Origin: a virus
Lineage: Duplodnaviria; Caudoviricetes
Length of the DNA: 54,206 nt
IMG/VR virus record: IMGVR_UViG_3300030104_006890
Location: 1-54,206 of that record
Reading direction: 5' to 3' (one strand)
The notes under the pieces were generated by a model, which did no database searches, was not told where the DNA came from, and worked only from the letters and a program-made list of their open reading frames with translations. Shown here piece by piece: positions 1-54,206 of this stretch (position 1 is the first letter of the stretch; each line of letters starts with the position of its first letter). The position numbers and the translations under genes were made by a program.

Positions 1-1
1 T

Positions 2-1972
2 ATTTAGATTATCAGCGTAGACACCATCGTATTGTTTTACAACTTTGGGTATACCTTTTCTAACTCTAATAAATTTCATTATATATAAATCTTTACCTCT
101 ATCTAAATCGATAGCAACATGAGTGATACTTTTTGAGTTTCTACCAATCTTCATCATTAAACCATCTTTACCTATTGACATTTGTTTTGCACCAGTCATC
201 ATGATAAATTTGTTACCACCTAATTGTCTTAATAGTGTTTTTGCCTGTGATTGGTTTAGTCTTTCATTTACAGATTCTTTAATTTTCTTACCACCCATTT
301 GTTTATAAATCTTTATTAGATTTTTAAGATGGTCTTCATCTCTGGCATTAGTAACTCTACCTTGCTTTTTAATTTTCTTTTGGAACATCTTAATAGCATC
401 TTCTAACTTTTTAAGTTCCATACCAGCTTCATTCACACCTTCTTTCTTAGATTTTAATATTTTTTTCTTTTCTTTGTCTTTGGATATTTTTTTGATTTTT
501 TTCATCAAGTTAGGACCTGCTGGTTCTTCACCAATCTTTCCATCTATACCGTAACCACAAGTTCCTTCATTTAAATTCTTTTTCATATACTTTAATTGCA
601 ATTCCATATAATTTGCAACCTCAAGAAAATCTTCTTCATTTTGTTGTCTGTGATATTTCTGTAGATTTTTTACTTCTCTGCCAAGAATTGTAATAAACTT
701 TTTAGACATGTTCCAACCCTTTGGAGATACGGCTTCGTCTACAGATTCTTGTTTTGATTTTGCATAAGCAATTGCATTTCTAAGTCTTTGAATTTCTTCT
801 TCATCTCTATAACTTTTATTAGGTTTTGCAACCAATTTATCTAATTGTCTTTGGTTATATTGAATTATAGAAGCAGTTCTATCTTCATCCACAGATTCTT
901 TAATTTTCTTTCCACCTTTACTCTTAATGATTTTTGCTATCTTTGGATTTTTATTTTTTATTGACCAGGTCATTTTGTTAAAATCAGGCTTTCCTTTAAA
1001 TCCAGCTCTAGCCAATAACGCATCAAGTTCATCCAAGTCTTTGTTGGTGCTACCTCGTTTGAGTTTATATACGGCTTCAGTTACATCTTCTTTCTTAATA
1101 CAATTTCTATATCTCTTACCAAACATAATTTTTGTCTTACGAGTAGGATGAGTCATATATCCTTTTTGACAAGCCTCACATAAACATAAATCTTCTAAAA
1201 TGGTATCGACATATTCATCTATTTCTTTTTTAAGAAACTTATCTTTAATTCTTTGAAAAATACTTTTAGCTTTTTTGTGAGCAGCAGGATCTTTTTCCGC
1301 ATAAGATTTGTTTTTTGCCGTCATGACTGACACTTTTTTTCCATTTTTATTTTGTACAACGATTCTTTGTGCAGCAGCTATGGCAGCTGGGTTTTCATTA
1401 ATTACACTTTCTTTTTTCAAACGACTCTTTTCAGCTCGTCCTCTGTTTGTTGACTCTTTTTCAAATCCCACTATCTTTCCTCCCTTATGAGAAGCGTCTT
1501 TTCCATCTCCATTCCCATAAGTACCTTTTTGTCTGTTGTATTTATTTAACTCAGCTCTGTATTTTTTGGCTTTTGTTGATGATTGAAATTTTTTGTATTC
1601 TGCTTTATAATCTCTATCAGCAGCCTCACCTAACTTACTCATCCATTCTAAACCAGGAATCTCTATGTCTTTTACTTTGAATTTTTTCTCAAATTCTTTT
1701 TTAGCATTTGATATCTTTTTTAAATGAGGTGGAAGTTCACCTGTTTTATCAAACTCATCTCTCATCTTTTTAATTTGTGATTTGGATAAGGATTCTTTTT
1801 TGACAGGTAAATCATCGTGTTTGGTTTTAGCATATTTCTTCACACTACTCTTTTTCATTTTTTTGGCAGCATCTTGAGCAGCTTTGGAAAATTTACCAGC
1901 AGGTTGTTCACCCTTTTGGATTGACCGAACAATTCCCATGAACTTTTGTTGTTTCTTGGAAACCGATGGCAT
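2..1972 (-). CDS. Partial (3'-truncated) Lys-rich modular head/internal polyprotein, more than 650 aa
   Basis: ATG at 1972, just after the protease stop (1974-1976). The frame stays open to the window edge (MPSVSKKQQKFMGIVRS...GVYADNLN), so the ORF track omits it. Short basic modules are separated by ESVNE/ESVDE/EGVNE/LNE linkers. Confidence 0.85.
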   Translation of the reverse strand, partial: MPSVSKKQQKFMGIVRSIQKGEQPAGKFSKAAQDAAKKMKKSSVKKYAKTKHDDLPVKKESLSKSQIKKMRDEFDKTGELPPHLKKISNAKKEFEKKFKVKDIEIPGLEWMSKLGEAADRDYKAEYKKFQSSTKAKKYRAELNKYNRQKGTYGNGDGKDASHKGGKIVGFEKESTNRGRAEKSRLKKESVINENPAAIAAAQRIVVQNKNGKKVSVMTAKNKSYAEKDPAAHKKAKSIFQRIKDKFLKKEIDEYVDTILEDLCLCEACQKGYMTHPTRKTKIMFGKRYRNCIKKEDVTEAVYKLKRGSTNKDLDELDALLARAGFKGKPDFNKMTWSIKNKNPKIAKIIKSKGGKKIKESVDEDRTASIIQYNQRQLDKLVAKPNKSYRDEEEIQRLRNAIAYAKSKQESVDEAVSPKGWNMSKKFITILGREVKNLQKYHRQQNEEDFLEVANYMELQLKYMKKNLNEGTCGYGIDGKIGEEPAGPNLMKKIKKISKDKEKKKILKSKKEGVNEAGMELKKLEDAIKMFQKKIKKQGRVTNARDEDHLKNLIKIYKQMGGKKIKESVNERLNQSQAKTLLRQLGGNKFIMMTGAKQMSIGKDGLMMKIGRNSKSITHVAIDLDRGKDLYIMKFIRVRKGIPKVVKQYDGVYADNLN

Positions 1973-1973
1973 T

Positions 1974-2576
1974 TTATCCCCTCATTATTGAGTTGATAAT
2001 AGATTCGATTTTTGTTTCAGGTTTTTGTTTTTCCACACCTTCGTTAACTGGTCTCATAAAAGCACCATGTGTAGATGGATTAGATACAAAGTCAAAAGCA
2101 ATAAGTTCAAAGTCTGGTTGAACTTCAACAGTTCCATCCTCACCATTCTTTTCATTTACTGGTTCTACACTACCTAATCCTCTTGATGAAATACCAAGTT
2201 TGATACCTGATTTAAACAACTCTTTTAATATATTTCCACTTGGTGTGGACAGAACTTCTACAGTTCCTAAAAGGTCATCACCATCCCAATGCATCTCAAT
2301 AACATTATGTGACGCATTATTTAAATTAACTACAGAAGATTCTGGATGGTCGAGTTCACCGAGTGCTCTTCGTTCAGCTACCTGTTCTTCTAAATACTTA
2401 GAAACTTCTTTTAATAATACTTCTCGTGGGTAAACTCGTCCATTTTGATTTTTTGATTCGGCTCTTTGTAATACACCCTTTACTACTAAACGACCATCAT
2501 TTTCTTTGATACTCTCGTCAATTTTCTGACGAGATATTTCAAATGGTCTTACATCTACTAATAATTTTTTATTCAT
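1974..2576 (-). CDS. Prohead core protease (T4 gp21-like)
   Basis: NQNGRVYP, GELDHP, GISSRG and DFVSNPS motifs typical of T4 gp21; lies in the head module. Confidence 0.95.
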   Translation of the reverse strand: MNKKLLVDVRPFEISRQKIDESIKENDGRLVVKGVLQRAESKNQNGRVYPREVLLKEVSKYLEEQVAERRALGELDHPESSVVNLNNASHNVIEMHWDGDDLLGTVEVLSTPSGNILKELFKSGIKLGISSRGLGSVEPVNEKNGEDGTVEVQPDFELIAFDFVSNPSTHGAFMRPVNEGVEKQKPETKIESIINSIMRG

Positions 2577-2590
2577 TTTAAGTTCCTATG

Positions 2591-2803
2591 TTATGATAAA
2601 GCAGCAGTTTTTACCCAAGCCGTCCCATTGTAAATAAAAATTTTATTACTCTCTTGACTAAATGTCATTGTACCGGCAACAGGATTAGATACTTGTGCCA
2701 GAGCATCTGTTGCAAAAACAGCAATACCTGCAGAATTCTGTGAATTAGTTTGCTTTGGTATTTGTTTTTTAGGGTTATTTGGATCTGCTTGATACCTTGG
2801 CAT
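2591..2803 (-). CDS. Small hypothetical, probably virion-associated protein
   Basis: 70 aa ORF coupled by a TAATG overlap; GTMTF...IFIYNGTAW resembles short fibre/decoration beta-motifs. Confidence 0.65.
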   Translation of the reverse strand: MPRYQADPNNPKKQIPKQTNSQNSAGIAVFATDALAQVSNPVAGTMTFSQESNKIFIYNGTAWVKTAALS

Positions 2804-3114
2804 TATTTACCTCCCCACGAGCTTCGTTTTACCCAAATATCAAATAAGATATCGGATACTTCTTTTCTTATTTCTTTCTTTATCTTTTTGATATCATCAT
2901 TAGATAAAGCTTCATCAACAAACTTATATCCAGTTTGTTTCTCAATACTTTTCTTCCTCTTCTTTTTCATCCCTTTCTTACTAAAAGCATAAGGTGTCAT
3001 TATAGGATCTATACTGGCAGTTGTAGTTATTTCACTTAACTTCTTTTGATATAACTTATTTGCCAGTTCCTTAACTATGGAATCAAACTTTATTGAGTTC
3101 TTTATCGAGTTCAT
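2803..3114 (-). CDS. Hypothetical basic head-module protein
   Basis: 103 aa, Lys-rich, with LSE and VDE motifs; lies between portal and protease. Confidence 0.7.
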   Translation of the reverse strand: MNSIKNSIKFDSIVKELANKLYQKKLSEITTTASIDPIMTPYAFSKKGMKKKRKKSIEKQTGYKFVDEALSNDDIKKIKKEIRKEVSDILFDIWVKRSSWGGK

Positions 3115-3928
3115 AATATCTCAACAGTTGAACAACAGAATTATCATCTGTTTGTCTTGATTCATTTAAACAAAATTTATCAACACAGTTGATTGCCTCT
3201 TGTAATTTAATTTTCAATACTTTATCTTTTACTTTCTTAACTTTACCATTTAACTTGTTTTTAAGTTTTGGTATTTGTGTTTCTACAAATATAGAAAAGT
3301 TATTGGTATTGGAAATATTACTAATATATTCTTTAAGAACATGTTTTTGTTCATCTGAAAGATTAGTATATTTTTTATTGAACTTTTCTAAAAGTGTTTT
3401 ATAAGAAAGTATTCTTAAATCTTTATCTTTAAATTCTTCAGGTATATAAGATTTATTTTTCTTATGTTTTAAAGTCGTTACATTTTCTATTATTATAAAG
3501 TAACTTTCAGTTTTTTCATCAGCTCCCATTTCATTGATACCTTCAAATAATTTGTATATAGAAGCAAACACTTTGTAATTTGGAACTTTAGAACTGAATA
3601 ATTGATTTACATCATAACATTCTTTTATAGAGGCAATAATGTTATACTTCTCCCTACGAAGAGTCGCATTATTTAATTTGCCTCTTTGTCTAATCACCTC
3701 TGATAAAAAGAAATCAGCTTTTTTATCTGATTTAAATTTTTTAGTCATGACGAGATTATATAGAGCCAACTCTTTACCTATTTCGGTATGTTCATTAAAT
3801 TGTTTTTTAATTATTTTAAGAGCTGAAGATTCCTTTTTTTTGTTCAAAACATCTACGGTTACTTGTCTTAAAAGGAATTCAAAGAGAAGTCCCGTATTTC
3901 TTAACTTACTATGTTTAAATTTACTCAT
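3083..3928 (-). CDS. Hypothetical helical head-module protein (281 aa)
   Basis: Long ORF downstream of the portal gene. Start moved to the ATG at 3928 (MSKFKHSK). Confidence 0.8.
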   Translation of the reverse strand: MSKFKHSKLRNTGLLFEFLLRQVTVDVLNKKKESSALKIIKKQFNEHTEIGKELALYNLVMTKKFKSDKKADFFLSEVIRQRGKLNNATLRREKYNIIASIKECYDVNQLFSSKVPNYKVFASIYKLFEGINEMGADEKTESYFIIIENVTTLKHKKNKSYIPEEFKDKDLRILSYKTLLEKFNKKYTNLSDEQKHVLKEYISNISNTNNFSIFVETQIPKLKNKLNGKVKKVKDKVLKIKLQEAINCVDKFCLNESRQTDDNSVVQLLRYYELDKELNKV

Positions 3929-3964
3929 AGAATATTCCAAAGTGTTATGATACAATTATTCATA

Positions 3965-3972
3965 TATAAATA
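3965..3972 (-). promoter_or_regulatory. Putative late promoter TATTTATA
   Basis: Intergenic; the same motif recurs upstream of several operon starts on the coding strand. Confidence 0.6.
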
Positions 3973-3998
3973 TAACATAATTTAGATTAAATAGAAAA

Positions 3999-5759
3999 TT
4001 ACTCTTTTATTATATTATCTTCACTTAACATAGATGGTTTCTTTTTAGGAAACTTATCCTTAAGTTGATCTAATATACCCTCACGAGCAACTACTGTACT
4101 GGCTTTTGATGTGGCAAGAGGTGATTTACCTTTAAATTCTCTTTTTCCATATGACCTATCAACATCTTTTAGATTTTCGTGACCATATTTATCTTTCATT
4201 GTTTCTTTGTCTTTGAAAAGATCTTTTTCACTACCACCCCATTCACCCTTTCTACTTACTTCAAAATCATCTTCTTCTTCACCTTCTTCTTCAGGTGGTT
4301 CTGTAGCAGGATCTTTACCCTCTGCTTCAATTTGCTCTAGTCTGAACTTTTGTTTTGTGTCTTCTACAATACCTTCATAGATGTTAATCTTTTGTTCATC
4401 ACTCAAATCAAAGATATTGTCATATATCCACTTACGACTAAATAATTTACTGTCAATTGCAGTTTGTGCAATATCTAATTGTTGATTCATTAACTCTAAT
4501 TTTTCTTGTTCGTGAATCATGGACGGATTTTGTAGTTCTAATGTGAAATCAATTAAATCTGAGTCATTAAATCCTTGTGAGTAAAGATGGACAATACCAA
4601 TTTTAGTCAATTCACTAACAATAATCTTTTGTAACCTTTCGATTGTTCTAGCAAAACGAACATCCTCAGCAGCAAGTGTAGCTTTACCACCACTCAGACC
4701 TTCTTCATATCCTAAAAAAGCTTTTGGAATACGAAGACTTGCCATTAACTTATTTCGTAGATATTCAATATCTTCTATTTGGTCATTATTTGAAAGACCT
4801 GGTAAAGTGTCAATCTCAGTTCCACTATCCCCACCACGAACAGGTAAGAAGTAATCTTCTGTAACTGACTCTACATTATATTTCAAATTATACTCGCCTG
4901 TGTTTTGGTCTATGACAGGTGTCTTTTTCATCTTGTTGATAATTCGTTGCATAAATTGCTCAACTTCTCTTGGTGGGATATTCCCAACATCGACCTTAAA
5001 AACTCTTTTTTCGGGCGCCCTCATAATTCGATGTATCAACATGGCATCTTCCATCAAAGTCAATTGTTTGTATATTTTTCTTCCGTTTTCTAACATTGAG
5101 CGCCCGTATGGTAAAAAGTTTGTATCTGATAAAACACGAAAGTGAGCCATCTCATAATTTTCTTTTATTTCTTTTTTCTCCATATTAATTTCAAATTGAA
5201 TCAATTGTGGATTTTGAGGATCATGGTCTTCTAATCGTGTAATATCATAGGCACTAATTGGTTTGACATTTACAACACCATACTTATCAACTATATCTAG
5301 CTGAAGATAAAAATCACCATACTTGGTCATATTACGAATCCAACTCCATAAATTATATTCAATGTTTATTACATCATAATATAAGTTGTGTAAAATCTTT
5401 TGGACTTTTGTGTTTTCACTTTTTACTTTTAAAATTTCTCCCTCAATATTTGTAACCGTACTTTCGTCTGAATATATGTCGAGAGCAGATGCAATAATCG
5501 GGTCTTGGTCCATCAACTCGTAATCTTTGAATAGGTCATGTTTCCTAATCTCGTATGCTGCTCGTCTATTTTGTGCAACCGAATAAGGATTCGAGTATGT
5601 GTTTTGTATTAACCTCTGATATCGGTCAATAAAGTTTGATGTTAAACTTGTCTGTGTAAAGTCTAAATCCTTCACCACCAAACGATTATCATCTGTCTTT
5701 CTAATGATTACATTAGATTGAAATAATCTTCCAAGTCTTGTAAATAAATTATCTGCCAT
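3999..5759 (-). CDS. Portal protein (T4 gp20-like)
   Basis: LMEDAMLIHRIMRAPEKRVFKVDVGN, EDYFLPVRG and TEIDTLPG motifs of the gp20 family; next to the terminase. Confidence 0.95.
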   Translation of the reverse strand: MADNLFTRLGRLFQSNVIIRKTDDNRLVVKDLDFTQTSLTSNFIDRYQRLIQNTYSNPYSVAQNRRAAYEIRKHDLFKDYELMDQDPIIASALDIYSDESTVTNIEGEILKVKSENTKVQKILHNLYYDVINIEYNLWSWIRNMTKYGDFYLQLDIVDKYGVVNVKPISAYDITRLEDHDPQNPQLIQFEINMEKKEIKENYEMAHFRVLSDTNFLPYGRSMLENGRKIYKQLTLMEDAMLIHRIMRAPEKRVFKVDVGNIPPREVEQFMQRIINKMKKTPVIDQNTGEYNLKYNVESVTEDYFLPVRGGDSGTEIDTLPGLSNNDQIEDIEYLRNKLMASLRIPKAFLGYEEGLSGGKATLAAEDVRFARTIERLQKIIVSELTKIGIVHLYSQGFNDSDLIDFTLELQNPSMIHEQEKLELMNQQLDIAQTAIDSKLFSRKWIYDNIFDLSDEQKINIYEGIVEDTKQKFRLEQIEAEGKDPATEPPEEEGEEEDDFEVSRKGEWGGSEKDLFKDKETMKDKYGHENLKDVDRSYGKREFKGKSPLATSKASTVVAREGILDQLKDKFPKKKPSMLSEDNIIKE

Positions 5760-5762
5760 GTT

Positions 5763-7343
5763 TTACCCCAATAGCCAACTTAAATCTTCTTCTTCACCGT
5801 TCTTAAGTTTTACCTTATACGGATTGTTTTTAGGAACAGATGGTGTCATCACAGTTGTGTTACCATTAAGGTTTCCGATTGCACCAACTAAACTACTCTG
5901 AAACTCATTTCTTTCTGATTGAATACGAATAGCCGTATCCCTTATCCACAGAAGAATAGAATATGACATAACAAGGTCATCGTTATATCCCTCAAGAGCT
6001 TCGGTTTTACTATTCTTATATATAAATACAAAGAGTTCATCAATTAATCGTGTAGATTTTATTTTAACCATTTTTTCACGAGTATATTCTTCCATTTTAG
6101 CGATAATTAATGGTTTTGATTTCATTGTTGTAGTAAAACCTGGTATCTTGTTCCTATCTATACTTCTATATTTGTTTGTGTGTTGAATGTCCTCATCTAC
6201 AATTAGATGATTCTTTTCTTGATAAAAAAGATTTTCATATCCCCTATCAATGATAGTCTGTAAAGTTGCCCACCCTATGTTGTTGTTTTCTACAACAAGT
6301 AGAGCATCGTTATATTTAGTTGCCAGTTCTATTAGAAAATTTCCAAACTCGGTTGTCCCTAACTGACCTTTATATTCAGCAACTTGTTCCATCTCTTCTA
6401 TATCAAAAACTTGTGCAGCTGAGTAATCCGTTCCATCTCCACGAGCTACATCAGCACATATTAAATAATTTTTATCATAATTTGGATAATCCCATATCCA
6501 AAGGTTTCTGTCAAACCCACTCTTTTCATTTGGTTCACAACATAAGTTTTCTTTGTACCATTCTAATATAGCAGGATCGACAACAGAACGACCAGAACTT
6601 AAGAAGTCGGCATCACACTCTTGAGCTGCCTTACTTGGTCCTAATATTCTATCTTGTTCTCTTCTCCACTCCTCATCTCTTTCAGGATGGTCTGTCCAAT
6701 GAAGTTTGACAGTATTAAATTTATTTAAACCATCTGTCGCATCCATCCAAGTTTTATGAAACCAATTACCAACACCATTAGGTGTAGATATAGCAATACA
6801 TTTACCACCAGTAGCAAGTGTCTGTTGAGCAGCAGTCCATATCGTATCAATTCTGTCAATAAAAGCAGCCTCATCTAATATTAGTAATGATAGAGCTTCT
6901 GAACGACCAGCTGATTCGTTAGAAGCAATTGCCTTTATCTGTGAACCATTCTTAAATACTAATGATAACTTATTGTTTTCAACGATAGCAGTTTTTAACC
7001 ATTGTGGTAATCCATCATACATCACACGAACTTTTGTTACTAAATTCTTTGCCGTGTCTTTTGCAGTAGCAATACATAAAATATTTTTATCTGCATTAAA
7101 CAACATCATCCAAAGTGAATACGCAGCAGTAAGTGTGGATATACCCAATTGACGAGATTTCAGAATAACATTATAGTCATTCTCAGCATACTCATCTAAT
7201 ACATCATACTGATAAGGATAAAGTTTAAATTTTATCTTACCCCTCTGAGGATGTTGTATCACACAAAACTCATTGATAAAGTATGAAGGATCTTTAGCAC
7301 ACTTTAGATAGTTTTGTTTTATTGCTTGTTTTAAATTACTCAT
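5763..7343 (-). CDS. Terminase large subunit (T4 gp17-like)
   Basis: KSRQLGIST Walker A-like, LILDEAAF Walker B and STPNG motif III; nuclease motifs DVARG and NDDLVM. Confidence 0.95.
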   Translation of the reverse strand: MSNLKQAIKQNYLKCAKDPSYFINEFCVIQHPQRGKIKFKLYPYQYDVLDEYAENDYNVILKSRQLGISTLTAAYSLWMMLFNADKNILCIATAKDTAKNLVTKVRVMYDGLPQWLKTAIVENNKLSLVFKNGSQIKAIASNESAGRSEALSLLILDEAAFIDRIDTIWTAAQQTLATGGKCIAISTPNGVGNWFHKTWMDATDGLNKFNTVKLHWTDHPERDEEWRREQDRILGPSKAAQECDADFLSSGRSVVDPAILEWYKENLCCEPNEKSGFDRNLWIWDYPNYDKNYLICADVARGDGTDYSAAQVFDIEEMEQVAEYKGQLGTTEFGNFLIELATKYNDALLVVENNNIGWATLQTIIDRGYENLFYQEKNHLIVDEDIQHTNKYRSIDRNKIPGFTTTMKSKPLIIAKMEEYTREKMVKIKSTRLIDELFVFIYKNSKTEALEGYNDDLVMSYSILLWIRDTAIRIQSERNEFQSSLVGAIGNLNGNTTVMTPSVPKNNPYKVKLKNGEEEDLSWLLG

Positions 7344-7801
7344 TTTCTATGTTCATGGTTTGCAATAGCATTTGCTACAGTTTTATCAAATGCACCTTTA
7401 CTCTCATTTTGTAAATTCATTTCTTGTTCATATTCAGCAAGCACAGATTCCCATCTTTTAGTTTCCATATCTTTAACCCAATCTTCCCACTTTCCTTCTC
7501 TTTTTAATTTCATCTCAAAGTCAATCTGACAGTATTTACACCTACCCATCCTATCATATGTCTGTTGGTCGATTGTTTTTAGTATAAGCTTTTCACAATC
7601 ATTACATTTATCAAATCCTCTTGGTGGTATTTTTGTAATTTGTTTTCTTTCACCATCTTCTATTTTCCAACTACGACCACGAGCATCTGTCCACTCTTCT
7701 CCTTCTTTTCTCTGTTGAACTGTCTTACCCTCATATCCAGTTTGTATGGGACGATTATAAATCCCCTTTACCATCTTTTGAATTTTTTCTATGTTACTCA
7801 T
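7340..7801 (-). CDS. Hypothetical protein with CxxC...CxxC zinc ribbon
   Basis: CNDC and CKYC pairs; ATGA overlap with the terminase gene. Confidence 0.75.
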   Translation of the reverse strand: MSNIEKIQKMVKGIYNRPIQTGYEGKTVQQRKEGEEWTDARGRSWKIEDGERKQITKIPPRGFDKCNDCEKLILKTIDQQTYDRMGRCKYCQIDFEMKLKREGKWEDWVKDMETKRWESVLAEYEQEMNLQNESKGAFDKTVANAIANHEHRK

Positions 7802-7811
7802 AACCTTATCC

Positions 7812-10337
7812 TTAAAAAAACATTAAACCTGTTATTTGATTTATAGGAGCAAACGCACCCGTAAACTTGTATGTGTTTCCATTATACTTGAATACGATTC
7901 CCTCACTTGGAACGATAGCATCAAACCCACCTATAGCATTTAATCTGTCCAACTGAACTTTTAATCTGTTTAGTTTTTTTAAATTACCACCAGCTCTTAC
8001 ATCCGAGATTGCTTTCTTGAGTTTTTTTCTCATGTTCTGAACTGACTTTGCTGGATTTACAGCCATCCACCCATCCATGTTTTTCATTATTTCAGCACCG
8101 ACCTCAAAGAACAACTCCTCAAATGGTTTCATGTTGTCCTTGACCATCCTGTTTTTATCAACCTTATCGGTGGTTAATGCCCAATCTAAAAACTTTGGAT
8201 TATCTTTCATATCTTTTTTCATCATGGGTATGGTGTATGATTTATCAAAGAATGCCCATCGTTTTGTTAACTTGACCAACATCTCATTTGTGATTTTAAA
8301 TTTAAATTGTTTAGCAGCGTTAAAAATAAACTCTTGCCAATACATCTGATGGTATAAACCGAAAGTATCATTGTCTTTTAACGAATAAGTATTTTGTAAT
8401 TTTTGTAACCTACCGATGTATTTCTTTTTCATCTTACCAAAGTCTTGATGTTTAGGAACTGTTACAAAGTTTGGTTTAGATATCTTGTAGTGTTTTTGAA
8501 CATGTTGATTGACCTGTTTTATCATACCTTGTAGCATTCTAGCACTATCTTTTGCTTGTCCTATTACCCTTCCACTATCATCATATTCCATCGCTCCATG
8601 AAAAACTAATTCTGTAATATCATAGTTTACCACATTCTCACTAGCAGGCCACATTACTTCTAAACTCATGAACTTACTACCATTACCAAATATCTTGTCT
8701 TGTTGTTTTTTAGATAGTGCACCGATAGCTTTTGTTAAATCTCTCATGGCATAAACAAACGCGTCTCTAATAGCACCACGACCTTTAAACTTTCTCTCTA
8801 CAGCTTTTATATCTAAGGCAGTCTCACCTTTGTTTTTTAAATGACCTTTGTTACGAGCAGCAATCAACTTACCATTTTTATAACTAACCATTAGGTTTTG
8901 ACCATCTGTTTTTTCGGTAACATTGTCTTCTCTGTTTAACTGACCACTCAATCCCAATGTTATGATTTTCTTCAAATCACCGAATGTTAAATCCTTGTCA
9001 TCAAAAGGATGACTCATGTGTCCGTATGCTCCTCCCATTAATAATAACTCCTTTCCATTTCTTGGTAAATCACTTGTAAGTGATAACACCTCTTTTACAA
9101 TTTCTAATTTATCATGTTGTTCCTCACCAGTTCTAAGTTCAGTATCTTCTGGTTGTTCATCATCTATTACCTTTAATGTTTCAGGTGAATCATCAATCGT
9201 TATTTTTCTTGCTTTCTTCATAGGATCTATGTAATCATATTCTTGATTAAATAGTATTTTATCAACATGGTCTAACCATTTATTCCACAACTCACTACCA
9301 ACAACATCTATGTCACTACCTGCAGCTGGTTCTCTAACACCAGCAGGTCCGTATGATACTGAGCCAATAGGACCATTTGGATATGCAGTATCCTTATAGA
9401 ATGATGTGTCTTGACTGTTATAAGCATCGGTATCAGTTATGAGATTTGCTAACTCCCAACCCAATCTACCAGCCTCTTTTTCAGCTCTATTCATATATGA
9501 TTTCAAACTTGAAAACATACCAGGACCATCGTCTGTATCTACACTTGCAATCTCACTCCCCTCAAATAGACCACGATAAACCTCGTATAATTTTTTAAAT
9601 TTATTCGTCATCATATTATACACACCTTTATCGAAATATCCAAATGTTTTTTTGAAAAATTTTATTCTTTCTTTATCATCTATGTTTGGATTACCCAACA
9701 TATCCCTTGTCTTTGTTCCACTTATATTTCCAAATTGGGGAGCAGTAACAAAGTATCCGTGTTCTTCAAACCCTCTTATATCACCTTTACTTTTTTTGTA
9801 ATCTTGATAATAAGTCTTACCACCACCCTTTTTAGTTCCAGCTTTCAAACGACCAGCATCTTTTTGACCGAAAGCATAAACTACTGCCGTGGTTTCAGGA
9901 TTAAACTTTTTAAGTAAATTAGTTGCCACATAAGGTGTCTTTTCTTCAATAATACGATTCTTAGGAATACCAACCTTTACCATGTGACGAACTTTTTCCT
10001 TGAAGTTCATTGGATGTCGTGGTGGTTTCTTAATATTACTTGTGGTTATATAGGCTTCATCAACTTGAGATGCCAACCATTTATATGTGGCAAGATGACC
10101 TGAGTGAAATGGTTGAAATCTACCACCAAATACACCGATAGTTTTTTTGATTTTGGTCGGTTGTTCATTTACTTTCTTATAACCACTACCATAAGGAACT
10201 GAGGTGTGTCCTTTCTTTTTCATTTTTTTTATTTTAGAATGTCTTGAACCACCTTTGATAGTTCCATCACTGGCAACAATGCCCATCTCGTCAATAACGG
10301 GTTTGGTTATTTCTTCTACTAGTTTTTTCAAACTCAT
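7812..10337 (-). CDS. Multidomain protein: HIGH-type cytidylyltransferase-like domain plus C-terminal ligase-like nucleotidyltransferase domain
   Basis: N-terminal GGRFQPFHSGH and ISGTKTR motifs; C-terminal EKTDG (KxDG) and EGIVFK...YK motifs. Confidence 0.75.
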   Translation of the reverse strand: MSLKKLVEEITKPVIDEMGIVASDGTIKGGSRHSKIKKMKKKGHTSVPYGSGYKKVNEQPTKIKKTIGVFGGRFQPFHSGHLATYKWLASQVDEAYITTSNIKKPPRHPMNFKEKVRHMVKVGIPKNRIIEEKTPYVATNLLKKFNPETTAVVYAFGQKDAGRLKAGTKKGGGKTYYQDYKKSKGDIRGFEEHGYFVTAPQFGNISGTKTRDMLGNPNIDDKERIKFFKKTFGYFDKGVYNMMTNKFKKLYEVYRGLFEGSEIASVDTDDGPGMFSSLKSYMNRAEKEAGRLGWELANLITDTDAYNSQDTSFYKDTAYPNGPIGSVSYGPAGVREPAAGSDIDVVGSELWNKWLDHVDKILFNQEYDYIDPMKKARKITIDDSPETLKVIDDEQPEDTELRTGEEQHDKLEIVKEVLSLTSDLPRNGKELLLMGGAYGHMSHPFDDKDLTFGDLKKIITLGLSGQLNREDNVTEKTDGQNLMVSYKNGKLIAARNKGHLKNKGETALDIKAVERKFKGRGAIRDAFVYAMRDLTKAIGALSKKQQDKIFGNGSKFMSLEVMWPASENVVNYDITELVFHGAMEYDDSGRVIGQAKDSARMLQGMIKQVNQHVQKHYKISKPNFVTVPKHQDFGKMKKKYIGRLQKLQNTYSLKDNDTFGLYHQMYWQEFIFNAAKQFKFKITNEMLVKLTKRWAFFDKSYTIPMMKKDMKDNPKFLDWALTTDKVDKNRMVKDNMKPFEELFFEVGAEIMKNMDGWMAVNPAKSVQNMRKKLKKAISDVRAGGNLKKLNRLKVQLDRLNAIGGFDAIVPSEGIVFKYNGNTYKFTGAFAPINQITGLMFF

Positions 10338-10774
10338 AAGTTTAATTCCAATACTTGTCTCATTCTATCGTCTATTGGCCGTGGCATACTATCTTTATCA
10401 TAATAACCCCAATCAGAATGCTCAAAGTCTAACGTTGGTTCAGGTTTACCATCCATTTCTGCCTTGTATAACTTTATCATTCGATTATGTACGCCGTCTT
10501 TTATTGTACCTAAATATACTAAATTTTTAGGGTTAATGTCAAGCATTGTTTCTTCTTTTAATTCACGAGCAGCACCTTCACGAAAAGTTTCACCTTTCTC
10601 AATACCACCCATTGGAACTGCCCAAAAGTTTGGATATTTACCGGCAATCTCAGAACGTTTTACTAAAAGAACTTGTCCTTCAGAAACGATAGCTACACCA
10701 CCTACCTTTCGTAATGGTTTTGTTAAATGATAGTCTGTTTCGTTAATCAAATCTTTTAATTTTGGTATAGACAT
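10334..10774 (-). CDS. Nudix hydrolase
   Basis: Nudix box GGIEKGETFREGAARELKEETML; AGGAGA RBS. Confidence 0.93.
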   Translation of the reverse strand: MSIPKLKDLINETDYHLTKPLRKVGGVAIVSEGQVLLVKRSEIAGKYPNFWAVPMGGIEKGETFREGAARELKEETMLDINPKNLVYLGTIKDGVHNRMIKLYKAEMDGKPEPTLDFEHSDWGYYDKDSMPRPIDDRMRQVLELNL

Positions 10775-10791
10775 AGATATTCTCCTACATC

Positions 10792-10799
10792 TATAAATA
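10792..10799 (-). promoter_or_regulatory. Putative late promoter TATTTATA
   Basis: Intergenic, 17 nt upstream of the Nudix ATG. Confidence 0.6.
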
Positions 10800-10816
10800 T
10801 ATAAGTTTCAAAAGAA

Positions 10817-11293
10817 CTAAACTTCTAATGCTCTTCTAAACCAACCAAAGTAAAACTTCTCCAAGTCTGGTTTACGAGTTACTAAATCAGCATAATACTT
10901 GACACGATAAGCACGAACTCTGTCTAACTCAACACCTTCCATAGCACCTATTGTCTTAGGTCCTAATCCACCATCTACTTTTAGGTTTTTACCTTTAGCA
11001 TTGGCTGCTTTTTGTAGAATTTTTACAGCTCTACCTTTACCTTGATTTACACACATATCAAAATAAATATGTCTGAGTTCTTCAGGTAAACTTTCAACTT
11101 TATTACCATCCCAATAGTGTTCTTTATAGATTTCTTTTGCCCCATCTTTTGTGAGGTTTTTTATATCCACATCAGGATGACTTCTTTTGGCAATACCAAA
11201 ATTAGTTTCTCCACCTGGATCTTTCGGATCGTTTACATATCCACCCTCGTGGTGTAATACTATTTCTATTATTTCATCGAATTTAACTAACAT
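10817..11293 (-). CDS. Endolysin, glycoside hydrolase family 108 with peptidoglycan-binding C-terminus
   Basis: HEGGYVNDPKDPGGETNFGI motif, FDMCVNQG, VDGGLGPKT and FYFGWFRR. Start moved to the ATG at 11293. Confidence 0.9.
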   Translation of the reverse strand: MLVKFDEIIEIVLHHEGGYVNDPKDPGGETNFGIAKRSHPDVDIKNLTKDGAKEIYKEHYWDGNKVESLPEELRHIYFDMCVNQGKGRAVKILQKAANAKGKNLKVDGGLGPKTIGAMEGVELDRVRAYRVKYYADLVTRKPDLEKFYFGWFRRALEV

Positions 11294-11295
11294 AA

Positions 11296-11544
11296 CTACA
11301 TTCCTTCTGTGTTTGACCACTCACTTCCTGTTAATACATTTGATATTTGTGCGTGAGTGTATTCACTTGATTTTGAAGATAAACCAGCAACACTACTTGG
11401 TTGACTTCCTTCGTATTTTACAAAAGTTTTACTTCCACTAATGTTTAATCTTAATGTATTGACACTTGTTTCCATCACTTGTGAGAAGTCAATGCTTCCT
11501 GTTTCACTAGTGTTAAAAATTACATATTTTCTATTTTCATACAT
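11296..11544 (-). CDS. Small hypothetical protein at the end of the tail operon
   Basis: 82 aa ORF tightly packed in the operon. Confidence 0.75.
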   Translation of the reverse strand: MYENRKYVIFNTSETGSIDFSQVMETSVNTLRLNISGSKTFVKYEGSQPSSVAGLSSKSSEYTHAQISNVLTGSEWSNTEGM

Positions 11545-11546
11545 GA

Positions 11547-12275
11547 TTATACTCCAAACCTTGTTCGTTGAGCGTTAAAATTTTGTTTTATTTCTTCTAT
11601 CGTTAAAGCCCTATCGTATAAATGACAACATGCAAATACACCTTGTAGAAAATGTTGACCATTAGTATCAGAAGGATAATTATTATACATTATGGTTGTA
11701 TTGGATGCTGTGCTTAAATCAATATCACTTTGTGTTTGGTCTGTAGCAGTTCCTTCTAAAACATTATTTATGAATAATTTTACAGTTGCTCCTTGTTTTG
11801 TAGCCACAGTATTATACCAATTTCCTACGGCAAAATTACTACTTGATTGAAGTCTATCATGACCATCATCTTGATTGTAAGAACAATAAAATTTTGTGCC
11901 TGAATTTCCCCATCCTATTCCAAATCTTGAAAAACCATCTGTTTTATGAATGACAACCATTCTTGCTTCACCACTATGACTTCCATCAATATATCCCCAC
12001 CAAGAAATAGTTGCGTCTTGGGTTGATTGACATAAAAATTGTGTGTCTTCACCTGCAAGCATATAATCATTAGTGCCATCAAAACTTAAACCTTTTCTAT
12101 CGTTTTCTCCATAAGCAGTTCCAATAGAACCAACATTACCTATAGTTGCGTCCGCTTTATTAGTAGCTAAATCAGACACAGCTGTTGATAGATGTTGATA
12201 ACTATTTTGGTCAGCCATATCAATAGCATAAACCAATCCATCTTGTATTAAATCTGCTCCTGCTGAAACACCCAT
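11547..12275 (-). CDS. LamG/concanavalin A-like lectin domain virion protein
   Basis: DGLVYAID, FDGTNDY and YDRALTIEEIKQNFNAQRTRFGV motifs. Confidence 0.85.
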   Translation of the reverse strand: MGVSAGADLIQDGLVYAIDMADQNSYQHLSTAVSDLATNKADATIGNVGSIGTAYGENDRKGLSFDGTNDYMLAGEDTQFLCQSTQDATISWWGYIDGSHSGEARMVVIHKTDGFSRFGIGWGNSGTKFYCSYNQDDGHDRLQSSSNFAVGNWYNTVATKQGATVKLFINNVLEGTATDQTQSDIDLSTASNTTIMYNNYPSDTNGQHFLQGVFACCHLYDRALTIEEIKQNFNAQRTRFGV

Positions 12276-12277
12276 AT

Positions 12278-12979
12278 CTATATTCCAAACCTTGTTCGTT
12301 GAGCTTCAAAATTTTGTTTTATTTCTTGTGTCGTTAATGCTCTATCCCAAATACAAAAACTATATAAATCACCATCAAATTGTTGACTAGCGTATAGTGT
12401 ACCACTTGAATATAATTGACCAATGTGTACATGGTCAATTGTTTGAGCATTATTAAACCAAAACGCATTATCTGCTGTATAATCCAAATTACCATTTAAA
12501 TATAGTTTTCCATCACTATTACCACAAATATTATAAATTCTACCAGTAGATAATACAGTACCTACATTTACATGTTCCCTTGTAGCGGCACCATATGAAC
12601 CCCAAAACCAATCACCATCTGCCATAAGACTAAGATGATATTTATTAGAATTCCAATCGGATGATTTTTGCCCCATAGTTAATAAATATCTATTTCCTGA
12701 AGCGTTATCATATTGAAACCAAAGACTAAATGTACCTGTACTTTGAGCTTGTAGTGTTGGAGCCAAATTATTCCACTCACAACGAGATGGATTTGTACCA
12801 GTAAAATCAAATGAAGTTAATTTTCCAGCAGAAGTAAAATTTACATTACTCATTGAACTTGTATGATTAGTATTTACTAAACTTTGCCAATTAGCACCAC
12901 TACCAGGATAACTATTTTTATCTAAAGCATCTACTGTAAATATTAAACCATCAGTCGTGAAATTTGTAGAACCTATCAT
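12278..12979 (-). CDS. LamG/concanavalin A-like lectin domain virion protein
   Basis: DGLIFTVDA, SYPGSG and WDRALTTQEIKQNF motifs. Confidence 0.85.
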   Translation of the reverse strand: MIGSTNFTTDGLIFTVDALDKNSYPGSGANWQSLVNTNHTSSMSNVNFTSAGKLTSFDFTGTNPSRCEWNNLAPTLQAQSTGTFSLWFQYDNASGNRYLLTMGQKSSDWNSNKYHLSLMADGDWFWGSYGAATREHVNVGTVLSTGRIYNICGNSDGKLYLNGNLDYTADNAFWFNNAQTIDHVHIGQLYSSGTLYASQQFDGDLYSFCIWDRALTTQEIKQNFEAQRTRFGI

Positions 12980-13665
12980 ATTCCAAACCTTGTTCGTTGA
13001 GCGTTAAAGTTTTGATTGATTTCTGCCACCGATAAAGCCCTATTGTATATACGAAGTGGTCCTAATAGTCCACCATAACGATATGCATTCGTAGCGTAAG
13101 CACCAATCAGCGTATCAGTTACACTACCTACTCCCATAGTATTGCCACTACTTGCTGAGTGTTGGCCATCAGCTGCGCCATTTATAAAAAAAGTAATAGT
13201 TGTTCCACTTCTATGTAGAACAGCACAATTCCAATCTCCTTCTGAACCTAAAGATGTACTGTTTTTAACACCATTTACCACATTATAAGAAGCAGAACCA
13301 TTATTACTTTGATAAACTTCTAATTTACTATCTCTAGCATAAACCTGACAACCATTTCCTAATGAAAAGACACCCTCATAATCAGTACCAGCATTATTTG
13401 TAAACCAAAATTCCAAAGAATATGAGCTAGTTGTTAGTTCTGTTGGTATGTAATTTGCATAAACAAGATAATCATCACTACCATCAAAGTTTATATGTTT
13501 AGATGGAGAAGTTCCTATTGTTGGACCATTGGTCAATGTACCACTTTTACTACGAATCAAATCTGTAACGGTAGTTCCACTACCAGGATAACTATTATTA
13601 TCGGCAACATCAACATAAAAATGTAAACCATCAGTTACTATTGGTCCTCCAAAACTATAACCCAT
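12976..13665 (-). CDS. LamG/concanavalin A-like lectin domain virion protein
   Basis: IVTDGLHFYVD, FDGSDDY and YNRALSVAEINQNF motifs. Start moved to the ATG at 13665. Confidence 0.85.
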   Translation of the reverse strand: MGYSFGGPIVTDGLHFYVDVADNNSYPGSGTTVTDLIRSKSGTLTNGPTIGTSPSKHINFDGSDDYLVYANYIPTELTTSSYSLEFWFTNNAGTDYEGVFSLGNGCQVYARDSKLEVYQSNNGSASYNVVNGVKNSTSLGSEGDWNCAVLHRSGTTITFFINGAADGQHSASSGNTMGVGSVTDTLIGAYATNAYRYGGLLGPLRIYNRALSVAEINQNFNAQRTRFGI

Positions 13666-13666
13666 A

Positions 13667-14395
13667 TCAAACCCCAAACCTTTGTTTTTGTGCGTTATAG
13701 TTTTGTAATACTTCACCTGCTGATAGTGCTCTATTATATACCAGTGCAGGTCCAAATTGCCCATTCACATATCGTACTTCTGCGCCAGATGCATCTGGAC
13801 CACTTCCTATTATAAAGCTAACATCATTATTATCAATATCACCAGTATGAGCATGTGGTGTGCAATTTAACACGCCATTAAGATAAATCCTATCATAACT
13901 TCCATCATAAGTAGCAGTAAGACAATACCATACACCTGATTGCCATGTCCCATTATCCCAGGCAACATAATTATTAGTACCACCAGTCCAGTTTTGGTAA
14001 TAAATTAAACCATCGCCATTATAACCCATAATTTCATAACTTCTATTACTTGTACCAACAGCATCCCTACCTATAAGTTGACAACTTGGTGTGCCATTTG
14101 TATCAAAATTTACCCAAATAGATAAAGTAATCGTTGAAGTAATATCTAAAGAAGTATCATCCCCATGATTTGAGCGATCATCTGTACCATCAAAGTCAAA
14201 AACCCCACCATTAGAGGTACTAAAAGTTGGGCTACCAGATAATGTTCCATCATTTTCAAAACCACTTAAATCAAACCAAGTCGTTCCAGTTCTCGGATAA
14301 CTTTTTTTATAAGCTGGATCCCAATAACCAACTAAGCCAGTTGTTTGAATATTATTATTTACTTGTCCACCCAATCCAGCTGAGATTCCTGGCAT
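13667..14395 (-). CDS. LamG/concanavalin A-like lectin domain virion protein
   Basis: GLVGYWD, FDFDGTDD and YNRALSAGEVLQNY motifs. Start moved to the ATG at 14395 (TAATG overlap). Confidence 0.85.
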   Translation of the reverse strand: MPGISAGLGGQVNNNIQTTGLVGYWDPAYKKSYPRTGTTWFDLSGFENDGTLSGSPTFSTSNGGVFDFDGTDDRSNHGDDTSLDITSTITLSIWVNFDTNGTPSCQLIGRDAVGTSNRSYEIMGYNGDGLIYYQNWTGGTNNYVAWDNGTWQSGVWYCLTATYDGSYDRIYLNGVLNCTPHAHTGDIDNNDVSFIIGSGPDASGAEVRYVNGQFGPALVYNRALSAGEVLQNYNAQKQRFGV

Positions 14396-17300
14396 TATGT
14401 TAAATCTCCCATGAGGTCCCACTCATTATCATCTACTTTCTTTAAGGTAGCAGATGAAAATTGACCAGCAAGATTCATGTTATTATTTTTAACATTTACG
14501 GTAACTCCACTTGCACTTTCAAATAAAAAGTTTCCTGCAGAAGATGTTTGAAAAAAGTCCCATTCAGTCCCAATTGGAGCATATAAGGAGCCAGTGGAAT
14601 CATTGATTATTCCTGAGCCTGTAAAATTAACATTAGCAGCTATCGAACAAGTTATGTTACCACCAACTCTAAAGTAAAATCCACTATTATTTGTAGTACA
14701 TGTAAAATCAGAATTTTGTTTTACAATAGGTCTGTAACCTCTAAGATTACCATCAACATAACCAAATACATTAATGTCTTGTTGGACATCCATTGAACCA
14801 AATAAATTAACTTGTCCTGACATATCAAGTGTATTTGCAGAAGCAGTAAGTTGTGAATTTCTAAAATTTGCACCTGTTTTACCATTTCCAAAAGTAAATT
14901 CATGTATTTTTTCACCACCTGTACCTACGACATACATTTTACTGTTATCAGGTTTTATAAAAAACCCACGAGGAGCACTTTCAACTGCATTTACCGAGAG
15001 TGTCTGTATCTTTCTAGCAGTGCTAATATCCCAATTTTTTGATAAATCGTATTGGACTATTTCATCATCACCTGAAGCTAGAATAAACATTTGACTTCCA
15101 TCACCTGTAAATTTTAAATCTGTACAAGTATCATGTTCTGGAGGCAATCGTAATTCATTTTCTTGTTTTAAAGAATTAATATTAAAAAGAGAGCCTGTTA
15201 CCGCATATTGTTGAATGGTATCTCTAGAGTATCCCATGAGATAAAATTTTGTTCCATCTGGTTTAACAACAATTCCACTCGGTTGGGATTCATCATCACC
15301 ACCAGCAATTTTATTTGAATCCATTACTCTTTCATGAGTGGCAGTAGTAATATCAAAAGGAGTTGATAATCTGAATGAATTGATTCCATCATCATCAGCA
15401 CCAACGATAAACAAATAAGAACCATCCATAGACAAGTTCATCGCATATGCACCACCCTCAAATGAAGATATGCTAAATTCACCTTTTTTTGTTGTATCTA
15501 AACTGCTAACATCCCAAGGAATCGATAAGTCATATTGATAAATCTTATCAACACTAGTATCATCCATTAATATTACTCTTCTTCCATCAGGCCTGAAGTG
15601 TATGCTGTAAATATCACCAATAGTTTCTGGATCTGCAGAAGATTGTTTAAATTCTGCGGTCGATAAATCAATTGGACTTGATATACTTGAATCAGTAAAT
15701 TTAAAACTACTAGATACAGCAATTAATCCATGTGTAAATTCTGGTTCTGTTTTAAATGTTGGTGTTTGTCTTAAAATTACATTTCCATATACATCTAAAT
15801 CTCCATAAACATCAGTAGAAGAAGCAATAGTAAATTTGTTACGAGCTAAAGAGCTGGTTGTATTAGCGTCAGGTAATTTAAAAACTTGAACTTCATCAGC
15901 AATTGAACCACCAGTATAAAATTTCTTTTGGTCATATGAAAGATATATCATGTATGGAGTTGTTTCACCCGAATCAGTTCCAACATTGAAAGTTGATTTA
16001 ACCCTAGCAGTGCTAATATCCCAATTTTTTGATAAATCGTATTGGACTATTTCATCCTTTTGGTAACCAATAACAAACATTTGACTTCCATCACTTGTAA
16101 ATTGTATACCTGATGGACTAGTTTCTTCTTGTAAAACTGGTAATTCATGTTCTTGTTTTAAAGTATGAATATCAAAAACAGAGCCTGTTACAGCATATTG
16201 CTGAATAGTATCTTCATCATATCCAACAACAAAAACTTTTGTTCCATCTGGTTTCCAAACAATTCCTGAAGGAGTGCTTTCATCTGAACCACCATCAATG
16301 AGATTGGAATCCATTGATTTTACAAAAGTCGGTTCATCTTTAGGTAACCTCCAAGGTATGTCAACACTATATTCTGATATTCCATCCCTGGCACTACCAA
16401 CCAACCAAAATCTTAATCCATCAGGATGCCACCACATTCCTAATGGACTGCTTTCGTTACTTGAAAGATTTGGCGTCTTCGATTCATATTCTTGTGTTCT
16501 CAAATCAAACGGAGTTTTTAAAGAAAATTGATAAATTGTTCTACCACTACTACCATCTAATGTCATTAAAGTTTTACCATCTGGTGAAATAGCCATGTCC
16601 CAAAGATAACTTCCATGTGAGACTCCACCATCAAATCCATAACCAGATGCATAACCACCATCTTTTGAACCATACTCAAATAATAATTTTGTAATATCAA
16701 TTGGATTTGATATACTAGAAGCTTTAATGCTACCAGTTTCACTAATTAATCCATGTTCAAAATTTGGTTCTGTATCAATTATTGGTGATTGTCTTAAAGT
16801 TAATTTTCCATATACATCTACATTACCGTATATGTCAGTATTAGTTGAGATGTTAAGACGGTCTAGTGAAGAACTATGATTATATAGTGACTCATCAAAT
16901 TCAAAAACTTGAACTTCATCAGCAACTGAACCACCAGTATAAAGTCTGTTTTGGTCATACGAAAGATATATCATGTATGGATTTGTTTCTCCTGAATCAG
17001 TTCCAATATTAATACTTTCTTTAAATCTGGCAGTGCTAATATCCCAATTTTTTGATAATTTATATCTTACCAATTCATCCTTTTGGTAACCAATAACAAA
17101 CATTTGACTTCCATCACTTGTAAATTGTATACCTGTTGGAGTAGTCTCTTCTTGTAAAACTGGTATTTCATGTTCTTGTTTTAAAGCGTGGATATTAAAA
17201 TTATTATTAGAGCCTGTTACCGCATATTGTTGAATGGTATCTTTCTCGTATCCAACAACAAAAACTTTTGTTCCATCTGGTTTCCAAACAATTCCTGAAG

Positions 17301-20300
17301 GAGTGGTTTCTTCTCTACCGCCATCAATTAAATTTGAATCCATTGATTTTACAAAAGTCGGTTGATCTGTACCTAAAGTCCAAGGTATGTCAACACTATA
17401 TTCTGATATTCCATCTAATGTACTACCAACCAACCAAAATCTTAATCCATCAGGATGCCACCACATTCCTAATGGACCGGTTTCGTTTGTTGAAAAAGTA
17501 CCAGTCGATTTTACATATTGTTGTGTTCTCAAATCAAACGGAGTTTTTAATTCAAATTGATAAAGTGTTCTACCGCTACCACCATCTAATGTTATTAAAG
17601 TTTTACCATCTGGTGAAATGGCCATGTCCCAAAGATAACTTCCATGTGCGACTCCACCATCAAATCCATAACCAGATGCATAACCACCATCTTTTGAACC
17701 ATATAAAAAACGAAGACTACTAAGTTTTAATTCTTTAGTAACACCATTCAAGTACATACTAGAACTTTGCATTGTAATTGGTGTATTTATATTTACATCG
17801 GCTTTAGGACTTAATTCTAGTGAACTAGAAATTTTTAAATAACTACTCTCTTTAAAATCAAAATCACTAGACTCTACTTTTACATCACCAGTTATCGTTG
17901 TGGTGCTTACTCTACGAGAACCACTTATGGTATAAACATTAATTTCATCTGCACCTGAACCACCAATATAAATTTCACTATTATCAGGTCTTAAAAACAT
18001 ACAAAACGGATTACTTTCTTCAGTAGAAGTATCGTATACTCCGATATGTCTTGCCGTACCAACATCCCATGATTGTGATAAATGATATTGATTTATTTCA
18101 TCGTCTTGAGTACCAACAACAAACATTTGAGTTCCAGTTTTATCAAAATGAACATCCTGAGGAGCATTTTCTTGAGCATCAACATCAAATTCTTTTATAA
18201 AATTTAAAGCACCGATATCAAAAGCAGAGCCTGTTGTGTGATATTGCATTACTGTTTCTCTAGAACCACCAATAATATAAACTCTTGTGCCATCTGGTTT
18301 CCAAAAAACTCCTCTTGGTGTAGTTTCATCTCCAATATTATTTGCAATCAAGTTATTATCCATTGATTTTATAAAAGTTGGTTGATCTTTACCTAAAGTC
18401 CAAGGTATGTCAACGGCATATTCTGATATTCCATCTAATGTACTACCAACCAACCAATATCTTAATCCATCAGGATGCCACCACATTCCTAATGGACCGG
18501 TTTCGTTTGCTGAAAAAGTACCAGTCGATTTTACATATTGTTGTGTTCTAACATCCCAAGGAGTTTTTAATTCAAATTGATAAAGTGTTCTACCGCTACT
18601 ACCGTTCAACACCATTAAAGTTTTACCATCTGGTGAAAAAGTTATGCCATAAAGATAACTACTGATATTAACACTACCATCAAATCCATAACCAGATGCA
18701 TAACCAGCATCTTTTGAACCATACTGATGGGTTATGGAGTTTATGTCAATATTATCACCACTTGGTCCTATAAAGTCTGCTTGTAGAGTGCCAGACACTA
18801 TATGTAAAGAGCCTGACCTTATTGTGATATTGTCTACAAACGAACCCGTTAAGTCACCAGCTGCTTTAACTAAAATTCCACCTTGAGTTGTACCAGCTCC
18901 AAATAAACCAGAACCACCAGTTGCTTGTCCACCAGCTGCAGCAGCTGCAACCCATTTGCTTCCATCCCAAGTTAATACTTCATCACTACTTGGACTATCT
19001 TGACCTATCTTTGTTACATTACCTGAACCATCGAATGTTATTGCAGCAGTTCCACCAGCTTCTTTTAAAGAGCCACCATCGTCAAGTATTATATCACCAT
19101 TGACAGTTAATGTACTACCATCAAATGTTAAGTTAGCTTCACCATCCAACTCTGTTGTGGTTGAACCTATGGTCACAAGTCTGTTTGCAGTTTGATTGTT
19201 TAGTGCTGTAATAGTTCCACCGCCACCACCACCACCAAAACCAGCAGCTGCAGCAGATGAAGAAACTGCCGTATCAAAATTAACTCCACCTTTCATTATA
19301 TGACCAAATGAACCAGTTGATGTTGATGAACCACTTATTTTATTTGTAGTAACTTCTAATTGTAAAGCTCCGCCAGCAGTAAAACCAATCTTATCAGCAG
19401 CACTACGATACATACCTGTATCAGTATCACCTCTAAATGTATAATTTGGTGTTCCTACAGCACCAGCTCCAGTTTTAATATTAAAACCACCAGTTGTATT
19501 ATAGAATAAAGTTGAAACTCCAAAATCTATCTGTGAAGATGTATTTGCTCTAAATACAGTATTACCACCTCTTGTGAAATATACATCATCGTCAGCAGTT
19601 TCATAGAAACCTGTATCGCCATCCCCAAATAAAATACCATTTGCCAAACTGCCTACAGTTGGAATTTGTAAACCACCATGTGCTTCTACTCTACCAAACG
19701 AACCAGTTGAAGTTGATGAGCCACTTATTGTGGTGGTTGTAAATTTAGCAATAGAGCCGGTTATCTCTAAGTAGTTATAATTGTTATAAGCTGTACCAGC
19801 TCCAATTCTCGTTGCGGTGCCAGAACCAAGTGTTCTGATTATGTAAGTACCATCATTACTTAATATATGTTGTCCACCATCGGTATCAGTCGTGCTAAAG
19901 GTATCATTACCGAAAACCATACCATAGACATTAGTATCGTCTACTGTGAGTTTCAACAACATGGAGTTAGATGTTCCGTCATCTTCTATTTCTAAACGAG
20001 CTACTGGTGTGCTTGTTCCAATGCCAAAATCACCACCTTTGATAAATGAATCATCACCTTCAATCAATCTTATTTGACTACCAACTTCTAATTTACCAAA
20101 CGAACCCGTTGAGGTTGCTGAACCGCTTATGTTTCCAACGATATTTATATTACCAGTGCCAGTTACATCATTGGAGTTTAAATCTAAATCTCCACCAAGT
20201 TGTGGAGTTGTATCTTCAACCACATTAGAAATACCACTTCCACCACCACTTCCACCTGCAGCAAGAGAAGCAGATGTAAATGTTCCACCACCAACTTCAA

Positions 20301-20880
20301 GTTGACCAAATGAAGCAGTTGATGTTGATGAACCACTTATGTTTCCACTACTATCTACAATGACTTGACTACTGAATGGTCCTAATGTAACTTTATTATC
20401 ACTAAATGCTTCAATGACAGGTAAACCAGCAACCGTATTTGCACTAAATAAACTACCAGTCATCTGGTCTGTAACACTAAACAATCTACCATTGTTTCCA
20501 TCTACAGCAACAACTAAAGATTGTGATAATATATGAGTATCGGTAAAACTAGTATCTGTAATGTGTAATGAAGCACTCGTAGGTACTGTTGTGCCACTTA
20601 TAATTAATGAACCTGATAAACTAATACCACCATTACCTATAATGTTTTTAGAATTTAAATCTAGATTACCACCAAGTTGTGGAGTTGTGTCTTCAACCAC
20701 ATTTGAGATGCCACTTCCACCGCCGCCACCAGTTCCAAATCCACTAGCAGCAGCAGATGATGACACTGCAGTATCAAAATTATCTCCACTAACTATAAGA
20801 TGACCAAAAGAACCTGTCGTATTAGCAGATCCACTTATTTGACCACTTGCCGTAATATGTGATGATGCAATAATAGGCAT
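14395..20880 (-). CDS. Tail fibre/adhesin (2161 aa) with four tandem beta-propeller-like modules
   Basis: Gly/Ser-rich N-terminal shaft with SGSxTSTGSFG repeats; repeated SPDGK/HPDG/KPDGTK...PWD/NWDIST blades. Confidence 0.8.
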   Translation of the reverse strand: MPIIASSHITASGQISGSANTTGSFGHLIVSGDNFDTAVSSSAAASGFGTGGGGGSGISNVVEDTTPQLGGNLDLNSKNIIGNGGISLSGSLIISGTTVPTSASLHITDTSFTDTHILSQSLVVAVDGNNGRLFSVTDQMTGSLFSANTVAGLPVIEAFSDNKVTLGPFSSQVIVDSSGNISGSSTSTASFGQLEVGGGTFTSASLAAGGSGGGSGISNVVEDTTPQLGGDLDLNSNDVTGTGNINIVGNISGSATSTGSFGKLEVGSQIRLIEGDDSFIKGGDFGIGTSTPVARLEIEDDGTSNSMLLKLTVDDTNVYGMVFGNDTFSTTDTDGGQHILSNDGTYIIRTLGSGTATRIGAGTAYNNYNYLEITGSIAKFTTTTISGSSTSTGSFGRVEAHGGLQIPTVGSLANGILFGDGDTGFYETADDDVYFTRGGNTVFRANTSSQIDFGVSTLFYNTTGGFNIKTGAGAVGTPNYTFRGDTDTGMYRSAADKIGFTAGGALQLEVTTNKISGSSTSTGSFGHIMKGGVNFDTAVSSSAAAAGFGGGGGGGTITALNNQTANRLVTIGSTTTELDGEANLTFDGSTLTVNGDIILDDGGSLKEAGGTAAITFDGSGNVTKIGQDSPSSDEVLTWDGSKWVAAAAAGGQATGGSGLFGAGTTQGGILVKAAGDLTGSFVDNITIRSGSLHIVSGTLQADFIGPSGDNIDINSITHQYGSKDAGYASGYGFDGSVNISSYLYGITFSPDGKTLMVLNGSSGRTLYQFELKTPWDVRTQQYVKSTGTFSANETGPLGMWWHPDGLRYWLVGSTLDGISEYAVDIPWTLGKDQPTFIKSMDNNLIANNIGDETTPRGVFWKPDGTRVYIIGGSRETVMQYHTTGSAFDIGALNFIKEFDVDAQENAPQDVHFDKTGTQMFVVGTQDDEINQYHLSQSWDVGTARHIGVYDTSTEESNPFCMFLRPDNSEIYIGGSGADEINVYTISGSRRVSTTTITGDVKVESSDFDFKESSYLKISSSLELSPKADVNINTPITMQSSSMYLNGVTKELKLSSLRFLYGSKDGGYASGYGFDGGVAHGSYLWDMAISPDGKTLITLDGGSGRTLYQFELKTPFDLRTQQYVKSTGTFSTNETGPLGMWWHPDGLRFWLVGSTLDGISEYSVDIPWTLGTDQPTFVKSMDSNLIDGGREETTPSGIVWKPDGTKVFVVGYEKDTIQQYAVTGSNNNFNIHALKQEHEIPVLQEETTPTGIQFTSDGSQMFVIGYQKDELVRYKLSKNWDISTARFKESINIGTDSGETNPYMIYLSYDQNRLYTGGSVADEVQVFEFDESLYNHSSSLDRLNISTNTDIYGNVDVYGKLTLRQSPIIDTEPNFEHGLISETGSIKASSISNPIDITKLLFEYGSKDGGYASGYGFDGGVSHGSYLWDMAISPDGKTLMTLDGSSGRTIYQFSLKTPFDLRTQEYESKTPNLSSNESSPLGMWWHPDGLRFWLVGSARDGISEYSVDIPWRLPKDEPTFVKSMDSNLIDGGSDESTPSGIVWKPDGTKVFVVGYDEDTIQQYAVTGSVFDIHTLKQEHELPVLQEETSPSGIQFTSDGSQMFVIGYQKDEIVQYDLSKNWDISTARVKSTFNVGTDSGETTPYMIYLSYDQKKFYTGGSIADEVQVFKLPDANTTSSLARNKFTIASSTDVYGDLDVYGNVILRQTPTFKTEPEFTHGLIAVSSSFKFTDSSISSPIDLSTAEFKQSSADPETIGDIYSIHFRPDGRRVILMDDTSVDKIYQYDLSIPWDVSSLDTTKKGEFSISSFEGGAYAMNLSMDGSYLFIVGADDDGINSFRLSTPFDITTATHERVMDSNKIAGGDDESQPSGIVVKPDGTKFYLMGYSRDTIQQYAVTGSLFNINSLKQENELRLPPEHDTCTDLKFTGDGSQMFILASGDDEIVQYDLSKNWDISTARKIQTLSVNAVESAPRGFFIKPDNSKMYVVGTGGEKIHEFTFGNGKTGANFRNSQLTASANTLDMSGQVNLFGSMDVQQDINVFGYVDGNLRGYRPIVKQNSDFTCTTNNSGFYFRVGGNITCSIAANVNFTGSGIINDSTGSLYAPIGTEWDFFQTSSAGNFLFESASGVTVNVKNNNMNLAGQFSSATLKKVDDNEWDLMGDLT
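14890..18720 (-). repeat. Four intragenic copies of a roughly 800-bp propeller module (boundaries approximate)
   Basis: Long near-identical DNA stretches, such as ccatcaaatccataaccagatgcataacc near 16630, 17660 and 18680. Confidence 0.85.
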
Positions 20881-23800
20881 TACTCAATTTCCTCTAGTTT
20901 AAATTTATACTTTTTACCATTCTTTCTATTTAATAAGTATAAGTCATCTTCACCTTCCTGAATTGTCCATGAACCTGTTGTTCCATCTACTTCGTTTCCT
21001 TCTGTGCCTTCATTGGATAGTTCTATATCACCAATGTGAGCATTTGCCCATCTATGAGTTGATGAACCTAAATCATGAGTGTTATCAATACTAGGAATGA
21101 AATTATTACTATATACTCCAAACGAACCTGTTGATTGAGCAGAACCACTTACATTACCAGATGTTAATCTTACATCTCCTGCATTTAGTAAAAGGTTTCC
21201 AGCACCATCTACTCTAGTTAAAAGTGAATCATCTTTATCTCTTATCTGTAAGGCAAAATCAGAGGTATTAGTACCTGCTCTTACATAAAGACCAAAGTTA
21301 CGACCAGCAGTTCCTTCTAAATTACGAAGTAAAGCTACATAATTATTATCTATCTCCTTTGTGACTTCAAATGCTAAACTAGGTGAGTTAAAACTTGCTA
21401 CAGTTCCAATAGCAATTCCATTTGCTCTACCATAAACATCATTATTACTTATTTGTAAATGACCAAACGAACCAGTTGATGTTGCTGAACCACTTATATT
21501 ACCAGTGGCAGTTAAGGAACTCACATTAGTTAAATTATTACCATCTAAGTTAATATCTTGAGTTGCTGTATGATTTCCTAAATTATCACCACCAGCAACA
21601 GCAGCTGCCAAAGAAGAAGATACATTAGGAAAGCCTGGTATGCTTAAAATACCACCAATATTAGAAGCACCAGCAGTTTCTAATATACCAAACGAACCAG
21701 TTGATGTTGCTGAACCACTTACATTACCTACATAATCTGTGAATTGAGCACTTGTTCCAACAAGACTACCAGTCATTTGTATTTCACCACTACCACTAAA
21801 GAATGTTGCTGGTGAATGAAATACTACTTTTTGTCCGTCACCTCTTAGTAAACTTGTACCTGTATTACCGACTGCAAAATGAAATGTATCTAGTGAAGCA
21901 TTACCTGTGTGACCACCTCTGACATAAATTCCTCTATTTCCACCTTGACTACCCTCTGCGTATATCAGATAAGCAGTATTACTAGCTGAAACATGAAGAT
22001 TATATTGAGGTGCACGATTTCCATCAAACGCACCAATTCCAACTGAATATAGATTCTCACCACCAACGGCTAATGTTGTTACATCGCTACTTTGATTTGA
22101 TGCTTGAAATACCCAACTTGCTTGGTCAAATCCACCTCTTTTTATTCGGATTTTGGCACTATTAGCATATCCACTATTCCAACCAGCGTTTATAACATCT
22201 TCAGCCGCATAAGTTCCTAATGAAGCACTATGATACAGTCTGTTACCATCTGATAATACTATATCATTTCCATTGGTATCTAAGTTACCACCAAGTTGTG
22301 GAGAAGTATCATCAACAAGATCATCCATTGAACCACCACCACCACCACCAGTTCCAAATCCACTTGCAGCCGCAGATGAGGAAACCGCAGTTGTGAAATT
22401 ATTTCCACCAACCATAATGTGTCCAAACGAACCAGTTGATGTTGCTGAACCACTTATACTTCCTGTAACTTCTAAATTACCATCTACTAAAACTTTTCCG
22501 TCAACATATAATTTCGCATTATTTCCAGTTGTGTATAAGGTACTAGTTATATTAACATCACCATCATTAGTGATAAGCATCCTTCTTGTGGTGCCAGTAG
22601 AAAATTGTATAAAACCATTTGAAGTAGTATCTCTATTTTGAATTATAGCTCTACCACTAAGAGTATTTCCTATTTCAAAATTACGAGGTGTTCCATCATT
22701 ATCACTTGTCAATACTAAGGAGGCACCATCATCTGGCGTAGATATTTGAAAGGTTTTAGCAAAACCACCAGGACTTGTCGGTGTTGATGTGCCTATACCA
22801 AAATCGTTTCCATCAGATGCGATTTGTCCACCATTAATTTTTAATATACCAAACGAACCTGTTGAGGTTGATGAACCACTTACTCTAGTTACATCATCTA
22901 TCGTACCACCATTAATGTCAGGACTTGTTAAAGTTTTATTTGTTAATGTATCAGTTGTGTTTGTACCAATTAATGTGGTGGTTGTAGCTGGTAAAGTTAC
23001 TGTTACATTTCCCCCAAAATCCGCATGTGCTGGTGCTTGTAGAGCTACATAATGAGCGTTGTTTACCTCACAATATAATCTAATTTGTGATTGAACACCT
23101 TGATTGTGAACACTTACATATCCACCATCTATATTTAAATTACCGGAAGCGTTGAGATATCCGAATGAACCTGTTGACGATGCCGAACCACTAATATTAC
23201 CACCAAAATTTGACAAATCATTTTTTAAAATATTACCTTGGTTACCCATACCACTGTGAACATTACATTTATAGAATAAACGATTTGCTGTAGTTTTATT
23301 TACCTGCAATTCTGTGTAGGCACCAGTTGTTCCAGGCGTTCCGTTTGTGGTAACACCAGTGGTGTAAGTAGAACCATCCTCTGTTAAACTAAATCTAAAT
23401 GGATGACCATCATTTGAACTATCTGATTGGTCGAAACGATAAGTTTTTCCTTCACTAACGACCAAATTTGGAGTGGTTGCATCTTCAAAAGCAAAATGAT
23501 CACCACCATCGTCTACTACAGTCACTTTTATTATTTCAGTAATGTTACCGATTATTCTACCTGGAGTTGTAGTAGTGACTTGTCCAAACGAACCAGTTGA
23601 AGTTGATGAGCCACTTATGTTTCCATTTCCAATGACATTTGCACCAAATGTAGTATTATTTGAACTATCTATGGTAATAGCTCTTCCTATACCAGTTGTA
23701 GCACCTGTCCAAATTTTTAAACTATCATCTGAATGATTGTATTCTACTGCTCCTCTATATACAGCATTACCAGTTCCATCACCAAAGTATAGAGCACCAT

Positions 23801-25133
23801 AACCACCAGTAGATGATATTACTGAAATTCCAGAGTTTGAACGATTTCCACGAGCACCCCCAATGGTCATTGAAGTTACACCATTAGCTGAGTAAGCTGC
23901 AGGATTTGATATTCCCAATCCTATTCTATCATTTACATAAAGACTACCAAACGAACCAGTTGAAGTTGATGAACCGCTTATGTTACCAGCTATTTCTAAA
24001 TTACCATTTTGAACCTCTAATCCACCTGAAATTTGTAATGAACCAGTAAATTTATGAGTGTCATTACTATCATCACCAAATATTGTTGAGCCACTACTGA
24101 ATGATTGTGTCATAAAAGTCACAGATGAAGATACTATATATCTTTCAGCAGTTATATCTCCAGCAACTCTTAAACCAGAAAATACCGGACTTGATGTTGT
24201 ATTTAACTCTTGGTCTAAGTCTGTGATATTATCGGCTACAGTTTTATTTAACTCAGTTCCGCCAATCGCTAAGGTGTCAGCACTAACTTCAATTCTACCA
24301 AATGAACCAGTTGAAGTTATTGAACCACTTATTTTTCCATCAAATTCAAACCCTTTGTTAAACGAACCACTAATGTAAGAAGCAATTTGTGCACTTCCAC
24401 TAATTAATGTATTACTCAACTCTGATTCAGCAGTTGTTAATCTTGAAGCAAGACTTGAACTCGTTGATGTAAACGAACCACTAATTGATGTTGCTAATTG
24501 AGCACTACCACTTACAATATCAGTTGGGACATTTGTTAAGCTTGTATATGAAGTTACACCTGAATTTAAAGCGTGACTTGCTGTTATAGCATTACTTGCA
24601 CTTGCAACTATTGTAGTACCATCTACGATATTTGAAACTCTACTTGCTAAACTACTACTTGTTGGTGTAAAAGAACCACTAATACCAGCAGATGTAAAAG
24701 ATGCTGGTAAATTAGTTAGTTGACTTCCATCACCTAATATTAAACCAAATGAACCAGTTGAGGTTGCAGAGCTACTTATATCTCCACTAGAGGTTATGTG
24801 GGTTATAGCAGTTATGGAGTTTGTTGATTTATCATATGTGAAACCAGCGTCACCACCAGTCACACCACCATCATTGAATTGTACAAAGGTATTTGAACCA
24901 CCAGGTGTGGCAGTTGCAGTCAAATTGGTTAAACCACGACCATCACCCTGCAAAAAACCAAATGAAGCAGTAGATTGTGCAGAACCACTAAAAAGTGTAA
25001 ATTCGTTACCAGTTATACTACCACTAAAAGTAGTAAAAGAAGCAGTTTCAGCTATTACTGAATTCCATCTTTTTTCTTCAGTTCCTAGTTGACCTTCGTT
25101 GTTACCTCTTGGGACTATATTTTTTGTAGGCAT
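20880..25133 (-). CDS. Tail fibre protein (1417 aa) with an internal cupredoxin-like module
   Basis: About 11 SGSxTSTGSFG repeats; HPFRFS...YKCNVHSGMG module; C-terminal DLGSSTHRW...GSWTIQEGEDDLYLLNRKNGKKYKF tip. Confidence 0.8.
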   Translation of the reverse strand: MPTKNIVPRGNNEGQLGTEEKRWNSVIAETASFTTFSGSITGNEFTLFSGSAQSTASFGFLQGDGRGLTNLTATATPGGSNTFVQFNDGGVTGGDAGFTYDKSTNSITAITHITSSGDISSSATSTGSFGLILGDGSQLTNLPASFTSAGISGSFTPTSSSLASRVSNIVDGTTIVASASNAITASHALNSGVTSYTSLTNVPTDIVSGSAQLATSISGSFTSTSSSLASRLTTAESELSNTLISGSAQIASYISGSFNKGFEFDGKISGSITSTGSFGRIEVSADTLAIGGTELNKTVADNITDLDQELNTTSSPVFSGLRVAGDITAERYIVSSSVTFMTQSFSSGSTIFGDDSNDTHKFTGSLQISGGLEVQNGNLEIAGNISGSSTSTGSFGSLYVNDRIGLGISNPAAYSANGVTSMTIGGARGNRSNSGISVISSTGGYGALYFGDGTGNAVYRGAVEYNHSDDSLKIWTGATTGIGRAITIDSSNNTTFGANVIGNGNISGSSTSTGSFGQVTTTTPGRIIGNITEIIKVTVVDDGGDHFAFEDATTPNLVVSEGKTYRFDQSDSSNDGHPFRFSLTEDGSTYTTGVTTNGTPGTTGAYTELQVNKTTANRLFYKCNVHSGMGNQGNILKNDLSNFGGNISGSASSTGSFGYLNASGNLNIDGGYVSVHNQGVQSQIRLYCEVNNAHYVALQAPAHADFGGNVTVTLPATTTTLIGTNTTDTLTNKTLTSPDINGGTIDDVTRVSGSSTSTGSFGILKINGGQIASDGNDFGIGTSTPTSPGGFAKTFQISTPDDGASLVLTSDNDGTPRNFEIGNTLSGRAIIQNRDTTSNGFIQFSTGTTRRMLITNDGDVNITSTLYTTGNNAKLYVDGKVLVDGNLEVTGSISGSATSTGSFGHIMVGGNNFTTAVSSSAAASGFGTGGGGGGSMDDLVDDTSPQLGGNLDTNGNDIVLSDGNRLYHSASLGTYAAEDVINAGWNSGYANSAKIRIKRGGFDQASWVFQASNQSSDVTTLAVGGENLYSVGIGAFDGNRAPQYNLHVSASNTAYLIYAEGSQGGNRGIYVRGGHTGNASLDTFHFAVGNTGTSLLRGDGQKVVFHSPATFFSGSGEIQMTGSLVGTSAQFTDYVGNVSGSATSTGSFGILETAGASNIGGILSIPGFPNVSSSLAAAVAGGDNLGNHTATQDINLDGNNLTNVSSLTATGNISGSATSTGSFGHLQISNNDVYGRANGIAIGTVASFNSPSLAFEVTKEIDNNYVALLRNLEGTAGRNFGLYVRAGTNTSDFALQIRDKDDSLLTRVDGAGNLLLNAGDVRLTSGNVSGSAQSTGSFGVYSNNFIPSIDNTHDLGSSTHRWANAHIGDIELSNEGTEGNEVDGTTGSWTIQEGEDDLYLLNRKNGKKYKFKLEEIE

Positions 25134-25134
25134 A

Positions 25135-25449
25135 CTAATCCTCCAAGAAACTCACAGTTGAACCAGAAGTAAACAACATTACATTTCTAGGCATAACATC
25201 ACCATTTGAATCAACTTCCCATCTTCTATCCACAACAAATTTTGTCGTGGTATCTACTAAAACATAGTCATCACCATCTATCTCAAAAGCTTCTGATAAA
25301 TTTTTATTGAAGGTTAAGGCATCCATACCAACACCAGTCAAACCACTACCATCTCCACTAAAAGAACTAGCAGTGATAGCACCATCTACATTTAAAGAGG
25401 ATAAACTGGCATCTGAGCCAGAAACTATTATTTTTTTCCAACTTGGCAT
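25135..25449 (-). CDS. Small virion/fibre-associated protein
   Basis: N-terminus MPSWKKIIVSGS is identical to that of the 477 aa protein; AGGAG RBS. Confidence 0.8.
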   Translation of the reverse strand: MPSWKKIIVSGSDASLSSLNVDGAITASSFSGDGSGLTGVGMDALTFNKNLSEAFEIDGDDYVLVDTTTKFVVDRRWEVDSNGDVMPRNVMLFTSGSTVSFLED

Positions 25450-25465
25450 TTCAACTCCTATCGCG

Positions 25466-25512
25466 GTTGGTTACTCATCGTTGAGCCCACTTCTTCTATT
25501 TCAGAAGCCAAC
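25466..25512 (-). promoter_or_regulatory. Putative structured RNA leader (three-way junction)
   Basis: Helices GUUGG/CCAAC, CUUCU/AGAAG and GCUCA/UGAGU in a GC-enriched intergenic gap just 5' of an RBS. Confidence 0.55.
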
Positions 25513-25520
25513 AATAAAAA

Positions 25521-25742
25521 TTATTTATTTAAACTTTTATAGTATTCTTGAAGTTTTACAATCAAGTTATAAGTAAACTCAATTTCAACTCCCTTAAACT
25601 CTATTTGAGCTAATTTAGCTAAAATAAATTTAACTTCATCAGAACTCAAATTAAAATTTTTTTCACCAACCACATTAGGTTGATTGTTTTCCTTCGGAAT
25701 ACTTTGTTCCGAAACAGCTTGACTTAAAGACTTAGCTGGCAT
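25521..25742 (-). CDS. Small hypothetical helical protein (possible fibre chaperone)
   Basis: 73 aa ORF with GAGG RBS inside the fibre operon. Confidence 0.7.
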   Translation of the reverse strand: MPAKSLSQAVSEQSIPKENNQPNVVGEKNFNLSSDEVKFILAKLAQIEFKGVEIEFTYNLIVKLQEYYKSLNK

Positions 25743-25764
25743 TTATAACCTCTCATTTTAATTT

Positions 25765-27198
25765 TTAACTTCCTGTATAGATGTATATTTCACCATCACT
25801 TGTAATATACATTTCTCCCACACCATATTGAACATCACCCTCATCAGGTTCTGATGAGTCCCCACCAACCGTAACAGTTCCCACAAAAGCACCAGGCGTT
25901 ACTGCAGTATCATCTGCTTTCACATTTTTTGCAACAGACCATCTACCACCGTTGGGATTAGTATTTTCAGCAGTAGTTATGTCGTGATATAAAGCACTAC
26001 CCGTATCACCATTACTTCCACTTTGAACAAGAATACCAGCGTCAACATTGGCATTTTTTGAACCAGAAGCAAAGAATCCAAATTGGTCTGCAATAACTAA
26101 TGTTTCAGCGGCACTCTGAGAACCTTGTAAAGTTAGATTTCCACCAATAGTAACATTTCCACCAAATACATCAGGTCCAGATGTCGTTGTTATTCTACCA
26201 AATGTTACATTATCACTCTGACCTACACCTTGTGTTGTTCCAGTTCCTTCAAGAGTCGTAATCCTTGATGTAAGACTAGAAGATAAATTTGTAGATGAAC
26301 CACTTATCTGTGATGCAATTTGAGCAGAGGAACTTATTAGTGTATTACCTAATTCAGATTCAGCAGTTGTTAATCTACCTGCAAGAGATGAACTTAATGA
26401 TGTAAGTGAACCACTTATAGAAGTAGATAATTGTGCAGAACCACTAACTAGACCAGTTGGTAACTGATTAGAACTTGATATTATACCAGATGGAACATTT
26501 GTTAAATCATCGTAACTTGAAACACCACTACCACCAGTTCCAAATCCAGCTGCCGCAGCTGATGAAGAAACTGCCGTTGAAAAAGATTCTCCATTTAATG
26601 CAAAAGCACCAGAAATTGTTAGTGAGCCTGTAAACTGATGTGTATCTTGACTATCATCACCAAAAATAGTTGAACCACTACTGAATGATTGAGTCATGTG
26701 AGTTACAGACGAACTTACAATATAATTTTTTGCTATAACATTACCAGTAGCTTCTATATCGCCTGTTACAGAAACATTACCATTAGATGTTAAACCAGCA
26801 AAAGTAGGACTCGCATCAGTTTTTACTGATTGATTTAAAAGACTCTCGTTAGTAGTTATTCTACTAGCTAAACTTGATGATGTTTCAGTAAAAGCACCAC
26901 TTATTGCTGTTGCAATTTGCCCACTACCACTAATTAGAGTATTACCTAACTCTGATTCAGCAATCGTCAACCTACTAGATAAAGAAGAACTAACAGAGGT
27001 GAAAGAACCACTAATTGATGTTGCTAATTGAGCACTACCACTAATTAATGTTGGTTTTCCACTTACATTTGCAAATGTTACACTAGCAGCAGTTACATTT
27101 GTAATACCACTACCGTCACCTTTAAATCCTCCTGAAGCAGTTATTTCATTCAGTACAGCATTACTTCCGCTTACTATAATCTTTTTCCAACTAGGCAT
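25765..27198 (-). CDS. Tail fibre-like protein (477 aa)
   Basis: Ser/Gly-rich; repeated ISGSxTSxSSSLASRLT heptad-like segments; shared FSSGSTIFGDD..DTHQFTGS module. Confidence 0.8.
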   Translation of the reverse strand: MPSWKKIIVSGSNAVLNEITASGGFKGDGSGITNVTAASVTFANVSGKPTLISGSAQLATSISGSFTSVSSSLSSRLTIAESELGNTLISGSGQIATAISGAFTETSSSLASRITTNESLLNQSVKTDASPTFAGLTSNGNVSVTGDIEATGNVIAKNYIVSSSVTHMTQSFSSGSTIFGDDSQDTHQFTGSLTISGAFALNGESFSTAVSSSAAAAGFGTGGSGVSSYDDLTNVPSGIISSSNQLPTGLVSGSAQLSTSISGSLTSLSSSLAGRLTTAESELGNTLISSSAQIASQISGSSTNLSSSLTSRITTLEGTGTTQGVGQSDNVTFGRITTTSGPDVFGGNVTIGGNLTLQGSQSAAETLVIADQFGFFASGSKNANVDAGILVQSGSNGDTGSALYHDITTAENTNPNGGRWSVAKNVKADDTAVTPGAFVGTVTVGGDSSEPDEGDVQYGVGEMYITSDGEIYIYTGS

Positions 27199-27199
27199 T

Positions 27200-27790
27200 T
27201 TAGTCTCCTATTCCAAGATAAAATTCGTTTTCATCTGTATTATAATAAAAACCCCCTTCGACAAAATCAGGTTCCTCTGTGAATCCACCAAAGTTAATTA
27301 CACCTTTATTATTTACTTCAAAAGCAGAAAAACTTCCTGATTTAACTAAGAAAAGGTCTTTCTCAACAGATGTAGGTGTTATAGATAAATAAGAATCAAA
27401 AGAGTTATCTCCAACATTAAACTCTTGAAGTGAACCAGTTCCTTGTATTAAAAAGTTTCCTGTACCGTTTATGTCATTAGAATTTAAATCTAAGTCCCCA
27501 CCAAGTTGAGGAGTTGTATCCTCGTGTATGTTGGATAGTCCACCACCACCGTAAGACTCTAAGTTTGTCGCACCCCAATAAAGAGTGCCACCTCGACTGT
27601 GTAATTTATTACCAGTTTGAGATGTTCCATTTTCAATTTCTAAAAATTCACTTGTGGTGAAAGAACCAGAAAGACGAAAGTCATCTAACCTATTACCAAG
27701 AGCATCAAAGATAGTTTTGTCATCTCTACGAACTTGTAGTAAATTCTGAAACCCCTCTGATATCAATATATTGGTTAAATCAAATGACAT
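27200..27790 (-). CDS. Virion structural protein
   Basis: Contains the EDTTPQLGGDLDLNS module shared with the fibre genes. Confidence 0.75.
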   Translation of the reverse strand: MSFDLTNILISEGFQNLLQVRRDDKTIFDALGNRLDDFRLSGSFTTSEFLEIENGTSQTGNKLHSRGGTLYWGATNLESYGGGGLSNIHEDTTPQLGGDLDLNSNDINGTGNFLIQGTGSLQEFNVGDNSFDSYLSITPTSVEKDLFLVKSGSFSAFEVNNKGVINFGGFTEEPDFVEGGFYYNTDENEFYLGIGD

Positions 27791-27791
27791 A

Positions 27792-28307
27792 CTAATCTAA
27801 CCTCTTTAAAACCTTTGATAAAAAGACATTAAAACCTTCTTGAATGTTTGCTTCCTTATAATAATTATGTAAAACAGGAGTGAAACGAGACTTGTTTTTT
27901 ACCAACATTTTTTTGGTAATTCCATTTTCTATTAACATTTTCATCAATTCGGTTTCTGGTGTGATTCTTTCAACAACAATTTGTGGTTTTTGTTCTTCTT
28001 TATTTAATACCTCTACAGTAACTTTTTTACTAACTTTTACTTCAAAATCTTCTTCATATGGTTGAAAGTAAGCATCTTCTGCAATAACTTCCAATTCCAT
28101 TGTTCCCTTTTGCCCTTCTTCAGTCAATCCCTTTAATTTAGGAAAAACAATTTCACCCTTACCACCAGACTTTATCTTACCTTCAATCATAAGATTTTTA
28201 TCATCTAACTTAAGAATAGCTCTAATTTTTGAATCTTTTATATCAACACCTTCAAGTGCTACATTACATTCAAATAATTCTTTTTTATCTGTATAAAGTT
28301 TAAGCAT
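27792..28307 (-). CDS. Hypothetical protein
   Basis: 171 aa ORF, tightly packed. Confidence 0.75.
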   Translation of the reverse strand: MLKLYTDKKELFECNVALEGVDIKDSKIRAILKLDDKNLMIEGKIKSGGKGEIVFPKLKGLTEEGQKGTMELEVIAEDAYFQPYEEDFEVKVSKKVTVEVLNKEEQKPQIVVERITPETELMKMLIENGITKKMLVKNKSRFTPVLHNYYKEANIQEGFNVFLSKVLKRLD

Positions 28308-28614
28308 ATATTCTCGCAGATGGTTTCTTTAGCACCTCTTGTATTACTAAATCTATGTTTGATAATGATATATTCACATTTTGTGGAATTTGAACATTAT
28401 CTTTTATTGTTTTGCCTTTTACCTTTAGTATCAACTCAATTACTTTTCTTTTCTTTTCAGGTTCTTTTTTAAACAGTTGGTCATATAGTTCTTTTCTTTT
28501 ATATCTTCCACCCACATCTTGAATCAAAGATAGTTCATAAGCAATACTAAATTCAGCAAATGTAAATTGAGCAGCCCCAAAGGCTATATTTGCTTGACCA
28601 AATGTAGTCGGCAT
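28300..28614 (-). CDS. Hypothetical protein
   Basis: 104 aa ORF after the promoter motif, with AGGA RBS. Confidence 0.7.
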   Translation of the reverse strand: MPTTFGQANIAFGAAQFTFAEFSIAYELSLIQDVGGRYKRKELYDQLFKKEPEKKRKVIELILKVKGKTIKDNVQIPQNVNISLSNIDLVIQEVLKKPSARIYA

Positions 28615-28636
28615 AAACTTATCCTAATTATTCATA

Positions 28637-28644
28637 TATAAATA
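28637..28644 (-). promoter_or_regulatory. Putative late promoter TATTTATA
   Basis: Intergenic; the 22-bp context aattattcatatataaatataa is identical to the site at 3954-3975. Confidence 0.65.
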
Positions 28645-28657
28645 TAAAGTAAATTTG

Positions 28658-31600
28658 TTATCCACAATGATAAGTACAAGCAATTAATATTGATTTGTAT
28701 CCTAAATCAGCATCATTACTGGCTGATGTGAAATTATAAGGTTGAGTGGCTTTTGCTACTGTATAGTTATGCATTAAATCGTCATCTTGTTTTTCACCAT
28801 GTCCTGTTCTAGTAGATGAACATATGTAATCACCAGTCTCTATGTTTCCATTAGTATCTGTAACTCTAATCATCCCCTCACCAACAGCATTGTAATTTAT
28901 TCTTGGAAGTGTTCGGTCTAAATGTGAATCGTTATGTCCAGCTGAACCTGTTTCAGAAAATACACCCATTACGGCTTTGTCTTTTTGTGTTGTTGTTAAT
29001 TCAACTTCTGGCCAAGCAAGTGATATCGAACTACCAGTTGCTAAGATATTACCAGTGGATTTTACTATCATACCTGGTTTCCAATCATCATAGGATGAAC
29101 CACTTGGTCTTTGTGAAATGTGACCACCAGTAAATGTGCCATACAAAACTTCTGAATGAATACGGCCAACTTCTCCACCACCATCTGAAAATCTTATGAA
29201 ATCATGATTAGAGTTAAGAGTGCTATCGCTTGAAAAATCAAGATGAAGAATACATGCTCCAGCATTGATAGCACTATCAGCAAATTCCATAATATTCGCA
29301 ATTTTATCTGTGCCTGCATCAGAAGTTGGTGTTTTGGTATACAGTGCCGGTTGGGCATAATCAGGTACTTCAACATATAAGGCTGCTGTTGGTGTAGATG
29401 GACTAAAAGCAGCGCCTGTAAATCCCACATGTAAAAGTCCTTCTGGTGTTGATTGTGCTATACCAACTCTATTCGTTCCCCCATCTACTTTCAACATATT
29501 GGTTTCGCCGTCAGATTCTACTCTAAAATTTACATCATTAGAATCATCGTTTATTATAACAGCATCACTTGAGCCCTCTTTGAGTGTCACCATTTTTACA
29601 CCACCGGCAACTAAATCTATGTTATCGGCACCAAATGAAATTTTTGTATCATCGTCAGCTGTACGAAAGACGGCGGTATTAACAGAAAAATTCTCAGCAA
29701 TAACATTTCCACTACCACTTATGTTACCAGTAACAGATAAAGTTTCAGGTGGACTTGCGGTGCCGATGCCGACTCTACCTGAACCTTTCACAAAAAATAG
29801 ACCAGAACCTGCCTGACTATTAATTTCTAAAGCATTATCAGCAGCACTTGTTCCAGCTTGAATTAGAACACCCTCACTATCGCCAGCAGTAGTTTCTAAA
29901 TTTTTAAACGATGCGACATGGGTGTTGACAGATTCACCATCTGCAGCCTCCACATGTAGTCTACTACCTGGACTTGTGGTGCCGATGCCGACTTCTCCAG
30001 TTCTTTTTATAAACATATCGTAAGTAGGAGCTGCAGAATTATCATCTGCTGTACTTCTAGCAAAATACATATCACCTTGATTTGCTAATACGCCTCTTGA
30101 AATACCAGATGATTGACCTTTCCATACGATTCCACCACCACCAGATGCTTTTGAATCTATTTCAATAAAATTACCATGTCCATCGCTTGTATAAAAAGCA
30201 TCACTTTTTGAAACATGAAGTGTTCCAGCTACAGAAAGTTTTCTACTTGGACTTGTTGTGCCGATGCCGACTCTACCTGATTCAACAATTCTTACCTTTT
30301 CAGAACCACCAATATCAAATCTGTGATAACCAGTGCCTACATTGTTTACATCTGCAGAGTATTCTAGTCCAACATCACCACCAGCTAGTATTTTATGTTT
30401 TAAATTACTAACATCTGAGTCCTCTAATGTTATTGTTGGGAAAGCTGCTTTTAGATGCAACTCTGATTCAGGACTCGTGGTGCCGATGCCCACAGTTTGT
30501 GAACTAATAATACGACCAAACGAAGCAGTAAAATCATTTGAACCACTTATACCGTAATAAACAGGAGCAAATCCACCTGGTGCTAAATGATTTACATCTT
30601 TTCTATCTATACAACCTATTACTAATTTTTCTTGAAGACTTCCGCCTATACCAGTATTATATTTTAATTTTAATCCTCTGTCAGTTGAATTAAAACTACC
30701 AGATAAATTTTCAATAGTTATACTTTCAAATAAAGCTTCTAAATCATCATAAGGATCTTTATGTGCCCATTCCCAAGTTTGACCAGGTGGAGAGAATTGT
30801 CCTGCATTTACTGTAGTTTTAAATTCGTGATTTGCAGAAAGAGTATCATCAGGTCTATATTCCCATATTTCTGTGTTTTTTGCACCTGCAGCAGAGAATA
30901 TACTTCTGGTCATTTTTCTGTTTGTAGCGGTATTTTTTGTTATATTTTCATAACCAGCAAGAACACCAGAATGTAAAGAAGAAGTAGTTTGACTAGTACC
31001 ACTTACAGTTTTATTTATTATTTTGTCATTTTCTAATGAAAATCCACCTATGTCACCTGATTCAGCATTTATTTCACCAGTTACAATAACATTACCATCT
31101 GGTTTTAAATGAAATCTAGATGAACTTACTTCTATATTACCATTTGAACCACTTACGAATTGTCCACCACCACCTAAGAAAAATTTAGGTGTTTGTATAT
31201 TAACACCACTTCCACTAATCGTTGTTGTTCCGCTGTTTTGTAATTCAAAAGTCCCACCGCTGTCAAATTTTAAAAAGTTTGTAGCGTCACCCACTCTAAA
31301 TATAGTTCTACCAGTGGTTGTTCCGTGTCCCATCTGAATTGGGATTGAATTGCCTCCCAATCCGAAATCACTTGAGGCATCACCACCCAATGTGATTGCA
31401 AAGACGGGATCATCATCGGGATCAACTATGTTGGCACTACCTAAATCTATTCTGAATTGTTCAGTACCGCCTGTTGAACCAATTAATTCATTTCGAGTAA
31501 ATGAAAATCCTGCTATTTCATTTCTTGTTTCAGATATTTCAAATACCCTATTACCACTATTATCAAATCCTCTCATTCCAAACGCACCGGCATCTACCTG

Positions 31601-34600
31601 TCCAACTGCTAATCTTACATTATTTCTTGTTGCACTACCAGGTGAAAAATTATTTTTACCATTGGCACCATGAAAAGTCAAAACCTTTGCCTCAGAGTCT
31701 ATTATTACACCATCTGTATCAGCTGATGTTGAGCTCGATATCACATTATTACCAATTTTCCAACCACCAGCAGTCAATACATCATTTACATAACTAAAGT
31801 TTTCACCAACAAAAAATATTGGATCTGCTGATGCACTTACAAAAAATAATGATGGTTGTGGTGTTGCACTTGTGTGAGTAGTAGCATTAGTACCAAGAGC
31901 TATTGTAGCATTATTTCCATCTATTTTAGCAACCGTTCCACTACTTAATCTACCAGGTACTAACTCCCATCCAGCAAGTCGAGCTTTGTTTGCCGTAATC
32001 AATACTGAAGCACTATCAGCATTTGCAGTTGAAGTTACAGTACCAGTTCCACTAAATACAGCAAGACCATATGGATTTTGCACAGTACCGTCATTTATGG
32101 GAAGTTTTCCAAGTACAAGTTTTGGTTCTTCATCATTGATACTTCCTGTCCATATTGCCAAAGATTGTGATATCGAACTAAATCTTACACTACCAAAAGT
32201 ATTATCACTCTGTATATTACCAGGTATTAAATCCCATCCAGCAAGTTTTGCCTTATCTCTTGTTATCAAGACATTATATGATAAATCATTTGTTATATCA
32301 GCATCACTGTTTCCAGCAAAAACAGCGAATCCATATCTATCATCAGATGCTGAACCACCAACTCGTGGTAACTTACCCATTACCACTTTAGGTCGAGCAA
32401 CATTTATTGAACCAGTAAATACAGAAACTTGTTGATTTCCAGCATCAAGTGCAATACTACCAGTAGGATGGTCAAATTGAAATCTACCAGGTGTTAGTTC
32501 CCAACCAACTATTTTATTTTCACTTGTACCTAACTCTACTAATATATCAGAATCTTGTGGACTAGTTCCATGATTACCACCAACAGTATCAAATATTTTT
32601 AATCCAAACTCATTAGCACCATCAATTTCACCCAAATAAACTCTATCATTTGTTCCATCATTAACAGTGATTCTTTTTGTGTTCGCATCAATCGTTATAA
32701 TACCATTAGAACTTGTTATAGCATTTCCAGCAATTGCCCATCCACCAATGTTACCAGCAGTAGCATTTACATTACCTTCAAAGTAAGCGGAACCCGAAGC
32801 CCATACTCCAAATCCACTTAATGTACCAAATCTTGGAGATGTGATACCTGTAAGTTTACCCATCCTCATAACAGCAGAACCACTTGAAGCATTTACATCT
32901 ATAAACGGACTATGAGTAGAAGAAGCATCGATAGCAACCGTTCCACCACTTATTCTAGCAGCCGTTCCACCAACATTTAAATCACTTAAATCACCACTTA
33001 CATTATCAACATTGTATTTTGTGAAACCACTCTGAACTGAACCACCTGTTATTGGATCTCCGTTTATTTGAAATCTAACACCAACTACAGCTTGAGCACC
33101 TTGGTCAGGTACATCTTTAAAAAGAAGTATTTGATCATCACTAAATGTAGCAGATTTACTATCTTCAAATGTAACTGTACCACTACTTGTAGTTCCAGTT
33201 GAACCAGATATAACACCACTATCAGAAATAAACAATATACCATTTGTAGCCTTTACAACATCTTTTTGAAAGATGTGAGTTCTTAAAGTGTTACGAACAA
33301 AGATATTATCAATCTCTAAGAATGTTCCATCAGAACCATTATCATCAATTCTAAATCCATCACCAGTTATACCTGATATAAAAGTTGAAGTTCCTATGGT
33401 TTTTGTATCTGCAATAGTTACATCACCAGCAAAAGAATTTGTGCCGGTTCCATCGATTTGCAAGACTCCATCGACTTCAGTATTTCCCCTAATAAAGACA
33501 TTTCCATTAGATGCATTTATTGAAAAATTATTAGTGCCTCCAGAGCTTTTATAAGCTAAGGTGTTTGTTCCTGATTCAAGAAAATGACCACCACCATGTG
33601 TAAATCGTAAAAAACTAAGGACTTCGACTCCATTACCAGAAATAGTTTTGAAACCACTTCCATCACCAGCTTGTATATTACCAAACGAACCAGTTGAGGT
33701 TGCTGAGCCACTTATTTTTGTATCTGTAATTTCCAAAGTGTTTGCACCATCTCCGCCACCTAATACCATTTTGGCGCCAGATTTAGATGTTCTAAACCTG
33801 AGAACATTCGCATCGTGATTCCATTTTGCTTGAGCACCAATATTATCACTCGTGCTACCAAATATCAAAGAAGCATCACCAGCATCGAGAGCTAATATTG
33901 AAATCCCACCATTCTGTCCTTCTGCAATTATTTCATCTGCATCGGCATGAGCAGCAACACCGGCTCCTGAATCTCCTCTAACATGAAGTTTTCCATCAGG
34001 AACTGATTCGCCAATGCCGACTCTTGATGTAGAGGCATCAATTCTCATCACTTCTGTTTGAGTAGAACCACCATCATTGACTTGGAAAATAAAATCAGCA
34101 TCAGTTAAGTTGTTTCTAAAAAACAAATGAGCACCAGTCTGAAAAATCTGTGAATCTATACCACTGCCAAGGTCTATTGCAATACTATCACCAAGTCTTA
34201 TATTGCCATTGAATGTGGTTTGTTGACTAGAGTTTATAGTTACTGCAGTTCCCCCATTTACAAAGAAATCCAGACTATCATCATCATGGTCGTAGTCTAT
34301 TGCACCTATTTCTTCATTATCTGGATCTCCAAACATAATTTGACTATTTTTAGTCGCGAGAGCTTTTAAAAGAATTTGTGTATTTGCATTTGTGCTTTCA
34401 AATAACGCTTTGGGTTCACTTCCTGCTGACTCAACATGGAGTTGTTTTTCAGGACTTGTTGTGCCGATGCCGACATTACCTGCCGTATGAACTGAACCAA
34501 ACGAACCAGTTGAGGTTGCTGAACCGCTTATTTTTGGGGCAATAGGAAATTCAACAGTTGAATCTTGATTAAGCTGCATTACTATGCCGGTGGCATTTAA

Positions 34601-35503
34601 AAATGCCAAAGGATTGGTTATGTATTGAATATTATGAAAAGTATTTTCAGAACTAATATCAAGTCTTTTAGTAACAGCAGAATTTGCAAATCTAGTTCTT
34701 ATGCCTCCACCACTGCTACCATTACCTGCTACATCAATACCAAAACTCGTAGGACCTGCTGGAGTTGTTGTGTTAATACCCATCTTTGTATCAATATATG
34801 CACGACCAAACGATCCAGTTGAGGTTGATGAACCACTTACACTACCAGCAAAAATACCTGTGCCAGCAGATGTTATTTCAAATGTTGGATTGACAGAAGT
34901 ATTTCCGAAATGCATGTTCATACTAGTGTCTACATATATGTAACCCTTATCAGTTCCAGCATGTTCAAAATGTAGAGCCGCATTACCACCACCAGTTTTA
35001 TTTAAATTTAAAAGAGGATCATTACCACTTGCTATTTCCAAAGGAGAATCAGGATTTGTCGCGCCGATACCGACATTACCTGAATTAATTACTGTTAGTG
35101 CTGTTGAACCACCAGGTCTTAAATCAAGTCTACCAGATGAATTTGACAACCCTACAATAAAATTACTTGCAGAAGTTTTTAGGTCTAATGTGGATTGATC
35201 AGAAGTTCCTTCAAGTATAGCAGTTCCACCAGCAGTACCTTTTGTGACTAATCCACCACTAACAAATAGAGAACCAGTGAATTGGTGAGTGTCATCAGTT
35301 GAGTCACCAAAAGCAGTATTACCGCTACTAAACGATGTGGTCATGTAAGTTGTAGATGAACTTACAATCATGTTTTCAGCAATTATATCACCTTGTACCC
35401 TTAAACCACCAGCCTCAACAGTTGCTAACGGAGATGTTTTATGATATAAACTATAATCAGCTGATGAACTTATAATACCATTTTCTATATGAATCTTTGC
35501 CAT
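28658..35503 (-). CDS. Long tail fibre/spike protein (2281 aa) with a C-terminal autocleaving chaperone-like domain
   Basis: Repeated VGIGTTSP shaft motifs; C-terminal FTGGH...GEGMIRV...GDYICSS...TVAK...YHCG domain. Confidence 0.8.
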   Translation of the reverse strand: MAKIHIENGIISSSADYSLYHKTSPLATVEAGGLRVQGDIIAENMIVSSSTTYMTTSFSSGNTAFGDSTDDTHQFTGSLFVSGGLVTKGTAGGTAILEGTSDQSTLDLKTSASNFIVGLSNSSGRLDLRPGGSTALTVINSGNVGIGATNPDSPLEIASGNDPLLNLNKTGGGNAALHFEHAGTDKGYIYVDTSMNMHFGNTSVNPTFEITSAGTGIFAGSVSGSSTSTGSFGRAYIDTKMGINTTTPAGPTSFGIDVAGNGSSGGGIRTRFANSAVTKRLDISSENTFHNIQYITNPLAFLNATGIVMQLNQDSTVEFPIAPKISGSATSTGSFGSVHTAGNVGIGTTSPEKQLHVESAGSEPKALFESTNANTQILLKALATKNSQIMFGDPDNEEIGAIDYDHDDDSLDFFVNGGTAVTINSSQQTTFNGNIRLGDSIAIDLGSGIDSQIFQTGAHLFFRNNLTDADFIFQVNDGGSTQTEVMRIDASTSRVGIGESVPDGKLHVRGDSGAGVAAHADADEIIAEGQNGGISILALDAGDASLIFGSTSDNIGAQAKWNHDANVLRFRTSKSGAKMVLGGGDGANTLEITDTKISGSATSTGSFGNIQAGDGSGFKTISGNGVEVLSFLRFTHGGGHFLESGTNTLAYKSSGGTNNFSINASNGNVFIRGNTEVDGVLQIDGTGTNSFAGDVTIADTKTIGTSTFISGITGDGFRIDDNGSDGTFLEIDNIFVRNTLRTHIFQKDVVKATNGILFISDSGVISGSTGTTSSGTVTFEDSKSATFSDDQILLFKDVPDQGAQAVVGVRFQINGDPITGGSVQSGFTKYNVDNVSGDLSDLNVGGTAARISGGTVAIDASSTHSPFIDVNASSGSAVMRMGKLTGITSPRFGTLSGFGVWASGSAYFEGNVNATAGNIGGWAIAGNAITSSNGIITIDANTKRITVNDGTNDRVYLGEIDGANEFGLKIFDTVGGNHGTSPQDSDILVELGTSENKIVGWELTPGRFQFDHPTGSIALDAGNQQVSVFTGSINVARPKVVMGKLPRVGGSASDDRYGFAVFAGNSDADITNDLSYNVLITRDKAKLAGWDLIPGNIQSDNTFGSVRFSSISQSLAIWTGSINDEEPKLVLGKLPINDGTVQNPYGLAVFSGTGTVTSTANADSASVLITANKARLAGWELVPGRLSSGTVAKIDGNNATIALGTNATTHTSATPQPSLFFVSASADPIFFVGENFSYVNDVLTAGGWKIGNNVISSSTSADTDGVIIDSEAKVLTFHGANGKNNFSPGSATRNNVRLAVGQVDAGAFGMRGFDNSGNRVFEISETRNEIAGFSFTRNELIGSTGGTEQFRIDLGSANIVDPDDDPVFAITLGGDASSDFGLGGNSIPIQMGHGTTTGRTIFRVGDATNFLKFDSGGTFELQNSGTTTISGSGVNIQTPKFFLGGGGQFVSGSNGNIEVSSSRFHLKPDGNVIVTGEINAESGDIGGFSLENDKIINKTVSGTSQTTSSLHSGVLAGYENITKNTATNRKMTRSIFSAAGAKNTEIWEYRPDDTLSANHEFKTTVNAGQFSPPGQTWEWAHKDPYDDLEALFESITIENLSGSFNSTDRGLKLKYNTGIGGSLQEKLVIGCIDRKDVNHLAPGGFAPVYYGISGSNDFTASFGRIISSQTVGIGTTSPESELHLKAAFPTITLEDSDVSNLKHKILAGGDVGLEYSADVNNVGTGYHRFDIGGSEKVRIVESGRVGIGTTSPSRKLSVAGTLHVSKSDAFYTSDGHGNFIEIDSKASGGGGIVWKGQSSGISRGVLANQGDMYFARSTADDNSAAPTYDMFIKRTGEVGIGTTSPGSRLHVEAADGESVNTHVASFKNLETTAGDSEGVLIQAGTSAADNALEINSQAGSGLFFVKGSGRVGIGTASPPETLSVTGNISGSGNVIAENFSVNTAVFRTADDDTKISFGADNIDLVAGGVKMVTLKEGSSDAVIINDDSNDVNFRVESDGETNMLKVDGGTNRVGIAQSTPEGLLHVGFTGAAFSPSTPTAALYVEVPDYAQPALYTKTPTSDAGTDKIANIMEFADSAINAGACILHLDFSSDSTLNSNHDFIRFSDGGGEVGRIHSEVLYGTFTGGHISQRPSGSSYDDWKPGMIVKSTGNILATGSSISLAWPEVELTTTQKDKAVMGVFSETGSAGHNDSHLDRTLPRINYNAVGEGMIRVTDTNGNIETGDYICSSTRTGHGEKQDDDLMHNYTVAKATQPYNFTSASNDADLGYKSILIACTYHCG

Positions 35504-38500
35504 TACATTTTCCTAATCATACACTTAATCAAACATGAATCACTATCATCACTTGGTTCAAGAGCTTGTGCGATAACTTTTCCAAATAAATCTTTCTTTA
35601 ATAAATATCCTCTTTTTACCGATTTTCCATGACCTATTTTATTAGAGGTCACAATGTAGTCTCCAACATTTACTTTACCCGTTACTAACACAGGTTCAGC
35701 ACCCAATACAATTGGTTCGTCTTTACCTTGTTTAATCACACCCATTACGAGTTCGTCTTCATTTTTATCACATGGAACTAAACCATCTTCGTTCCAACTT
35801 ACGATTGTTCCTGTTGGATTATCTCCAATCTTTTCTGTTCTTAATCCTGTCTCAAATACACCACCAGTTGTTGTTTGGACAGCAAAGACATCAGACCATC
35901 TTTTGTTCGAGGCACCTAAGTTAGAAGTATCATCATTACTTGGTGTTAAATGACCTGATGAGTCAATCCTCATCCTTTCTGTAATATCATCATCTGAACC
36001 ACCAGCTGCAGTTGAAAATGTTAATGCACTTGGCATACGATTAGACGCTGGTGTACCATCTACCTCTGCAATTATTCTTGCACCAATCGTATCAAAATTA
36101 GAACCATCACTTCCATTAAACTCGATAGTACCAATTTTATCATTATCAGCAAGAACTGTATGACTTCCTATTGTGCCATTCTTACTGTGAGCTAATCTTA
36201 ATGATGCAAAATGAGCCGCATTATTACCATAATTATAAACACCGATACTTGCATCATTGTCATTGTCACTTACTTGTAATTTAGGTGTGTTTCCACCACT
36301 ATTCATTGATGATGCATTTCCAACTAAAACATTACCTCCATTGAAGTGACTTATTCCATCTGCTCTTAGAACAACCACATTACTTGTTCCCGCAGAACCT
36401 AATTCAAGAAAAGCATCATCTCCACTATCAAGTCCAACTCTAAATGCCTGTCCATTATCACTCTGCCTTCCTAATATAAAGTCACCGCCAGTAGCACCAG
36501 CTTTCATTTCCAATAAATGAGGAGAGTCATCATTGGTCAAACCAATACGAACTTTATCAGCGGCATGAACAACACCAAACGAACCAGTTGAGGTTGCTGA
36601 ACCACTTATTTTATAATTTGGTTGTTTAAATGTTGCTGCTGTATTATTAATATCTAACCTTACAGTATTATTGGTAGCAAATTCTATATTATCAGAACTT
36701 GACTCCCTTATAAAAGTATTACTACCACCATCTAAAAATATTGCCTTAGTTGCTGCAATTGAGAAATGGTCAGTAACACTAACTTGACCAGATTCCATAG
36801 TTAATGTTCTTGTTGAAGTACCAGCTTTCATCGTAAAGAAATCTAATTTACCATCTTCAGTACTATCGGATACATCGGTTGCTATGGCTTGTATATGAGA
36901 ATATAATATATCCTCATCATTGTCATTATTGATTCTAAACTCTATCTGTCCTATATTATCAGCATCAGCAGGACTACTGGTGACTCGTTTGAACCTGAGA
37001 GCTGTTGGATTGCTTCCACCTTGTTCATTCTCAATTGTTAATATTGGTTTACTTGCAGAAGTTGATTTTAGATGTAGTAGAGTATCAGGACTCGCGGTGC
37101 CGATGCCAATATCTCCCGAAGATGAAATAAATAGATGACCAGTATCTCTTGCAGAACTCACACCACTTAATCGTAATCCTTTTGAAGCAGCTGCTGAACT
37201 ATAAATAAATCCTGAATTGTCGGCATTAATTCCTAACATCAAACCTTCACCACTAGAATTTGTCCTAATTGTTATTGCTTCATGTAATGCATTACTATTT
37301 CCTTGTTGGATATGAACCCTCTTAGCAGGAGATGTTGTTCCAATGCCAAGTGAATCATTTGTAAGAATAGCATTAGTACCCATCGTAACTGCTCCAGTAC
37401 CAACAAAAACCGAACCAAACGAACCGGTTGAGGTTGATGAACCACTAACATTACCTTTAAACTCCGATGTACCAGTGCCGTTTACAAAAATCTCCTCAGT
37501 AAATACGGCATTTCGACTAGCATCAATTTTTAATGCTCTTGTTCCACCAGTAGAAAAGCTAAGTTCATTTGTACTCTCCCTAAACATTCCTGTATCAGAA
37601 TCGTTTTCAAAAGTATGTGATGGTAATGCTTCAGTACCGTTACCTTGTAAAATTCTTTCTGTAATAATATCTTCCCTAAATCTTGAAGCTCCAACCTCTA
37701 ATCTACCAAACGAACCAGTTGAGGTTGATGAACCACTTATTTTATTAGGAGCTATTGTTAAAGTTTTTGTTCCTGTAGTGGTATTAAAATTTGCAGCAGT
37801 ATAAAAATCTATTTTAGTTGCTGCGTTCCAATCACCATTACCACCACCAATGAGAATATTGTTAGCATCAGATGTAGAACTATATCCAATTATTCTAATA
37901 CTCTCTTCTGCATTAGTATAATGAACACCAGTAATACCGCCACTCTTTACTGTTGAATTTGTTCGTGTTCTATTGGTATCATTATCAGCACCAATTGTAA
38001 TACCATCTGCTTGAAAACTTTGAATATCTAAATGTGTTTTTGGGCTTGATGTGCCGATGCCGACATTACCTGAAGTATCTATACGCACTCGTTGAGTATT
38101 ATTTGTTATTATGTCAAAGGCATGATTTGATTCAGCACCTATGAATGGAACTGAAGTCGTATCTCTATCAGCACCAAGTTGTAAAATTTTACTCGTTCCA
38201 CTAAGGTGTTTGGAAAGTCTAATTCTACTTGATAGATTACTTGAACCCGAAACATCCAAGGCAACGGTTGGAGCAGATGTGCCTAAACCAAGATAACCAT
38301 CATTATCAAGGTATAAAGCATTTGATGGTGCGTTTTCTTCTATTATAAAAAATGCTCTATCATCAGAATCATTCATGAATTTAAAAGCATTAGCATGTGT
38401 AACTATTTGAAAATTATCTTGTCCACTATCAGATAATACTAAAGAAGGATCAGAACCATGTATGGTCAAATTTGCTGAATTAAATCCTGTTGAACTTAAT

Positions 38501-41500
38501 GGAGTTGTCGTTCCTATGCCGACTCTATCTGCAAAATGACCACGAGCAAACGAACCAGTTGAGGTTGCTGAACCACTTATTTTATTACCTTCTAAACATA
38601 ATCTCTGTGTATAATTGTCTGTGTAAAATTTTAGGGTATCAACACCACCCGAACCAGCACCATGATGGTAATCAATTGCTCCACCAAAAGCTGATAGACT
38701 ATCGAGAAATGAAATCCTACCAATATGAGAAGTTCCAGTACCTATCACAATTCCAACATGACTTGTTCCACTCATAGCAACACCAGTTCCAGGTTTTCCA
38801 ACAACCAAATGGTCTAACGATGTTGCAGCTATATCAGGTGTTTGTATTCCAATCCCAACCCTGCCATCGAAGTGTCCTTGACCAAACGAACCAGTTGAGG
38901 TTGATGAACCACTTATGTTTCCACTTGCTATTACATTTCCAGATTCAACTTCTAAATTACCATTTTCTACAGATACACCAACGGTAGCTTTTATTCTAAA
39001 TACATCTTGACCACCCATTCTAAACTCAATTTCATTTGCACCTTTTCTTTTAATGCTTGAGTCTGTATCAGTACCGAATGCTAAAGCATCAGGTATCAGT
39101 AAACTACCACCAAAATTACCTGAAGAATCTGTAATACCATCTGTATGAACAACACCAAACGAACCAGTTGATGCTGCTGAACCACTTACACTACCATCAG
39201 TTTTTAAAAATAACTTATCACTAACATTTGCGGAAGCAATTCTTATACCAGTAATATTATCACTAGCGTCTATAAACCTATAAACATCAGTTCCACCACC
39301 AGCACTATCTATTCTTTTAACACCACTTTGTAATCCAATAGAGAAAGCATTATTATCTATTATGTTTAAACCACTTACCGCTAATCTACCAAACGAACCA
39401 GTTGAGGTTGATGAACCACTTACGTTACCAGTTCCACTACTTTGTCCTATGTTGAGTGTTCCCTCTTTGGTCATCTCCATCATATCCACACCACCACTAC
39501 CTCTAAAGGTAATAGCAGCACCAGTAACATTTCCACTTTGTAGAACTAATTCACCTGGATCAGAACCATGTTCATTTCCATGCACAGCTACAAAAGCACC
39601 TCTTGTAGATGAACCACCACCCCCACCACCATCTAATCTTATAGATTTATTATCAGAAGCATCTGAAGTGTTATTGTGAATTATATTATTTGTTTGTCCA
39701 GCTATAATAATATTACCACTACTATCTATGGTAAGAGCTTCAGTAGAGTCATTTACGAAAAACTGAATGCCAGAGTTTTCATAATTTTGAATTCTTGCAA
39801 CACCACTATTGTATCCAATTCTCAATCCATCTGTTGCACCACTACCTACATTAGTATCTGAAATTTGTATATATCCAAAACCATCAGCTTTACCATGAAA
39901 TTGAGCTACTTTATTAAAAGTTGGTTTATCTATACCAACAGCAAGTCTACCAAACGAACCAGTTGAGGTTGCTGAACCACTTATTTTGTAATTTGCTGTT
40001 TCAAACTCAGCTACGGTTGCATTAAGGGTTAATCTATTTCCACTCTCAGCACTTAACTTCAATATATCATTATTGTGGTCATAAAGTATGTAAGCCCTTG
40101 CCGTATTATCAGAATCTCCAAAATTTAATCGGCCCACACCGCTGGTTGACGTTAAAATATTTATACCTGCGGTTGATTTATCAGTTCTATTTATTACGAT
40201 GTCATTAGAAAAAGGTGTTGCCGTAGTAGAGCTTTCACCTATGTGTAATTTACCAAACGAACCTGTTGATGTTGATGAACCACTTATTTTATTATCACCT
40301 GTAATACGAAGTCTTTCAACATTAGCACTTGAACCCCCTACTCTAAAAGATAAGAAATCCGTTCCTGTTGTTTCATAAACTATACCACCAAGTAGTGTGT
40401 CATCCTCTTGAAAATATATTCTTCCTTGTTCATTACCAGGTATATCATATATTAACGAAGGAGCACCTCCTGAACCATCAATTTCTATTCCACCATTTCC
40501 TGAACTAAAAACATGAAGTGGTTGAGCAGGACTACTTACTCCAATGCCAACCCTATTGGTCGAGTCATCATAAACAAATCCATCTGAACCTGATATCACA
40601 CCATTTGTATTTATAAGAACATTTTTATCAGCACCACCAACAGAAGCAAGTGTCTCACCATTTTGTAATATTTTTCCAAATGATGCGGTTGATGGTAAAC
40701 TTGCCGATAAATGATTTGTGGTTTTATCAAAAGTAAAAGCAGATGTAGAACCTAATGAACCACCATCATTGAAAACAACTTCTGTATCACTTCCAGGTGT
40801 TGTTGCAACTCCACCACCATTAACTTTAAACGAACCTGTTATATTTACAGAGCCAGTAAATTCATGAGTATCATCTACTACTGTATCACCAAATCTTGTA
40901 CTACCACTAGAAAAAGAAGTAGTTATTTCTGTAACCGTTGATTTTATGGTATATTGTTGAGCAGTAATACTGCCAGTTACCACTAAGTTACCAACTGAAA
41001 TATCTTGTCCACTAACTACAGATTTTATAGTTCCGGCAGTTATACGATGTCTATGATTACCTTTTGCAAATTCTCCAACATTTCCATCAAAAGCCGTTAT
41101 TCCAATGTCCTCTGGATCTGATAAATAAGGTTGTAATGCCGGTGCACCAAGCGTTCCAGCAACTTGACTGTCATTTGTGAAACTCTCCCTATTAATCGAC
41201 TGACCAAATGTTGTTATACCACTTCCACCTCTAAATTCTATACCAGAAGCATCCATCTTTAAAAAACTATCTTCAGAGTTATAAATTAATAATCCTTTTT
41301 CTGTTAGTTCTACTTTTCTAGTATTACTTCTTAATGAAAAATTATCCCAAGTTAATTCTGTTTCTGGAAATTCTGCCGTAGTGCTACCTTTAATTTGTTT
41401 TGAAAATATTTTATTTCCTAAATCTTTATTTCTTTTTCTTTCAGCAAATAATGGTTTTTTAATTGTATAGCCTGTATCATCATTTATACTACCAGTCAAA

Positions 41501-43503
41501 ATTAATTTGACAAAATTTGCGGTTTCTGGCATCTCAGCAGATGCACCAAAACTATTATATTGACCACTACCTAAAAAATATTCACCATACCCATTTGAGG
41601 CAGTAAAATCATTAGCCGGTAAGAATGATCTGAAACCATTTGATGTTGATGAACTATATTCTAGACGAAAATATTGAGGTCCTAAAGCTCTATCCTTACC
41701 TTTTCCACCAAACGAGGAACTAAAACGAGCTACTGAACTAAATGATAATGTATCACCTTGATTAAAAGAGGATGTTATTACTTGAACTATTTCGTAGGTA
41801 TTAGGAGAACTGTAATTATTAGCACCTGCTGGTACAAGCATATCAAGTGTAACATCACCACTAACTGCTTTTTCTTGGTCACTAAAACCACTTCTATCAG
41901 TCAAACTCGCACTAACATTACCACCTAAACTAAAAGACCAACTTGTAATAGATGTCACAATGTTTCTTCCAGCAGATATTGAATCATCCTCAAAGCTTTT
42001 GTTTTCTACATATTGTGTTCCCTCTCCGATTGTTAAAAATGAACCGGATTTAATAGTGACTCTTTCTGTACCGCCTGAATCTTTAATGTTCAAACCAGGA
42101 GTAATACTACTTAATTCAACAGTATTTTCTGTGTTCACTAATTTATTAGATTGTATTTCCCAACCACCAATTGTACCATCGTTAGCCGTTATAGAACCAC
42201 TAAGTGATAAAGTTCCTGCAGAAGGATCTAAATGAAATAATGATGAACTTATTTCAATATTACCACCACTACCACTTATGAATTGACTTGTTTCAGAACC
42301 AACAAAAAATGATTGAGCTCTTACATCGAATATACTTGGATTACTTCTAAATCTTAAAAAACTTTCACTATCAGCAACTAACTCTAAACCTACTCCCTCA
42401 TAGTTATCACCACTTGATGTTAACACAGAACCACTAAAGAACATTACACCTGCACTACCTATACCCAAACTAGCACTTTGAAAACCAGTATAATCTACTG
42501 TTTTTAGAAAGGCACTACTTTTACCAGATTGTTCAAATCCTTTCCCAACAGCATTGCCAGTAAACATAGAACCTTTGAGTAAATTATCCTCTTTTTCTAT
42601 AAAGGTCGGCGAACCTTCAAATGTAACAAAAGATGATGTGACTTCAATTACTTCACCTTGTCTATCTTCATCTAAGTGTTGTGCTAATTGTTTTGCTGGA
42701 TTTAAAAATCTTAATCTAAATTTTACTGGCGTATCTCGTCTAAACTGTTTTGGTGTTATTATCTTTGTGGTATTTGTTATTGGATTTAGACCAGATGTAG
42801 CAGTTTGGTCATCTGTTTCAAAAGAACCACTTGTAAGTGGATAACTTGTTATAACTTCAAAATCATCTGTTTTAGCTTTTTCTTCATTATATGCAAGTTC
42901 AACAGCTTCTATTTTTCCACCATTTGTTTCCAAATTAGATAAAGATACATTTATAAAACTTCTTCTAAATACAGAATCACCAGTGTCAAAATCTATGGTT
43001 TCGGATATACTTAAATTAGTTTGTATATCAATTGGTTTTTCTAATATTATTGGAGATGTATTTGGATAATCTTTTCGTATATCATATAGAAATGTGCTTC
43101 TTAAATTATATATGCCTTTCCAATCGTTTGGTATTTCCTTACCATCTAACTCACCCATCACATAAAAGTAAGCAGGTCCATCAGCAATTTCGTCAGCAGT
43201 TCTACGAGGATCTTTTTTTATCCAAACAAAACCATTTCCAGCACCACTTAATTCAGAAATGTCAATGAGGTTTGAAAAGATGACAACACCACGAGAATCA
43301 ACAAACTCAAAAATAATATTAGATAAATTTTTAAGTATAGGTTCTTTAATAGGATCATTAAAAGTTATAGAAAATGGGTGTTTTCCATAACTCAATATTT
43401 GTGGCAATCCTGTTATATTAAAATATTTATTATTATTAACCTCTGTTTCTAAGAATACATCTTTTTCTTTGAGGTCGAGTATTTGACTAATTAGTTCTGG
43501 CAT
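35503..43503 (-). CDS. Very long tail fibre/baseplate-anchored adhesin (2666 aa)
   Basis: Globular N-terminus, VGIG shaft repeats, nine SGSxTSTGSF motifs and a C-terminal peptidase G2-like chaperone (GDYIVTS..GHG). Confidence 0.8.
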   Translation of the reverse strand: MPELISQILDLKEKDVFLETEVNNNKYFNITGLPQILSYGKHPFSITFNDPIKEPILKNLSNIIFEFVDSRGVVIFSNLIDISELSGAGNGFVWIKKDPRRTADEIADGPAYFYVMGELDGKEIPNDWKGIYNLRSTFLYDIRKDYPNTSPIILEKPIDIQTNLSISETIDFDTGDSVFRRSFINVSLSNLETNGGKIEAVELAYNEEKAKTDDFEVITSYPLTSGSFETDDQTATSGLNPITNTTKIITPKQFRRDTPVKFRLRFLNPAKQLAQHLDEDRQGEVIEVTSSFVTFEGSPTFIEKEDNLLKGSMFTGNAVGKGFEQSGKSSAFLKTVDYTGFQSASLGIGSAGVMFFSGSVLTSSGDNYEGVGLELVADSESFLRFRSNPSIFDVRAQSFFVGSETSQFISGSGGNIEISSSLFHLDPSAGTLSLSGSITANDGTIGGWEIQSNKLVNTENTVELSSITPGLNIKDSGGTERVTIKSGSFLTIGEGTQYVENKSFEDDSISAGRNIVTSITSWSFSLGGNVSASLTDRSGFSDQEKAVSGDVTLDMLVPAGANNYSSPNTYEIVQVITSSFNQGDTLSFSSVARFSSSFGGKGKDRALGPQYFRLEYSSSTSNGFRSFLPANDFTASNGYGEYFLGSGQYNSFGASAEMPETANFVKLILTGSINDDTGYTIKKPLFAERKRNKDLGNKIFSKQIKGSTTAEFPETELTWDNFSLRSNTRKVELTEKGLLIYNSEDSFLKMDASGIEFRGGSGITTFGQSINRESFTNDSQVAGTLGAPALQPYLSDPEDIGITAFDGNVGEFAKGNHRHRITAGTIKSVVSGQDISVGNLVVTGSITAQQYTIKSTVTEITTSFSSGSTRFGDTVVDDTHEFTGSVNITGSFKVNGGGVATTPGSDTEVVFNDGGSLGSTSAFTFDKTTNHLSASLPSTASFGKILQNGETLASVGGADKNVLINTNGVISGSDGFVYDDSTNRVGIGVSSPAQPLHVFSSGNGGIEIDGSGGAPSLIYDIPGNEQGRIYFQEDDTLLGGIVYETTGTDFLSFRVGGSSANVERLRITGDNKISGSSTSTGSFGKLHIGESSTTATPFSNDIVINRTDKSTAGINILTSTSGVGRLNFGDSDNTARAYILYDHNNDILKLSAESGNRLTLNATVAEFETANYKISGSATSTGSFGRLAVGIDKPTFNKVAQFHGKADGFGYIQISDTNVGSGATDGLRIGYNSGVARIQNYENSGIQFFVNDSTEALTIDSSGNIIIAGQTNNIIHNNTSDASDNKSIRLDGGGGGGSSTRGAFVAVHGNEHGSDPGELVLQSGNVTGAAITFRGSGGVDMMEMTKEGTLNIGQSSGTGNVSGSSTSTGSFGRLAVSGLNIIDNNAFSIGLQSGVKRIDSAGGGTDVYRFIDASDNITGIRIASANVSDKLFLKTDGSVSGSAASTGSFGVVHTDGITDSSGNFGGSLLIPDALAFGTDTDSSIKRKGANEIEFRMGGQDVFRIKATVGVSVENGNLEVESGNVIASGNISGSSTSTGSFGQGHFDGRVGIGIQTPDIAATSLDHLVVGKPGTGVAMSGTSHVGIVIGTGTSHIGRISFLDSLSAFGGAIDYHHGAGSGGVDTLKFYTDNYTQRLCLEGNKISGSATSTGSFARGHFADRVGIGTTTPLSSTGFNSANLTIHGSDPSLVLSDSGQDNFQIVTHANAFKFMNDSDDRAFFIIEENAPSNALYLDNDGYLGLGTSAPTVALDVSGSSNLSSRIRLSKHLSGTSKILQLGADRDTTSVPFIGAESNHAFDIITNNTQRVRIDTSGNVGIGTSSPKTHLDIQSFQADGITIGADNDTNRTRTNSTVKSGGITGVHYTNAEESIRIIGYSSTSDANNILIGGGNGDWNAATKIDFYTAANFNTTTGTKTLTIAPNKISGSSTSTGSFGRLEVGASRFREDIITERILQGNGTEALPSHTFENDSDTGMFRESTNELSFSTGGTRALKIDASRNAVFTEEIFVNGTGTSEFKGNVSGSSTSTGSFGSVFVGTGAVTMGTNAILTNDSLGIGTTSPAKRVHIQQGNSNALHEAITIRTNSSGEGLMLGINADNSGFIYSSAAASKGLRLSGVSSARDTGHLFISSSGDIGIGTASPDTLLHLKSTSASKPILTIENEQGGSNPTALRFKRVTSSPADADNIGQIEFRINNDNDEDILYSHIQAIATDVSDSTEDGKLDFFTMKAGTSTRTLTMESGQVSVTDHFSIAATKAIFLDGGSNTFIRESSSDNIEFATNNTVRLDINNTAATFKQPNYKISGSATSTGSFGVVHAADKVRIGLTNDDSPHLLEMKAGATGGDFILGRQSDNGQAFRVGLDSGDDAFLELGSAGTSNVVVLRADGISHFNGGNVLVGNASSMNSGGNTPKLQVSDNDNDASIGVYNYGNNAAHFASLRLAHSKNGTIGSHTVLADNDKIGTIEFNGSDGSNFDTIGARIIAEVDGTPASNRMPSALTFSTAAGGSDDDITERMRIDSSGHLTPSNDDTSNLGASNKRWSDVFAVQTTTGGVFETGLRTEKIGDNPTGTIVSWNEDGLVPCDKNEDELVMGVIKQGKDEPIVLGAEPVLVTGKVNVGDYIVTSNKIGHGKSVKRGYLLKKDLFGKVIAQALEPSDDSDSCLIKCMIRKM

Positions 43504-43509
43504 ATCATT

Positions 43510-43517
43510 AATAAATA
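43510..43517 (-). promoter_or_regulatory. Putative late promoter variant TATTTATT
   Basis: 6 nt upstream of the 2666 aa gene ATG; no SD sequence in between. Confidence 0.45.
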
Positions 43518-43540
43518 TTTGACAAATAATTTATGAACTA

Positions 43541-43548
43541 TATTTATA
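43541..43548 (+). promoter_or_regulatory. Putative promoter TATTTATA for the plus-strand regulator
   Basis: Same motif in the opposite orientation, upstream of the GGAG RBS (43561) and ATG (43574). Confidence 0.55.
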
Positions 43549-43573
43549 TGTATAAAGTATGGAGATTATCGGT

Positions 43574-43735
43574 ATGAAAAAGAAATATTCTTTTACGATA
43601 GATGAGACACTTATGGAGTGGTTTAGACTGTATGTTAGAGATGAAAGCACGACTATGAGCGCTGTGCTAAATCAACATATACTTAGTTTAAGGCGTGGTG
43701 AATCTAAACCACGAAATGTATTAAGAAGTCGTTAG
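43574..43735 (+). CDS. Ribbon-helix-helix (CopG/Arc-like) DNA-binding protein, 53 aa
   Basis: MKKKYSFTIDETLMEWFRLYVRDESTTMSAVLNQHILSLRRGESKPRNVLRSR has a beta-strand (KYSFTID) followed by two helices; GGAG RBS; below the ORF-track cutoff. Confidence 0.75.
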   Translation: MKKKYSFTIDETLMEWFRLYVRDESTTMSAVLNQHILSLRRGESKPRNVLRSR

Positions 43736-46700
43736 TTATAAACTACTTTAGAAAATCCATCATTACCTACATTAACAGGTAGTAGGTAATCCATAAAGTC
43801 TTTGATTGTATCCAAATGAGATATGATAAAGACCGAATCAAACCTTGTTTTTAGATACTCAAAAGCACCTTTCATGTTTGATAGATTGTCCGTATCGAGT
43901 GTTCCAAATCCCTCGTCTATAACGAGAAAGTTAGGACTTGGAAGATTGGAGACATTGATTAGACCTACTCGAAGTGCGAGTGAGGAAACGAACTTTTCCA
44001 TGCCGGATGAGAGACTTAACGGCCATTCTTGGTCGTCATATCGTATATATAGATTTATATTTTTATCTTCATTTGTAATACCTAACTGAAAACCAGCCAT
44101 CATATGGTCTAATACTGCATTGACTTCGTTTTCAATTATAGGTAAAGCATCATTAATGATTAACTGAGGGATACCATCACGACTTACCAATCGAAGATAG
44201 ACTTCGTAGTCGGCAACCTTTTGTTCTGCTTCCACAAGGTCTTTGATTTCTTCCCCAAGATTTTTTTGATTAGTTTCTTCTATTAGAATAGTTGAATCTA
44301 CTTTCTTTAACTCCTTATCAAGTTCTTCTAATATATCACTACCAATTTTAACTTGAGTTTGATACTTATCTACCTTTTGCATTATGTTACGATTGTAAGC
44401 AATTGCTGAGGCATTGTCTAAAAATAGTTGTTCGTCTTTTTGAATCTTTTCTAAATTAGATTGTGTCTGTTCTACTGAAAGTTCTAGCTCTTTTATTTTA
44501 GCATGTGTTTTGTAGGCATCACCTTCAACTCGTTTTAAATCTTCCATCAACTCTTCATACTTTGCTTTATCTTGTTCTACATCACCAAAACTTTCAATGT
44601 CTTTTTCACGATGAGATTTATCATTTAATATTTTGTCTAAATCTAATTTACAATCTTTTATTTCACTTGTCAATGATTTTATTTTTTCTATATGCCATTG
44701 ACTATTTTTAACACAGTATTCACAATCCTCATCAAACTCATGTTCTTTTACTTCTTCTAAAGATACTTCTAAATGTTTTATTTGGTTTTCTTTTACGGTA
44801 ACATCAGACTTTATTTTACTTAAGTCTTCTTTACACTCTTGAAACTTTTTATAATTATGGTCTAAAGTTTCTTCATCATATTCTTTTAGCTTACTATAGA
44901 TGGTATTATAAAGAGGTCGAATATTATCTTTATATTCTTCTTCAACTTTTAAATTTTCTTTTTGTGACTCCAACTCACTTTCTTTTTCAGTTATTAATTC
45001 ATCAAAGTTAAGTTCCTTAATATCATCCACATCTTTTAGTTTTGTTTTTAGTTCTTCTACCTGTGACTTGAAATCCTCTAAGTCCTTTTCTACTGGCTTT
45101 ATCTTTTCTTCTACCTCTACTTTTGACTCTTTTAAGTCTTTCAGTTTTTGTTCTATTCTACCCATAGACTCAAAAACATTTTTTTCTTTAATTCTTTTGA
45201 GATACGATTTTTCATCTGCGACATCCTCACGAGCAATATCGTATAGTTTATCAAAAAGGTCGATACCCATAAACTGAGATAAGATTTGTTTTCTTTCACT
45301 TTGTTTTTTATCTACAAAGTTTTGTCCATTGTTTTGTAAAGATAGTGATGTCAGAATGAAATCATCAAATGTTCCCAATATTTTTCTTATCTCTTCATTT
45401 GTACCCGTTCCATATTGTGAATTACTACGAGCAGCTCCACTAAGGTCAATCAACTCACCATTCTCTTCCACATAAAACTTTACAGCAACAGGACATAATC
45501 TTTTCACTTCGCCTGTTTTTCTCACTCGTCTTTCTTTTAGTAAACCAGTTCTATGTATAATGTAATCTACACCATTTACCTCTAGAGAAAGTTTTACCTC
45601 AAAGTTTTTCGATTTGTTATTCAGAACTTCTATGGCTTTAAATGTTCTACTACAAGTATCAAATATTGTATAAGCAATAATATCTATGAGTGCTGACTTA
45701 CCACTATGATTGGGTGCAACAACACCTACAACTCCATTTAATTTTGTAAAATCAATCTTGTTTTTTTTACCATAACTAAACATATTATCGAACTCAATAT
45801 ACTTGAGTTTCCAATCTACATTTCTAGGTAAGTCATCTTTCATGCCAATCGAAGAATTAGTAAATTCATTTATATCAAATAATCTTTGCAAAGTCTTGTC
45901 GTCTATTGCTGGGTTTTCTAATCTAGCAACTTTCTCTATCAATTCGTTTTGAACTTTTAAATCGTGTATGTCTTCAATGGATATTTTTGTTTTGGATTCA
46001 TTTAATTTATTTTCAATTGAATCCATCTTTTCAAATGATATAGATTTAATTTCAGTATATTTTTTTCTTAAATCTAACTCAATTAAACGAAGTTTTTCAA
46101 CGGGTGTGTTACGATGTTTTACTTTTAGATTACCAAATCTTGGAACAAAATTCATTTTACTTTTAATGTCACCATCTTCTACACGAATAGTTTTATATCC
46201 GTAATCATTTTCTATTTGAATGAACTCTGACTTTCTATTTTTAACATCCCAAAGTAAAAATCCATGTTCTGGTGCTTCAGCAAAATTCTGTTGAATTAAT
46301 GAACCAGGATAAGCAATTCTTTTATTATCATCTATGAACTGTCGTTTGTGAATGTCACCCAACAACACCATATCGTATCCATTGAAATTATTTACATTTA
46401 CATTATCATCACTCATCCATAAACCAGTGTCTACTTCAAACCTACCAACTCCACCATGAAATACAGCAATCTTATCTTTTCCTTTTATGTCTTCAGCCAA
46501 AGGTAAGTTCTTAACATTAGGTTTACCATCTTTTGTAATATCAAATACAGATAAGAAACCAAACTTACAACCACCTAAATCATATACCCCACTTTTTTTC
46601 CAATAATGTATTCTTGGATTTATCTGTTGGACTAAATCTACGATTGGTGATAATACATCTTCCCTTGACGCATTATTTAAATTACAATCATGATTACCTG

Positions 46701-46944
46701 GTATAATTAATAAATCAGATATATCAGCAAGATTTAAAAAGAAATCAGCAACCAATCTAATCTCTTCCGGCGATGTATCTAGTTTCCCATGAACAATATC
46801 CCCACCTATGTAAATTAAATCAGGTTTTAGTTTCTCTAATTTTTTATATAGTCGATTAAACACATCTCTGTATTCTACGAAACGATGTAGCTTTCTAATG
46901 TGAATATCTGCCAGATGAGCAATTGTTTTTATTTTTTTATCCAT
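43732..46944 (-). CDS. Fused Mre11/SbcD nuclease and Rad50/SbcC ATPase (T4 gp47+gp46-like)
   Basis: Phosphoesterase motifs ADIH, GGD, GNHD and GDIH; Walker A APNHSGKS, coiled coil, CEYC hook, LSSGME signature and IDEGFG. Start moved to 46944. Confidence 0.92.
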   Translation of the reverse strand: MDKKIKTIAHLADIHIRKLHRFVEYRDVFNRLYKKLEKLKPDLIYIGGDIVHGKLDTSPEEIRLVADFFLNLADISDLLIIPGNHDCNLNNASREDVLSPIVDLVQQINPRIHYWKKSGVYDLGGCKFGFLSVFDITKDGKPNVKNLPLAEDIKGKDKIAVFHGGVGRFEVDTGLWMSDDNVNVNNFNGYDMVLLGDIHKRQFIDDNKRIAYPGSLIQQNFAEAPEHGFLLWDVKNRKSEFIQIENDYGYKTIRVEDGDIKSKMNFVPRFGNLKVKHRNTPVEKLRLIELDLRKKYTEIKSISFEKMDSIENKLNESKTKISIEDIHDLKVQNELIEKVARLENPAIDDKTLQRLFDINEFTNSSIGMKDDLPRNVDWKLKYIEFDNMFSYGKKNKIDFTKLNGVVGVVAPNHSGKSALIDIIAYTIFDTCSRTFKAIEVLNNKSKNFEVKLSLEVNGVDYIIHRTGLLKERRVRKTGEVKRLCPVAVKFYVEENGELIDLSGAARSNSQYGTGTNEEIRKILGTFDDFILTSLSLQNNGQNFVDKKQSERKQILSQFMGIDLFDKLYDIAREDVADEKSYLKRIKEKNVFESMGRIEQKLKDLKESKVEVEEKIKPVEKDLEDFKSQVEELKTKLKDVDDIKELNFDELITEKESELESQKENLKVEEEYKDNIRPLYNTIYSKLKEYDEETLDHNYKKFQECKEDLSKIKSDVTVKENQIKHLEVSLEEVKEHEFDEDCEYCVKNSQWHIEKIKSLTSEIKDCKLDLDKILNDKSHREKDIESFGDVEQDKAKYEELMEDLKRVEGDAYKTHAKIKELELSVEQTQSNLEKIQKDEQLFLDNASAIAYNRNIMQKVDKYQTQVKIGSDILEELDKELKKVDSTILIEETNQKNLGEEIKDLVEAEQKVADYEVYLRLVSRDGIPQLIINDALPIIENEVNAVLDHMMAGFQLGITNEDKNINLYIRYDDQEWPLSLSSGMEKFVSSLALRVGLINVSNLPSPNFLVIDEGFGTLDTDNLSNMKGAFEYLKTRFDSVFIISHLDTIKDFMDYLLPVNVGNDGFSKVVYN

Positions 46945-47851
46945 ATAATCTTGCCTGTATTGAGTCACTAAAACTAGCTGACTCGGTTGAATGTATTAAT
47001 GTGGTTATCTTTTCCCAACCCAAATCATTCGGGTCTTTGTCTGTTGGTAACTTAACTACCTTACAATCTATACCAAAGTCTCTGAAAAACTCGGACATAT
47101 CGTAAGCATCTTTTTTAGCGTCATCGTCAAGAGCAATGTAAATGGTCTTGACATTTTTCTCAAATATTTTTCTTAATAAACTTTTTGATGGTTTCTTACT
47201 TAACATCGGTATAGCATTTGACCTAATCGACATAGCATCAAACACACCCTCACATAACACGATTGGTTTTGACCAAGCAACATACCAATCAAATGGGACG
47301 ATATCTCGTGATACATTTGGGTTTTTATATTTCATCTTTTCACCAACGAAAGAACGACCAACAAAGTAATTAAGTAATCCTTTATCATCATAACTTGGTA
47401 TTATTATTCTACCCTCATATAAACCAGAATCACAAAAACCTATCTTATATTTTTTTATATCAACATCGGTGATACCTCTTTTATGTAGAAACGATTTTGC
47501 TTGATTACGATACAAAGATTTGTTCATTACCCAAAGTGGTAAAAACTCTCTTGGTAAAGATACGATGATTTTAGATTCGGTTTTATCTTCTGACTTGGAT
47601 GGTATAAATACCAAATCCTTAAGTTCAGTAAAGTATCGACTATCAGCATTTATCTTTTTAAATAGTGAGTAAATAGAATGTCCACCTTGATTACTAACCC
47701 AACAATGCCACTTCTGTGATACAATGTTGATTTGTAACTTAGGTTTGTAATGACTAACGAAAGGCGAGTAAAACATATACTCATCTTGTTTTGTTAGTTT
47801 CTTACTTCTACTATTTAATGTTCGTTCTAATAAGTAAACTAATTTATTCAT
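46937..47851 (-). CDS. DNA primase (DnaG-type TOPRIM)
   Basis: RIIIP, KYKNP, LCEGVFDA and IALDDDA motifs. Start moved to 47851. Confidence 0.9.
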   Translation of the reverse strand: MNKLVYLLERTLNSRSKKLTKQDEYMFYSPFVSHYKPKLQINIVSQKWHCWVSNQGGHSIYSLFKKINADSRYFTELKDLVFIPSKSEDKTESKIIVSLPREFLPLWVMNKSLYRNQAKSFLHKRGITDVDIKKYKIGFCDSGLYEGRIIIPSYDDKGLLNYFVGRSFVGEKMKYKNPNVSRDIVPFDWYVAWSKPIVLCEGVFDAMSIRSNAIPMLSKKPSKSLLRKIFEKNVKTIYIALDDDAKKDAYDMSEFFRDFGIDCKVVKLPTDKDPNDLGWEKITTLIHSTESASFSDSIQARLYG

Positions 47852-48347
47852 ATAAGGCACACACTAGAGCATCGTAAGCATCCATATTGCGTTTATCCCA
47901 TAATCCTGTCTTAGTTAATTTAACATATTCTTTTAAATTATACAAGCAATTTATTTCTTTTTTTACAAAATCTTTTGCTGATACACCCTTTACTCTGGCT
48001 TTTCCAAAAAGGTGTTTTCTTGCTGTCATGGGATTTACACCATCTATTATTTCACCATAGGCAAATTCTAAACAGTAAGTCAATACAGCATTAAACTTTG
48101 CTAACTTTATTATTGTTTGTTGTGATGTTCTACCACGCATAAAACCAGAAAGACTGTCCTCTATGTTGATTTTATCAATATGTTCAAACGGATCTATATC
48201 TGTAATAATATCCATTGTTAATTGAACTTTATCTCTGATAGACTTTTCTTTTTCAATGGGTATAAAACCCATGTCTATAACCTCTGAGCCGTCAACAAAT
48301 GCATATCCTACTGTAGTTGTTGAGGCATCCAAACCTAATTTTTTCAC
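47844..48347 (-). CDS. RuvC-like Holliday junction resolvase
   Basis: LGLDASTTTVG, IED and DAYDA acidic catalytic pattern. Confidence 0.8.
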   Translation of the reverse strand: MKKLGLDASTTTVGYAFVDGSEVIDMGFIPIEKEKSIRDKVQLTMDIITDIDPFEHIDKINIEDSLSGFMRGRTSQQTIIKLAKFNAVLTYCLEFAYGEIIDGVNPMTARKHLFGKARVKGVSAKDFVKKEINCLYNLKEYVKLTKTGLWDKRNMDAYDALVCALYE

Positions 48348-48907
48348 TTATAAATATTTTTCCTATTAATCTTCAAATAGTCTTTTGCCATTTTACGGCC
48401 AAATCTCTCTGCTTTCTTTTCAAAGTAATTATCATCATGAGCATCCCCACCTTTCGCAACTGCCTTATTCATCTCCATCTCATATCTATCTTTATACTTT
48501 TTCTTTCCGAACTTTTGAGCATCTTTAGCATGGTCTATTTCATGAAAAACTGTAACTAAAAAATCTTTGAAATCTGATGTTGGTTCTATGTAGATAGTAT
48601 CTGAATCTACATTATAATCTGCTTTAGTTCCTTTTCTTTTAGCAAACACTACCTTTGATTTTAGTCCAGCTTTCTTGACTATTTGTGTAGCCGTATCATA
48701 AAAATCTACTCTTTCTTTTATTTCGTTTTTTGGTGATATTCTAAAATTCACAACCTTTTTTCCATTTATTGTTGGCATACCATGTTCATCTTTTCCTATG
48801 GATTTAACAACAACTTTTTTGTTTTTGAATCTACCAGCTAATATAACATCGCCAACCTTAACATCCAAGACAATTTTTTCAGTAATTAAATTTAGTAACT
48901 TTATCAT
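48344..48907 (-). CDS. Putative zinc metallopeptidase (HExxH) with MIKLLNLITE leader
   Basis: VFHEIDH followed by a distal FEKKAE; two modules separated by EIKE. Confidence 0.7.
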   Translation of the reverse strand: MIKLLNLITEKIVLDVKVGDVILAGRFKNKKVVVKSIGKDEHGMPTINGKKVVNFRISPKNEIKERVDFYDTATQIVKKAGLKSKVVFAKRKGTKADYNVDSDTIYIEPTSDFKDFLVTVFHEIDHAKDAQKFGKKKYKDRYEMEMNKAVAKGGDAHDDNYFEKKAERFGRKMAKDYLKINRKNIYK

Positions 48908-49353
48908 TTTCTTGTATTTGCAATTACGAATACACCAGTAAAAGTTGCTATGTAACTTATACTATATACAAAATCTCCTTTGGTCAATTCAAAAATTACT
49001 GGCAATTTTTCTTTTATTTTATACCCTCTAAACTTTTTCAAATCTTTTTTAAAATCATCTAATGAATACTTGTAAGATTTTGAACCTGGATTTACCCCCT
49101 CATCAAATTGATAATCAATTTCCATACCAGTTATCTTTTCTCTTTTAATTGGTTTATCAAATCCGGCTGGCTCAGATACCTGAACATTTAAAGTTTGGGT
49201 TTTTTTCTTCAATTTACCATATCCAAATTCTTTAGACTTCTTTTTGAATACCCTATCAAAGTCCTTTAAAAATGGTTTAGAAGCACCATCTTTAGATAAT
49301 CTCAATACTCGTTCATCTACTGTCTCTGTTATTAAGTCTCTTAACTTAATCAT
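48904..49353 (-). CDS. Hypothetical protein with MIKLRDLITE leader
   Basis: Start moved to 49353 to match the leader family and to avoid overlapping the upstream small gene. Confidence 0.75.
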   Translation of the reverse strand: MIKLRDLITETVDERVLRLSKDGASKPFLKDFDRVFKKKSKEFGYGKLKKKTQTLNVQVSEPAGFDKPIKREKITGMEIDYQFDEGVNPGSKSYKYSLDDFKKDLKKFRGYKIKEKLPVIFELTKGDFVYSISYIATFTGVFVIANTRK

Positions 49354-49489
49354 TTGATAATTCCTTACTGGCATAATCAGAAAACAAGTCAGGTATAAAT
49401 GCATGTATCAATAAAGCTAATGATAATTTCATAGCTCTACACCAATGTTTTAAATACCCCACTTGTTGTTCTTTCAGATGTTTTATCAT
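49346..49489 (-). CDS. Small hypothetical protein, 47 aa
   Basis: MIKHLKEQQVGYLKHWCRAMKLSLALLIHAFIPDLFSDYASKELSND fills the gap, overlapping the genes on both sides. Confidence 0.7.
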   Translation of the reverse strand: MIKHLKEQQVGYLKHWCRAMKLSLALLIHAFIPDLFSDYASKELSND

Positions 49490-49806
49490 ACTGCTCGATA
49501 TCGTTTACCTTTAATAATTACTTCTTTGACTTTTTTCTTATCAGCATTCTTTTTTCTTTTTGGACTTTCTTCATCATCTTTAGCTGCTGGATGACCATGA
49601 GCTTCCACCTTCAATGGTTTTAAATGAGATACATCCACATTCTCATAAACTTCATTTCCAAATTTTATGTGAACTCGCTCTACTTTACCATCCTCTGTTA
49701 AAGAGTGCCAAATTACTTTACCAACACCTTTACTTTCATACTTTGGGGACCCCCAAGTTGCGTGGTGAAATCATTGATGTTGAACTGATTTATTATATTT
49801 ATCCAT
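49486..49806 (-). CDS. Putative selenoprotein, 106 aa, with in-frame UGA (Sec) at codon 12
   Basis: GAGGT RBS and ATG 2 nt after the upstream stop. Reads MDKYNKSVQHQ-UGA(49773-49771)-FHHATWGSPKYESKGVGKVIWHSLTEDGKVERVHIKFGNEVYENVDVSHLKPLKVEAHGHP...RYRAV and ends TGA TAA. A SECIS-like hairpin follows the UGA. Confidence 0.7.
49734..49770 (-). promoter_or_regulatory. Putative bacterial-type SECIS element
   Basis: After the UGA: UUUCA CCACGCA ACUUGGG-GGUC-CCCAAAGU A UGAAA. Apical loop GGUC at +20 to +23; basal UUUCA/UGAAA pairing. Confidence 0.65.
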
Positions 49807-49808
49807 AA

Positions 49809-50312
49809 TTACCTCGTTGCTAATATTCTCTTTTTATATTCATCTCTTGATGGTTCTATTTTACCAGACACCACATCAAGAACAAAATTTATTGTGACAT
49901 CATTTGCCACCAAATCACCACACCTAGCCGTAACAGTTCCCTTCAACCCATCTATAATTATAGAACCCGTTACCTTGGCAAAGTCTTCAAATAATTGTGT
50001 ATCTATAGTGTGTTGTCCATCTTTTGGTTTCCACTCAGGTACAGTATATTGTGAATAACAAAAATCTCTGTGGTCTGCTGGAAATGAATGTGGTATTGAC
50101 TCGTCTATTATGTAGACCTTATCTAAATTTTTTACATAGTATGGATCTTTAAGTGTAACATCATACCAACCATACTCTTTATCACTTTTGTATGTTTCTT
50201 CACCCAACATATCCATAAGTGTTTTAAGATACTTGTCAGCATCCTTATTTTTGAAGACACCAGCCTCTTCGTTTATCCGTTGTTCAGATATTAAATTCAT
50301 TAACTTAATCAT
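49809..50312 (-). CDS. Hypothetical protein with MIKLMNLISE leader
   Basis: 167 aa ORF; contains HSFPADHRDF and ARC motifs. Confidence 0.8.
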   Translation of the reverse strand: MIKLMNLISEQRINEEAGVFKNKDADKYLKTLMDMLGEETYKSDKEYGWYDVTLKDPYYVKNLDKVYIIDESIPHSFPADHRDFCYSQYTVPEWKPKDGQHTIDTQLFEDFAKVTGSIIIDGLKGTVTARCGDLVANDVTINFVLDVVSGKIEPSRDEYKKRILATR

Positions 50313-50315
50313 CTT

Positions 50316-50774
50316 TTACCCCTTATCCAACGATTTATCTATTTTTATATCATCTTGTCTTTCCACCATTACCATTATATGTTCTGGTATGAATAGTGTT
50401 TCATCCATAAAATCATCATCAATTAATTTTGCTACATACCCTAATTGAAAAGATGCCGTATTAGTTATCTCAATACCATGTTTTATAGGATCGTGATTTA
50501 ATGCTTCTTTATTTACAACAGCTTTTTCCATCTCGAATATATGGTCAATTCCTTTAGCAGCCTCGACAATATACTTTGTTGCTTCTTCGTTATCTACTTT
50601 ATCTAATTTAGTAAATAAACTTACAGCTGAAGCACATATGTCAAAATGTTTGGTTTCATATCCCTTTACAGTTATTTCCTTACCACTTCCAAAATGAGAT
50701 GGAATTTCATGTTCAGGTTTTTTATCAACCTTAAAATCATCTTGTTCTCTTAGTAAATCTTTTAATTTAATCAT
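50316..50774 (-). CDS. Hypothetical protein with MIKLKDLLRE leader
   Basis: 152 aa ORF; ATGA overlap with the upstream kinase gene. Confidence 0.8.
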   Translation of the reverse strand: MIKLKDLLREQDDFKVDKKPEHEIPSHFGSGKEITVKGYETKHFDICASAVSLFTKLDKVDNEEATKYIVEAAKGIDHIFEMEKAVVNKEALNHDPIKHGIEITNTASFQLGYVAKLIDDDFMDETLFIPEHIMVMVERQDDIKIDKSLDKG

Positions 50775-51517
50775 TTTATTCCTTTAAGTATAAGTTGTCT
50801 TTCAACCCATTTTTTACCACGATAGTTTTTAACTGGTTTTTTGATAAAAGAACCAATACCCTTTTTAACCAACATATTAAATTTTTTGGTAGCTTGTTTT
50901 TCACTTAAGGTATTTGAATTATCGACCATCATAAAATTCGCATTTCCAAAAAGACCTTGAAAGTATATTTTATTTTTTTGAACATCATTCCAAGATTCTT
51001 CTACTAATTCAGGATTAAGTTTTCTTGGTCTTTCCATATTTCTTTTTTGTGCTACTTCTAAATCTGTATGGACAAATACCATAAAACAATCATATCCTAT
51101 TTCTTCTAATTCTAATTTTCTCTTTCGTATCTTATCAAACTTATGACCTGTACCGTCTATTATCATACCCAAACGACCTTCCATATAAAGTTTTTGTCTA
51201 TCCCTAGTCAACTCTTTTGCCCTACCTCGTAAGCCACTATAATCTTCGTAATCAGGATCTGTCAATTGTCTAAATAGTTCTTCTGGCATATCGTCTAAGT
51301 CTGTACCAAATCCATACTTGTTTAACATACGAACTAATTCTTTATCTTGATTTACAAGTTTCAATCCATAAGCCGATACATTAACTTTCTTTGGTATTCC
51401 AAATAATCCTTGTCCTACAAAACCTTTACCACTACCAGGTCCTCCAGCAAGAAATACAGCTTTAAGTATGCCAGGATCTAAAACACCTTCTAGTAGTATT
51501 TGTTTTAAATGTACCAT
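50771..51517 (-). CDS. P-loop kinase (zeta-toxin/AAA_33-like) with MVHLKQILLE leader
   Basis: KAVFLAGGPGSGK Walker A, IIDGTG Walker B-like and RNMERPR lid. Confidence 0.85.
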   Translation of the reverse strand: MVHLKQILLEGVLDPGILKAVFLAGGPGSGKGFVGQGLFGIPKKVNVSAYGLKLVNQDKELVRMLNKYGFGTDLDDMPEELFRQLTDPDYEDYSGLRGRAKELTRDRQKLYMEGRLGMIIDGTGHKFDKIRKRKLELEEIGYDCFMVFVHTDLEVAQKRNMERPRKLNPELVEESWNDVQKNKIYFQGLFGNANFMMVDNSNTLSEKQATKKFNMLVKKGIGSFIKKPVKNYRGKKWVERQLILKGIK

Positions 51518-51523
51518 TACATT

Positions 51524-51531
51524 TATAAATA
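51524..51531 (-). promoter_or_regulatory. Putative late promoter TATTTATA
   Basis: Intergenic, 6 nt upstream of the kinase ATG. Confidence 0.55.
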
Positions 51532-51555
51532 TAATGAAAATGGGAAAGAAATTCT

Positions 51556-52167
51556 TTAAACTTTTTTCAATTTATTTTTTAGTTGAACTATATACTCATC
51601 TATCTTTTTGACATCTTTGTGGTCATCTGATATCTTTTCTCGTTTTAAAATTAACTTACCTAATGCCTTTTGTATGTCTAATTTTGTTAGACCTTTCATG
51701 CTTTTTCTATAATATAAATGTTCTAATGCTTCGTCTTCAGCTTCAGCACCACGAACACCAGCAACTGCAGTTATGTATTCTGTTTCGTAGATTACTTCTT
51801 CTCCAATTTCTTGAATCTCTTCCCATACTGTGTTTTCCCACATAGCTTCCATATCAAAATTTATATCTTCTACCTTAGCCATTTCTATACTGTCTTGTAT
51901 TGCTTGTTGTCTCTGTTGTTTTTTTCTATGTTTAGCAAACTCTGCATCGTAATATGTGGTTGATATCGAATCACACTCACTTAACCATTGACCATAATTT
52001 TTCCAATTTGGTGAACCATTAGAATCTCTATATTCTGTATCATCACAATCAACACCTCTAAAGGTTGATGTTTTAAAATCTGATACGCGAGTTACTTGAC
52101 TATAACTTAGTTGGATGTTCAGACAAATAAAAAGTATTAGAGTCGTATTCAAAATACCAAATCTCAT
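51556..52167 (-). CDS. Exported protein associated with the pilin cluster
   Basis: Hydrophobic N-terminal signal-like segment; AGGAGA RBS; TAVAGVRG motif. Start uncertain (68-bp overlap with the upstream gene). Confidence 0.7.
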   Translation of the reverse strand: MRFGILNTTLILFICLNIQLSYSQVTRVSDFKTSTFRGVDCDDTEYRDSNGSPNWKNYGQWLSECDSISTTYYDAEFAKHRKKQQRQQAIQDSIEMAKVEDINFDMEAMWENTVWEEIQEIGEEVIYETEYITAVAGVRGAEAEDEALEHLYYRKSMKGLTKLDIQKALGKLILKREKISDDHKDVKKIDEYIVQLKNKLKKV

Positions 52168-52495
52168 TATTCATTCTCCTATGATATAGTTTAGTTCCAT
52201 CAAATTGCCACTCATTATCTTCATCAGGTATTCCTAACTCGTGAGTAACAATAACACCTCTTGTACGACCTAATACAGATAATGGATGGTCAGGCCACAC
52301 ATCGGTGTCTGTTAATTCTTTTTGAATATCAGCATACAGTTCTAACTCTTCCCACAATCGATGAGCAAATTGTTTTTCTGCTTTTAATTCTTCTAATTCA
52401 ATTCTTTTTTCAAATCTTGGAATAGCTATAGCACTTAGTATACCAATCAATAAAATCACTACTACAAGCTCGAATAAAGTGTAGCCTTTATTCAC
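52100..52495 (-). CDS. Type IV pilin/pseudopilin-like protein
   Basis: Class III signal KG|YTLFELVVVILLIGILSAIAIPRF. Confidence 0.9.
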   Translation of the reverse strand: MNKGYTLFELVVVILLIGILSAIAIPRFEKRIELEELKAEKQFAHRLWEELELYADIQKELTDTDVWPDHPLSVLGRTRGVIVTHELGIPDEDNEWQFDGTKLYHRRMNNEIWYFEYDSNTFYLSEHPTKL

Positions 52496-52941
52496 TAGAT
52501 TTCTCCGATTATATATTCCTCATATGATGGACTATCTTCGTCCACATCACTAATAATAAATAGTTTAGTTATATATCCTTGCTCAGATGTATCTGATTCT
52601 ATTTCATATTTAAATGGATTTTGATTGGAATTAAATGGCAAATCTCCACTAAACAAATGATTAGGAGTTCTACCATCAGATAATACTATTTGACGATATT
52701 CTCCATCTAATAAATTATTTTCTGGCTCTGTAGGAAGTTGAGGATTACCTTTCATATGTGTCTCTTGATAATATCTCAAAAATGTATCTTTTATAATTGA
52801 CATATTGGCAAGATTAATTTGTCGTTGGGTATCCATAGTCACATTACTAAAAGTGGGAATAGCAAATGACATTACTACTCCCACTAATGCAATACTAACA
52901 ACCATCTCTGCCAATGTGAAACCAGCATTTGAGTTTCTCAT
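52495..52941 (-). CDS. Type IV pilin/pseudopilin-like protein
   Basis: Class III signal AG|FTLAEMVVSIALVGVVMSFAIP. Confidence 0.9.
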   Translation of the reverse strand: MRNSNAGFTLAEMVVSIALVGVVMSFAIPTFSNVTMDTQRQINLANMSIIKDTFLRYYQETHMKGNPQLPTEPENNLLDGEYRQIVLSDGRTPNHLFSGDLPFNSNQNPFKYEIESDTSEQGYITKLFIISDVDEDSPSYEEYIIGEI

Positions 52942-52952
52942 TGGTATCCCCT

Positions 52953-53384
52953 CTAATCTACAATAGCTTCTCTAGCACCAATTGAACCAACACCAGCATT
53001 GTCGCCTGTTTGAACCCCCTTATCGTAAGTCCAAGCATAACGAGTGTTATCTTTTCGTTGGTGTGTGATTTTGTTGGTTGTGGTATTGAATGTCCACTCA
53101 CCATCGGTATCAGCATTATCAACATCTGTTGAATCGTATCCTACTGGTACTTGGTCTAAAGCATCAAAAGGATGGGTTGGCCAACTCTTTCTACCATTAT
53201 CAAGAAGTTGTTCAACAGCGTAGTTTTCCAAACCAGCCTTAACAGAAGATATTATTGCATCTTCCGCAGCCTGTTCTGCTTTGTCTACTACACCAACATA
53301 TCTTGGTATAGCTACTGCTGCAAGAATTCCTAAAATGATAGTAACCATTATTAGTTCTATTAATGTGAATCCTTTGTTGTTCAT
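52953..53384 (-). CDS. Type IV pilin-like protein
   Basis: Canonical KG|FTLIELIMVTIILGILAAVAIPRY. Confidence 0.93.
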   Translation of the reverse strand: MNNKGFTLIELIMVTIILGILAAVAIPRYVGVVDKAEQAAEDAIISSVKAGLENYAVEQLLDNGRKSWPTHPFDALDQVPVGYDSTDVDNADTDGEWTFNTTTNKITHQRKDNTRYAWTYDKGVQTGDNAGVGSIGAREAIVD

Positions 53385-53414
53385 TGTATTCTCCGCTCGA
53401 TTTCGAGTCTGATT

Positions 53415-54053
53415 TTAAGGTTGTAATTTTTTGTTAAAGTTCTTTGGACTTTCCAAATCTGCAATGTAAAGAATTGGAGCATAGGATTGTTGTCCACTTC
53501 CACCACCAGCAATTACTGTGTAGATATAGTGACCATCCTGGAAAGGTGATTTGATAGCATTACCACCAAACTCATTTAAGAACTCCTCAGCACCAGCCGA
53601 AACATCAAATGAACCATCATTATCATCATCTTCTGATACATTCACAGAAGAACCTTGTGGTGCTGGTGATTCTAAATTTGCTGTTCCAAACACCGAAGCC
53701 CATTTGGATGCCTCTTGACTTTCAAAAGTTTCAAATAAATCGATACTTGTGATAAGTAAATCTTCGTTAGCATATCCACCGTTATTATCAGGTACACTTT
53801 CGTTGTACTTTACCTGACCAGGAAATCTTCCACGACCTTCTGATGTTACTTTAGCGTTATAAAAATTGTTAGCTGATTTCATTATCTTATCGATATCAGC
53901 AAGGGTTTTCTTTTCCTTAGCACCTTCTCCAACACCGGAAAATTTAGGTGCAGCAGTAGTAGCAAGTGTAGCCATCATAGCAGTTGTTACTGCAAATTCA
54001 GCGAGTGACTGGCCACTACGACCTTTAAAGTATTTTTTGATTGATTTGAACAT
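53415..54053 (-). CDS. Pilin-like protein with variant class III signal peptide
   Basis: Basic leader then SG|QSLAEFAVTTAMMATLATTAAP (Glu at +5, Pro at +22); AGGAGA RBS. Confidence 0.75.
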   Translation of the reverse strand: MFKSIKKYFKGRSGQSLAEFAVTTAMMATLATTAAPKFSGVGEGAKEKKTLADIDKIMKSANNFYNAKVTSEGRGRFPGQVKYNESVPDNNGGYANEDLLITSIDLFETFESQEASKWASVFGTANLESPAPQGSSVNVSEDDDNDGSFDVSAGAEEFLNEFGGNAIKSPFQDGHYIYTVIAGGGSGQQSYAPILYIADLESPKNFNKKLQP

Positions 54054-54099
54054 TTCAGTTCTCCTATTAAGTTGTTATTGTTACCTATATAATACAATA

Positions 54100-54126
54100 A
54101 TTGTACCACAACCTGTTATTTTACAA
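54100..54126 (-). promoter_or_regulatory. Possible sigma70-like promoter for the pilin operon
   Basis: TTGTAA, 15 nt spacer, extended -10 TGgTACAAT, with upstream A-tracts. The spacing is suboptimal and the region is AT-rich. Confidence 0.35.
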
Positions 54127-54177
54127 ATTTTTTTTTATTTTTTTATTTGTGTTGATATTGTTGAACTTAGAGTATAA

Positions 54178-54206
54178 AATAAAAAACCCCACTAAAAAGT
54201 GAGGTT
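54178..54206 (-). terminator. Rho-independent terminator
   Basis: Minus strand AACCUCACU-UUUU-AGUGGGGUU followed by a U-run. Confidence 0.7.

Follow-up and report, generated by a model that had tools for sequence, protein, structure and literature searches.

A candidate selenoprotein gene with an in-frame UGA and a bacterial-type SECIS-like hairpin in large marine phages

The locus and its predicted protein

The DNA analysed here (the window) is a complete viral record of 54,206 nucleotides, a 54.2-kb fragment of the genome of an uncultured large marine phage that is rated 29% complete, has 31-37% G+C and carries every gene on the minus strand. Portal, large terminase, an SbcC-like nuclease, primase, RuvC and giant proteins are encoded in it. 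The closest cultured terminases belong to Microcystis phage Mel-JY01 (54%) and Flavobacterium phage immuto (53%), phages of two host phyla, and neither of these host groups is known to us to use selenocysteine (Sec). Related contigs reach 284 kb, and psbA was absent from the five large related records in which it was sought.

Between a gene ending at 49809 and a small ORF starting at 49489 lies one frame, 49806..49486 on the minus strand, which is interrupted by a UGA at codon 12 (Table 1). An earlier note made from the DNA letters had described its GAGGT ribosome-binding site, the spacing of its ATG from the upstream stop, the UGA at codon 12 and the 94 sense codons without an in-frame ATG that follow, and all of these details are borne out. 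That note had also seen a double TGA-TAA end; the TGA does terminate the frame and overlaps the next start, but the TAA is merely part of codons 1-2 of the next ORF. The first alternative in-frame start past the UGA is a GTG at 49638, leaving 44 codons without any start codon, and the longest conventional ORF in this frame under table 11 is the 50-amino-acid one that begins at that GTG. The small ORF downstream (49346-49489, minus strand) encodes 47 amino acids with a match to DUF6356 (PF19883) just short of the cut-off (E 7.7e-5, 23.2 bits against 24.4).

Table 1. Features of the candidate selenoprotein gene in the window.
Feature	Position	Strand	Remarks
Shine-Dalgarno-like GAGGT	49811..49815	-	4 nt before ATG; overlaps TAA of upstream gene (49811-49809)
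Start ATG	49806-49804	-	2 nt past upstream stop
Candidate selenoprotein gene, 106 codons without stop	49489..49806	-	Translation, homologues, dN/dS
Core domain, codons 1-72	within 49489..49806	-	
In-frame UGA, codon 12, proposed Sec codon (H10-Q-U12-F-H-H15)	49771..49773	-	
SECIS-like hairpin, 17 nt, family register	49741..49757	-	+14 to +30 after UGA; folds, covariation
Lys-rich C-terminal tail, codons 73-106	49489..49590	-	Low confidence in model; pLDDT 47-61 after residue 70
Terminating TGA	49486..49488	-	ATGA overlap with start (49489-49487) of next ORF (49346-49489)

Seventeen diverse members of the protein family share H10, U12, H15, G29, V31, W33-H34-S35-L36, E38, G40, H70 and H72 without exception, and the motif that the earlier note had given for marine phage proteins, HxC..H...WG.G...H...HxH, fits the actual family. 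The tail is variable, and an alignment of C-termini showed other extensions taking its place in relatives. An AlphaFold model has block-mean pLDDT values of 88-96 for residues 11-70, with strands at 8-18, 28-34, 44-49, 52-58 and 62-72 and one helix. A Foldseek search with this model returned nothing from the PDB at E <=0.001, the only matches being generic SH3-like barrels (best E 0.63). Pfam gave for the window protein only Spore_III_AF below the cut-off (E 0.11), and gave nothing above the cut-off for ten homologues with Cys at the site. Among fused or longer homologues the sole Pfam match above the cut-off was ADH_zinc_N_2, in one fused or mis-joined protein, and it was set aside. In PHROGs the window protein matched phrog_764 (E 4.4e-5), over only 84 of 556 profile positions.

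GenBank phages gave no blastn match to 1901 nt of the locus, and no tblastn match to the window protein or to a Cys-form or UGA-form homologue. The one cellular candidate from our contig scan, a Parcubacteria MAG, proved to be a spurious 11-residue match, so no cellular homologue was found, and the nearest ESM Atlas clusters hold viral 'hypothetical protein' entries only. The best reading of the model and searches is that the protein represents a virus-only family with a predicted SH3-like barrel carrying five conserved His and the putative Sec. The conserved residues suggest that the five His and the putative Sec together make up a metal or redox centre.

Long forms of the protein (L035 2941-2975, L036 2880-2915, and P0075, P0080, P0081, P0084, P0085 and P0089) share a further motif, (V/L/A)P(F/Y/H)GSG(M/F/Y), which sits 15-20 residues before H-x-U/C and is repeated in P0081. 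A clade marked by HDCPKHV has P-F-V-P-T-Y-G-K-G-D in its place.

A conserved UGA, coding sequence past it and a Sec/Cys pair

A 61.8-kb viral contig encodes a protein 92% identical to that of the window and has the same TGA. A profile scan of viral contigs found 36 loci, with TGA at the homologous codon in 35 directly and in the thirty-sixth (L036, 28% identity) once its upstream frame was read. Scans seeded with more distant clades added 44 loci, every one of them with TGA; one of these (L055) lies on the same contig as L036, giving 79 related viral contigs in total. With the 12 of 12 metagenome contigs that include the N-terminus, part of which may be the same underlying contigs as the viral records, TGA is thus found in 91 of 91 related contigs, which span 28-94% protein identity. 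In the window's clade, by contrast, the gene's Trp18 is encoded by TGG in 34 of 34 sequences and its Trp33 in 33 of 33.

Synonymous changes are frequent past the UGA, and dN/dS over codons 13-72 was 0.07-0.34 in 11 pairwise comparisons; judged by these ratios, the frame downstream of the UGA is under purifying selection. Codons 13-30, among them that of the invariant H15, vary synonymously while the residues are kept. There are invariant residues before as well as after the UGA, and in other clades the UGA stands 38-50 codons inside a continuous ORF.

The earlier note had called for reads to be checked for TGG or TGT at the site, and neither was seen in independent data: in four public runs from four studies, no variant at 49771-49773 was among the best-supported differences listed, the summed depth being about 150-560 (maximum ~558) in two of these runs. 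The synonymous sites 49768 and 49795 do vary in the same runs. A contig from the RNA library of run X19 (49685-49842) was considered as proof of transcription and is not counted as such, because it has low depth and 21 differences and may derive from DNA.

A profile search of 1.84 billion representatives returned 188 proteins at E <=0.001. Among the 102 homologues, from this and one other database search, that cover the site, the residue is W in 72, C in 29 and R in one. The Cys that the earlier note had expected in relatives at the UGA position is therefore present, and all ten Cys-form viral loci encode it by TGT or TGC in the motif H-x-C-x-x-H, so that the family motif becomes H-x-[U/C]-x-x-H. 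Cys-form homologues are single uninterrupted proteins. Changes between Sec and Cys number at least three on a quick tree, of which the starred branches force only one. Sec/Cys pairing of this kind is the procedure for defining selenoprotein families set out in PMC2398784.

The same note had asked which codon homologues carry at position 12, and the database 'W' turned out to be TGA, not TGG, wherever DNA was fetched, that is in three clades, with the deep branches P0140, P0155, P0169, P0190, P0202 and P0209 lying outside this check. In those clades the 'W' is therefore an artefact of gene calling under code 4. Many other database entries are shortened, beginning immediately past the UGA or from an internal Met. 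In public collections the family is systematically mis-annotated (P0002-P0061 and many of the profile-search matches), as proteins with a code-4 Trp or as post-UGA fragments. The single Arg homologue, P0028, sits inside the UGA clade, and its best metagenome match, 77% identical, has TGA; its Arg would have arisen from TGA by mutation of one base, or else be erroneous.

A hairpin that covaries and co-occurs with the UGA

With the UGA as anchor, the family's sequences align without gaps, and RNAalifold predicts for them one stem of 7 bp (columns 17-23/27-33, or +14..+20 / +24..+30) closed by a 3-nt loop. Across 53 distinct sequences, standard pairs occupy 98.4% of 371 cells, against 44-62.5% when the 3' partner is slid by 1-3 columns. 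The covariation score was 0.828, as compared with 0.321 in shuffles, and double changes occurred in 108 cells where 33 were expected; both values were reached by 0 of 500 shuffles, although such counts overstate independence because the sequences are related. A further measure is not significant: double changes affect six of the seven pairs, a value reached by 37 of 500 shuffles. The first base of the loop (+21) is G in 53 of 53.

More weight falls on the stem sequences themselves, of which at least nine different ones keep pairing in one fixed register: the 5' arms are ACUUGGG, GGUGGGG, AGCUGGG, AGCGGAA, GGCGGAA, GGAGGAA, AGAGGAA, GGAAGAA and AGUGGAA, each with its complement, and the peptides encoded by differing stems include T-W-G-S-P-K, K-L-G-S-P-A, R-K-G-S-S-L and E-W-K-S-S. 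All 34 sequences use GGG for Gly19, whose codon falls within the stem, although GGG accounts for just 21 of the 1138 Gly codons in the giant ORFs of the window. Each of the 91 related contigs has a hairpin in the exact register. The ten Cys-form loci lack it, having 0-4 of the 7 register pairs, and two of them (L045 and L048) fold over 39 nt to -0.4 and -0.1 kcal/mol. When in-frame TGAs with a start upstream and >=40 sense codons downstream were ranked by register pairing, the family TGA came first both among the 56 candidates of the window and among the 95 of its 168.8-kb relative G010. The check on conservation and covariation that the earlier note had proposed thus came out in favour of the hairpin, the stem being kept across the family with compensatory changes.

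No member of the family has a weaker hairpin than the window itself. In the family register it has six of the seven pairs, one G-A mismatch and a GUC triloop, and an alternative fold with 5 bp, a bulged A and a GGUC tetraloop lies at 49756-49743, where the hairpin UUGGG-GGUC-CCCAA of the earlier note is indeed found. Folded alone it reaches -6.7 kcal/mol (z +0.62), a stability that 145 of 200 shuffles match. That the hairpin exceeds chance therefore holds in the family comparison and not for the window's sequence alone, and its significance comes from comparison only. A search of 49600-49900 against Rfam, whose coverage of bacterial SECIS elements is sparse, gave no SECIS match; its five matches were at chance level (E 1.3 or worse).

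The prototype for comparison is the element of E. coli fdhF, whose apical loop is GGUC, and the GGUC/GGUCU loop of the window's clade resembles it. The phage gene has in common with the fdhF type an in-frame UGA, a stem-loop downstream within the ORF, a 17-nt upper stem-loop, a G at the start of the loop and Cys homologues. It differs in being a viral gene of a virus-only family and in its 13-nt spacer, the E. coli spacing reportedly being 11 nt, and in most phage clades the loop has three bases (GGA, GGG or GUC) and a bulged U is missing. An upper stem-loop of 17 nt that binds SelB is described as the minimal SECIS of E. coli (PMC11431864), and conserved guanosines are marked in the apical loop of bacterial SECIS elements (PMC2398784, Figure 7 legend).

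Decoding, precedents and neighbouring genes

A conserved UGA, an aligned Cys, coding past the UGA and a covarying stem-loop with a loop G, sequence features by which bacterial-type selenoproteins are recognised, are all found in this family. With regard to decoding machinery, the window has no tRNA genes, and G010 (rated 95% complete) has tRNA-Ala and tRNA-Pro only. The earlier note had proposed looking for Sec genes in the predicted host or the rest of the phage; on the phage side, no tRNA-Sec scored above the cut-off in the window's record or in ten related viral records (G001-G010), and neither selB nor selD was found in those ten, two of which are rated 95-100% complete. The sub-threshold tRNA-Sec matches proved to be tRNAs of the usual kind, for Leu, Ser, Arg, Asn, Thr, Met and Lys. 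With neither a UGA-reading tRNA nor selB or selD turning up in the phage records searched, the recoding would have to rely on host factors.

We consider it very probable, on the comparative evidence above, that the gene encodes a selenoprotein and that host SelB decodes it by way of a bacterial-type SECIS. This is the reading that the earlier note had put forward, with the SECIS just 3' of the UGA, and the conserved UGA, the Cys relatives and the covarying hairpin lend it support. Further suggestions of that note, namely T4-like relatives, binding of metal and expression coupled to selenium status, go beyond this support. Counting against the selenoprotein reading are the host groups of the terminase relatives, the weakness of the window's own hairpin, the one non-significant covariation measure, the Arg of P0028 and the Rfam outcome. 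We infer the use of SelB and selenium from these features. Host SelB carrying Sec-tRNA(Sec) would bind the 17-nt hairpin that starts 13 nt past the UGA and would deliver selenocysteine when the UGA enters the ribosomal A site, after which the ribosome would melt the hairpin and read T-W-G-S-P-K. The product would be a protein of ~12 kDa in which an N-terminal strand with H10-x-U12-x-x-H15 leads into an SH3-like beta-barrel bearing the invariant W-H34-S-L, with H70-x-H72 on the last strand and a basic tail behind it.

Could the UGA be read without SelB? Of the stop codons UGA leaks most, and read-through of a UGA is used by phage Qbeta. The hairpin might slow or alter termination and allow a near-cognate tRNA (for Trp, Cys or Arg) to read the codon in a fraction of ribosomes, yielding an 11-residue peptide and some full-length protein. 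That precedent, the lack of Sec machinery in the phage records searched and the one homologue with Arg would all be in keeping with such a mechanism. However, the site aligns with the invariant Cys of H-x-C-x-x-H, and Trp or Arg there would therefore destroy the motif; if Cys were inserted, TGT or TGC would do, yet all 91 contigs keep TGA. The size of the hairpin, its spacing and its G-first loop suit a SelB-binding element, and we know of no hairpin-driven read-through signal in bacteria. We regard SelB-independent read-through as improbable. A true stop is considerably less credible still: an 11-codon leader peptide would then be followed by a regulatory or terminator-like hairpin, with the downstream part re-initiated or no gene at all. 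Gene callers do often annotate the downstream part alone, from an internal Met or GTG, but the 44 codons past the UGA lack a start while codons 13-30 among them are conserved, other clades have the UGA well inside a continuous ORF, and the Cys-form homologues are uninterrupted.

A general reassignment of TGA (NCBI code 4 or 25), or a suppressor tRNA of the phage acting late in infection, appears to us extremely improbable. The W at the site in database proteins would fit with reassignment, as would the finding that reading TGA as sense would lengthen all eight TGA-ended genes (of 38 in the window, mostly in ATGA overlaps) by only 0-4 codons. Against this, the five giant ORFs of the window, of 1078-2666 amino acids, contain no in-frame TGA, and the gene's two Trp codons never depart from TGG, just as the site never departs from TGA; no tRNA that could act as suppressor is at hand either, given the tRNA content described above. 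By its sequence, then, the genome is not one in which TGA is reassigned, as TGG is used for Trp, and the earlier claim that any recoding would be local rather than genome-wide is upheld by the intact giant ORFs and by the genes that end in TGA. A single base separates TGA from TGG, TGT and TGC alike, and an error in sequencing or assembly, or a recently inactivated pseudogene, could produce the site in one genome. We give this explanation almost no credence and count it as refuted within the reach of sequence data, because the TGA stands in 91 independently assembled contigs of 28-94% protein identity, no site variant was listed in the four runs where neighbouring synonymous sites vary, and the gene is under purifying selection.

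Taking the selenoprotein reading further, we think it likely that the gene belongs to a selenoprotein family that is restricted to viruses of bacteria, occurs in several large marine phage lineages, depends on host SelB, tRNA(Sec), SelA and SelD, and has interconverted its Sec and Cys forms. Our full-text search of the literature found no described selenoprotein of a virus of bacteria, and in the accessible text of prokaryotic selenoproteome reviews of 2022 and 2026 neither 'phage' nor 'virus' occurs. The viral selenoproteins named in the consulted text of a 2021 recoding review are two poxvirus glutathione peroxidases only, and the fowlpox enzyme is described there as having its SECIS inside the coding region (PMC8310308). 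The glutathione peroxidases of molluscum contagiosum and fowlpox viruses share with the present case a viral gene and host Sec machinery. They are captured cellular enzymes of eukaryotic viruses with a eukaryotic SECIS, whereas the present virus is a phage with a bacterial-type SECIS, and the protein gave no cellular homologue in our searches.

Another comparison is offered by GOS_A and GOS_B, uncharacterised selenoprotein families from ocean metagenomes, of which GOS_B comprises 11 Sec and 125 Cys sequences (PMC2398784). Both resemble the phage family in being marine and uncharacterised and in combining TGA/Cys pairs with a bacterial SECIS, and the GOS data include viral reads. They were assigned to bacteria, however, and the word 'phage' is absent from the accessible text of that paper (PMC2398784). 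The family described here could be the same as GOS_A or GOS_B.

Selenocysteine decoding has so far been known from cells and two poxviruses. If our reading is true, phages exploit the most specialised recoding machinery of their hosts, and the family offers a compact natural SECIS of 17 nt in many variants with which to study SelB specificity. The UGA form of the gene would mark phages of Sec-decoding hosts and could serve as a sequence marker for host prediction, and phage fitness would be tied to the marine selenium supply. It would also follow that standard gene callers mishandle such genes, either by truncation or by silently applying code 4 with Trp at the site.

With regard to the host, 135 complete Pelagibacter genomes are reported to lack selC, and Actinomarina to have the full machinery, in the portions consulted of a recent preprint (10.64898/2026.04.03.716425); SAR11, an abundant AT-rich candidate, is therefore not the host, if the Sec reading is right. 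A run labelled 'organism A' and not 'marine metagenome' (X15) holds 0.37 of the sampled words of window positions 49200-50400 and yields a 239-nt contig identical to 49763-50000. This contig is a possible lead to the host.

Five consecutive genes of the window (48344-51517, minus strand) have near-identical starts: MIKLLNLITE, MIKLRDLITE, MIKLMNLISE, MIKLKDLLRE and MVHLKQILLE. Many homologues of the selenoprotein candidate elsewhere start with MK(I/L)T..QL..II.EE (P0082, P0084, P0092, P0103 and L036). The capsid-targeting peptides of T4 internal proteins end in (L/I)-x-E and are cut off by the prohead protease, and the shared N-terminus found here is like them in its (L/I)-x-E end. By this analogy, an N-terminus of the MK(I/L)T..QL..II.EE type might be a capsid-targeting peptide and the protein might be packed in the head and injected with the DNA, which we think unlikely but worth recording; likewise, the five neighbouring genes that share the N-terminal motif may encode packaged, injected proteins.

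One gene with this shared N-terminus (50771-51517, minus strand) encodes a P-loop protein with Zeta_toxin (PF06414, E 5.8e-8) and AAA_33 (PF13671) matches above the cut-off. The gene at 48344-48907 (minus strand) encodes 187 amino acids with H-E-x-x-H and sub-threshold matches to the zincin-like PF18818 (E 8e-4) and PF20573 (E 1e-3). Further along are two adjacent genes (52495-52941 and 52953-53384, minus strand) with the type IV pilin N-terminal methylation motif PF07963, above the cut-off in both (E 7e-7 and 1.9e-7), one of which also matches a pilin PHROG. Four consecutive giant ORFs of 2161, 1417, 2281 and 2666 amino acids occupy 14395-43503 (minus strand), and one of them has a tail-fibre PHROG match over 90 residues. 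Finally, a related 284-kb record that is rated complete and carries the UGA-form gene (G006) encodes a tmRNA (L096 630-993) with the tag ANDNVEYDYALAA, beside a tRNA cluster.
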